Shown: positions 1 through 64,000 of the stretch, in pieces
How positions within the stretch are numbered: the stretch's first letter is position 1
Layout: the number at the start of each line of letters is the position of its first letter
Translations under genes and position numbers: made by a program
The notes under the pieces: generated by a model
What the model was told of the DNA's origin: nothing
Databases searched by the model: none
What the model saw: only the letters and a program-made list of their open reading frames with translations
Source: Mobula hypostoma
Lineage: Eukaryota
DNA: 64,000 nt
Reading direction: 5' to 3'
Assembly: GCF_963921235.1 (NCBI RefSeq)
Contig: NC_086106.1
Span: 103,788,001-103,852,000, forward strand

Positions 1-354
1 CTCTCCCCTGCAACATTTATCCCCAACTTATTACTGTGTGTGAATACACAGGCCAATGTGCCATTCACCTTGTGAATATGCCTTTAAGGGCGAATGGACC
101 TTTGCTTAATTTCACAAATTGGTGCAGGGAAACCAAGTAGGCAAAAGCACTATCAGCAGTAGATGTGCAGGGGTCAGGGTTTCAGACCTTTGGATCATTG
201 AGTTCTTTCTGGGGAAGGTACAAAGGGGATGGGCTTCACCTGAACCCAAAGGAGACCAATATCCTGATTCGGGTTTAATTTGGAGAAGGAAGTCTGAGAA
301 TTGGAGCAGGAGTGCGGCGGAAGCCATTTTGAATTTTTCATTTTTTCATGGGAG

Positions 355-3300
355 TTAAGAGAGGCGGGACTGCGAAGGCATGTGACGTCGGGCAGTGAAG
401 CGTGCAAGATTTAAAAGAAACACAGCCTTATACAGCGGGCAGCGTCGTTTATGGGCTGCAGTGTGCCGGGAGCAGAGTGAAGGCCTAAGGGCTTTGGCTC
501 TACGGGCTTAGGTGGAGACGGGTGAGGTGAAGAAAGTTTGGTTTTCAATTTTTCCTGTTATTTGAGGAAAGGGGGGAAGTATAAGTGTGAAGGTGTATAC
601 TCGGTGTCGGATGTGGGAGGTCTTGGAGTCTCCTGGCCTCCCGGACGTCCACATCTGCACCAGGTGCGCCAAGCTGCAGCTCCTAGGGGATCGTGTTAGG
701 GTACTGGAGCTGCAGCTTGATGACCTTCATCTAGTCAGGGAGAGTGAGGAGCTGATAGAGAGGAGTTACAGGCAGGTGGTCACACCAGGGCCACGGGAGG
801 CAGACAAGTAGGTCACAGTTAGGAGGGGGAATGGGAAGAGGCAGGTACTAGAGAGTACCCTGGTGGCTGTGCCCCTTGACAATAAGTACTCCTGGTTGAG
901 TACTGTTGGGGGGGACAGCTTACCCGGGGGAAGCGACAGTGGCTGTGCCTCCGGCACAGAGTCTGGCCCTGTAGCTCAGAAGGGTAGGGAAAGGAAGAGG
1001 AGGGCAGTAGTAATTCGGACTCAATAGTTAGGGGGTCAGATAGGCGATTCTGTGGATGTAGTCAGGAGACCCGGATGGTAGTTTGTCTCCCTGGTGCCAG
1101 GGTCCGGGATGTTTCTGATCGCATCCAAGATATCCTGAAGTGGGAGGGTGAGGAGCCAGAGGTCGTGGTACATATAGGTACCAATGACATAGGTAGGAAA
1201 AGGGAAGAGGTCCTGAAAGGAGAATATAGGGAGTTAGGAGGGAAGTTGAGAAGAAGGACCGCAAAGGTAGTAATCTCGGGATTACTGCCTGTGCCACATG
1301 ACAGTGAGAGTAGGAATGGAATGAGGTGGAGGATAAATACGTGGCTGAGGGATTGGAGCAGGGGTCAGAGATTCAAGTTTCTGGATCATTGGGACCTCTT
1401 TTGGTACAGGTGTGACCTGTATAAAAAGGACGGGTTGTACTTGAATCCTGGGGGGACCAATATCCTGGCGGAGAGATTTGCAAAGTCTACTGGGGAGACT
1501 TTAAACTAGGATGGCTGGGGGGGTGGAAATCAAATTGAAGAGACTAGGAGAGAAGAGGTTTGTTCACAAATAGAGAAAGCTAGTAGACAGTGTGTGAGGG
1601 AGGATAGGCAGCGGACAGAGAACGGGAGCACTCAGACCGAAGATGTAGGGGAGAAGGAAGAAAAAGATAACAAAGTTGTTTGCACCATTAGGGATAAACA
1701 GAGAGTAAGAGGTGTACCTCTGGTGGTAAAAACGGTAAATCAAATCAAATCTTTAGAAGGAGGTGACATAGGATCAGAAAATGTAGGATCCTTATAGGTA
1801 AAGTTAAAAAACTGCAAGGATAAGAAGACCCTGATATGAGTTATTTATAGGCATCCAAACAGTAGCCAGGGTGTGTTTTACAAATTATAGCAAGAGAGAT
1901 AAAAAAACATGTCAAAAAGGCAATATTATGTTAGTAATTGGAAATCTCAATATGTAGATGATTGGGGAAATCAAGACGATGCTGGATCCCAAGAGAGAGA
2001 ATTTGTGGAATAGTTCTGAATTGGCATTTTGGAGTAGCTTGTGGTTCAGACCACTAAGGCATCAGAAATTTCTGTTCTATAATCAACTGGATATGATTAG
2101 TTGCAAAATGTAAAGAGGCACTTAGGAAAAAAAGTGATCATAATATGATAGAATTCACTCTGCAATTTGAGAGGGAGAAACTAAAGTTAGATGTATCAAT
2201 ATTACAGTAGAGTTAATGGAATTACAGAGGCATGAGAGAGGAGCTGGCCAAAGTAGATTGGAGGGGGACACTAGCAAGGATAATGGCAGAGCTGCAATGG
2301 CTTGCGTTTCTGGGAGCAATTCAGAAATTGCAGAATAGAGACATCCCAAAGAAGAAGAAAGGTGGGATGACACAACTGTGCCTGACAAGAGAAGTCAAAG
2401 TCAACATAAAAACCAAAGAGATGGCATATAATAGAGCAAAAATTAGTGGGAAGTTAGAGAATTGGGACATTTTTAAAAACCAACAGAAGGAAAATAAAAA
2501 GCAATAAGAAGGCGAAAGATTAAATATGAAGGTAAGCTGGTCAACAATATCAAAAATAATACTAATTTTTTCAGATATTTAAAAAGCAAAAGAGAGGCCA
2601 GAGTAGATATTGGACCACTGGGAAATGAAGATGGAGATATAGTAACAGGGGACAAGAAAGTAGAAGATGAACTGATTAAGAATTTTGCATCTATCTTCAC
2701 TATGGAAGACACGAGTAGTATGCCGGAACTTTGAGAGTGTCAAGGGGCAGAAGTGAGTGTAGTTGCTTTTAGCAGGGAGATGGTGCTTGGGAAATGGAAA
2801 GGTCTAAAGGTAGGTAAATCACCTGGACCTGCTTGACTATACTCCCAAGTTTCTAAAAGAGGTAGGTGAAGAGATTATAGAGGCGTTAGTAATGAACTTT
2901 TAAGAATTAATAGATTCTGAATGGTTCTGGAAAAATTGCAAATGTCACTCCACTCTTCAAGAAGAGAGAGAGAGACAGAAGAAAGGAATTTATAGGCCAG
3001 TTATCCTGACCTCAGTGATTGGTAAGATGTTGGAGTTGATTGTTAAGGATGTTATTCCAGGTATTCAGAAGCACAACGCAAAATAGACCAGAGTCAGCAT
3101 GGTTTCCTTAAGGGAAAGTCTTACCTGACAAATCTGTTAGAATTCTTTGAAGAAATAACAAGCAGGATAGACAAAGGAGAATCGGTGGATGTGACATACT
3201 TGGATTGTCAAAAGGCCTTTGACAGGGTGCAGTGCAAAAAGCTGCTAAACAAGGTAAGAGCCCAGAGTATTACTGCAAAGATACTAGCTTGAATAGAACA

Positions 3301-3510
3301 TTGAGTGATTGGCAGATGGCAGAGAGTGGGAGTGGGATCATTTTCGGATTGGCTGCGAGAGATTTATGGTTTTCCACAGGTGTCCATGTTGGGACTGCTT
3401 CTTTTCACATTGTACGTCAATGATTTGGATGATGAAATTGATGGTTTTGTGGCCACATTTCCAGACAATATGCAGAAGTGGAGGGGCAGGTAATGTTGAG
3501 GAAGCAGAAG
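355..3510 (+). mobile_element. CR1-clade LINE: 5' region, ORF1 (zinc finger + SGNH esterase) and a degenerate ORF2 (EN/RT)
   Basis: ORF 587-811 has a Cys/His zinc-finger-like motif (RCRMWE...HICTRC). ORF 1075-1509 (VCLPGARVRDV...VVHIGTND...DGLYLN..G) is the CR1 ORF1 esterase. 1750-3500 holds frameshifted ORF2 motifs (QSQHGFLKGKSYLTNLLEFFEE, LFTLYVNDLD). Confidence 0.9.
1075..1509 (+). CDS. CR1 ORF1 SGNH/GDSL esterase domain (TE-encoded, partial)
   Basis: HIGTND block and DGLYLN (DGLHL-like) block in the translated ORF; upstream part of ORF1 is disrupted. Confidence 0.8.
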   Translation: MVVCLPGARVRDVSDRIQDILKWEGEEPEVVVHIGTNDIGRKREEVLKGEYRELGGKLRRRTAKVVISGLLPVPHDSESRNGMRWRINTWLRDWSRGQRFKFLDHWDLFWYRCDLYKKDGLYLNPGGTNILAERFAKSTGETLN

Positions 3511-3514
3511 GACC

Positions 3515-4314
3515 TAGATGAATTATACAGCTCTCATTACATGCACATGCAGTTCAACTCTTTGAGTGATTTATGCAGAAAGTTTGAAGTTAATAACTCA
3601 TCTCCTTTTACCTTAGGCCACAAACTTATCAATCACCCCTGCTGTGGGCATTTTCTGGAGGTCCAAGGTCCGTATGCTCCACGACCGCTGGACTAAAGGC
3701 TGATTTATACTTGTGTGTCAACTTGACGCCGTAACCTACGCAAGTGGCCTACACGCGTTGTGAGCATTTACACTTATGCGTTGGTGTGTCTGCGTCACTC
3801 TGCAATTCGGGCTTGTCACGCATGCGCACACACCTGCCCATGCAAGGCTTCATGGTCATGGTAGTCTTCCACGGGGTAAAAAAGTTTAAAGCAAGCATCT
3901 TTTTTCGTAAAAGCTAAATGTGTCCTCCATAATTTCAGAGGTCTGTAAAGCTTTATAGAAAGCATTGCAGCCAGAGTTCCTTCCCTGCCCTTCAGTCGGC
4001 CAATGGGAAGCTATTGCAGCATAAGAGGAAGTACGATGCTCCCAGGCGAACCAATCACAGTTGTTGCGGTCTGCGTTGCCGCGACGCGCAGTTACATTTT
4101 GGGACAGGTGCGCATCAGGCTACGGCGTAGGGATCCACGTAGGCTGTGCGTAGGGTTCGTGGCGACACCGTACCTATGCGTCGAGTTGGCGCACAAGTAT
4201 AAATCAGCCCTAAGTGTGTAATGTAGGAGGGGACTATGTTGAAAAGTAAATGTGCTAGGTTTTCTAAAATTGACTCCTTCTACATTAGGCCACAAACTTA
4301 TCAATCACCCCTCG
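3515..4314 (+). mobile_element. Non-autonomous mariner-type element (left end missing), interrupted by a MITE
   Basis: Removing 3697-4213 rejoins RWTKCV..GGDYVEK, the typical mariner transposase C-terminus. Ends ...ttatcaatcacccctcg|TA at 4314-4316. A direct copy of this terminal sequence lies at ~3600-3640. Confidence 0.75.
3697..4210. mobile_element. PIF/Harbinger-type MITE
   Basis: Imperfect ~33-bp TIRs (aggctgatttatacttgtg... / ...cacaagtataaatcagccc) flanked by a TAA target duplication (3694-3696, 4211-4213). Confidence 0.85.
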
Positions 4315-4429
4315 TAAGTTCTTGATTAGTCAGGGTGTGAAAGGTTACAGAAAGAAATCAGGAGAATGGGGTTGAGAAGTAAATAGATCAGCCATAATGA
4401 AATGGTAGAGAAGACTCGATGGGTTAAAA

Positions 4430-4772
4430 GAGGATGCTGTCCAAGTTGAATGCCATCTTGGTCAATGTCTCCCATCCACTACATAATGTACTGGGTGGGC
4501 ACAGGAGTACATTCAGCCAGAGACTCATTCCACCGAGATGCAGCACAGAGCGTCATAGGAAGATATTCCTGCCTGTGGCCATCTAACTTCACAACTCCTC
4601 CCTTGGAGGGTCAGACACCTGGACTTAATTCATATAATTTACTGGCATAATTTACATATTGCTATTTAACTATTTATGGTTCTATTACTATTTATTATTT
4701 ATGGTGCAACTGTAACAAAAACCAATTTCCTCCGGGATCAATAAAGTATGACTATCACTATGACTATGACTA
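4430..4772 (+). mobile_element. Rex1/Babar LINE 3' fragment with (ATGACT)n tail
   Basis: Translates RMLSKLNAILVNVSHPLH...RCSTERHRK.FLPVAI; ends in aataaagt followed by atgact repeats. Confidence 0.75.
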
Positions 4773-5864
4773 TTATGGTCTTATGCTCACTGTATCAAAG
4801 GAGGGTGAAATCTAAATTCTCATTGAGAAATTTTGAAGTAATAGATAGTTTTTATTATTTTTGTGTTATGAAATATACAACATTTTTGTGATAGCTGTGC
4901 CTTTTAAAGTTTTATTTTATAAAACTGAGAAGAGTTTGAGGTGAAAATACTGTAAATAGCTAAATTTGTAATCTAAAAAGTATATTACAGTAATGAAGGC
5001 CATGAACAGGCTTGAGTTACTGATTATCATTCCAGAGCATGCTATTAAACATTTAACTTAATATTAAAGGCTCCTTAATCTTTAAGCATGTGGAACTCAC
5101 TTAGCAGAGCTCCATAATATGACAGAGCTGAAATAGTTTCATAATAAAAAGTAGTAGAATAGACCCCAAAATGTAAATCTTATTTCCAAAGAAAATTGTA
5201 TGATAAGGAAACCTATTGAAAATGTGCCAAGTGCCTATATCCATTTGGGTTGTATACTTGCAGTAATCGCTTCCATTTCCTTTTGAGTGGCTACTTGATT
5301 AACGTTCATGCAGCATGATGATGCGTGCCTTTAGTAAACGAGATTCACCCTCCAATTCCACCCATTATAATCAAGCACTACGGGAAGCTATTTGAACTCC
5401 CAATTTGGTATTCAAGAAAAGTCATTTAATGTCCTGATTTTTAAATTATTATTTTTGAAAACAGTTGATTAAAAAGTAATTGCCCTATGTTATTTTTTCA
5501 GACAAATATTTCCAAAACTATATTTTCAATTAATCCTGAATTTATATATTCTCTGTGTTTTTCGCAAGAAAATTTATGTGATGGAATAGTCAGAAAGACA
5601 AATAAGCTAACAGAACAAAATGTCTTCTCAGGAGTTCAGCCAAACAGAACAAATGACTGTTAAACATGTTCTGAGCCTGGATTTTGCAAGGAAACATAAG
5701 CAATGCTACACTGAATCTTGCTGTACACCTGGACTAGCCATAACGCCCCATTAAGTTTTCTCAATAAGCTCTGACTTTATATTTGGATTTGGAATTTCAT
5801 TATTATCCTTACATGTACCAAGGTACAGTGAAACATTTGTCTTGCATACTGTTCATACAGATAA

Positions 5865-6515
5865 GAATCAGGTTTATTATCACCAGTATGTGTTATGAAG
5901 TTTGTTAACTTAGCAGCAGTTCAATGCAATACATGATCATTTAGAATGAAAAAATCAAATAAGAAAATCAATTACCGTTAAGTATGTATATGTATATTAA
6001 ATAGATTAAAAATACAGCAAAACAGAAATTATATATATAAAGTGAGGTGGTGTTCATGGGTTCAATGTCCATTTACGAATCAGATGGCAGAGGAGAAGAA
6101 ACTGTTCCTGAATCCTTGAGTGTGTGTCTTCAGGCTTCTGTACCTCCTTTTTGACGATAACAATGAGAAGAGGTGAAGGGACATAAAGGACTCCACCTTT
6201 CTAAGGCACCGCTTCTTGAAGATGTCTTGAATGTGACAGAGGTTAGTACCCAAGATGGAGCTGACTAATTTTACTCTCTGTAGCTTCGTCCGGTCCTGTG
6301 CAGTAGCCCTCCACACCAGTCACTGATGCAGCCTCTCAGAATGCTCTCCACAGTACATCTATAGAAGTTTTTGAATATTTTCGGTGACAAACCAAATCTC
6401 TTCGAACTCCTAATGAAATATGGCTGCGGTCTTGCCTCTTTGATAGCTGCATCAATATGTTGGGACCAGGTTAGGTCCTTCGGGATCATGACACCCAGGA
6501 ACTTGAAATTCATTA
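5865..6515 (-). mobile_element. Rex1/Babar LINE 3' fragment
   Basis: ORFs 6271-6543 and 6080-6316: FKFLGV..DLTWSQHID, FYRCTVESIL, RRYRSLKTHTQGFRNSFF. Confidence 0.85.
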
Positions 6516-7213
6516 CGTTGTGCATTGAGGTAATGCATGGCAAAACAATATCAAAAAGAGCAGAATAAAGTGTAATAGCTACAGAGAAAGTACAGTCAGG
6601 TAGACATTAAGGTGCAAGGTCATAATGAGGTGGACGGTAAGACCAAGAATCCCATCTTATTGTACTAGGAACTAATGAATAGTCTTATTACAGTGGCACA
6701 GAAACTATCCTTGAGCCTGGTGGTATGTGCTTTCATGCATTTTTATCTTCTGCCCAGTGGGAGAGAAGTAAAGAGAGGAGATCTGGGGTGAGTGGGATCT
6801 TTGATAATGCTGGCTGCTTTACTGAGGCAGCTTGATAAGGTTCTGGTTATTCCCCACCATTTATAGCATTAAACAGGCATGAACATTCTGCACCAGATAA
6901 AATGAAGGAAGTCCATCCCTACTGATTTCAATAGACAAGAATAACTGCAAAAATATAAAGTAAATATTAGTATTTTTGATTAGTTTTTGAATTTATTTAA
7001 ATCTTTTGTACTGCTTAATCTTTTTAATGAAATCAATACTTACATTATTCTGAGTAGATTTTAATATTTTTTAAATGGTTCAATGTCACACAATAGCCAG
7101 AATATTTTAACTTCAACACCCATTTCAGCTATTTTCTGGGCAAGTCTTATACTACCTTCCTTCCACACCATTAAACCCACATCTTCATTTTAACCTTCCT
7201 CTGTAATTGCAGG

Positions 7214-7517
7214 TGGCCAAGTGGTTAAGGCATTGGACTAGTTACCTGAAGGTCGTGAGTTCGAGCCCCAGCCAAGGGAACGTGTTGTGTCCTTGAGCAA
7301 GGCGCTTAATCACATATTGCTCTGCGGCGATACTGGTGCCAAGCTGTATGGGTCCTAATGCCCTTCCCTTGGACAACGTTGGTGTCGTGGAGAGGGGAGA
7401 CTTGCAGCATGGGCAACTGCTGGTCTTCCATACAACTGTGCCCAGGCCTGTGCCTTGAAGAGTGAAGACTTTCCAGGCACAGATCCATGGTCTCACAAGA
7501 CTAACGGATGCCTCTAA
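7214..7517 (+). mobile_element. tRNA-derived SINE with TSD
   Basis: Pol III A-box (tggccaagtgg) and B-box (gttcgagccc); body gtgtccttgagcaagg; flanked by duplicated TAATTGCAGG (7204-7213, 7518-7527). Confidence 0.75.
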
Positions 7518-7729
7518 TAATTGCAGGGAAGTTTTCGCCTGTGTTTTGGCTAACATTAATCCCTCAGTCAATATTGTAAAGTACTTTATCAAGTTACTAG
7601 GCCTAAGTTTCAGTACATCAGTGAACCATCCATTTCTGATTGAGATTATTATTCCTTGCCTGTTTGTGAATAAGTACATGCTGAGTTCTAGCAGATTTCA
7701 CAATTTTCTTTCAAATTACCTTGAAGCAT

Positions 7730-8335
7730 TGAAGTACAGAGGGACCTTGAAATCTTAGTTCATAGCTCCGTGAAAATAACTGCACAAGGTGGATAGGACA
7801 GTGAAGAAGGCAGTTGGCTTTGTTGCCTACGGAAGCAACATCCATCCACTAACCCATGGCTTCACAACACCACCGCCACTATTTCATCATTTTCTGGTCA
7901 GAGTCAACTTATGTTCAGACACTCTGTGCTTAGCATCACTTTATAGATATATAATCAATCTATGTATAAAAGCTATCACATTTATATTTATTGTGTTTCA
8001 TTTATTATTGGGTTCATTATCTTACTGTGTTACATCGGAACCAAAGTAACAACTATTTCATTCCCCTTTTCACTTGTGCACTGGAAACAACATGAAACAA
8101 TGTTGAATCATGAATTTATAAAAGTTGGGACATCATGTTACAGCAGTACATGACATTGGTTAGGTCCTTCTTGGAATATCATACTCAGTTCATCACACTG
8201 AAAAAATGTGCAGAAGAGGTTCATCAGGATGTTGTCTGGAGCTGTGGGTTTTAGCTACAAAAGGAGATTGTATTTTCTGGGGCTGATCTCACTGGAGCAC
8301 ATGAAGCTAATGGGTAAAAAAATGTTTATTAAATT
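7730..8335 (+). mobile_element. Degenerate CR1 ORF2 3' fragment with an inserted Rex-type 3' tail
   Basis: LVRS.LEY and QKRFIRML motifs; ~7850-8110 resembles the Rex 3' UTR found at ~32350-32620. Confidence 0.6.
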
Positions 8336-8336
8336 A

Positions 8337-8432
8337 ATACACACAAAATGCTGGAGGAATTCAGCAGGCCAGGCAGCATCTATGGAAGAAAGTACAGTCT
8401 ACCTTTCTGGCCAAGACCCTTCAGCAGGATTT
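8337..8432 (-). mobile_element. Short Penelope pseudo-LTR fragment with a degenerate hammerhead core
   Basis: Matches the 3' end of the Penelope at 54826-57045; flanked by near-duplicated tgtttat(t/a)aaatta. Confidence 0.7.
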
Positions 8433-9205
8433 TCTCTTGTTTATAAAATTATGTATTTTCCCTTTGCTTGTACCAGACTATGCAAAATTGACTGCTGTAA
8501 TACTTATATCATATCAAGTGTAGCCCCCCGGCCAACCTCAGGGTCGCTCAGCTCGCTGTCGTCTAGGGAAACAGCCCTCGGTCCTGCCAAACTGGGTAAT
8601 TAGTTTGTGTGGATGCTGTGTGATGTACCCCACCCCGCCCAATTAACAGACAGTACACCAGATACGATTAAATGATTTACAGTTTATAGACATTACTGGA
8701 ACTATATAATCAATAGAGATTAAAATATAAAAGGAAAATAAAAGGTGCCACACTTAACAAAGTTCAATCTCTTCGTGCACAAACAGTTGGAGCTCAGGAC
8801 CCTTCTTCTTTACCCTGCGACCCCTTGGACCACATTGACTGGCCACCTGGGACCAACAACGGTGGTCGACCGGACGCTCCACACGAGTCCGTCTCCGTCT
8901 CCCCGCTGAACGCCCTCCTCAGGGTCCGACCCCGTTAGCAGACATCACAGCACCTGGTCCCATCCTCTGTCTCTCTCTCCCGCCTTCTGCCTCAAAACCC
9001 CGCGCATACAGTATCTTCAAATACACCAAAAACATAACAACTATCCCAATTGGTTCATAACATATTCTTATCACACTCCTAACCCAAAACAAGCTGCTAG
9101 CGCAAAAACTTTCTCAGCGTTTAACATAACAAAGAAGCATTCCCAAGTATAACATAACAAAGAAGCCATTTTAATTAGCCTACGCAGTAACATAAGAGGC
9201 GAAAC

Positions 9206-9403
9206 TGGCCCTTGTGGCTAAAGGGATCAGGGGGTATGGAGGGAAGGCTGGTTTGTGACTAAAGGGATCAGAGGGTATGGAGGGAAGGCTGGTACAGGAT
9301 TCTGAGTTGGATGATCAGCCATGATCATACTGAACGGCGGTGCAGGCTCGAAGGGCTGAACAGCCTACTCCTGCACCTATTTTCTATGTTTCTATGTTTC
9401 TAT
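9206..9403 (+). mobile_element. Young CR1 3' end inserted in the LTR
   Basis: CR1 3' UTR with (TTTCTATG)n tail, GAAAC on both sides and a ~40-bp tandem duplication at its 5' end; absent from the solo LTR at 51532-52221. Confidence 0.85.
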
Positions 9404-9919
9404 GAAACCCCCTTACACTCTCCCCCCACCAACTAAAGTCATGTCCTCATGACTTCTAAATAACTCGCCACCCAGTCCTACAGACACACAACACACACAT
9501 ACACAGATACACACAGTGACAGTTCTCCCCAAACAGTGGACCTTACTCCCGTCCCACGGGCGCTACATAGGCCAACCTATCTGGGAGCTTCTTAACTCAC
9601 CGAGTCCTCCGTACCGCCTCACCTAAACCCAAAAGGCTCAGACACTACTAGGGATACCTCGGGCCTGCTTGCCAACTCCTCTCTCACTCAGGCCACCATT
9701 ACAGCTCGGAGCCCCCTGTCCCGTGTCTGGGGCCCCGCTTCTCTTCCTTCCTGATCCTGCTGTAACTCAGACTGCCCACAGCTAGCCCTCCCCACTACAC
9801 CTGACCCAGTGGGAGAAGGGCCAAAGGTCTCTCCCTCAATCACGGGGAAGTTAGCGAAAGGCAGCATGTACCACATGTGCAGCACATCATCCTTCGAATC
9901 TGTATTCTTCCTCATTCCC

Positions 9920-10745
9920 TCGATCGGTAGCTGCTGTATAAGTTACTCCAAACTGAAACATTTAGCCGGGGACCCCTTCAGCCTCCTGCAGTCGAGACGT
10001 CAGCTTCTTCGGGGACTCATTCAACTCTCGCCACAGCCTCAGCAGCTCTGACTCAGAGTTCTTGGCCATCTCAATCTGGGACGCAGTTACCCCACCAGCT
10101 TCTTCCTCCCTGACCTGAAAAGCAGCAGTTAAAGAATGTTCAGCCTCCGGTTGTTTCTTCCTGAGGGCGTCTTCCAGGTCAACTTCCAGTTTTTCCACTT
10201 CATTTGAACTCGCGATAGTCATCTTCAGGTTCCTTTCAAGCGTCCGCCTCCCTTTTCCGAGATCTGTCCTCCATTTCTTCACCTCCTCGGGAGTGTAGTC
10301 AAACTCCCCTCTCTGGGCTCTCGGTTTTCTGTTGGCCTTAATCAGAACTCTTCCTTGATCTTCCCCAACTTGTAAGTCTTCCAATCTTTTCTGAATCGAC
10401 GTCTTGAGTTTCTGCTGATCCCTTCAAAGGTGGGTCATTGTTTCTTCTCGCTGGATTAATTCATCAATACATGACCACAGTGCCAGCTCGGAATTCCATT
10501 GCTCCTTCTCCATGTTGCCGAGCGTGAATTCCAAGTCTACAATGGTCGTCCCACAAGTGCATCACGCAGTCTCCGGCCGACATTTCTGAGCACTCAGTTC
10601 AGCGGTGCAAATCCCCTCTCTCCCCTGTGTCTCATTCAGATTGACGACCTGGGTTTCCATCCCCAGGTCCACCACCATCTGTTCCAACACCAGGAATTTC
10701 AACTGATATGTCAGGTCATCTTTCTCACATTGCACCAAACTCCTC
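9920..10745 (-). pseudogene. Myosin heavy chain (class II) rod fragment, intronless, embedded in the Gypsy pol frame
   Basis: Reads EKDDLTYQL...TAELSAQKCRPE...IVDLEFTLGNMEKE...QKRLEDLQVGEDQ..LIKAN...EEVKKWRTDLGKGRRTLERNLKMTI...GGVTASQIEMAKNSESELLRLWRELNES..KKLTSRLQEAE..AKCFSLE. This parallels the myosin II rod motifs EKNDL, AELTAKKRKLE, DLELTLAKVEKE, LDDLQAEED, LEGDLK, GGATSAQIEMNKKRE, KKLAQRLQEAE, AKCSSLEK. Confidence 0.8.
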
Positions 10746-12097
10746 TGGCCAAAAACTCCTCCACATGTGACACTTCGCTTCTGTCGCCTGGGCTCAGCCA
10801 CTCGCCTCGCTTCATAGACCCCCCAGGCAAATCCAAGCTCTAGGCGGTCATCCACATATGCCAAAACTCCACACACCTTCACCTCTCCCATGGTCTTCCT
10901 CTTGCCCCGCGGGGAGGATGCAGGGGCTCCGGATATGCCCTTGGACATCTTTTCGGATCGGAAGAATCCTAGGGAACTAATAACGGCCATCTTTGGCTCG
11001 ACAGCTGCACCCCTCAGGATCTGGCAACATCCACTCCTCAGATCCAGCACGTTAAATGACGTCACATAATCCACACACACGCTGCCTCCATCTTCCACGG
11101 TGCCAGGGTCCAGTTGCCGCGACTTCTCTCTCACTGAGGTGTCTTCAGCGGTCAACTCCTCTCCCTCGTGGTAGTTCGGAGCATCTACTAAGAGGGTCTG
11201 ACCCTCAGCTACTTTCCCCAGGCCGTACCACCACTGGGTCTCGCTTAAATTCGGTCCCGGATCAAGGCTGCTACACACGTCCTCAGAAGCAACTCAACAC
11301 GCTGGGTGCCCAGACAATGCCCCCATGAACTCCAGGGTCATTAACCAATCATCATCTTCTGGATAACTACTGGCACTGGTACCCAAAATCTCTGGTGTCC
11401 TTATGGTTGTCAAGGGTAAATGCTTTTAAAAGGACTTTGTTGACTTCAAAGCACTTTAGAACATTCAGAGGTTGAGAAAGGTGTCTTACAGTAATGCTGT
11501 GATTTCCTCATCACTACAGCAATATATACACATTATATCATGTTATACCTTGGAGTAAGCTTTTGCTCATACTCTCTAAATCACAGATAATTGTTCTATG
11601 CTAGCAATAACATTTTACAAGGGAAATGTTTTACACTGTAAGTTGCATCTTATTTATTTTCATAATGAAAATAAACAAATGAAGAGGAGACCTAAAATAC
11701 AGTGGTTGTTTCTTACACTACCTGTGTCCTCTGCTTTCTGTGGTTCCTGAGAAACATTGTACATCGTAATTCGAGCCTTACAATCCAGGTGGATATTTGT
11801 GGTTTGTAAATAGATAAAAGGCTCAAAATGTACTTCTCTTGCAAGTACAATACGACAATAACCTGGCAGCAAAGATGAAGGTAAAATAAAACTCTATAGA
11901 TTTGAATTGAAGACAAAGAGATCATGTTTGCAAACATTTTTGTTCTGTTATTATCATTAATCAATTTTATTGTAAATGGATGAACTACCTTACAAAAGGC
12001 ATGTCACAGCTGCATGTTAAGTTCATCTATCAATAGCAAGCTTAATACTGCAAGATAGTTTCATTCTTGAAAAAGGAAATGAACACAAATAACAGAA

Positions 12098-12192
12098 CAA
12101 CGCACATCAAAGTTGCTGGTGAACGCAGCAGGCCAGGCAGCACCTCTAGGAAGAGGTACAGTCGACGTTTCAGGCCGAGACCCTTCGTCAGG
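12098..12192 (-). mobile_element. 95-bp Penelope-derived insertion with an intact minimal hammerhead and TSD
   Basis: TSD ACAAATAACAGAA (12085-12097, 12193-12205). The reverse complement reads gtc CTGACGA agggtctcggcct GAAA c GTC gac. Confidence 0.85.
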
Positions 12193-12194
12193 AC
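12160..12194 (-). ncRNA. Minimal type I hammerhead ribozyme motif
   Basis: CUGANGA and GAAA core boxes, stem II agg/cct, GUC cleavage triplet, stem I gtc/gac, palindromic ACGT stem III. Confidence 0.7.
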
Positions 12195-13173
12195 AAATAA
12201 CAGAAGCTACCTTATAAAGTGATGGCTTGCCACAGACCTTATTTTGCAAAACTGCAATATATAAATAATTGGAGTGAGGACAACTGTAGTGTATTATATA
12301 TTTCAGTAATATTTGAGCAATGTAAATATATTGTTTGATGACATTTTCTTTGTTTATTTCCATAAATCATTATGGGTTATATGTAAGAAATACATAAATG
12401 GCATACGTCATCATGTCTTTAAGTGTGCACCCCACTGAAAAAAAGAAAAGCAAAAACTAAGTAAACCAGTTTTCTGGCTGCCATGTTTTTCTTTGTATTT
12501 GTTTTCGAGTTACAAAACATTGGAAAAGTGATGGGGAAGTTTTAAAACAAACCTGAGACAACAACCTGCCTGTTGAAGCACAGCCTGATTTCCATTCTTC
12601 ACAATGGGAGAAAGAGACATCCGAGTTTAGAAAAAGGCAGAAAATGGATGAAAGTCATGGGTTCACTAATAGTGAATAGCGGGTGATAGTGAATCAAAAC
12701 AAGCAGACATGGCCGTCTACACTGGAAAGATAGACGTGTTCGATTGCATAACAGATAACTAGATAATGTATACTGGTTGAATTGAGCAGTACTTTGAAGC
12801 AAATGAAATAGCCAATGAAAAGCGAGTGTCAGTATTACTGAGTGAAATAGGTGGGAAAGCATACAGATTGCTTTAATGTTTGATTATGCCAGCCAAACTG
12901 CTTTGCCGATATCATGAATATAATGCAGGAACATTTAAAACTGAAACCATTGTTGATTATTGAATGCTTTAGGTTTCATAAGCAGAATGAAAATGAAGGG
13001 GAGTCCATTTCAGCTTATGTGGGTGAACAGAAGAAATTGTTCAGTGATTCACTACGTGGTCATTTAGTTTGTTAAGTATTAGGCTTACTTTTGGAGTAGC
13101 ACCTGCACCGGCGCTCTGGAAGAAACCAATGCGCCAGGTGCCACATGGCTACACAGGCGTTCAGTGTTACATC

Positions 13174-16100
13174 TGTTGTTGTGTGAATGAAGTCACCAGA
13201 GAAAAGTACTGGTAGCTATGAAGCAAAGCAGCCTCTTTATTCAACAAAAGAAGATACGGCAGGCATCATATGGAGCACTTCCAGAGAGGAAAGGGTCTAG
13301 CTGACACAATGCTACCCAATATTTAATGTGCTAAATATCAAAGGATAGTTCCGTATTTACAATGCATTTACAATGCTTTCTTTGAAACCACACACTAACT
13401 TTACACCTCCAGATTCACACCCACACCACAGACATCTAAATGAACTTTAATCAGTATTGTCTGGTCTGTGATTCACAGCTTTTGTTTAGAGTTGCATTTT
13501 AAATTTAATCAACAATCAAGATTCGGATTTGAAGATTGGTGGCTGAAGATATTTGCTATATGTGCTAAACCCAAAAATCACTCTACAGCCACTCCTCTTA
13601 GCCCTCCTGGACGAAGATAAATCTGTACCAGAAAAAGCTAACTTTAAGAAAGGTCTACTCAAATAGGGCAACAGAAATGCCCTACTTCTGAATTCTGCCC
13701 CCTCTAATTACTTTATGTGCATCTACATTCTATGCTATTGTCCCTAATCGCTACCTACAAAATGTTAAGGAAAGAAATTGCTCCAGAAATTTGAACAGCA
13801 GTCTTTAGAAATGTGGCTTCATTTGTTTGCCTATTTGCTCTTTCCCCGCTGGCCGATTGCAGCTTAATCACCCACAAGAGAAAATCTGTAGATGTTGGAA
13901 ATCTGAGCAACCCATACAAAATGCTGAAGGGACTCAGCAAGCCAGGCAGCATTTATGAAAAAAAAGTACAGTAAATGTTTCAGGCCGACTGGTCCTGCTG
14001 AAGGGGTTCTCTGCTGTACCTTAAATCCCTCCCCATCTGTTTTCCCCAATATCTTTTGTATTCCATGCTATTAAACTAATCATCTTCCTTCAGCATCCAG
14101 CCTTCATTACAGAGTACAATTACCATCACACTTAAGCATGCTATTCCTGAGTTTCTGTCAAGCCCTTAGTGTCTTCTACCTTCACATTTGCTGTAGTTGT
14201 GTTTCCATCAACTGTGGTCAGGTCTGGAGTGGCCGGCTGGAGTTCATCTCTTAGATTCTCTGTAATTACCCAGTTACGGGGTACACTTGATCCCTTGCTC
14301 TGTGGCAGTAACAAGAAGGTGAGTCGTACGGTTTAACCTGAGTCCAGTGTTTCCATTGACTGCCTCACCTAATCTGCAAGCAGACAGGCACACGTGTCAC
14401 TTGTTAAAAGTACCATCTGTGGTCCTGTCCATCTGAGAGCAACCCCAAACCCTTCAGTCAACATCCTCACCATGACTTGGTCACCCAACTATGGAAGGAC
14501 TATCTCCTTTCCTTCCAGCTCTCTCTGATCAGCGATGTGCTGCTGCTGTTTTGCTCAGTCCTTCAATACTTTACGTTGGTTGCAAAGCTCTTTCACATAC
14601 TGTGTCTTTGTAAATCCCAGGCTCACCGAAACCTGTAGTTACCCCAGAAGGGAGTTACGTTGCTTGCCCCATCAATAACTCGTAGGGGCTGAGACCAAAT
14701 CTCATCAGGATTCCTGGTAATATATCAACCATGTATTTCCTGTCTCAGCTATAACTTTGGCTAAGGCATTCTTGATCGTTCGGTTCATCCTTTCTACCAT
14801 TCCTGATCTCTGAGGGTGGTCGGGTACATGGAACTGTTGTCACATTCGTAACTGTCGGCACATTTTCTTCATCACTTTCCCTGGCCTTCATAACAAGGGG
14901 AATTGAGTATAAGAGCAAAGAGGTCCTTCTGCAGCTGTACAGGGCCCTGGTGAGACCACACCTGGAGTACTGTGTGCAGTTTTGGTCTTCAAATTTGAGG
15001 AAGGACTTTCTTGCTATTGAGGGAGTGCAGCGTAGGTTCACAAGGTTAATTCCTGGGATGGCGGGACTGTCATATGTCGAAAGATTGGAGCAACTGGGCT
15101 TGTATACTCTGGAATTTAGAAGGCTGAGAGGGGATCTTATTGAAACATATAAGATTATTAAGGGATTGGACATGCTGGAGGCAGGAAGCATGTTCCCGCT
15201 GATGGGTGAGTCCAGAACCAGAGGCCACAGTTTAAGAATAAGGGGTAGGCCATTTAAAAAGGAGTTGAGGAAAAACTTTTTCACCCAGAGAGTGGTGGAT
15301 ATATGGAATGCTCTGCCCCAGAAGGCTGTGGAGACCAAGTCTCGATGCTTTCAAGAAAGAGATGGATAGAGCTCTTAAAGATAGCGGAATCAAAGGTCAT
15401 GGGGATAAGGCAGGAACTGGATACTGATAGTGGATGATCAGCCATGATCACAGTGAATGGCGGTGCTGGCTCAAAGGGCCGAATGGCCTACTCCTGCACC
15501 TATTGTCTATTGTCTATTGTCCCTGTGAAATGTGCTCCCTGACCTGTGTTCACCTGGACTGGGGTTCCCCACCTTGGGAGGATTTCCTGAACTAGAATCT
15601 GTGTAGTGGTGTTGGCGGTGCAGTCCCTTTTTGGGGAAGCCTCTACCCACTGGGTGAAGTAGTCTGTGATTACTAGACAGTGGCTTTCCCCCTGTCTTTT
15701 GGTAGGGACCATGTCAGGTCCATCTGCATGTTTTCCCAGGGCCCCCACAGCCGTGGCTGGTTCACCAGCTGTAGCTTTATGCCCTTTCCAGGTTTATGTT
15801 GGGCACAAATGATACTACAGCAGCAACATTTCTCAACATCCCCGCCCATCCCTGGCCACCACCAGTCCTGCCAGAGGGTTGTACTCATGCTCTACCTTCC
15901 CTGATGCATCACCCCATGATATAACTTCAGTAGTATCTGCCTAATACATGGTGGTGCCACCACGACTCCCTCTTCATGTGTCCAGCTCCCACTTGCTTTG
16001 GTCCTTTGCTCCCTTTTTCCTCCATTTCTCCTCTTCTGCCTCCACCTTTTCATATAATTTTACTGAACTGGCTTCTGTCATCTCTTCCTGCACACTTGCA

Positions 16101-16195
16101 ATTTCAATTGCCTTTTTTTACTCTGCTGCCTTCTTCACAATGATGTCTGCCCACTCAGATCCTTACTCTCCCCTTTCTGGTGAGCTCTGACTTTA
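13174..16195 (-). mobile_element. ERV-like (retrovirus-type) pol/integrase remnant with probable 3' LTR (~13174-13588)
   Basis: HHCC region (HGVMHQG...WWWPGM...C..ICAQHKPG), WENMQMD, CLVITDYFTQWVEA, EILPRWGTP...QGAHFTG, then (across the CR1) HPQRSGMVERMNRTIKNAL. LTR boundaries are approximate. Confidence 0.65.
14882..15521 (+). mobile_element. CR1 LINE 3' fragment inserted in the integrase
   Basis: ORF 14950-15369 RPHLEYCVQFWS...RTRGHSLRI...FFTQRVV; (TGTCTAT)n tail. Confidence 0.9.
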
Positions 16196-16439
16196 ATTAC
16201 TTGCGAAGGACTACAGGGATGATCAAAAATGGGTATTTGGAAAGATTAAGGACAGAACTGGCCCACTCTCCTACACAGAGGAGATCATGTATGATGTCAT
16301 CTGGAGATGACACGTTGACCAGTTGAGGACAGCAGAATCAATTGTTAGAGAAGACAGATGTACAGAACTGTCAGAACCATTTCCTGTAGTCCTGTAGATT
16401 GTTTCTGCAACCACCACAGAGGAGGCCCCAGAACCTGAG

Positions 16440-16790
16440 CATGTTTACAAGATAATAAGAGGAATAGATAGAGTGGATAGCCAGCGCCTCTTCCCCAGGG
16501 CACCACTGCTCAATACAAGAGGACATGGCTTTAAGGTAAGGAGTGGGAAGTTCAAGGGGGATATTAAAGGAAGGTTTTTTTACTCAGAGAGTGGTTGGTG
16601 CGTGGAATGCACTGCCTGAGTCAGTGGTGGAGGCAGATACACTAGTGAAGTTTAAGAGACTACTAGACAGGTATATGGAGGAATCTAAGGTGGGGGCTTA
16701 TATGCGAGGCAGGGTTTGAGGGTCGGCACAACATTGTGGGCTGAAGGGCCTGTACTGTGCTGTACTATTCTATGTTCTATGTTCTATGTT
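16440..16790 (+). mobile_element. CR1 LINE 3' fragment
   Basis: KIIRGIDRVDSQRLFP...TRGHGFKV; (TTCTATG)n tail. Confidence 0.85.
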
Positions 16791-17604
16791 TCTCAGCCAC
16801 ATGTCTCACCTACCAAGCATCGTGACCAACCACCAACACCCACCCCCCATCAGAAATGGCATTATCTCACAAGAGTAAGAAATCCTCCACGGCAATTAAA
16901 TCTTTAGGCCTGAATAGGAAATTTTAAGATTTACTATTTTGTGGTTTTGATTTATATGTAAGAAGTACATGAATAAAATATATCAAAACACCACCACATC
17001 ATAATTGCAAACCTCACTGAAGAAAAGGAAGGTAAAAACTAAGTAGACTGGTCTCCAGCTCCCGTGTTTTTCTTTTGATTCGTTTGGAGGTTATAAAACA
17101 TAACAATAATGACATTCCATCATATGAAAACAGAGCATACATTACATACGCTTCGTAAATATCAAATATCAACTAATTTGCACATTCTACTGCTATTTAA
17201 GATCCTTTCTTTCACTATCCACATTTGTAGAATATAACATGAATTATTTTACAAACATCAAAATTATTGCCATTAGCTGGTTGAGAGTCATCTCCAATTG
17301 GCTGTCAAGGGGGAGTGGTATAAAGTCAAATTTATCATCATTATATTTAATCACTGTTCCTGAGGCCCATAAACTTGATTTGCCCCTTTATTATTTTCAT
17401 GCGTCACTCAACAGATGTTAAATTACTCATGGTAAGGTTTCCTTATCCAATTCAACGAAAGTAATCATGCTTTTAAGAATTGCTGCTAGATGTCAATGTG
17501 TGTTTTATATTAAATGATATTTTATATTAAGTAGAATAATGATGCCAGTAGTGCAGTGACAGTGTATTTAGTACAACTTTCCTCTGAAAAGATGAAAAGA
17601 TGTT

Positions 17605-17985
17605 ACCTTCACATGGATGGTTTGTCCCACGTCCATCAGGGAAAAGGCCAGGAGCACTAGTTAGTTGCTCCAAGCCATCAGGCTGATCAACACCTGTGTT
17701 AACCCACCCCATCACCACAACATAAACATCACCTACTGTCACATATGAACATACTGCGCATAGTCTACAATCAGTCTATGTATGTAACAGTTACTTCTAC
17801 ATTATGATTTACAGGATTGCTTTTATATTTATATTTACTGTGTTTTCTTTTTTTATTTTAAATTGTGTTCTTTATGCTTATTGTCTCTTTTTATGCTGCA
17901 TCGGATTTGGAGTAACAATCATTTCATTCTCCATTACACTGGTGTACTGAAGAATGAACATAATCTGTCGTGAATCTTGAATCTT
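17605..17985 (+). mobile_element. Rex1/Babar 3' end remnant
   Basis: Similar to 32220-32620; gaatctt repeat tail. Confidence 0.55.
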
Positions 17986-19019
17986 GTTGTGGTTTGCTCC
18001 CTTTAGAAATAGCTGAGTGCGAGAAGTGAAATAAATTGCAAAAACCCAAAAAGATACTTCGGTGTTGCAAAGTTCTTCACATAACTTTCACTAACAGTGT
18101 TAGGGGGACCTAGAATATTGTTTCAACACCAGAGAATAACATGGAACAAATTTCTGGCTATAATCATTAGTTTGGCTTTGCTTCAAACCATGTCTATTCA
18201 ATTGTCACTGAAATGCAACCTCTGTTGGCCACATTTTTCACTGAACTGTTCCAGTTTACAAAATGGCTTCTCAATAATATACTTCTCTCCAAACTAAAGA
18301 GCATGTTCTGCTTGGAAGTTTCAGTGCACCCTTTCTTGGTGTTCTAAATGGGTGCTACGTCCAGTTCAAGTGCCAAAGAAGACAAATAACAGAAGATTTG
18401 GAAATGGCCACATATCCAAGTTCAGATAATTGCTACAGTGGTTTTCGTACTGAGTCATGTGCAAAGATTTAATCTGCATTGTCTTCAAGGGTAGCAGCTC
18501 TGAAGTACAGGAACTGAGTCTTTAAAGTTATGTCTAAGGCTGTCATGAAGCAGATATTTAAAGACTCTCAGAGGAAGGAAGACATGAAGAAGTGAAGGAG
18601 TGGGTGGTTAACTACTGTGATAATCTACATAGCTTCAAGCCCTGTGGTCCCTCAGAACCTAGAATCAGATTCACATTTATTATCACTGACTTATGACATG
18701 AAATTTATTGTTTTAAGGCAGCAATACAGTATAAAGACATGAAAATCTGTAAACTACAAAAATAAATAGGCAGTATAAATAGGAATAATGAGGTAGTGTT
18801 CATGGGTTCACATAGCAAAGTTCACAACCTTCTTCTGTGCAGTGAAGAAAGTAACTGAGCTGCTGGAAAGCACGGGAAGCCCTGTAAAACTACTAGAGAT
18901 CAGCTGATGTATAATTCTGTGGCTGATGGATACAGAAAGTAGTACAGCGATTCAAGTGTGGGATCCATTAAGTTAAGGTTTCCTCCTTGTTTCCTTCCAA
19001 GTTATAAATACAGATATTC

Positions 19020-19350
19020 AAAACAAAAAGGTGTAAACATTCAGCAGCATCGATGGGAAGATTGAGAGCGGGAGGGAGAGAAAAGTGGGTGGGAAATAGG
19101 TTTCTGGAGGGTGAGAATAAAACAGGGTGAAGAAAATATGAGTAACTGTTTAAATATTATATAAATACATTGTTAATATACTGGGAAAAGATTTGCAGGA
19201 GCATCAGAAGTAAACATGAACTGAACCAAAAACAATTCCACATGCATGACAAAGGCAGGCTTGCCATGCAAGTTCCAATAGCTGCTCCATTGGTCTGAAC
19301 AAAGTGAGTGCAGTTAAAGAAGTTGTTTAATGTGAGTTCCAACTCAGCAA
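19020..19350 (-). mobile_element. Old Penelope RT fragment
   Basis: ORF 19157-19342 ELTLNNF..THFVQTNGAAIGTCM, comparable to LTLNSFSF..HFLQTKGVAMGTRMG in 55147-56385. Confidence 0.6.
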
Positions 19351-19835
19351 AACAAATGAAATAGCTGGTGACGCCTCTGTTTGAGGTAGATTTTCATTAT
19401 AAATGCATGTCTCGGGTTGCACTTTATCAGCCAACTCTTGTCGGTAAACATGGAAATGGCTACTGTGCACTGGATGATATTAGATACATGTTTTATGCCG
19501 GGCAAATGTCAGAGACACTCAGGAGAATTACATTTGTAAGTGCCCAAGCTGATATTTGACTGGTTGCTTATCAGTCTGAAAACGATCATTGGCAGCATCT
19601 ACAGGATACAAAATAACTTTTATATGCAATAGCTCCATATAGGTCCATTTGGTCCACTTTCTGTGACTGAACAATCGTTGGGAATGTAGTAGTTTTTCAA
19701 TTACTTTCCTTCGCATTAGCAGACAAAATAAATGCATTTGAAAACTAATGAAGGAAAGGTAATTTCAAACTTGGATTGAAGTCAATACAAATTTTATTGA
19801 TTGACCTTTTGAAAAGATTTTGATCATGCATAATA

Positions 19836-20194
19836 TAGAAACATAGAAAATAGGTGCAGGAGTAGGCCATTCGGCCCTTCGAGCCTGCCCCCCATTTATT
19901 ATGATCATGACTGATCATCCAACTCAGAACCCAGCCCCCGCCTTCCCTCCATACCCCCTGATCCCCGTAGCCACAAGGGCCATATCTAACTCCCTCTTAA
20001 ATATAGCCAATGAACTGGCCTCAACTGTTTCCTGTGGCAGAGAATTCCACAGATTCACCACTCTCTGTGTGAAGAAGTTTTTCCTAATCTCAGTCCTAAA
20101 AGGCTTCCCCTTTATCCTCAAACTGTGACCCCTTGTTCTGGACTTCCCCAACATCGGGAACAATCTTCCTGCATCTAGCCTGTCCAATCCCTTT
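19836..20194 (-). mobile_element. Young CR1 3' fragment
   Basis: ORF 19924-20187; nearly identical to the corresponding part of 28778-29424. Confidence 0.9.
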
Positions 20195-21579
20195 ATACTG
20201 CTCTAGAGACACAGACTTTGCAGCATTGACTGATACATTTTAAACCCCATAAACTGTTTTGTGTCCTAAGGCAGCTGTATTGCAACAAATTGTAGAGTAC
20301 TTTGTCAAAATATTCCATACACGTCCACAATCAAGTTAACAAATAAATTACACACAGAAAAGAAATAAATAGATCAATCTGCAATGTGGAAGTTCATGAA
20401 CACATGCAGACACACATGAAATAAAACCTCAGCAGGCCTAGCTGAAAAGGATGGAACAAATAGCTGAAGATTAACCTTGACAATAAAGTCCTTGGAGAGC
20501 TATTCATTCATAGTCCCTGACTCAGTTGTCTTCATGTTCAATGTCATTTATAACACTTAAAATATTGTCATGAAAAGGAAAATATTTGAACATTTACAGA
20601 ATTTCATAATCAAAAAAGAAAAAATATATAAAGTTAAACTGGATCCCAAAACCTGCAGAATGGAAGGCAACAAGGTTATGTATATTTCTAAAAGGAACTG
20701 CTTTTTAATGGAGTGAAAAGAAAATTTAAAACATTGGATAGCTATATAGTCCAGGTATGTATGTGAGAATTTGAATACAAAATAGTGACACTGTGGCGTT
20801 GGCAATGTAGGGTGACATTTTGCGGGCAGCTCGAAAACTACTTGATATCCTACTAGAAATACTTTGAACTATGTTTACTGCAATCTGCAATTTCCCTTTA
20901 AGAAACGTACTTTTTGAATTGTCTGCATGAACTAGTGATTTTTTTTTATGATCTGAAGGATTTAGTGAACTTTCAGCATTTTGAACCTGGCGAAGATCAG
21001 CCACAGGATTAAAGCTGTCCTCTCTGGTTGTTTTTGATCCATTTCCCACTCTTCCCGCTTCCACCATCCAGCGGGGGGTGAATGAGTCTTTACATCCCAC
21101 GCCGCCAGGTTAATAAACAGTTATTGCCCTACAACTGTCAGGCTCCTGGACCAGCATGAATGGCTTTATTAGCCTTGGTGCTGAATGAATTACAAAGCCC
21201 TTAGACTCACTTTCAAAGACTCTGCCTTTGTTATGTATGTTTCTTTCATGGATTCTATTGTATTTCTTTATTTTCCTGTGGATGCCTGCAAGAAAATGTT
21301 TCTCAAAGTTGTATATGATATACACACTAAGATAAGAAATTACTTTGAACTTTGAAGAAGAATGATGTCTTACTACAATTATATCAGTGCTACATCTGGA
21401 GTATTGTGTATTGTCATAGTCATAGTCATAGTCATACTTCATTGATCCCGAGGGAAAAGTACAGTTTTGGTCTCCTAACCTAAAAGGACATATTTGCTGC
21501 AGAAGAAGTGAAATGAATATTGTAGCCATTTGTAAGTTCATTGGTTGCAGGAGGGGTAGCTCAGTATTCTGGAGTTCCA

Positions 21580-24330
21580 TTGTTTTAGACATGATAGAGC
21601 AGGAGGCATTAAAAAAGGATTAGAGTGATATTACTAGTCAGGGAAATGTCATGGCAATACTCAGACAGAACAGGCTGGGAACTTGCCTACTGATGCTATA
21701 TAGGTGGAACTGAGGAGCAAAAATGGGATGACCACATTAATGGGATTATATTTTAAACTGCCCAATAGTCAGCAGGAAATAGAGGAACAAACTTTTAGAG
21801 AGTTCGCAGACTGTTTCAAGTAAGATAAAGCTGTAGGTGATTTTAACTTTCCATACACTGTGTGTCCCTTACTAAAAAAGGGCTCGATGGAATCGAGTTT
21901 GACAAATATTTTCAAAATCATTTCCTTAATCAATACATAGATGTCAAAGCTAGAGAGTGTGTGATACTAGATCTCCTATTAGAGAATGAGACAGGGCAGG
22001 TGACAGAAATTTGTTCAAAGTACATTTATTATCTATGTGCACTACATACAACCGAGGGATTTGACTCCTTACAGGCAGACTCAAAACAAAGAAACCCAAT
22101 AGAACCCATGGGAAAAAAATCATTAAACACCTAATGTGTTTAAAAAAAGAACAAGTCATGTAAGCAATAAAAAATAAAAAATAACATTCAGATTTAAAGT
22201 TCATGAAAGTAAGTCCAAGGCCACAAAACCATCACTGCAGCCAGTCCAGGAGCTCATTAGTTGCAGGTCACGGCCTCAGTTCAGCACAGAGACAAGTAAA
22301 TCTCACTAAGCAGCAGGCTGTTCCTCACCTCCAGCCCCGACACCCTGATCTTTTCATTCTGGCCCAATGTTTAAATTGGCTAAATCTCTGGTTGAACCTC
22401 ACTCTTGGACTAGGGCAACACTCACAACACGCTGGAGGAACACAGCAGGTCGGGCAGCATCCGTGAAAATGATGAGTCAACGTTTCGGGCTGGAACCCAG
22501 GGATGCTGCCCGACCTGCTGAGTTCCTCCAGCGTGTTGTGAGTGTTGCTTTGACCCCAGCATCTGCAGAATATTTTGTGTCTTGGACTAGAGTGCTGTCT
22601 CTTCGATATGCTCTCAGGACTGGGCCCTGTCGCTTCAATCAGGCACATACCCTACCTTTCCAATCTGGCCTGCTGCTTAAATTGGTCAGAATTTGTTTCT
22701 TTTCTCGCTCTCAGGCCCAGGCCCCGATTCCTCAATTCGGCTTCTCCACACCACGTCGCAATTGTCCTGCACCTTCAAGACTTCAATTCACACCGCAAAA
22801 ATGCCAGGCTGAACAGGCTACCCAAAAGCTCAACTCCAAAAAAAGAAGTTACAGGCAGTGATTGCAGTGATCTTTGTCCAGAGAAAGAGTGATCAGTAGA
22901 GTAGCTGGCAAGGTGTTATTGTGTTTCCCCAGTCCCATATTAAACAGGAAGTTTGAACACTTTGCATGTAGTGACCATAATGCCTTTAGTTTCAAGATAA
23001 TTATGGAAAAGGATAGGACTTACCCTTGAGTTAGGATTCTAAGTTGGGGAAAGGCCAATTTTGGTGGTGTCAGAAACAATCTGGCAAGTGGTTGTTTTCT
23101 GGCAAAGGTGTATTTGATAAGTTAGAGGCCTTCAAAAGTAAAATTTTGTGAGTACAGAGTTTGCATGTTCCTGGCAGAATAAAAAGAAAGAATGACAGGT
23201 TTAGAGAACCCTGGTTTTCAAGAGAGATTGAGGCCCTGGTTAAGAAGAAGTTGATGTCGAGCAGGTATAGACAGGAAAGAACTAATGAGGTACTTGAGGA
23301 GTATAAGAAATGCAAGAGAACACTTAAGAAGGAAATCAGGAGGGCTAGCAAAAGGCATGAGATTGCTTTATCAGACAAATTGAAGGAGAATCCCAAGGGT
23401 TTCTACAGATATATGAAGAGCAAAAGAATTACAATGAACAACATTGGTCCTCTTGAAGATCAGAGTGGTCACTCTGCATGGAGCCAAAAGAGATGGGGAG
23501 ATCGGAAATGAATTTTTTTGCATCTACATTTATCTGGGAGATGGAAACTGAGTCTATAGAAGTAAGGCAACACATGAGGTCATGGGCTATAGACAGATTA
23601 CAGATAAAGAGGTTTTTGTTGCCTTGAGGCAAATTAAGGTCGATTAATTCCCAGGGTCTGACAAGATATTCCCATGGAGTTTAGTGGAAGGCTAGTGGAG
23701 TAATTGTAGGGGCCCTAGCAGAGATATTCAAAACATCCTTCACCACAGGTGAGGTACTGGAGGACTGGAGGATAGTTAATTTTGTTCAATTGATTATGAA
23801 AGGCTTTAAAAGTAAGTCAGGAAATTATACACGAGTGAGCCTGACATCAGTATTAGGTAAGTTAATGGAAGGTATTCTAAGAGACCAGGTATTTAAGTAT
23901 ATATCTGATCCCTTAGACGTATGGGCACACTCTAAGGGATATGTAGACATATATCAGGAAGGGACTGATTAGAGTTAGTCCACATGGTTTTGTGCATGGT
24001 GGGTTGTGCCTAATCTTGATGAAATCACAATTGGGGATGTAGTGGACAGCAAGGAAGGCTCCAAAACTTGTAGCAGAATCTGGACCAGCTGAAAAAAATG
24101 GGCTGAAAATGGCAGATGGAATTTAAAGCAGCTAACTATGAGGTGTTGCACTTTGGAAGGATAAATCAGGGTAGGACTTTACATGGTGAACAGTAGACCA
24201 CTGAGGAGTGTGGTAGAACATGGGGATCTGAGAATACAGATCCTTAATTCCCTGAAAGTGAAGTCACAGGTAGAAAGGGTCATAAAGAGACAGTTAGAAC
24301 AAATTGTTCAGTTATTGATTACATTTGAAA
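21580..24330 (+). mobile_element. Degenerate CR1 ORF2 with nested insertions (~22010-22950)
   Basis: EN motifs (VGDFNFP, ILDLLL, SDHN), FREPWFSREIEALVKKK, KENPKGFYRY, YTRVSLTSVLGKLME. Confidence 0.8.
22414..22579. mobile_element. Fold-back mini-Penelope (inverted pseudo-LTR arms) with TSD
   Basis: 48-bp arms 22415-22462 and 22501-22548 are inverted repeats with one mismatch; TSD TCTTGGACTAG (22403-22413, 22580-22590). Confidence 0.8.
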
Positions 24331-27300
24331 CAAGAAACAATAGATATTTGGACATGAAAGGAATCAAAGGATATGTGCACAGGGTAGAAAAATGGTGTAA
24401 TGAAAGCTCAGTTGTCAACTTACTGCATTGCAGAGTTTTCTTTTGCTCCTATTACTTACAATTTTTTTGCAAGTATTGGTCCTATTGTACAAGGCACATT
24501 AAGCCTTGCGTGCTAAAGAAATGTAAGACTGTCAAAAAGGACATTAATTTATCCAGCATATATTGCTAAATTTCACACCAAAGAATTTCTAGGCCAAGAC
24601 CTCACCACTCCTTATGATCAGAATGTTATCAATGTACTAGACCTCACTGGAGGATTCCACCAGCAATTGATTCTATTAAAGCATGAAGAAATTAAAAAGA
24701 ATTCAGTCTGCACTGAGGACAAAAGCAATTTGTTCTAAAAGGTTTAAGCAATGTAGTGGTTACAAACAGCTCAGGGATTTTACATAATTCATGCATGCTT
24801 GGGGGGAAACATTATCTGTAGGGAGGCCATAATAGGGTATTTCTAAATTTAGATTAATCTAAATACTAACAGCTCCTGCTAGACACTGAAACATCTTGAC
24901 AAAGCTACCTTTGATTGTCTCAATGTGTATTATAGTAGTAGAAGGAACTGAATACTGAATGATACAAAGCTAGAGGAAAGTAAAAAAAGGTTGAGATTAT
25001 TATATAAATTGGAAGGAAAATATTTGGAACTTCTTGCTTCTGTCGGGTCAGTGCCTATCTAAATTTACAAGTCTATGATACCTAACAGAAGTGCTCCCTG
25101 CAGGTATAAAGAAATTAACATTGTAAGTCAAGGGTCCATCTGAAGGCTATTTCTATTTTCATTTTGAATTGTGCTGTCTCTGTCCTAAGAGTACATATTC
25201 ATACTTCCCAAATCTCTCAAGATTTAACATAATTCTGTTAACAGTGATTTGAACAGATGGCACAAACTGTTATTTATATTAAATTTTGTTATGGAGAATG
25301 AAATATAGTTTAATATAATTTTATTCAGTCTACACTCAGTTCTGACTATATTCCTGATTCTCTAATAATGGATTAAATAGGATTTAGCACCCTAATCGTA
25401 CGTGCGCTACAACAGCACGAAGGTAAGGTGTTCTGACTATTCTTCTTAGACTCCATGTGCAGCAGCAGGGTTGCCATCACAAATCACAAAATTTATGGCT
25501 GTGGAGAAGAAGAAATCCAGAGGAAATTTCTATCAATAGAAGTACAACAAAAACAGTCTGATTAAATAGAGCAAAGTCCCAAGCATGAAACACTGCACAA
25601 CCATTTCAAGTGGATTGGCACGTATCAGAATTATGACTGTCACATCTGGAATTGTTTGACAATAGCCAAGTGCTTCATTGGGTTGACTGATGTCTCCCTC
25701 ATAATTTGGAATCTGACTTCAGTTTTTTGTGGCTCAACCTCCTGTTACAAGACCCACAACATGTCTTTGCTACTGCCAGACCATTTCTAATTCAGGGATT
25801 ACTGACTTCAATGCATAATATGGATATGTAGTGGGCTATTGCAATTATCTGCCCTATGACCTTGGATAGACCAGTTTGTAGCAGATCAGTTGCTTCTGTT
25901 TTTGTGAACTTCATATCAATTTGAAGATGTATATGTTTGTTTTTTGAATTTCCTTATAACTTCTTGTTTACAGAATATCTGTGATGTGACTTTGAACAGG
26001 CATGTCTGCAAAAGCATCAATTGATCTGTTATATCTGAAGCTCTTTCAATCCCTTTACCACACCCGAGCAATCAAAATAGTAATGGTCACCAAAAAGAGA
26101 TATTTTTTTACAGATCTTCCCGTTATTTCACTTGGTCTGTGGATATTTATTAATCTATAACCTTTTCAACTCATGTTGCTGTATCACTCAGTAGGAAACT
26201 GGCATCAAATATTTGTTGTGTTTCAGTAGAGCAAAGTTTTTAAAGTAAAGGTTCAAAGGGCAGATTTCTCTGAGTTTGTTTCAAGTCTCATTGTATCAAT
26301 CTGATTACAACAAATAATAGTAGGTCAGCCAGACATGTGAGATGATGTGCTTTTATATAAATCTACCCAATCTTCTTTCCATTTAAATTTCAGAGTGTTT
26401 GGACTCAACAAACAGAAGAAGATCTCCTTTAAAGTGTTCCCAGTTGCAATTTATTTTGCACTCTCAATGGGATATCTTATTATGTAGTATTGAATGTCAG
26501 ATTAGTTTGCAGTTTATTTCATTCAAGTAGTGATTAACATATAAATCTCTTGATGGCGTGAATAGGAATTTAAATCCAAAAGCTAAATCCTGAACACTCA
26601 AGTTTATGGCCACAAATCAACTGTAAATTATCACTTAATTTTTATGAAATGTTTTTAGTTCAGGTTAGGCTAATTATTTTGTTTAGAATCCATGAATTAC
26701 ACAATTCACTCTTGCTATTAATTTCTGTGATTACTGACACCACGGGCTGCCAATATAAACAATTTATAGAGCATGGAGTTATAGAACAATACAGCAGAGA
26801 AACAGGCTCTTCAACTCATTTAGTCCATGCTGAGCAATTATTTTGCCTAGTCCCATCAACCTGCACCCAGACCATAGCCTTCCATACCCCTCCTATGCAT
26901 GTAGCTCGCCAAACTTCTCTTAAGTGTTGAAACAACACACATCCACCACTTCTGCTGGCAGCTTACTCTACACTCTCACCACCTCTGAGCAAAGAAGTTC
27001 CCTCTCATATTTCCACTAAGTATGTAATTATAGAAAAAGTTTTAATGAATTTAATTCCCCCCACCCAGACATTTCCTGAAACATTTCTTTTCCTTACGAC
27101 AAGTTTCCACCTCAGTTTAAATTAGGGCATCGTGAGTGCAAACTGATAACGTTCTTTATTAAGTTCTTAACTCGTTTCATCACAGAGAGCTTCATTGAAT
27201 GCATTGAAAACATTTTCTGGCAATAAAAAACAATCATATGATTTAGATCTGGAATAGGATGGTAGCCTGATTTTCTACCCCAACACCACCTTCCTTGGAC

Positions 27301-28559
27301 CACCAACCCTAAACATTCTCATTCCATAGGACCACTCCAGCAGTGATCAGCTAAGTTAGGAAATAATGTCCAGGAATTGTAATACATAAATGCTGCATAT
27401 AGTGTCACAACCCAATTGGGTGATCTGCAAATTTTTTAAAAATTGTGAAGAAACAGGTTAACAAATATCAGAGCAATTTTCATGTTGAATCAAGCACAGA
27501 ACCTTCAACTGCATGTTTCCCATACCAACTATCAGCAGAGCATGCTGTTATCATATTATTGACACCTGATTCCTGGGAAGGCAGACATAAATATTTTAAT
27601 CAAATTTCCATTTTCCATTAATACTCCATTACAACTAACAATGTGGAAAATCTACAAAAGGTTATTCTGAACTTTTGACACAATAAAAAAACTGTGCGAC
27701 CTTAATCTCATAAGATATCATGCAGACATCAATGTTATCATTTGATTTACTGTGGTGCAATAAAGTCAAATAAATACAGTAAAGTTCTGGACTTGGCAAT
27801 GTAATGTTTCCTGGACTACATCAACTCTACATTTCTCCAGAGGCTAACCCAGTAAGAAACCATTTGCTTTCACAAATCAATTGGTCAACTCATAAATGTC
27901 AATTTTGACTGTGAGACTCCAAAGGTTTAATGTGTTACATTTGATGTTACATGCGTGAAAATGCAAGATTTGCTATTTCCTTTCTATCAATGTCCCACTG
28001 AGCAGTTTGGATCTTGGAACCTATTCAAATATTCCTTCAATAACTTGGTGATTAACCTGCACAAATCACTGGACAGCAATTTTTTTCAAAGTGTTGCTTC
28101 CTCATAATTTCTTTTTTTTTGATTATGATAACTGCTTGAAGCTGAACACAAATATAACTTCAGACTACTTGTATCACATAGGAATTTGGAGAAATAGGAA
28201 ATTGACTTTTATTGAATATAATGCATTTTATTGCATAATGGTGCTCAGACTTCGTAATCATTCAACTAAGCTAAAAATGCTTTTTTGATGATTTTCATTT
28301 GTACTCAGCATCTGAGGCTTCTCACTTACAATAATCAGTAAATTTTGAATTGTCCCATTCAGGTCTAAAGATTTAATTGCTGTGGAAGATCTCTTACTCT
28401 TCAGGAATAACATCTTTCCTGACAAGGGAGTTCACTCTGCTTGGCAGGTGAGAGTTGTGGCTGTGAAAACAGTTTCTGAGGCCTCCATGCTGGTTGTAAG
28501 ATTTGACTCTCACCTGAAAGAAGTGATCCTGACAGCGGTGGATGCCCTTCTCCTTTTCA

Positions 28560-29845
28560 CAGCTTTTCTTTCTGGACCTACTTTGATCCTGGCTTCTCTC
28601 CCAGTCCTGACTTCTTTCTCTTTCTTTATCCAGTTTTTTACTTTTTCTTCTTTCTGTGATGTGTACCTGGATCTTGGGAAGGTCCATTTAGTTCACTGGA
28701 GTATTCTCTTATTAATCCTTATATTGCTCCCTTTACAATCTGATCTCTCCTCTTGGTTTCCTCATTCACAACATCATAGAAACACAGAAACATAGAAAAT
28801 AGGTGCAGGAGTAGGCCATTCGGCCCTTTGAGCCTGCACCGCCATTTATTATGATCATGGCTGATCATCCAACTCAGAACCCCTCCCCAGCCTTCCCTCC
28901 ATACCCCCTGACCCCCGTAGCACAAGGGCCATATCTAACTCCCTCTTAAATATAGCCAATGAACTGGCCTCAACTGTTTCCTGTGGCAGAGAATTCCACA
29001 GATTCACCACTCTCTGTGTGAAGAAGTTTTTCCTAATCTCGGTCCTAAAAGGCTTCCCCTCTATCCTCAAACTGTGACCCCTCGTTCTGGACTTCCCCAA
29101 CATCGGGAACAATCTTCCTGCATCTAGCCTGTCCAATCCCTTTAGGATCTTATACGTTTCAATCAGATCCCCCCTCAATCTTCTAAATTCCAACGAGTAC
29201 AAGCCCAGTTCATCCAGTCTTTCTTCATATGAAAGTCCTGCCATCCCAGGAATCAATCTGGTGAACCTTCTTTGTACTCCCTCTATGGCAAAGATGTCTT
29301 TCCTCAGATTAGGGGACCAAAACTGCACACAATACTCCAGGTGTAGTCTTATCAAGGCCTTGTACAACTGCAGTAGTACCTCCCTGCTCCTGTACTCGAA
29401 TCCTCTCGCTATAAATGCCAGCATATCATCTGACATATCCCCTGCTTTTGTATCTCCATTGACTCTTTTCTGTTTGGTCTTCCACTCTCCCAGCTGGGCT
29501 TTAGTCTTTCTATCTACCTTTACAAGCAGATGTTTGTCTCCCAGTTGAAATTCATGCAAAAATCTTAATGCACACAAAGTAGATTCTGGTTCTTTAAACT
29601 CACAAAAGCTAAATGCTTGCTATTTTCCTAAAGCTCCTTGAACTCTCTTCCATCTTAAAACCAATCCATATTTCACAAGCAACTGCCTGATTAACATATC
29701 AGAAGCTTTCTCAGATATGTTGCCTACAAAATACTGTTGAAGTCAGACCACTGCTTTCGTCACTTTCATGATTCCTTTGAAGAGCATGGTCCTTTCTTTG
29801 TCCAACATGCTTTCCAGCTAGAGGTACAGAAGTTGGCACCAACAC
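28560..29845 (-). pseudogene. RBM25: Processed (retro) pseudogene of RNA-binding motif protein 25
   Basis: VLVPTSVPLAGKHVGQRKDH...TVF/VGNISEKASDMLIRQLLVKYGLVLRWKRVQGALGK*QAFSFCEFKEPESTLCALRFLHEFQLGDKHLLVKVDRKTKAQLGEWK...[CR1]...EETKRRDQIVKGAI*GLIREYSSELNGPSQ..HRKKKK, then an RS/RE-rich piece. No introns; one frameshift and several stops. Confidence 0.9.
28778..29424 (-). mobile_element. Young CR1 3' fragment inserted in the RBM25 retrocopy
   Basis: MLAFIARGFEYRSREVLLQLYKAL..HLEYCVQFWSP; (TTTCTATG)n-type tail; ATCAT on both sides (28773-28777, 29425-29429). Confidence 0.92.
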
Positions 29846-29950
29846 CTGTTTAACCTCTGTTGGGCCATGGTTTAAGGTGTACAGCATGGGGACAGTTGCT
29901 GCATTACTCAGCACCTTTCTTAATTTGCTTTCAATTGAGTCTATTACAGG

Positions 29951-30046
29951 AGCACACACACAAAATGCTGAAGGAACTCAGAAGGCCAGGCAGCATCTAT
30001 GGAAAAAAGTACAAAAAACGTTTTGGGCTAAAGCCCTTCGGCAGGA
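29951..30046 (-). mobile_element. 96-bp Penelope-derived insertion with hammerhead-like core and TSD
   Basis: TSD CTATTACAGG (29941-29950, 30047-30056); rc tcCTGCCGAagggctttagccc.AAAAcgt. Confidence 0.8.
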
Positions 30047-30056
30047 CTATTACAGG

Positions 30057-31680
30057 GGATGTAGCATGCAAATGGTGGATGGATTTTCTATCAAGTTGTA
30101 GTTATCTAAGTCAATCACATCTCCACAATGCTGGCACTCCTGTTTTTAACACATACGAGCCCAATACAACATTTTGGTTGTTGTATTTCACAGTTACAAA
30201 TGTTATTCCCACAGGAGTTATCTTCAGCATAAATTCTTAGTTGGATATCTGCAGGCTTCAGTTCAGAATCTTTGACATGCCATTCAAACTCATTTTGTAG
30301 AATGACTGAAACAGCCGAGCCAGTGTCCAACTCCATTTTCATTATTTTTTTGTTCTCTTTGGTGTAAGCCATATTGCTTCTCTATTGGTAGTTTTCATAT
30401 TGTAAATCTCAAGGCTATTCAGTCCTGAGTCACTCTCATCATTGTCCTGTTTTTCATCAACATCATGCATATTAGTGCTCTTTTTGAAACTACAACTTGA
30501 CTTTTTCTCTTTTTCTCTTCTCCATACAGTCCATTTTTTGTCTGCCAATATAATCTTTGTATGTGTCCTGCTTTGTTGCATTTTCTGCAGGTTTTGCCTT
30601 TAAACCTACATTGGTCTGGTGTGTGTGAGCCCTTCCCACAGCAGTAACAGAATTTGTTCAGCCAGGCCAGTCTCTGTTTAGACACTGCAGTTTTACTCAC
30701 ACTCACTTTAATTCCTGACTGCAACTCAATTGCATTTCTGTCTGCTGTTTGCATTGATACAGTAATTTCAACTATGCTTTTATTTGTAACTTGTGTTTTA
30801 ATTAGGAGCCAGATTTCAATGCTTTCATGTAACATTCCACAAAGTAATTGTCCCCTCAGTGCATCTTTAAGCTCATTACTGAGCTAACAGTACTCAGACT
30901 ATCTCTTCAATTCAGCCATGTACACTGAAATGGATTTCCCTTCCTTTTGATTCGCTTATGAAACCTAAAGCACTCTGCAATCACCATGGTTTCAGTTCTA
31001 AATGATCATGCATTACTTTTACGATATCGGCAAAACTCATTTCGGCTGGTTTGGTTGGAGCATTCAAACTCCTAAGCAAACTGTATGCATTTAAACCCAA
31101 TGCACTCAGAAAAATTGGTACTTGTTTCTCATTGGTCATTCCATTTGCTTTAAAATACTGTTCAATTCATTCAGTATACAAAATCCAGATATCTGTTACG
31201 TTATTGAATGCATCAAACTTTCCAATGTAGCCAGCCACTTCTGCTCGCTTTTCTTTTATGATAATTATCACCAGGTACTCATTGTTTAGGAACCTGTGAA
31301 TCTGATCCCTATTCTGCCTTTTTTTTTTTAACTTAATTGTATCTTTCCTTCCAAGGAACATGTACTGTGCTGCTTCTTTTTTAGCGCAAATTTCTGGCTT
31401 AGATTCAACAGGTAGGTAGTCATCTTGGGTTCATTTTTAAAAAAACCTCATTGACACTGTTATGTTTTGTGCAATCAAGCACATTATTTGATTAAAAGAA
31501 AGACATTCGAGTCCAGAATGTGAGTTTAACTCCATTCTTTACATTAAGTGAGGTGCGCACATATCACATGGAAGCATCATGATGTGACAATTCACATATT
31601 TTTACATATAACCTGTAGTGAATTATTTAAGCATCAAGCAATATATTTACAATATTACCCAAATATTACTGAAATAGTAA
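30057..31680 (-). mobile_element. Gypsy 5' LTR + gag + protease remnant (same family as 12285-17105)
   Basis: VAGYIGKFDAF..DIWILYTE; zinc knuckles CYCCGKGSHTPDQC / CRKCNKAGHIQ; protease MELDTGSAVSVI; LTR-like ~31460-31680. Confidence 0.85.
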
Positions 31681-31714
31681 ATGGACATTATTAATCTCAT
31701 TGCTTTAATCTCAT

Positions 31715-32624
31715 TGACAACAACAATGAGACGGTCTACAGAGTGGAACTGGCAGAGCCTGAGGCCTGGTGCCGGGCAAATAACCTCTTCCTCAATGTCA
31801 AAAAGTCATTGATTTCAGGAGAACTCACACCACTCGCACCCCTCTTTACACTGGTGGCACAGCCGTGGAAACTGCAAGCAGCTTCAAACCCCTGGGAGTG
31901 GACATCTTGCACAACCTCTCACGGTCCCAGAATACATCATACGCAATCAGGATAGCTCAACAACTCCTCTACTTTCTGAGGAGGCCGAAGAGAGCTGGAC
32001 TGTGCATATCTATACTCATGCCCTTCTACAGATGTGGAGTAGAGAGCATCCTAACATGCTGCATCACTGCATATTACAGAAACTAAACTGCGACGGACAA
32101 GAAGGCTCTGCAATGGATGGCCAAAACTGCAATGCTTCACAGGCACCAGCCTACTCACCACCAAGAACATATATGCAGAAAGTGCTAGAAAAGGACCAGT
32201 AACATCATGAAGGATCCCACCAACCCCACTCATGAACTGTTTGTTCCACTTCTATCAGGGAGGAGGTTACATAGCATCCACGCCTGGACGACCAGACTCA
32301 AATACAATTATTTTCCATAAGCAGTAATGCTGATCAACACCTCCAACCACTAACCCACCCCTCCCCACACCCAACCACCACTCCTTTATCATTTCCTAAC
32401 AGAGTCACCTTATGTACAGACACTCCTGTGTCGAGTGTTGCTTGATGGACTTACAATTAACGTATGTATATAATCTATCTTATGTATTTTGTATTTATGG
32501 TGGATTTTTTTATTACTGCGTTCTTTTTGTTATTGTGTATATTTTGCTGCATCAGACCTGGAGTAACAATTATTTCATTCTCCTTTATACTTATGTACTG
32601 GAAATGACATTAAACAGTCTTGAA
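31715..32624 (+). mobile_element. Rex1/Babar LINE 3' fragment
   Basis: WCRANNLFLNVKK, FYRCGVESILTCCITA. Confidence 0.85.
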
Positions 32625-34254
32625 TAAGATGTCACGCAGATATCAAAGTGATCAATTGATTTACTGTAGTGCAAGAGTCAAATAAATGCAGTAAAATTCT
32701 TGTTCAGAAATGTAATGCTGTTTGTTATCAAAAATATGAGTAAACTCTTCCAGCTCATGCCGGGACCCTTACCACCACTCAGTTCATGACCATCACTCCC
32801 TTCCTGCACAGCTCTCTTCCCAGCAGACTTACAACCAATTTCATCACTGACCGATTCCCACTTCCAATCTCAGGCCTTACCTTCACCCCTTTCAACTGGG
32901 CCACTCTTTCCTCTCACAGACCCATTCCGGTTTCCGCTGTCGGAAATGATTAATCATGGAAAGAAAGGATCTCCAACTGCTCCTCAGTAAACAACATTTT
33001 TGTTGTCATGCTGAAATTTGCTGTACTCCTTAACCAAAGCATTCACAGGCCAACTACACATTGTTTGTTGTGCCTTTACAGATCTGTTCATATTTTTTCT
33101 AAGCCAATTTCATTTTACCTAAAGGACTGTACTGCCAACTCAAGTCAAATATGCATTCTAAAGACATTCATTAGCAACCCAATTGTCTAATTCAAAGTTA
33201 TTTCATTTTTGATTTGCTGTTTTAGGCATGAACTGAATCTAAACCCCACAGGGCTGATGTTCATTTGCTTGTCCACGCTAAACAACATAGTAACAAAACC
33301 AAATCTACCAAGGTACACTTATACTTAATGCCCAGTCCCTAGGAATACTGCTTCCTGATGGAAATGATGATATGAATGGTGAAGTGATTTGACCAAGCAT
33401 TGGGAGGCACACAAAGTTCTAACCACAAATATATATGTACATCCATGGAATTCCATCTTTTCATCCATCTTTGCTCTTTAAACATTGATTTCCAATTTTT
33501 TTTTATTGTACTTCAATAATATTTGTCTCCAAATTTAATCTCTCTGCTATTTTTTCATTTAATTTAATTTAATTATTTTCTATTATTTAAATATTTTTTC
33601 ATTTCATTATTTTCAACTATTATTTTTACTTCAATGTTAAAATTAACTTCAAATAATACCTAAGCAGAACCATTGATAAGTCAAATTAAGTGCATAAAAC
33701 TATAATTAAGAATGTACCCATTTTCAATACAAGTCGCTGAGTTATTAGGATTGTGATTACCCTGGATTCTTTGATTGACTTTATGTCCACTCTTTCATTT
33801 TACTGACAAGGCACTATAGTTCTTGGCGAATAATTTAGTCTCGTCAATAAGCAGACACTTTACAGAGTTGAATTTGTGTAAGTTTAAACTGTACGATTTA
33901 CTCAGACATTTTCAATTTACCAACCATCTAAACTTGCTGATCTAATCTGATTTTAATTCAGAAAGCATATGCAATGAAGTGTAACTAAATTTTAAACTCA
34001 TTTCTAATATGAAGATAAAATATCACTGCCTGGAAATTGGGTTGTGAGGTGAAGAGCCATTTTAAATGTGTTTCATGATTCAATTCCAATAAAAGATCAT
34101 TCACAAAGGGGGAAAAAATGTCTCGCTGTGAGTACCACAGAGTATGATTTTTCTTGCAGGTCCTCTGAGTATCTGACATTGCAATGAACAGCGGAGCCCA
34201 TGCATACACAGTGCTATCCAAAAGAATCAGAATCAGGTTTATTCTCCAGCATCG

Positions 34255-34410
34255 AAACCAAAAAACAAACTGGTGGAGGAACTCAGTGGATCAGAGAACA
34301 TCTGTAAAATGCTCCACTGGCCCCTCCCCAGACACGGCCTGACCCACTGAATTCCTCTAGCAGTTTGCTTTATTCTCCATATTTCCAGCACCTGTGGTCT
34401 CTTGTATCTC
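34255..34410. mobile_element. Older fold-back mini-Penelope
   Basis: caaactggtggaggaactcagtggatcag ... ctgacccactgaattcctctagcagtttg form imperfect inverted arms. Confidence 0.55.
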
Positions 34411-34954
34411 CTGTATTGGAAGGACAGCTTCCAACAGGAATCACCTATTCACAGATCGCCAAATGGCTGAAAGAATTTTTTTATGTGAATCTTTACACCA
34501 AAGTAAGGACTTCCAGAAAGCCTCAAAGCAGGAATGCTTGTTCCAGAAATTAAAGGTACCTCAGTGTGTGTATACTGAAAAAAATGCATACCATGCATTT
34601 TGAGAACTTCATGTTAATCTCCATAGGATTGGTATTGTTAAGCATAAAGGGACCTGCATTATTTTTCTAATAAACTAATGAAACAACGAAGTTATGAGGG
34701 GACTGTTCAGCTGTGGTACATTGGAAAAGAGCATTAAAGAGAATTAGAGTGGAAAGGCCACTAAGAGCTATTCTCTTTGCTTTCTCAAGACCGACCAAGG
34801 ATAGCTATTACATGCTGATCTTTCAAAAATGCCCATATCCTGTTAGTAACCAAAATTAAGAAGGAACTAAAATCCTTACACCAGTAAAAATCTTCGTATT
34901 AGCACTTGAAGCAAAATCAAACTATCAAAAATGTAAATTAACATGAAAGACTCA

Positions 34955-36090
34955 CCAGTGTATGAGGCTTTCTCTACATTGGTGAGACCTGACATAAATT
35001 GGGGGACCACATTATCGAGCACCTCCACTCCAACTGCCAAACGCATAGAGAAGCAACACCTCATATTCTGTTTAAGGAGACTCCAATCTAATGGCATGAA
35101 TATTGATTTCTCATTCCAGTAACTTCTTAATTATTATAACTTTATTTCTTTTTCCCCTCCTCCTTCAAACGTCTTTGATTCCCCACTCTGGCCTCTCACC
35201 TCTTCTCCTCACCTGTCTATCACTTCCCCCGGTACCCCTCCTTCTTCCCTTTCTCCCATAGTCCACTTTCCTTTCCTATCAGTTTCTTCCTCTCCAGCCA
35301 TCGACCCACCTGGCTTCACCTATCACCTTCTAGATTGTCCTCCTTCCTCTCTCTCCATCTTCTGCTGTCTTCCCACTTCCTACCCAGCCCTGTTAAATGG
35401 TCTCGGCTGAAGCGTTGACTCGTTATTCATTTTCATACCTGCTGCCTGAGTGCTGAGTTCCTGCAGCATTTTGTGTGTGTTGCTCTGGGTTTCCAGCATT
35501 TGCAAAATCTCTTGTGAACATGAAAGTCTATTAATTCATCCAATCTATACCAAAACCATATTGACTAACACACACAAAATACTGGCAGAACTCAGCAAGA
35601 CAGGCTGCAGTTACGGAGGAATGTAAACTGTTGACGTTATGGACTGAGACCCTTCATCAGGACGGGAACGGATGGGGCAGAAGCTAGAAGATGAGGGGAG
35701 GGGGGAAGTGGGTCAAACTTGGAAGTGATAAGTGAGACTACGTAAGGGATAGGTGGGTGGAGGGGAAGGGAAGGAAGTTGCCTGATAGAAGAGGACAGTG
35801 GGCCATGGTAAGAGAGGAATCAGAATGAGGAATGATAAAAGAGAGAAGGGCAATGGCATTAGGTTGGAAGTTACCTAGATGAAATATGAGTTGTTTCTCC
35901 TCTAACCTGAGAGTTTCCACATCGTGGCAATAGAGGAGGCCATGGACTGGCATGTCAGAATGCGAATGGGAATGAGAGGCCACCAGAAAATCCTGCCTTT
36001 TGTGGTGGACAGAGTGATGGTGTTCAATGAAGCAGTGCCCCAATCTACGTCAAGTATCACCATATAGAGTAGGCCACACCAGGACCATCA
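34955..36090. mobile_element. Two old Penelope 3' fragments in inverted orientation (+ ~34955-35515; - ~35567-36090)
   Basis: GIY-YIG tail remnants (YIGET..KLGDH, LEEKQLIFHLG..QPN) plus pseudo-LTRs with degenerate hammerhead cores. Confidence 0.7.
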
Positions 36091-36692
36091 GACTATTGAC
36101 TAATCTCCCTTGTGATAACTCGGAGTTGCTGTGGATCTCATGTCTTGCTTGACCCACTACTTCTGAACAATGCCCCCTCACCATGGTTGCAGATGCTGGT
36201 GGAAGACTGAAGATACGTAGCTGGGAAGCTCAATATTGAGCAGCACTGCCCCAAAGTGGTCCATAAGTAAACTGTACCATCTTAACATAAAGAACACTAA
36301 TGTCAGCCACTGGTTGACGGACAGCTGTAATGATAACACCACAATCATCCTACAATAGTCAATTAGCACACCACAAAATTATTGTACTCACCCAGGGTTA
36401 TACTTCAGTTGTTATGGGACAGACCATTGGTATTTTATAATGTATAAATTGCTATTTAAGCACTAGAATCCAAGATGAGTACAGTCTGCATTTATATGAG
36501 TGTAAGTTGAGGTTAGATAGTGGAACAAGTGATCAACTGTAGCAAATTGGGTTATTTCTGCCTACGTTGCACTGGAAGAAGGGACTTCAGTTATTGAAAG
36601 TTCAAGTACATTTGTGGAGCTGGTCACCACACACATGTTAGGAATGAGTGGTACTGAGTTTCATGTAAAGTAATATGTAAGTTAAGAGCTAT

Positions 36693-38427
36693 TAAAGTGA
36701 TCATTTTGCCCAAATTTTTGTATATATTCCAATCGGTTCCAATTTTTATCCCAAAATCTTTTTTTGATAACGTAGATTCAAAAATTTCCTCATATATTTG
36801 GCAGAATAAAAATCTTAGGTTAGGTAAAAGGTATCTACAGAAATCTAAAAAGGAGGGGGGGGCTCGCTCTCCCGAATTTTAGATTCTATTACTGGGCAAT
36901 TAACATTCGATATTTAAAATTTTGGTTACGAGATTTGGACGTATCTTTAAACCCTCACTGGGTAAATCTTGAATCTAATTCATTACAAGGGTTTTCCTTG
37001 GGTTCGGTTTTAGGAACTTTACTTCCTTTTTACTTCTTTTAAATCGTATAAACAAATGAACAACCCAATAGTTAAGCATACTTTATGTATATGGTTTCAA
37101 TTCCGAAGATTTTTTGGGTTTAATCAATTTATTCTAGCAAGTCCCATTATATCAAATTTTCTTTTTCAACCTTCCACGATGGATCAAGCTTACTTTGATT
37201 GGAAAACCAAAGGTATAATATCTTTTTGGTGATTTATTTTTGGATAATTGTTTTATGTCTTTTGATCAACTCTCTAATAAATATAACTTACCCAGATCTC
37301 ACTTTTTTAGATATCTACAGATTAGAAACTTTTTAATTACTGTCTCCCCTAATTTTCCACACCCATATCCAATGGACACTTTGGAAAAAATCTTAGATTT
37401 AAATCTGTCTCAGAAAAGTGTAGTAGCAATTATATATAATATAATTATGAATTTATGTCCTGATGCTTCTAATAAAATTAAAGCTGACTGGGAAAGAGAA
37501 CTTGAGATTAATATACCGACTGAAAAATGGGAAAAAATTCTTCAGTTGGTGAATTCATCCTCTGTATGTGCTAAACATGTGTTGATACAGTTTAAAGCAG
37601 TGCACAGGGCTCATAGTTCCAAAGGTAAACTATCTCGTTATTACTCTTATATTAATCCAATATGTGACAGATGTCATTCCAAGATAGCTTCTTTAACCCA
37701 CATGTTTTGGTCATATCCCTTGTTGGAGAAATATTGGAAAGATATTTTTGATATTATTTCAACGGTCCTAAATATAGACTTACAACCTCATCCAATTACT
37801 GCTATCTTTGGACTACCAATGATAGACTTAAATAATTTAACCTCTTCATCACGAAGGATGATTGCATTTCTTACTTTAATGGCTAGAAGGTCCATTTTGT
37901 TGAATTGGAAAGAGATTAACCCTCCTAATGTATTTCATTGGTTTTCACAAACTATGGTGTGTTTGAATTTGGAGAAAATTAGAAGTGCAGTTTATGACCC
38001 TTCCATTAAGTTTGAAAAAACTTGGAGGCCATTCATTCAGCATTTTCATTTGATGTAATTTGATCATTTCCAAACTTGTTTTATCTCTCTGTACTGTTGT
38101 TGGAGGGGAATGAAGTCGTCGACACTAAGGTTTTCTTCTTTTCCATTTTTAAGTTATTAGTTTTGCCCAAGTCTTTTAGTTTAGTTGATTAATTTTGTTT
38201 TTCTTTGGGGATGGGGTTTGCTTTTTTTTTCTTTTTCATGATTGTTTTTCCAGTTTTTTTTTGTTTTGTATATCCGTTGTTAGTTCTACATGTTTGGGAG
38301 CTTTCTAAATTTACACTATTTGAGTTTACAAGTACTTTTCTTAAGTGTAACAATATATCTCCTACTATTTGTATTATTGCTATGTTTTGTTTCTATATTT
38401 TGAAATTAATAAAAAGATTGAAAAAGA
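36693..38427 (+). mobile_element. L1/Tx1-type LINE, 5'-truncated, with TSD
   Basis: ILPKFLYIFQSVPIFIP, KKEGG, FFRYLQIRNF, zf-RVT CDRCHSKIASLTHMFWS; T-rich 3' UTR, aataaa and A-rich tail; TSD AAGAGCTAT (36684-36692, 38428-38436). Confidence 0.92.
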
Positions 38428-39419
38428 AAGAGCTATACCTCCACCATTCTCACTGATATTTGATATAGGCCTAGCAGTAACCCCATTAGCTCTTATTTGT
38501 GAGCTTCCATATTGTGGCTGATAGATTATAGAACTAACCAGGAGTGGAATTCAAGAGTGTCCCAGTCCTGACACATGAGATGCTTTTTTTCCCTCTGCCC
38601 TGGCTACAAGTCTAAACTAGCCTCTCATGTCCATGAGTGAGAGCAAGAGCAAATCAGGGAATAGGAACTAAATAGTTAAGAGTTGCTGTGTGACTGAAGG
38701 AAAAAGGGGAAAATAGCCTGGACGAGATGAGTGGACGGAATAACAGGTGGGGGGGGGGTGTGCTTGGTGCAGCAGAATGTGGAAGGTAGGATCAGAATGT
38801 GAAGTAATGATTAAGTATGACTACACACTCGTCTCCAACAGAATCTGCTCCATTGCAGATCACAAGCACTGTGGAGGCCCCCCTGTTCTATTCTCAAATC
38901 TATCCTTTGTTTATCATCTTGAGGACCACTCTGTTGCCAGTGGTGACACTTCCCATCCACGTTCACTTTGCAAGAGCGGTTCAAATCTGGCAGCGTACTG
39001 TATATGTGCATACTGCAGTGTAACTGCGTGGCTTAATTGTCATGATTAAGTAATGAGTGTGTTCGCCAAGGGGTTTGACATAAGTGTTGGAATAGTGCAG
39101 AGGGACTAATGAATGTCAGGCTGAAATGGTGATTGATAATTGATGGAAACTATTGTCTTGCTGTTAAAGGCTAATGGTGGAGCTGAATCTTGCTGAGATT
39201 TTTATAACTGTTTTGGTTAGCAACTGAAATATTTAATACAATCTTGTACGTTCTAGTAATTTTAATATATTCTTCAATTTGTTTACTTTTACCTCAATTT
39301 AATAGTTTTTAAACATCGCCGTGATTTAAATTCCCTGACAGCTTTAACAGTTAAGGAAGGAGCTTGACCTGGAACTTAGTCTTCGCCACTGCACAACTTC
39401 AGTTCAGTTCAGGTCATGC

Positions 39420-39830
39420 AGACGGAATTCAAGGTGCTACAGGCCAGCAAAGGAGGAGTTCTGTGTCTGGACCCAGAAAGTGGGGACGTGGAAGGCAGGC
39501 CTCCTTCAGGTGAATCATAACTTGGTCTAATGAAAGTGTGTGGCATGGGCTAGTGTGTGAGTCAATTGCTGTATTTAACAATATATGGGATTTGTTGATG
39601 TGTTCACCAACCCTGATCATGTGAAGCCATTATCCCTCTCCAGCACTGCATTCAGGGTTTTGGGGGCCTAGATTCTGACTTTGATTTCCTTGTCTATCTT
39701 CTCATGATCATAACAAGTCTGGAGGGCTTTCAGGACTGCCATGCATGGAGTGCCTCTCTCCTTGTCTTCACCTCTTCAAGAATAGTATCCAAAATTTGGG
39801 ATGTCACTTCTGTACCTGGCATGCTGTATT
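39420..39830 (-). mobile_element. Possible ancient Harbinger-associated Myb/SANT ORF remnant
   Basis: rc ~39700-39810 reads SQILDTILEEVKTRREAL..KPSRL, reminiscent of Myb/SANT-like (NAIF1/MSANTD) N-termini; heavily decayed. Confidence 0.25.
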
Positions 39831-40754
39831 GTAAGTAAACTTTTGCAAAGCCATGCAAAGGTTTCTTAGAGTCATAGATTTATAGAGCACCACAGCACAG
39901 AAACAGGACCTTAGGCCCATCTATTCCAGGTTGAACTATTACCCTGCCTATTCCCATCAACCTTTTCCTGCCCTCTATACCACTCCTGTCCAAGTGTCAC
40001 ATTCCATCTTTGGAGACAGCAAGTAACCTATCCTTTAAGTGATGCATGCATAATGCCAATCAGTACTACTTATGTGGGAAGGTTTCTGAAATTGCTCTCT
40101 TAAATGCACACTAATGCAGTAAAGAGCACAAACAGCTATGGCATGATATAGCAACAATGACAATATGAGGCACGCATGAATCTCAGATGGAAATTACACT
40201 GATTTGTTTAGCATAGGTCCCTAGAACTTCATGATTCTAGTGCATATTTTCCAACACAATCAAATTTCCAGGCTAAATGTTTATCTTAACCAAGCTAACA
40301 TCTTGGAGCAACAGACAAAGAAGCTTCTTCTGAATATATTTGCATGTTAATAATTTGAATACAAATTGTTCAAAGCTCCAGCAGATCTTACAGCTACAGT
40401 ACAATCCTAGAGCACGCCACATGTGGTTCTGATTTATCTTCTCAATCTAAGTTGGCAACTGTGTATTCATCAACAATACAATTCCCAAGAGTGAGGCAAT
40501 ATGAGATTTTATACAGCGAACATATTACTGGTGGTGCAGAATGAGAGCTGTTGTTCAATTCAAAGACAGCAATCAGGGAATCTGCACATTATTTCAATAC
40601 TAAAGTGCACAGGTATCCGATCAGAGAGCAACAGAAAGACAGAAGACAGCAATGAAAAGAGAGAGTGATTGAGGTACAATAAGAGAGTAATTGAGATATA
40701 ATGAAACACAAAGGTTCAATAAAAGAAAAATAGAAACTTTTTAAGATCAAAAGA

Positions 40755-42690
40755 AAAAAGGAGAATTAGGCCATTTGGCCCATCGAGTCTGCCCTACTAT
40801 TTCATCATGACTGATTCATTTCCCTTTCAACTGTATTCTTCTATCTCCTCCCTATAATCTTTTATGCCCTGACAAATCAAATACACCCAATGGCCTAGCC
40901 TGTGGCAATGAATTCCACAGATTCACCACCCTCCAGCTAAAGAAATTCCTCCTCATTTCTGTTTTAAATGGGTGTCCCTGTATTTTGAGGCTGAGCCCTC
41001 TGGTCCTAGATCTGCCCACCATAGGAAACATTATCTTCACATCCACACTATGTAGACCTTTCAATATCCAATAGGTATCAGTGAAATTCCCACTCATTCT
41101 TTAGACCACCTAGACAACACAAACACCTACGTCAAGATGCTGTTCATCGATTATAGCTCAGCATTTAGTACTATCATTCTCACAATCCTGATTAAGAAGT
41201 AGCAGAACCTGGGTCTCTGTATCTCCCTCTGCAACTGAATCCTTGACTTCCTAACCGGAAGACCACAGTCTGTGCGGATTAGTGATAACATATCCTCCTT
41301 GCTGACAATCAACACTGGTGCACCTCAGGGGTGTGTGCTTAGCCCACTGCTCTACTCTTTATACACATGACTATGTGGCTAGGCATAGCTCAAATACCAT
41401 CTACAAATTTGCTGACAATACAACCATTGTTGGTAGAATCTCAGGTGGTGACGAGAGGGCGTACAGGAGTGAGATGTGCCAACTGGTGGAATGGTGCTGC
41501 AGCAACAACCTGACACTCAATGCCAGTAAGACAAAAGAGCTGGTTGTGGACTTCAGGAAGGGTAAGACGAAGGAGCACATACCAATCCCCAGAGGGATCA
41601 GAAGTGGAGAGAGTGAGCAGCTTCAAGTTCCTGGGTGTCAAGATCTCTGAGGATCTAACCTGATCCCAAGATACTGATGTGTAATAAAGAAGGCAAGACA
41701 GTGGCTATACTTTATTAGGAGTTTGAAGAGATTTGGCATGTCAACAAATACACTCAAAAACTTCTATAGTTGTACCGTGGAGAGTATTCTGACAGGCTGC
41801 ATCACTGTCTGGTATGGAGGGGCCGGAAGAAGCTGCAGAAGGTTGTAAATCTAGTCAGCTCCATCTTGGGCACTAGCCTACAAAGTACCCAGGACATCTT
41901 CAGGGAGCGGTGTCTCAGAAAGGCAGTGTCCATTATTAAGGACCTCCAGCACCCAGGGCATGCCCTTTTCTCACTGCTACCATCAAGTAGGTGGTACAGA
42001 AGCCTGAAGGTACACACTCAGTGATTCAGGAACAGCTTCTTCCCCTCTGCCAAAAATTCCTGAATGGACATTGAAGCTTTGGACACTACCTCACTTTTTT
42101 TAATATACAGTAATCTGTTTTTACACATTTAAAAAAATCTATCCAATATACTTAATTGATTTACTTGTTTATTTATTATTATGGTTTTTTTTATTATTAT
42201 TTTTTCCTCTCCCTGCTAGACATTGAACTGCTGCTGCTAAGTTAACTATTTCACGTCACATGCCGGTGATAATAAACCTGATTCTGATTCTAATTCTAAA
42301 TTCCAATGAGTAAATGCATGAAGCCATTAATCACTCCTTATATGATAAGCCTTTCATCCCCGGAATCATTTGTGTGAGCCTCCTCTTAAATCTGTCCAAT
42401 GTCAGCACCTTTTGTTTCCCAAGGACCTTTGGCCTAGTAATAGCAACAGCACTCACTTCTGCCCCCTGATACTCTTGAACTTCCGGCAAACTATTGGTGT
42501 CTTCCACAGTGAAGATTGTTACAAAGTACTTATTTAGTTCATCCGCTGTTTCCTTGTTCCCATTACTGCCTCTCTGGCATCATTTTGCAGCGGTCTGATA
42601 TTTACTCTTGCCTCTGTTTTATTCTTTACATATCTGAAAAAGCTATTGGTATCCTCTCTGATATTATTGGCTAGCTTAACTTTGTATTTA
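40755..42690 (-). mobile_element. CR1 fragment split by a Rex1/Babar insertion
   Basis: ORF 40852-41097 (RTRGLSLKI, NFFSWRVVNLWNSLP); CR1 sequence resumes after ~42295. Confidence 0.75.
41101..42292 (+). mobile_element. Rex1/Babar LINE RT 3' half
   Basis: [53 protein letters not shown]; (TGATTC)n tail. Confidence 0.9.
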
Positions 42691-43099
42691 GAGTGGCCCT
42701 TATAATTTTAGAATATTCTAACGTGACTTTTAAGAAACATAGCTCATATCTTTTGCAAAACAAGGTCCTACAAACTGTGATAAAATCATGACCAGGTCAT
42801 TTTTGTGACTATCTTAACTTGGAGAGGGTATGAGCCAACAAGGGAAATTAGGAAGAAAACTCCAGCTCCTTAATTTGATTTCTCAAGTAAGATTTTTTAC
42901 CATTTCATACCATTGTTTGTTTTTCTGAAAAGGGCTTAAAGATGATTTAATGGAAGCCCGCTGGAATGTGGACTCCACCTGCCAACCAACTCTCTTGCTG
43001 CATTATCAAGCATCCCTGCATCATCCATGGTCTATAAGTTTCACACTGGCCTCATCAGCCACTTTAATACCTAGAGAACTGGAATGGAAGTCAGTCTTA

Positions 43100-43210
43100 G
43101 AAGGAGAAGAAGGGGAAGAAGCAGAAGAAGGAGAAGGAGAAGAAGAAAAAGAGGAGGAAGAAAAAGAGGAAGAGGAGGAGGAGGAGGAGTAGAAGAAGAA
43201 CAACAACAAC
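43100..43210 (+). repeat. Purine-rich (GAA/GGA)n microsatellite ending in (CAA)n
   Basis: Directly visible trinucleotide repeat. Confidence 0.9.
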
Positions 43211-43632
43211 TAGAGGTCATGGGTTAAGGGTGAAAGGTGAAAAGTTTAAGGTGAGCATGAAGGGGAATTTCAAGGATGGTGAGAGTATGGAATGAGCTGC
43301 CAGTGGAAGTAGTGGTTGCGGGTTTCGATTTCAACTTTTAAGAGAAGTTTAGATAAGTAAATACAACAATGGGTCTTGGTCTGAAACATCAGCTGTACTC
43401 TTTTCCATAGATGCTGCCTGGTCTGCTGAGTTCCTCCCGCATTTTGTGTGTGTTGCTTGGATTTCCAGCATCCGCCGCTTTTACCTTGTTTTAGATAAGT
43501 ACATGGATGGGAGGGGTTTGCAGGGCTATGGTCCAGGTGCAGGTCGATGAGATAAATCAGATTAAGAGTTTGGCATGGACTAGATAGATCGAAGAACCTT
43601 TTCTGTGCTCTAGTGCTCTATGACGATGACTC
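43211..43632 (+). mobile_element. CR1 3' fragment containing a short Penelope insertion (~43361-43489)
   Basis: TRGHGLRVKGEKFK; insertion flanked by duplicated TTTAGATAAGTA. Confidence 0.75.
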
Positions 43633-46600
43633 TAAGAAAAAAACAGAAGATTGTCAAATTTACTTCGAACCCTAATTGTCGTTTTAAGGCCATTACCCTT
43701 TTAAGGTTTGTGATTAACTGCTTTGTGGGCTGCAATACCGTGTATAGAAAATTTGAGAGGTGGTCTATGAAGAGCATTTGAAATTGCATAGTTTATAGAG
43801 ACATCATACATCATAAAGGATGCCGGAGGAATAATACAGCAAAGTATGGAATCAAAGATGTTAGTAAATCCCACCATTGCTCAAGATGAGGCAACATCAT
43901 TGAGTCCAGAGATGAATAATACTCCAACAAAATGCAGTGAATTTGCAAATTCAATAGAGGTAACACAGGTGCTGTTGTAATGATCACATAGAGTGCAGAG
44001 CCCAGGGATTTGGTTAAATCTGTTAGCTTTTATTTTCAAGAAAACAAATGGAAACATTGAATATTTGTTATGAATGCAATGTTGCTTTGAAGCTGCCACA
44101 CCCTAAAGGACTGTTTGATGTGAGTGATTGCATTCCATGCTACAATTACATTGTATTGAAAGTTTCAGTGTCTATACAGGCTCTACACACACCGGTTTTG
44201 AGCTTCTCATATCTCATGCATCAGTGGACTTCGTTTAAATACTAAATGAGGGCACATATTTTACAGCTGTTGTGGTAGTTCAGCAAAATGACTTTGATTA
44301 GAGGGAAGATGCACGCACACCAGCTCTCTACCTGCATTTGGATTGCTCATAAAATTCGGTCAAGAGCAAACCTCATGCCTACCCCTTGTATAGATTCTTA
44401 TTGGGAAGGGGCTGGAACTGAATTAGCATAACAATATCGTACTTCAGGGTGTGGAGTCAAAGGAAAAGTGGGTGTTCAGAGTAAGCAAAGATTGCGAGGC
44501 ACTTTTAATAAATGAATGATAGGAACTGGAGTTTCTGACAGTGTGCAGGTTAGTGCCCAAGGTGCAGCCATAGTGATACTAATAACAGACAGCTCTTGTA
44601 TAATCAATGTGCTGGCAGGCAAACTGGGGTGCAGTAGCAGTGAGTACAGTTTGACACGGCTGTCAGGTTCATTACCCACACACTAAATTAAACTTTTGTA
44701 TTTCTAAATAAATTTTGAGAAAAACATGATCTAATCACACAATCAAATCATAGTGGATGTTGCCATGGTTATAGTTGTGACCTTTTATAGTAGTCACTTA
44801 CCACAGAGTCAAGAATATGAATATTTAATTAGCAGTTGTTGTTTTTGAAGATAAACATGAGGTTGTATTTTAAATACCACTATATTTTTGCCGTCTGCGG
44901 TGTCAAGCTCTATAAAATACATATGCAAGGAAAGAGACTCCATATGCTTTGCTAATCCTCGTTTTATTATACGCAGTAAATCTGAGATACAAAGAGACAA
45001 AAAAAAGTCTGAAGCAACGACGTGGGTAGTCACAACATATTAATAATCAGTTATGCTAAAATCAGTCCAGAATTCCAAGTAATCTAAGATGACCATTCAA
45101 GGTTTTATTTCACATCTTAGCTCAGTTCTATTTCGGTAGCTTCAGCTCAGAGACAAACGACTTCAAATCAGTATAAACTCGCCTTTAAAATCTAACTATT
45201 TCTTCCAGTATCATGGAAGCTATAATTTACATCAAGAAAACTTTTGTGCTAGGATCAGCTCCCTTATAATTGCCTATTTGTTTCCAGAGCACTAAGTATT
45301 TTCCCAACAGTACTATTGAATGTACACAAGAATTCCAAAGGACCTGGTGGATTTGACCATTAATATCTATTTGTCTAAGTTGTCTATATTCACAAGCATG
45401 ATTAACTCTCTTTCAATTGCTGTAGCTCTTATCAATTTTACAATTAAAATGAAACTTTACTAAGTAAATTTACTCTTGTGTCAGCTTGTTAAATGATTGT
45501 TTTCAGGCAAATGCTAAGTTTACCTTCAGTTGTTTCTCTTGAACTAATACTGCCTTCCTTTGTTTATTTCAGAAGAGCAACCATCTATTCTGTTGCACCT
45601 CATTGCAATCACTCTCTCTCTTTACTCAGGGTTAATTCCAAAATGCCATGCAATGCATGTGTATTAGTAGTTTTAAGTTAGTTTTAAATACTTTCATGTC
45701 AGGAGGAGCAGCCGATGGCAAGGCATGATTCTTCCCCAGAGATGAATTAACCAAACTTCATTATTCACCTGCAGATACCTGCAGTTTTCTGCATCTGGCA
45801 AAATGCCATGAGCAAAATTGGCTGGGTTTCCATTCCATTAGCTGTGCGGAGTTGTTGCAGCCACTAGGTCCATTTGCTTCCGGTAAAGAAGACATTTGTT
45901 TCACTGTGTCTTGGGGCAAATTCTCGAGGAACTATTTTGATGATAGCCATTCTAGAGAAAGTATCCTTGCCAAACCACCACATTTACGATTATGCTACGA
46001 ATTACTCAAAGTTGAAAGTAAATTTATTATAGAACATAGAATAGTACAGCACAGTACAGGCCCTTCAGCCTACAATGTTGTGCTGACCCTTAAATTCTGC
46101 CTCCCAAAATACATATGTTATCAAATTACATACTTACCACTATGAGATTCATTTTCTTTGCGGGCATTCACAGTAAATACAAAGAAAGATGGCAAGATGT
46201 CAAAGTGTTTGGTCACAGAGCTTCTAAGGGAACAACACAAGATGCTATTATGCTACATAAACGTATGTACTTAAAGTGCTGCAGGTATACACCATCCGAG
46301 AGTTGCTCACTGGTGGAGATAATAGAGGAGATCCGCAATGTGCTGCCACCTGAGTTGATGGACGCTGACAGTCAGATAGCAAGTGGCTATCATGGTCGCT
46401 TTTCTTATGATCACAAGACCCCTTTGGACATTGTTTCTCTGGTATGCCGCAAGTTTGATTCATTGATTTATTGGATGAGTGCAGGCACAGATGGCAGGGG
46501 AGCTTGCTGGCGTTGGTTGTAGCAAGGACTAGGCCTCAAGCCATGGTCTCAGCTTTTTGAAGCTGCCTGGAGTGAGAGGACAAAGCTGTTGGACTTTGCC

Positions 46601-46959
46601 AGGGATGGCGTAGCACCATGTTTAGAATGGCACTGCCCTCCCAGGGTTTCTCTTGGCAGAAGACAAGCTCAGTTGTGGCCAACTGCTGATTTTTTTGGCT
46701 GCACTCAAATGGACCCGGAACGTCAAGCCATTCAAGCAGTTAAGAGAAGAAAGACCTGCATGAAATGGTCCTTAAAAGTAAACACATTCATAATGTGTGT
46801 ATATTACTGAATAATAGAGCTTGAGACTGACATGACAGGGTACAGGGACAAGTTTCATCAACAGTTTATAGCACAATATCCCACCATGTAAGTAAATGCA
46901 CAACTGGTAGCAGATCAATGTAGAGTGATAGTAAAAAAATAACTTAATCCCTATAGACA

Positions 46960-48748
46960 TGTTAAACCAACTAAAACATGAAGTTGCACATCAGCTAGAA
47001 AGAAACTAACCATGACAATACTATGCAAGAAAATAATGAAGACGCACCCCACTGAAGCACTGTTGAAAATACATTTATTTCCACTACTTCACAATTGGAT
47101 GTTAGCAGCAACAACACACATCCAGGGCCTCTGCAGAATGCTGTTGATGAAGCTGATTACAAACAAAAATATCCTAATATTTTACGCCACACTAACAGAA
47201 TATATGGGCATTGACTCAACAAAAAGTCTCTACATACCAAAACAAAATACATCATCAAAATTTGCAAAGCTTGTTAATACTCTTAACAATATTATATTAG
47301 CACAACGTTTAGGAAAATTTTAAACATTTGAAGAACTACACACAATAACATACTGTGCAGCATTAACAGCAGTGCAGTGTATTTGGCTGCAAAATAGAGG
47401 CACACATTAATAGAAACTCAGAACTGAGTAATGAAATGAGAGCACCAAAATGGCAAAAGAGATTAAAAGACAAAATTGAAACCTTAAGATCAGAGATAGC
47501 TACCTAATGGAGAATGAAAAGGATAACCGAAGTAAAAAAGTTAAGAGGAAAGCTAAGGAAATATAAGGCCCGTACAAGATATGATCAGCCTAATGAAAGC
47601 ACTGTGACAAAAGCTTGGTGTAAACAAAGCCAGACTAAATAAAGATATAAAATGCACCGGACAAAGAAAACAGAATTATTAGTTCAGAGACAATGAAAAA
47701 GGTTTTTATAGGATATTGAAACTAAATTTGATGCACCAAAATGTCACCAACCCCAGCACAGAATTACCAACAAACACAGATATAATTAACTTTTGGTCTA
47801 GTATCCAGTCAAGCAGGGCAATAAACAATCAAGAAGCAGGCTGGATTAGGGAGGAAAAAGATCACGCACACATGATTGAAGAAGTGAAGATACCTGAAGT
47901 TACAATGGATAGGCTGAAGGAGGTTATAAAAATTACCTACAACTGGAAAAGGACTAGAAGTGATAATATTCATAAATATTGGTATAAAAAGTTTACTTGC
48001 CTTCATCCGTACCTAGTAATGCGTATCAACAATTTTCTTAAAATTCCTGAAAAAAAAATGCCTGAATTCTTGACAGAAGGTAAAACATATTTTTACCTAA
48101 AGGAAAAAGCACAAAAGATCCATCAAAATATCATCCTTCTGCTTGTTTACAAACTATATATAGAATTGTAACATCAGGTATCTCGCAACTAATCACCATT
48201 CACTTAGATAACCACAATATATTTACAGAAGAGCAGAAAGGGTGCCGTAAAGATATGAAATAGTCTAAGGAACAACTGATAATAGATTCCGTAATTCTAA
48301 ATCAAGCCCGGCAGAAAAACAGAAATCCTTTATGTTGTTATATTGACTACCAAAAGGCATTGGACTTTGTCCCACACTCCTGGTAAATAGAAGTTCTTAA
48401 TATATATAAACTACACCCAATAATCAAGAAATTCCTGCAACATCTGATGAAGCATTGGCATATTATAACCATCCCATCTATTAACAACCAAAAAAAAGAA
48501 CAACCACCATTATCAAAGTAAACTGAGGCATTTTCCAAGGTGATTCTTAAGTCCGCTATGGTTCTGTCTAGCTTGAAACCCGCTCTTTAATTTGCTGAAT
48601 CAGGCAAAAATTGGGTATCAAATCAGAAACAATGGAATGAGCTATACCTTAACACATCGATGCATGAATGATTTGAAGTTACATACTTCTTCATTGGTTA
48701 AGCTGAAGCAATTAATTCAAATAGTAGAATTATTTTCAAAAATTATAA
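46960..48748 (+). mobile_element. R4/Dong-like (RLE-type) non-LTR retrotransposon RT fragment
   Basis: APKWQKRLKDKIETLRSEI, NWK...DNIHKYWYKKF, PEFLTEGKT, HNIFTEEQKGCRK, KEQLIIDSVILNQA, YIDYQKALD.VPHSW, GIFQGDS.SPLWFCLA. Confidence 0.75.
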
Positions 48749-51460
48749 ACGTTGCCTGGGTGGTGAGATCCTTTGATGATGGATTCTGTTTTCTATACCG
48801 TTTCATGTAGATGTGCTCAGTGGTTGGGAGGGCTTTACCCATGATGTACTTGGCTGGATCCACTGCCTTTTGTAGGATTTTCTGCTCAAAGGCATTGTGC
48901 TCCCATACCAGCCAGTCAGCACACTTTCTACCGCACACCTATAGAAGTTTGCCAAAGTTTCCGACGATATGCTGAACGTTCCGAGGAAGCAGAAGCCCTG
49001 CCTCTCTTTCCTCGCAATAATATGGTGGGTCCAGGACAAATCATTTGAGATTGTGACACCCAGGAATTTTAAATTACTGACCCTCCCCACCTCTGCTGCT
49101 CCGATGAATACTGGCTCATGGACCTTTGGTTTCTCTCTGCTGAAGACTGCAATCAGGTCCTCGATTTTGCTGACATTGAGTAAGAGGTTGTTGTTACGAC
49201 ACCACTCAGCCAAATTTTCAATCTCCCTCCTGTACACTGATTCATCATTACCTTTGATACGGCTCACAATAGTGGTGCATCAGCAAACTTGAATATGGTG
49301 TTGCAGCTGTACTTAACCACATAGTCACAGATCAAGCAGGGGACTAAGCACACATCCCTGTGGTGCTCCTGTGCTGATGGAGATTATAGGGGAGTTATTT
49401 TTGCCAATATGAACTAACTGGGGTCTGCAAGTCAGGATCCAATTGCACAAGGGCATATTTTGGCCCAGATCTTGGAGTTAACTGACTAGTTTTGAGGGGG
49501 TGATGGTATTAAGTACTGAACTATAACCAATAAAGAGCATCCTGAGCATCTTTGCTGTCCAGATGTTCAAGGATTGTGTGAAGAGCCAATGAGATGGTAC
49601 CTTCTGTGGACCTGTTGCTGCTGTATATGAATTGGAGCGGATCCAAGTTGCCACTCAGACAGCAGCTGATATGCTTCAATACCAGCCTCTGAAATCACTA
49701 CATCACTGGGGATGCAAGTGTCACTGGGTGATAGTTTTTGAGACAGGTTACAATGCTCTTCTTGGGCACCAGTATGATTGAAGCCTGCTTGAAACAGGTG
49801 GATACCACACTCTGCTGGAGCAAGAGGTTGAAGTTATCCGTGAACACACCAGCCAGTTGGTCAGCACAGATCCTCAATACTCAGCCAGGTACTCAGTCTG
49901 GAATGGATGCTTTCCTTGGATTCACTCTCTTGAAGGCAGCACACACAATTCAGATACTGGGACCAAAGGATCATCGGGAGAGGGGTGTTCGATGGCTCCT
50001 CCCTGTCCTGGTGATCAAAGTGAGCATAGAAGGCATTGAGCTCATCTGGAAGGGAAGCTCTGATTGTCCCCTATGTCACTTGATTTAATTTTGTAGGAGG
50101 ATATCGTATTCAAACCCTGCCACAGCTGTTGAACGTCCCTCGTTGATTCCAGTTTAGTCTGGAATATCCACCATCCGAGAGATGGCTTTCCAGAAATCAT
50201 ATCTGTTACTCTTGTAGCATTCTTGATCTCCATACTTGTATGTCTCTGATCTAGCTCTCAGCAGATGTCGGACTTCATTGTTCATCCAGGGCTTCCGACT
50301 GAAGTGAACCCTGGATGATTTTGTGAGGACACACTCGTCCACAGCTGTTATAATAAAGTCTGTAATGACCCTAGTGTAGTCATTCAGGTCCTCAGATGAA
50401 TTTTTAAACATGGCCCAGTCAGGGCAATCCTGTAACCATTCCTCAGACTCATGCAACCATCTCTTGGTTGCCTTGATCTCTGGAGCTTTACTCTTTAGGC
50501 TCTGTTTTTATGCCGGTAGTGGGAATACAACCAAATGATCTGACTTGCCAAAACGCGGACTTGGAAAGGAACGATAGGCATTCCGTATCGTAGTGTAGCA
50601 GTGGTCTTGTGCTTTGGGAACTCTGGTGCAACAGGTTATGTGCTGGTGATAATTTGTCTGGGTTTTCTTCAAACAGGGCTGGTTAATTTGAAATGGGTCA
50701 GGGTATTCTGTTTCTTGCTTGCAGAAAACATTGTGCAGTCCCACGAGTGCTTGTTTATAATTGGTTGCTGCTGGTATGTAAACTGCAGTCAGGATCATGG
50801 CTAAGCACTCCCAAGATAAATAAAATGGTCCACATTTAATCATTAGATATTCTAAGTCAGGGGCACAAGAAGGTGACAAAACCCCAATCTCCATGCACCA
50901 ACAAGAGTTGACTAAAAAGCACATGCCAACATCTTTTTCCTTACCAGAGTTTGCAGTTTGATCCTTTCTGAAAATCATAAAACCTTCCAGTCGTATCACT
51001 GAGTCAGAAGCATTCGCCATTAACCAAGTGTCAGCGCAACAAACAATTGAGATCTTCCTCGTCTGTCTCTGGTATAGCAGCCTTGCCCTGAGATCATCTG
51101 TCTTATTTTCCAGCGACTTCATATCCGCCAACGAGATGGTAGGTAGAGAAGGCCTCATCCCCGTGTGCTTCAGCCTGGTTTGAATTCCACCCTTCCTGCC
51201 ACACTTCCGGCCATAGCATTGACTCTCAAAGGAGCCGTGCTTACCTACTCTGCAGCTCATGACTCCTGCTCGTCATTTAACTATTGAACGTAAGAGATCT
51301 GAAGATCACTGATGTAACTTAGTCGCCCATTGTTAATAAGAAATTAAAATGCAGCAGATTGCAGCAAAAGTAATTCAAAAGGAGTATATTTAACAGGAAT
51401 ACTGGTACAATTTTCTGCAGCCCGCAGAGGGTCACTAATGCATGCCAGAGCCATCTTAAT
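48749..51460 (-). mobile_element. Near full-length degenerate Rex1/Babar LINE (AP endonuclease + RT)
   Basis: ORF 50508-51260 (SLENKTDDLRARL, VYIP, DHCYTTI, GKSDH); 50154-50456; 48803-49267 (LAEWCRNNNLLLNVSK). Confidence 0.88.
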
Positions 51461-51531
51461 ATGTCATTGTTAAGGCTCTACATGTAAGCTGCTCTGGAAG
51501 AGTAGAGTTCATGGAATCAAAGGAAAGCTAG

Positions 51532-52221
51532 TGTAGCCCCCCTGGTAAGCCTCAGGGTCGCTCAACTTGCTGCCATCTAGGGGAAACAGCCCTCAGCCCT
51601 GCCAAACTGGGTAATTAAGTTTGTGTGGATGCTGTGTGATGTACCCCACCCTGCCAAATAACAGACAGTATACCAGATACAATTAACTGAATTACAATTT
51701 TTAGATATTACTGGAACTATGTAATTAATAGAGATAAAATATAAAAGGAAAATAAAAGGCGCCAAACTAATCAAAGTTCAATCTCTTCGTGCACAAACAG
51801 CTGGAGCTCTAGTAACAATCCTCTTTTCACCATTCGATCTCCTCTGACCACCTCGACCCGCCGCCTGGGACCAACCACGGTGGTCGACCAGATGCTCCAC
51901 ACGAGTCTGTCTTCGTCTCCTCTCCTCGCCGAAGACCCTGGACTTCGGACTCCGACTCGGGGTCCAACCCGCCGGCCAGCTCACAGCATCGTGTCCACTC
52001 TCTCTCTCCCCATCATGCCATCTGCCCCAAAAACCAGCGCATCACAATAGCTTATAGACACATAAGAAAGAATAACATCTATCCCAATTGGTTAGCAACT
52101 GAATACAACTCCCTCTATAACCCAAACAAGCTGCTAGTGAAAGAACTTTCTCAGCAGTTAATATAACAAAGAAGCCATTTTGATTATCCTACGCAGTAAC
52201 ATAAAAGAAGAAACCCTTACA
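51532..52221 (-). mobile_element. Solo LTR of the myosin-carrying Gypsy family, inserted in a CR1 fragment
   Basis: Homologous end-to-end to 8519-9417; TGTA...TACA ends; 4-bp TSD CTAG (51528-51531, 52222-52225). Confidence 0.92.
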
Positions 52222-52329
52222 CTAGCTAAATGGATACACAATTGGCTTGATAGTAGAAGGTGATGCGGGAAGTTGTTTCTTGGCTGGAGCCCTGTGACTA
52301 GTGGTATGTCTTGGGGTCGGTACTGGGAC

Positions 52330-53955
52330 CATAAGACCATAAGACGTAGGAGCAGAATTAGGCCATTCAGCCCATCGAGTCTGCTCTACTATTCCATCAT
52401 GACTGATCCCAGATCCCACTCAACCTTATACATTTGCCTTCTCACCATATCCTTTGATGCCCTGACTGATTAGAAATGATTAACTTCCACCTTAAATATA
52501 AACATAGACTTGGCCTCCACCGCAGTCTGTGGCAGAGCATTCCACAGATTCACCACTCTCTGGCTAAAAAAATTCCTCCTTCCCTCTAAAAGGTTGCCCC
52601 TCAATTCTGAGGCTGTGATCTTTAGTTCTATTAACCCCCACTATAGGAAACATCCTCTCAACATCCACCCTGTCTAGTCCTTTCAACATTCGGTAGGTTT
52701 CAATGAAATCCCCCCGTATTCTTCTAAATTTTAGAATTCCAGTGAGTACACTGTCAAAGCTGTCGAACATTCCTCATATTTTAACCTCTTCATTCCCGGA
52801 ATCATCCTTGTGAACCTCCTATGGACTCTGTCCAATGACAACACATCATTTCTGAGATATGGAGTCCAAAACTATTGACAATACTCCAAGTGCAGCTGGA
52901 CTAGTGTCTTAAAAAGGCTCAGCATTATCTCCTTGCTTTTATAGTCCCCTTGAAAAAATGTCAACATATGGTACTAGGACCATAAGACGTAGGAACAGAA
53001 TTAGGCTGTTCAGCCCATCAAGTCTGCTCTGCTATTCCATCATGACTGATCCCAAATCCCACTCGACCCCATACACCTGCCTTCTCGCCACATCCTTATA
53101 TCCATATCCATATCCATTTGTGCTTCTTTACCACAAATTCAGCCTGTAAGTTAACTTTCTGGGTGTCTTGCACGAGGACTTTTATTCCCTCTGCACCTCT
53201 GATGTTTGAACCTTCTCCCCATTTAGATAATAGTCCGCACTATTACTTCTTTTACCAAAATGCATTACATTGAATTCCATCTGCCACTTTTTTGCCCATT
53301 CTTCCAATTTGTCTAAGTCCTGCTGCAATTGCATTGCTTTCTCAGCACTACTTACCCCTCCACCTGTCTTCATATCATCCACAAATTTTGCCAAAAAGCC
53401 ATCAATTCCACTATCTAAATCATTGGCAAACTATGTGAAAAGTAGCTGTCCCAATAGTGACCTGTGAGGCCAACCAGAAAAGGCCCCTTTTATTCCCACT
53501 TGCTGCCTCCTGCTTGTCAGCCATTCTGCTATCCAACCAGTATCTTTCCTGTAAGGCCATAGGGTTTTATCTTGTTAAGCAGCCTCATGTGTGGCACCTT
53601 ATCAAAAGCTTTCAGAAAATCCAAGTAAATGACATCCACTGCCTCTCCTTTGTCAATCCTGCTTGTTACTTCCTCGAAGAACCCTAACAGATTTGTCAGG
53701 CAAGATTTCACATTACAGAAATCACGCTGACTTTGACTTATTTTATCATTAGTCTCCAAGTACCTCAAAATCTCATCTTTAATAATAGACTCCAACACAT
53801 TCCCAACCACTGAGGTTAGGCTAACCAGCCTATAATTACCTTTCTTTTACCTTCCTCCCTTCTTAAAGAGTGGAGTGACATTTGCAATCTTCCAGTCCTC
53901 TGGGACCATGCCAGAATCAAATGATTCTTGGAAGGTCATGACCAATGCATCACTC
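52330..53955 (-). mobile_element. CR1 ORF2 RT 3' half (degenerate, with a local duplication)
   Basis: SCLTNLLGFFEEVT, IYLDFLKAFDKVPH, AKFVDDMK; 52320-52450 is repeated at 52968-53100. Confidence 0.88.
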
Positions 53956-55146
53956 TACATTTTTGTTTTTCATCTCTATCAACAGTTTGGTTAAGAATGT
54001 ACAGGACATCATTAGTAAGTTTGCAGGTAACATAAAAAATAGTGCAACATGGTAGCAGGCAGTTCAGTCTAACGAGCCCATGCTGGGTCGAACTAGTCCA
54101 TGGCATAAAAAGAGGTTGGGACCCCATGGTTTAAAAGGTTATCAGCCAAACATTGGCGAATGGAACTAGCTTGGATGGAGCAATTTTACTGCCATGGGTT
54201 GATTAGACTGAACTGTCTGTTTCCATGCTGTATGACTCAATAACTATGAGTAAGTTTTCTTCATTTCTATGAACTGGTTACATCTCTAGCTAAAACCCAA
54301 TGAATGATGTTCCCTTCTTGTTTTGTTATAATGTTATTGGTAGAAGTCTGTGCAAATTTCACTTTAAGGCAATAACTAAAACCAGTCACACAAGTGTAAT
54401 ACAAAGCACAATCCCAAGATTAAGACTTAATACTTTATAAGTCTTTATAAACCTTTGAAGTTCTAATTAAGACTCCTTGATCAACACAGGGAATCTGATT
54501 TGGCATTTGGTTCTGTTTTGTAGCTCAGGATAATTTTTCAAGGTGACGTGAGTATTTCAAGTTCCTTTTGCAAAAAAAAAATGCCAGAATAGTTAATGAA
54601 ATAGAATAGGTGGGAACTGCACAAAAAAGTTGCAAAAAAATGTAAGAGTGGATAAAGAAAGAGAAAGGTTTATTCTTGGAGTTATCAGAATCAGAATTAG
54701 GTTTATTAACACTGACATGTGTCGTGAAATTTGTTAACTTAGCAGAAGCAGTACAATGTAATACATAATAATATAGAAAAAAAGACAAATTAATAACTAG
54801 ATGAAACAATTAGAGTTAGTATATACCCGCCGATAAGGGGGGTGCTGTTGTAGTCTGGCGCACTGACCTCTACCTTGCCGAGGCACAGCGACAACTCGCG
54901 GATACCTCCTCTTATTTACCCCTCGATCGTGACCCCACTAAGGAGCACCACGCCATTGTCTCCCACACCATCACCGACTTTATCCACTCGGGGGATCTCC
55001 CATCCACTGCTACCAACCTTATAGCTCCCACACCTCACACTTCCCGTTTCTACCTCCTACCCAAGATCCACAAACCTGCCTGTCCTGGCAGACCTATTGT
55101 CTCAGCTTGCTCCTGCCCCACCGAACTCGTTTCTGCATACCGCGAC

Positions 55147-56385
55147 ATGGTTTTATCCCCCCTTGTTCAATCCCTTCCTACCTATGTTCGTGACACTTCT
55201 CACACTCTTAAACTCTTCGATAATTTTAAGTTCCCTGGCCCCCACCGCTTTATTTTCACCATGGATGTCCAGTCCCTATATACTTCCATCCCCCATCAGG
55301 AAGGTCTCAAAGCTCTCCGTTTCTTTTTGGATTCTAGACCTAATCAGTTCCCCTCTACCACCACTCGGCTCCGTCCAGTGGAATTAGTCCTTACTCTTAA
55401 TAGTTTCTCCTTTGACTCCTCCCACTTCCTCCAAACTAAAGGTGTAGCTATGGGCACCCGCATGGGTCCCAGCTATGCCTGCCTTTTGGTTGGCTTTGTG
55501 GAACAATCTATGTTCCGTGCCTATTCTAGTATCTGTCCCCGACATTTCCTTCGCTACATCGACGACTGCATTGGCGTTGCTTCCTGCACGCATGCTGAGC
55601 TCGTTGACTTTATTAACTTTGCCTCCAACTTTCACCCTGTCCTCAAGTTTACCTGGTCCATTTCCAACACCGCTCTCCCCTTTCTAGATCTTTCTGTCTC
55701 TGTCTCTGGAGACAGCTTATCCACTGATGTCTACTATAAGCCTACTGACTCTCACAGCTATCTGGACTATTCCTCTTCTCACCCTGTCTCTTGCAAAAAC
55801 GCCATCCCCTTCTCGCAATCCCTCCTTCTCCGCCGCATCTGCTCTCAGGATGAGGCTTTTTATTCTAGGACGAGGGAGATGTCCTCCTTTTTTAAAGAAA
55901 GGGGCTTCCCTTCCTCCACTATCAACTCTGCTCTCAAATGCATCTCCCCCATTTCACGTACATCTGCTCTCACTCCATCCTCCCGCCACCCCACTAGGAA
56001 TAGGGTTCCCCTGGTCCTCACCTACCACCCCACCAGCCTTCGGGTCCAACATATTATTCTCCGTAACTTCGGCCACCTCCAACGGGATCCCACCACTAAG
56101 CACATCTTTCCCTCCCCGCCCCTCTCTGCTTTCCGCAGGGATCACTCCCTACACGACTCCCTTGTCCATTCGTCCCCCCCATTCCTCCCCACTGATCTCC
56201 CTCCTGACACTTATCCTTGTAAGCAGAACAAGTGCTACACATGCCCTTACACTTCCTCCCTTACCACCATTCAGGGCCCCAGACAGTCCTTCCAGGTAAG
56301 GCAACACTTCACCTGTGAGTCGGCTGGGGTGATATACTGCATCCGGTGCTCCCGATGTGGCCTTCTATGTATTGGCGAGACCTGA
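55147..56385 (+). CDS. Penelope reverse transcriptase with start of GIY-YIG domain (412 aa ORF, TE-encoded)
   Basis: RT motifs DVQSLY, GVAMG, YIDD; VIY/CIG GIY-YIG variant. Confidence 0.9.
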   Translation: MVLSPLVQSLPTYVRDTSHTLKLFDNFKFPGPHRFIFTMDVQSLYTSIPHQEGLKALRFFLDSRPNQFPSTTTRLRPVELVLTLNSFSFDSSHFLQTKGVAMGTRMGPSYACLLVGFVEQSMFRAYSSICPRHFLRYIDDCIGVASCTHAELVDFINFASNFHPVLKFTWSISNTALPFLDLSVSVSGDSLSTDVYYKPTDSHSYLDYSSSHPVSCKNAIPFSQSLLLRRICSQDEAFYSRTREMSSFFKERGFPSSTINSALKCISPISRTSALTPSSRHPTRNRVPLVLTYHPTSLRVQHIILRNFGHLQRDPTTKHIFPSPPLSAFRRDHSLHDSLVHSSPPFLPTDLPPDTYPCKQNKCYTCPYTSSLTTIQGPRQSFQVRQHFTCESAGVIYCIRCSRCGLLCIGET

Positions 56386-56914
56386 CGCAGACTGGGAGAC
56401 CGCTTTGCTGAACACCTACGCTCTGTCCGCCAGAGAAAGCAGGATCTCCCAGTGGCCACACATTTTAATTCCACATGCCATTCCCATTCTGACATGTCTA
56501 TCCACGGCCTCCTCTACTGTAAAGATGAAGCCACACTCAGGTTGGAGGAACAACACCTTATATTCCATCTGGGTACCCTCCAACCTGATGGCATGAACAT
56601 CGACTTCCCTAACTTCCACTAATGCCCCCCCTCCCCCTCGTACCCCATCTGTTATTTATTTTTATACACACATTCTTTCTCTCACTCTCCTTTTTCTCCC
56701 TCTGTCCCTCTGACTATACCGCTTGCCCATCCTCTGGGTCCCCCCGCCCCGTCTTTCTTCCCGGACCTCCTGTCCCATGATCCTCTCGTATCCCCTTTGC
56801 CAATCACCTGTCCAGCTCTTGGCTCCATCCCTCCCCCTCCTGTCTTCTCCTATCATTTTGGATCTCCCCCTCCCCCTCCCACTTTCAAATCTCTTACTAA
56901 CTCTTCCTTCAGTT

Positions 56915-56950
56915 AGTCCTGACGAAGGGTCTCAGCCTGAAACGTTGACT
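56915..56950 (+). ncRNA. Minimal type I hammerhead ribozyme in the Penelope pseudo-LTR
   Basis: agtc CTGACGA agg gtctcag cct GAAA c GTT gact: stem I agtc/gact, stem II agg/cct, conserved core boxes. Confidence 0.7.
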
Positions 56951-57817
56951 GTACCTCTTCCCAGAGATGCTGCCTGGCCTGCTGCGTTCACCAGTAACTT
57001 TGATGTGTGTTGCTTGAATTTCCAGCATCTGCAGAATTCCTGTTGTTAGAGTTAGTATATATATGTATATTGAATAGATTAATACACTGCAAAAAGCAGA
57101 AATAATACATATTAAACGTGAATTAGCATTCACAGGTTCAATGTTCATTTAGGAATCAGATGGCAGAGGGGATGAAGCTGTTCCTGAAATGCTGAGTTTG
57201 TGCCTTCAGGCTTCTGTACCTCCTTCCGGATGGTAACAATGAGAAGAGGGGATGCCCTGGGTGATGGGGGTCCTTAATAATGAACGTTGCCTTTCTGAGA
57301 CACCGCTCATTGAAGACGTCTTGGATACTACGGAGACTAGTACCCAAGATGGGGCTGACTAATTTTACAACTCTCTGTAGTTTCTTTCGATCTTGTGCAG
57401 GAGCCAATCCCCATACCAGACACTGATGCAGCCTGTCAGAATTCTCTCCACCTTACATCTATAGAAGTTTTCAAGTGTTTTAGTTGACAAACTAATTCTC
57501 TTCAAAGTTCAAGTTATGAAGGATATCTTGCCGTTGATTATAAAACATAAAACAAGCAGTTTTCTAGCCTGGAAGAAAATGGATTCTTACAAGAATCAGT
57601 GCTGGGCTTACTATTAATTATGTACGTGTAAATAATTTAAGCTCAACAATTGGAAGCATGGTACTATAATTCACAGCAAAAATGGAAGCAAATTGTGAGT
57701 ATAGCTCATAACACGAAAGAGTGTTCTTAAACATAATGCAGAGTAGTGACATAACATATTTTGTTACATATTAATACACATGTCACATCCCATGGAATTC
57801 ATAGTGCAAATGTAAAT

Positions 57818-58375
57818 ATAGTGGATTGCAGTTAATTGGGCCATTGGTTAACTGGGGCAGCCACTTGTTTGGGACAACTCTTAAAGAACAAAAAATAATC
57901 AAGAAAATTGCCACTATTCCCTTTGTTTATTTGGGACCCAATGCCATTTAATTGGGACAGGAGACTGTTGCTGAACAGGTTCTAACTAGTGTCAGTCACA
58001 TGCAATTGTGTTGCAATTTGATGATACACAGAGCTAAAATAAACTGTTTTTAAATAGCATCAGTTATCTGTGCTTGTGTTCAAAATACGATGGATTTTCC
58101 CACTGATAGTTTATGAGAAATAAGCAGCAAGACAATTCTGAACTGTTTTGCTCACTACAGTTTCAAGTATTCAGACTTGAAGATGCCAGAAACGGCCAGG
58201 AATGAAAATGAAACAATTTCACTTCTTCAACAAGTAAGAACTATGAAAAATTTGAAGGTACCAACAATCATTTTGAATATTACAATGAAAATGTGGCATT
58301 ATATGAAGGCAGTCAGATTTTGTTCATTGCATACGCTGGATGAACTCCTCCATCAATAACAGTTAGGAATTAATC
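57818..58375. mobile_element. Probable non-autonomous DNA transposon remnant
   Basis: Begins ta.agtggattgcagttaattggg with repeated (ta)attggg(ac) subterminal motifs; other end unclear. Confidence 0.35.
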
Positions 58376-58377
58376 CA

Positions 58378-58548
58378 CAGAAACTCAGCTAGTCAGGCAG
58401 CATCAGTAGAGGGAAATAGACAGGCGACATTCCAGCACAGGATTCTGCACTTCAATCCAGGTGAAGAGTGTTAACCTGAAATGTTGAATGTCCATTTCCC
58501 TCCACAGATGCTGCCTGAACCATTGAGTTCCTCTAACATTTTGTGGTT
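58378..58548. mobile_element. Fold-back mini-Penelope
   Basis: aactcagctagtcaggcagcatcagtagagggaaatagaca ... tgtccatttccctccacagatgctgcctgaaccattgagtt inverted arms around degenerate hammerhead cores. Confidence 0.6.
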
Positions 58549-60094
58549 TACTGAGAGGAGAGGTATAACAAACAAACATCTACCAGAAACTCCACCATTC
58601 GCTCAGTCAATCTGTATATATGCAAAGAATTCTACAGAAAATCTTCAGCAACCCATACAAAATGAAGGACCACAGCAGGTCAGGCAGTATCTGTGGAAGG
58701 GAGGGCACTTCCAGCATAGACCTTTCATCAGGACTCAACTTGCAGATCATACATTGCCCTCAGAACCCATTGAACTGGAATGGAAGCAAGTGCCCATGAC
58801 CCTGAGGACCTGCCTAAGAAGAGAGAGTGAGTGAAATAAAATTAGTTTGGAGAAAATTTTCCAGATGTGGAGAGATTATGCATTCAAATGTAATAGTGAA
58901 ACATTAGTAGCTGATGTCAGGAGGTCAAGTACAAGGAATGCATCTCTGTATAAAAGATAGAGTGTGGAAATGCCTTGGAGAGATCTGGAGAAATGATGAT
59001 GCAGTAACACCAAAAATCACAAACTAAATCTAAAATTAGAAATTAATAACCTCAATGTTTTCTTTTCATTATTCTGCTTACAGATCATGGCCTGATCCCA
59101 GAAAATATTATCACTAAATGTTTAGACGTTAAACATGTGTCAACCTTGAAATTCCCTGTGTAATTGCTACATAGGATAATATTACTCTATATACTTTCAC
59201 TGAATAAGCTCTTCCCATCATTTTAAAATAAGTTAATTTTGAAAGATGGAGGGCTTTGACATGTAAGAATTATAAGCAATATCTATTTACGAGACAAAAT
59301 TCACTCAAGAGACAGAAACCAACAATAAACTTTATTTATATTATTGAATAAGATTATTACATTTCAAAGCTGTGTTTTTGTGTCAGCATATATCACTTGA
59401 AAGTTAATTTCTTTTCAATATAAAATTAATGGATTACTGATTTCTGAGTTCTTAGACTACATTTGAAGCTGGTCTTGAAAAATGTAAAATGTTCTTTATA
59501 AAATATAATCCATGCGTGAAATGTTGAACTTGTTCATTTCTTCAGGCTTCTCTCGTATGTCATTGCCATTAATGGAGCCAGTTCCAGTAATAATAAATAA
59601 TATATGTTCCCACAGAATTTATATTCCAATTACTCTCTTTAATAGGAGTTTCTTTTCTTAACATGGTATCCTTTTTTTTTCTCTCTTGTGGCCTCAGAGC
59701 TGAAATAAGATGCAGCTCAACAACCAATTTCCAAACTCAAAAGTTCATTCTTCTTACAATAGTATAGTAAATAGAGCTAAAATTTGTACTTAGTTGCATG
59801 CATTAATCACACTATATAGTAGTTTCTGCACATTATGATTCTACTGACCCCAATAGAATAGAATTTCAGAGAAAAATAACAAGCAATGAGCAGATGATAT
59901 TATCGAATGCCTCCTTCTGATGTGACTGAACACTTCCTTTCATCCTGTGATTCCATCAACTGCTGAGTAGATACTGTGGAGATACTTTCAGATGAGCACA
60001 AGTCTCTACTCAGTTGACTACTTCACAAGAGAACAAATTAAGCTACATTTATAGCAACAGTACAATTACTCGAGTTGAGTATGATTTTCTCCTA

Positions 60095-60182
60095 GCAGGA
60101 CTTCCCAACCTTTTTTTATGTCATGGACCATGGACTCTACCATTAACCAAGGGGTCTATGGCTCCCGGGTTGGGACCCACTG
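60095..60182. mobile_element. Small hAT-type MITE
   Basis: Ends caggacttcccaacc ... ggttgggacccactg; a related copy lies at ~54055-54127. Confidence 0.5.
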
Positions 60183-60299
60183 AAAGGAGTTGTCTATTGG
60201 TGGGTCCTAGGGTGATATTCATGGACAATCCAGGATCCTCATATTCTGGTGCAGTGTGGACAAGAGTAAGTTGTGGCTGTGGGTAATGGTTGAGTCTTT

Positions 60300-60815
60300 T
60301 GGTTGTTCAGTTTTTCCTGTCACAGGTGGGACTTGTTCTCTGTGGCACAGCAGAAGTTGCTCCCATGTAGCACAGCTTCCTCTTCAACAGATTTCCTCCA
60401 GGTGTGTCTATCTTCAGGCTAATTTTGTTGTCATCTTTGAAGCATTTCCTTTGTCGAACAGGAGCTCACTGACCTCCCTTCAGCTGGGAGTAAAGGATCT
60501 GTCTGGAGAGACATGAGTTAGCCATTTGGATGACATGACCTATCCACTGGAGTTGGTATTGTTTTATCATGGTGGAAGTGCAGATCATGTTGGCCTCCTC
60601 CAGCACACTGGTGTTAGTGTGTCTGTCCTTTCACTGATCCGCAAAACCATTCACCCTTAAAAATGTAGACCATGTTCGCTACCTGGGCAGCATTCATTCC
60701 TCAAAGCAGACATCTAATCAGAGATCAACTACTGCCTGAGTAGTGCTAACCAAGTGTATGCAAGATTAAGGAAAAGAGTCTTTGAAGACCACCACCTACA
60801 GGTCCAAACAAAACT
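60300..60815. mobile_element. RTE LINE fragments in inverted orientation
   Basis: rc: TNTSVLEEAN, QLQWIGHVIQM...RSQ.APVRQRKCFKDDNK; plus strand: LKNVDHVRYLGS, YARLRKRVFE. Confidence 0.6.
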
Positions 60816-61515
60816 TTGGAAGGTGCTGCACTTCAGAAGGACCAACCAAGGTAGGCTTTATACAATGAGTGGTAGGGGGCTGAACAATGTGGTAGAACAG
60901 ACTGTTCCGGGAGTACAGATCCATAATTCCTTGAAAGCGGCATCACAGATAGATTAGGATCATCAAGAAAGCTTTTTGGCACACTAGCCTTCATAATCAA
61001 TGTATTTACAGCAGTTGGGATGTTATGTTAAAATTATATAAGATATTTTTGAGCCCTAATTTGGAGAATTATGTGCAGTTTTGGTCACTTACCTACTGAA
61101 AAGATGCAAATAAGATTGCAAGAGTGCAGAAAAACATTACAAGGATGGATTGCATCGGTTAGGATTTTATTCCCTGGAATAAAGTCTATTAAGGGGAGAT
61201 TTGATAGAGGTATACTGAATTATGACAGGTATATATAAGGTAAATGCAAGCAGGCTTTTTCCACAGTGCATTTTGGGTGAGTTTAGAGCTAGAAGTCATG
61301 GGTTAAGGATGAAAGGTAAAATATTTAAGGGAAAATTTGTTCAGAAAGTGGTGAAAGTGTGGAATGAGCTGCCAGCGCAAGTGGTGGATATGGGTTTGAT
61401 TTCAACATTTTAGAAAATTTAGGATAATCACATGGATGGGAGGAGTATGGAGGGCTATGGTCTAGGTGTTGGTCAATGGAAGCAGGCAGATTAATGATTA
61501 ATGGGTCGAAGTTTT
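60816..61515 (+). mobile_element. CR1 3' fragment
   Basis: KVLHFRRTNQG, LSPNLENYVQFWS, RARSHGLRMKG. Confidence 0.8.
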
Positions 61516-61794
61516 TGTGTTTATCGTGTTCTTTGATTTTATGACCTACAGTAGACACCTGAAAGTCTTGGAACTACACTACCAAAATAAACTACATTTA
61601 TATAGCATTTTCCACATCTTCAGGATACTTTGCAGCCGATTATTAACTTTTATAACAGGGTTGGAGCTGACATTCCAGTTGAAAGTATTTCTGTGGTTTG
61701 ATTGAATGAACACTGCAGGATCTCCCCAGGTAACAAACACCTGACCTAAATCAGCTCGTACCTAGAAATGAGCATTTTGTAGATTTGTAAGACT

Positions 61795-62260
61795 TCTGAA
61801 TTCCAGACAGTATAGTCCCAGGCCACTCAATCTCTCCTCATTAACCCCTTCAATTCCAGGATCAGTGTGGTGAACATCCCCTGCACCACCTCCAAAGTCT
61901 GTATATCTTTCCTCAAGTCAGGAGATCAGAACTCATGCAATATTCCTGTGTGACTTCACCTGTACCACATAGTGTTGTAGTAACCTCCCTACGATTAAAT
62001 TCAATCCCTTTATCACTAAAGGCCAACATTCCATTTGCTGTGTCAACTTGTTTCACCTGCAAACCAGCCATCTGCAATTCATGCACAAGAACTCCCAAGT
62101 CCCTCTACACAACAGCATGCTGTAGTCTTTCCATGTTTAATTAATAACCTAATTTTCTATTTTTCTTCCACACTTACCAACTTTATACTCCTTATCCCAG
62201 ACCCTTCCCCACTCACTTATGCTAACTATATCTCCCTGCAGACTCTGACAATTTACTTTT
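61795..62260 (-). mobile_element. CR1 fragment
   Basis: ORF 61913-62098 LGVLVHE..ANGMLAF..KGIEF. Confidence 0.7.
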
Positions 62261-62295
62261 CCACTCAATTTAGCTTGAATCTTTGATTGTAAAAC

Positions 62296-62381
62296 TGAAG
62301 GGTCTCAGCAAAAAACGTCGGCTCCTCTTTTCTCCATTGATGTTGCCTGACCTGCTGAGTTCCTTCAGCAATTAGGGGACG
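62296..62381 (+). mobile_element. Short Penelope-derived insertion starting at the hammerhead core
   Basis: tgaagggtctcagcaaaaaacgtcggct; flanked by TTGATTGTA(A/T)AAC (62283-62295, 62382-62394). Confidence 0.65.
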
Positions 62382-62506
62382 TTGATTGTATAACATGAAG
62401 CTTTTAGTCAGTGCTAATGAACTAAGCTGACTAAAAGCCTGATTCTTTTCTCTTTAGTAAACTATGCATTATTACTACAGAGCAGGGGAGAATGAGAATC
62501 TTGTAA

Positions 62507-62912
62507 TAGATAGATAGACAGTAGACACTTTATTGATCCCAAAGGAAATTACTGTGTCTCATTAGCATTACAAGTGCACAGATACCCAAATATTAGAAGA
62601 GAATAGACAATGGACAATAGACAATAGAAGTAGGAAAGAATTAAAAATAAATTACCTCAAACAGTCTAACAGGAGAGAGTCATCACTTTCCCGGCTACAG
62701 GTTGACTCATTACAGATCCTAATGGCTGAGGGTAAGAATGACCTCATATAGTGGTCCCTAGAGCAGTGCAGTTGTCTTAGTCTATTACTAAAAGTGCTTC
62801 TCTGTTCAGCCAAGGTGACATGCAGAGGGTGAGGAACATAGTCTAGAATTTCCAGGATTTTCCAAACGGTCCTTTGTTGTACCACAGTCTCCAGTGTGTC
62901 CAGTTTGACTCC
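62507..62912 (-). mobile_element. Rex-type LINE 3' end
   Basis: ORF 62652-62939 HPLHVTLAEQRSTFSNRLRQLHCS...SFLPSAIR. Confidence 0.75.
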
Positions 62913-62916
62913 TATA

Positions 62917-63525
62917 CAGTGCCTATAAAAAGTATTCACCCGGCCCCCCCGGAAGTTTTCATGTTTTATTGTTTTATAACATTAAATCACAATAGAATTA
63001 ATGTTGCTTTTTTTGACACCGATCAACAGAAAAAGACTCTTTTATGTCAAAGTGAAAACAGGTTTCTACAGAGTGATCTAAAGTAATTACAAATATAAAA
63101 CACAAAATAATTGATTGCATAAGTATTCATCCCCTTCAAGTCAGTATTTAGTAGATATACCTTTGGCAGAAAAAACAACCTTGAGTCTGTGTGGACAGGT
63201 CTCTATCAGCTCTGTACATCTGGACACTACAATTTTTGTCACGTTCTTCTTTACAAAACTGCTCAAGCTCTGTCAGATTGCATGGGGATCATGATTGAAC
63301 TTTTCAATTCCAGCCGCAAGGTCTCAATTGGCCTGCGGTCTGGACTCTGACTTGGCCACTGGACATTAACTTTGTTGTTTTAAAGCCATTCCTGTGTAGC
63401 TTTGGCGCTATGCTTGGAGTCATTTTCTTGTTGGAAAACAAGTCGCAGTTCTCTTGCAGACTACATTAGGTTTTCCTCCAGGATTTCCCTGTTTTTTTTT
63501 TTGCCGCATTCATTTTACCCTTTAT
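62917..63525 (-). mobile_element. Tc1-like transposon, one end (IR/DR type) plus transposase remnant
   Basis: TA|CAGTGCCTATAAAAAGTATTCACC terminus; inner repeat ataagtattcatcccc at ~63119; rc FQQENDSKHSAKATQEWL and WPSQSPD..PIE. Confidence 0.85.
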
Positions 63526-63619
63526 ACTCTGCAGTACAAGATGTTAAACAATGCATTTATTAGTCTATTGTGCACTGCCTGTTTATCACACTTACACCTG
63601 TGCCATTAAATTTCTTGGT

Positions 63620-63850
63620 AGATACGTTAATTGAGTGGGAAGTTATTTCCAGGATGCAGGAGGAAATTGTTCTGCTGTTCTTTGAAGTAATGACTAAATC
63701 TCTTATCATATTGGAAAAGCAGATGGAGACCTTCATTTAACAGTACATCTAAAGAAACTGCACCCATAACAACACAACGATCTTTCTACGATGCATGGAA
63801 TTTAATCAGCCTAGCTTTTTGAATTCAACATTTAAGTGAGCTAAAGCTAA
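63620..63850 (-). mobile_element. Ancient Deu-domain-type SINE remnant
   Basis: ctgctgttctttgaagtaatg...agcagatggagaccttcatttaac...tcagcctag resembles DeuSINE consensus as remembered; L2-type SINE tails at ~11450-11500 and ~61590-61640. Confidence 0.35.
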
Positions 63851-64000
63851 TTTCATTAATGCTAAGCAGACTCAGCCCCTATCTATTTTCCTCACCAAAC
63901 TTAACTTGGCCCATTCTTTCCACTGTGCCATATTTTGAATATGTAAATTCTATTTAATTTGGCAGTAATTTACCTCTATCCATATTTCAGTCTGACTGCG

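Follow-up and report, generated by a model that had tools for sequence, protein, structure and literature searches.

A family of Ty3/Gypsy LTR retrotransposons in the ray Mobula hypostoma carries, in place of its integrase, spliced exons of a host MYH16-like myosin heavy chain gene. Along the replicating lineage of this family, the amino acids drifted like neutral sequence, and neither stops nor frameshifts were fixed. From these comparisons we think it reasonably probable that selection kept the family RNA translatable in cis, and that the myosin would be a passenger, free of stops and in frame by chance.

The copy in the window

The window, that is, the whole stretch of 64,000 nucleotides that was analysed (C40:103,788,001–103,852,000 of the 3.48-Gb genome), contains a decayed, 5'-truncated copy of this 4.2-kb non-autonomous Gypsy LTR family on its minus strand. 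As an earlier, sequence-only reading had described, one frame (11293–9965) runs from the RT motifs LDLRSG and YVDD straight into coiled-coil sequence. It is broken by two TGA stops (10564 and 10426) and by a private frameshift near 9971.

The copy can be divided into remnants of pol, three blocks of myosin cargo and a 3' end, all on the minus strand. A protease-region remnant (11318..11402) is identified by tblastn to residues 70–105 of the intact pol P0317; the family alignment begins at 11402, and no gag, PBS or 5' LTR lies 5' of this position within the window. This is followed by a heavily deleted RT stub (LDLRSG...YVDD; 10805..11098), which matches P0317 residues 429–516 and P0174 residues 435–518 at 42–45% (E ~1e-15), and by an RNase H stub (10667..10753), which matches P0322 residues 247–275 at 48%, equivalent to P0317 residues 702–730 and inside Pfam RT_RNaseH at 669–773. 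The latter stub, joined to the myosin through a later deletion, contains the "EKNDL" previously taken for myosin: 10753–10667 can be aligned to RNase H of an intact, related pol (EKNYPTHKLEFLALKWAVVD), where the motif reads EKNYP. The myosin starts at ~10673 and not at 10745 as had been proposed.

Cargo block 1 (10115..10673) consists of donor exons A (part), B, C, D and E (part), which abut one another at 77–86% DNA identity per exon; it holds both stops, and the donor introns missing from it are 39, 19, 29 and 3 kb long with ag/gt ends. Block 2 (10010..10106) has the end of exon G spliced to the start of exon H (EEAGG...SQIE), with 97% and 82% identity to the donor, respectively. Block 3 (9909..10010) is reached by skipping from exon H to exon K at a GAG.T.GAGGAG repeat; it comprises the end of exon K and exon L (KKLTSRLQEAE...) at 71% identity and contains the private frameshift. 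The segment thereafter (9433..9908), once labelled an integrase tail, matches P0317 residues 1334–1522 and is the pol C-terminal tail, which lies 3' of the integrase in intact relatives. A polypurine tract (PPT; 9418..9432), identical to that preceding the 3' LTR in full-length copies, is followed by the 3' LTR (TGTAAG...CTACA; 8519..9417). This LTR is 88% identical to that of copy L035 and is split at ~9206–9401 by an unrelated repeat insertion (family D14/I5).

The myosin match is collinear and far above chance (Myosin-4 residues 914–1091, E 8.4e-12, PDB), which bears out the earlier identification, and weaker matches fall near residues 1165–1185 and 1392–1404 of the same protein. The Myosin_tail_1 profile on which that identification was to be checked gave no significant Pfam match to the window copy, nor did RVT_1; sibling copy L023 matches RVT_1 at E 0.003.

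Elsewhere in the window, a solo LTR flanked on both sides by CTAG (51532..52221, minus strand) belongs to a related subfamily. It is 76–77% identical to the young LTR, 74% to that of the old copy L057 and 73–79% to that of the parent-type copy L110. At these identities it cannot be assigned to the myosin-carrying subfamily, and it is by itself no proof of a multicopy family, for which it had been cited. Two repeat copies (19832–20195 and 28781–29144), 93–99% alike and 8949 bases apart, represent a recent insertion pair or a local duplication. A search for a tRNA gene within the window found none, and no RNA data set was listed as containing the stretch, a result that carries no information on expression.

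A multicopy family lacking integrase

That the chimera spread as a non-autonomous family is confirmed by two genome-wide counts. A 551-bp probe across the pol-myosin join returned 867 candidates; all 40 that were scored matched over the full length, and the 39 besides the window copy were 92–93% identical to the probe. A 22-base junction pattern, with one mismatch allowed, has at least 396 matches in the genome and none in the control. This pattern is carried by 40 of 45 young copies, which were picked for likeness to the window and have a mean pairwise identity of 92.6%.

Both LTRs were present within the stretch fetched for 24 of 39 copies. They are direct repeats of ~700 bp with TG...CA ends, 82–95% alike (median 92%), and enclose a 2.8-kb interior in full-length copies. 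Exact 4-bp target duplications flank 15 of the 19 copies with clean ends. Domain remnants follow the Ty3/Gypsy order (gag, protease, RT, RNase H), with the cargo at the position of the P0317 integrase. The PPT is conserved and differs little from the PPT of an intact sister family, and the 5' LTR is followed by a conserved site that may match tRNA-Pro. Integrase was absent from every copy examined, and the RT and RNase H of young copies are stubs only. The family is a non-autonomous Ty3/Gypsy LTR retrotransposon.

An LTR-based search for an autonomous partner gave 14 LTR matches, namely two myosin-carrying elements and 12 solo LTRs. A myosin-free parent family was found in the same genome (1585 candidates, 40 scored), and two of its matches adjoin integrase matches. 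This family appears to be integrase-bearing, its intact copies being known from search matches alone. A more distant, intact sister family (four copies read) has LTR pairs that are 93–99% alike and has the PPT and LTR start in common with the myosin family. A large, young, intact-looking Gypsy family related to the parent was also seen (L090–L093; 146 integrase matches scored, LTR pairs up to 99% alike). In the parent (L110:3800-3900) and sister families, the gag stop comes right after a GGGAAAC heptamer; in the myosin family this stop is a sense codon, and the gag frame is longer.

The family extends to other rays: an 81% protein match exists in Mobula birostris, and relatives occur in Hypanus and Hemitrygon. 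NCBI gene models P0169, P0173, P0178, P0236, P0324 and P0067 (Hypanus, Mobula) consist of element sequence. Such models carry the names myosin or MYH16, and one is called "transmembrane protein 192 isoform X1". A literature search, which did not extend to repeat databases (Repbase, Dfam), found no published description of an LTR retrotransposon with a captured myosin heavy chain, and myosin appears nowhere in the main text of a ray genome preprint, whose supplements were outside the reach of the search.

The donor gene

Database matches of the cargo point to MYH16, as had been suggested from its motifs, and a spliced MYH16-type mRNA was indeed captured. The source, however, is not the canonical gene. 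A second gene with MYH16-type exon structure, found through a rod segment that is absent from the element, lies at C68:14,480,496-14,723,874. Each donor exon there is bounded by ag/gt, and the element joins these exons exactly across introns of 3–39 kb; the old copy L057 has exact joins at eight donor introns. The C68 exons match old copies at 89–96%, except for one at 80% in L057, where this copy has a private insertion. Over the whole cargo, identity to C68 is 89–93% for nine old copies, 84–90% for three intermediates and 79–81% for young copies. The window cargo is 79.5% identical in DNA and 60% in protein, and much of the strong divergence noted previously came from comparison with the wrong myosin.

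The 13 C68 exons that were read are stop-free; the 3' end of the first is probably overrun by ~8 codons. A short donor exon 5' of exon A was sought and not found in roughly 27 of the 44 kb of upstream intron. The C68 protein is 56–60% like MYH16 proteins and is sister to them within the MYH16 clade (support 100/99 with lamprey MYH16). Its exact place has support of 81/57 on a long branch. The AU test rejects a tree grouping it with ray and chimaera MYH16 (p-AU 2e-5); the model used is subject to the same long-branch pull. Contigs from three of four runs (two studies) skip a 505-base GT..AG intron of the gene, their RNA status being a predicted label. The donor is a second, spliced MYH16-like host gene, distinct from canonical MYH16 and transcribed insofar as these contigs are RNA. 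Its protein was missing among those returned by protein searches, a second MYH16 paralog is unmentioned in the accessible portions of MYH16 reviews, and for donor exon A the ESM Atlas returned nothing beyond "myosin tail".

Other candidates were rejected. Canonical ray MYH16 (C36, 83% to Callorhinchus) is 58–62% identical to the cargo in DNA with synonymous sites saturated, and in the tree the cargo branched outside all jawed-vertebrate MYH16s. A horizontal origin from a teleost or lamprey, hinted at by the top matches and the tree, was dropped after the host donor was found, and a gene at C2:160.9 Mb proved to be myosin-7-like. The C68 gene has very long introns and lies near the fast-myosin cluster; at C68:15.3–15.9 Mb there is a tandem array of at least eight conventional sarcomeric myosin genes. 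Additional intron-free, broken myosin-tail matches occur at C18:48,745,314-48,746,731, C50:30,689,110, C184, C157 and C21:138,691,427. Two loci fetched from these matches (L068 and L069) have no similarity to the element and look like ordinary processed pseudogenes.

The capture event and the subfamily ladder

The intact reference pol, P0317, has RT at residues 400–559, RNase H at 644–773 and integrase at 936–1102. Older copies keep the end of RNase H and the start of the linker, continue into myosin and resume pol at ~residue 1334; the integrase domains (936–1102) are absent. The cargo therefore replaced integrase only. The claim that myosin had displaced most of RT, RNase H and integrase is thus not supported beyond integrase. 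The RT and RNase H were eroded by later deletions, which in the young subfamily also cut the protease and produced the new RNase H-myosin join.

At the 5' junction, 16 of 17 parent pattern matches have ...GACGAG and then GAGTGGGAGAGY or a sequence close to it. In most of them, parent pol reads GAGGAGTGGGAGAGY, and donor exon A begins (ag)GAGCGGGAGAGT, so that 12–13 of 14 bases are alike. As parent pol and the start of donor exon A share this sequence, the switch is placed in an in-frame microhomology. Microhomology at the 3' junction is only approximate, as judged from one parent-type copy. All mapped cargo joins lie in glutamate-rich repeats of the same phase. Both ends of the cargo join pol directly, the 3' end falls inside coding exon L, and there is neither a poly(A) nor a target duplication of its own, which speaks against a LINE retrocopy that landed in a dead element. 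The spliced exons and the 5' microhomology uphold the earlier proposal of template switching, and the capture was likely an LTR-mediated retrocopy of a spliced host mRNA, made by template switching at in-frame microhomology. The junction pattern agrees with template switching as modelled by Tan et al. 2016 in the available text (PMC5131818).

Twelve non-young copies, obtained from myosin searches, and L109 form a ladder of ever shorter pol and cargo. Its order leads from L057, with the longest cargo, through a radiation of old copies and then L060/L067, L064, L065 and L066 to the young burst on a long stem. The commonest codons of the old copies have 93% amino acid identity to the donor, and for this reason these copies are taken to have inserted not long after the capture. 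The internal deletion and the 3' join recur in gene models of Hypanus and Hemitrygon, whose best scores are with the intermediates. It follows that the capture would predate the split of the Mobula-Hypanus-Hemitrygon rays, barring transfer of the element from one to another. The cargo parts that were lost are not the same in different subfamilies and in other rays.

Reading frame versus protein sequence

Each inserted copy, including that in the window, decays neutrally after insertion. Among 45 copies, dN/dS-like ratios were 0.9–1.2 in every region, indicating no purifying selection on the protein across these copies, and 12 of 74 private indels were in frame. Post-insertion stop counts were below expectation in control frames too (0.52–0.79) and were therefore left out of the tests.

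The replicating lineage shows a different signature in its reading frame. The open pol-myosin frame that the sequence-only reading had called for exists at the level of the family: when the commonest codon among the 45 young copies is taken at each position, there is no stop in 239 gag codons or in 714 pol-frame codons (alignment columns 1–718 and 431–2571, offset −1), whereas the two remaining frames have 44 and 55 stops. The GGGAAAC heptamer is kept in 32 of 41 young rows, and the same heptamer is found in the parent and sister families. From donor to young cargo (248 codons), dN was 0.184 and dS 0.279, giving a dN/dS of 0.66 (0.41–1.05) versus 0.75 in neutral simulation, with no stops versus 4.1 expected (P 0.016). 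For gag/pol from old to young (377 codons), dN/dS was 0.80 versus 0.74 simulated, with no stops versus 6.3 expected (P 0.002). The old group in these tests includes neither the three intermediates nor L062, which is nearly the same as L061. Over the whole lineage of 625 codons, no stop was fixed where ~10 were expected under a simulation that ignores sequence context; taken region by region, the stop tests were each non-significant, the cargo excepted. The degenerate protease, RT and tail follow the same pattern as the cargo. An A>C excess was observed on the replicating lineage (29 of 133 substitutions, donor to young) and is absent from post-insertion decay.

Further support for a preserved frame comes from the deletions. 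All five internal cargo deletions are multiples of three. Among lineage indels supported by at least five of nine older copies, a cut chosen after the list was seen, 10 of 12 are in frame within the frames and none of three behind the stop. Deletions of 39, 36, 45, 15 and 75 nt in gag and of 159 and 78 nt in pol are all in frame. Many indels with two to four supporters are out of frame, mostly in the poorly aligned RT-RNase H stretch. The protein sequence itself drifted. Prolines in the cargo rose from 0 to 9 over 248 columns, and heptad a/d positions changed as often as the others (21 of 56 and 50 of 135, respectively). Of the hydrophobic a/d residues, 30 of 34 are still hydrophobic and four became non-hydrophobic. 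With dN/dS fitting neutrality and prolines piling up, the suggestion that the chimeric protein was under selection is not sustained, although the wide dN/dS intervals, which reach down to 0.41, leave room for weak constraint.

Proposed selection for translation and the alternatives

The events proposed here would begin with a Gypsy element swapping its integrase for spliced MYH16-like exons at short, in-frame look-alike stretches. The hybrid RNA would be transcribed from the LTR, then packaged and copied by helper proteins, likely those of the intact parent family. Ribosomes would shift −1 at the retained GGGAAAC and cross the whole pol-myosin frame. Such read-through may strip decay factors (PMC10141005) and thereby shield the RNA from nonsense-mediated decay. 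In addition, or instead, the RNA may be tied in cis to its own Gag-fusion protein for packaging, as for mouse IAP 1delta1, where the available text reports that translation helps in cis (PMC6466679). The myosin would be carried along as the hybrid spread to hundreds of copies.

Among the points against this explanation is that microhomology between glutamate-rich codons favours in-frame joins even when selection is absent. Taken further, there may have been no selection on the frame at all, the in-frame joins arising from codon-phased microhomology and the absence of stops being luck along a short master lineage. The shared phase of all mapped cargo joins would be expected then, and the non-significance of the per-region stop tests outside the cargo, together with the simplicity of the simulation, leans the same way. 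Luck is strained by the ~10 stops missing over 625 codons and by gag and pol deletions that are all in frame, when none of three behind the stop is; we consider it unlikely. The splice-site position of the 5' junction raises another possibility, that a cryptic donor in pol was spliced to the host exon by read-through from an element inside the myosin gene. The cargo does begin at the exon A acceptor, and one parent-type copy reads GAG|GTGAG at the junction. That motif, though, was imposed by the search pattern and by a private deletion of this copy; the 16 of 17 parent matches have six extra bases and no GT there, with microhomology to the exon instead, and the upstream intron, of which roughly 27 of its 44 kb could be read, showed no element remnant in that part. 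Such an origin is very improbable.

It has also to be asked whether the Gag-pol-myosin fusion worked for the element, with the rod selected at the protein level as a coiled-coil spacer or oligomeriser that entered helper particles. A frame kept through hundreds of substitutions is what this predicts, as is retention of blocks 886–1075-equivalent in the young burst; the dN/dS point estimates are below 1 and the hydrophobic a/d residues are mostly conserved in kind. Even so, a working rod is improbable when dN/dS fits the neutral simulation, nine prolines were fixed, a/d sites change as often as other sites, the cargo parts lost differ among subfamilies and other rays, and the degenerate protease, RT and tail behave alike. 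It is a shade less probable still that the captured rod was recruited by the element, the fusion formed by −1 frameshifting using its coiled coil to bring its own RNA into the particles of a helper. If true, a host structural-protein domain would have driven a retrotransposon burst in a vertebrate.

Selection for a translatable RNA thus remains the preferred reading. In this family, selection for an open frame can be told apart from selection on the protein sequence, a distinction relevant to why some non-autonomous LTR elements are more numerous than their helpers. With the donor gene, the parent family, the 5' junction and a ladder of intermediates all found in one genome, gene capture is documented here with unusual completeness for a vertebrate. 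The analysis also brings to light a second sarcomeric myosin gene of MYH16-like type in rays, and element copies named myosin or MYH16 in the NCBI gene sets of several rays can inflate myosin counts.

Comparison with known systems

In acutely transforming retroviruses, host exons replace a replication gene and the virus depends on a helper, as in the myosin family. Unlike these viruses, the myosin family lacks env, and nothing indicates that a host-derived function was selected in it.

Closer relatives in kind are the LTR-mediated retrocopies, or pseudo-LTR retrotransposons, of animals (Tan et al. 2016; PMC5131818). In the available text, these share with the ray family a partial, spliced mRNA in sense orientation within an LTR element, microsimilarity at the switch and secondary retroposition. 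They are described there as single or few copies, whereas the ray family has hundreds of copies and a long subfamily ladder, occurs in cartilaginous fish and has kept its frame open over 15–20% lineage divergence. Maize Bs1, as covered in the same text (PMC5131818), is likewise a non-autonomous LTR element with host exons in a long frame and common switch points; it has 1–5 copies, derives from three parent genes and reportedly yields a hybrid protein. The myosin family, by contrast, has a single donor and numbers 400 or more copies, and its protein shows no sign of constraint. Mouse IAP 1delta1, according to the portion available (PMC6466679), is also a non-autonomous deletion derivative with an in-frame gag-pol fusion that is mobilised in trans and outnumbers fuller forms. 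It is an ERV that lacks host cargo, and the cis effect was tested there, whereas for the myosin family it is inferred only. The kind of event, LTR-mediated retroposition, is already known. What is new is the donor paralog, the replacement of integrase only at in-frame microhomology, and a deletion ladder in which the frame was kept but the protein drifted.
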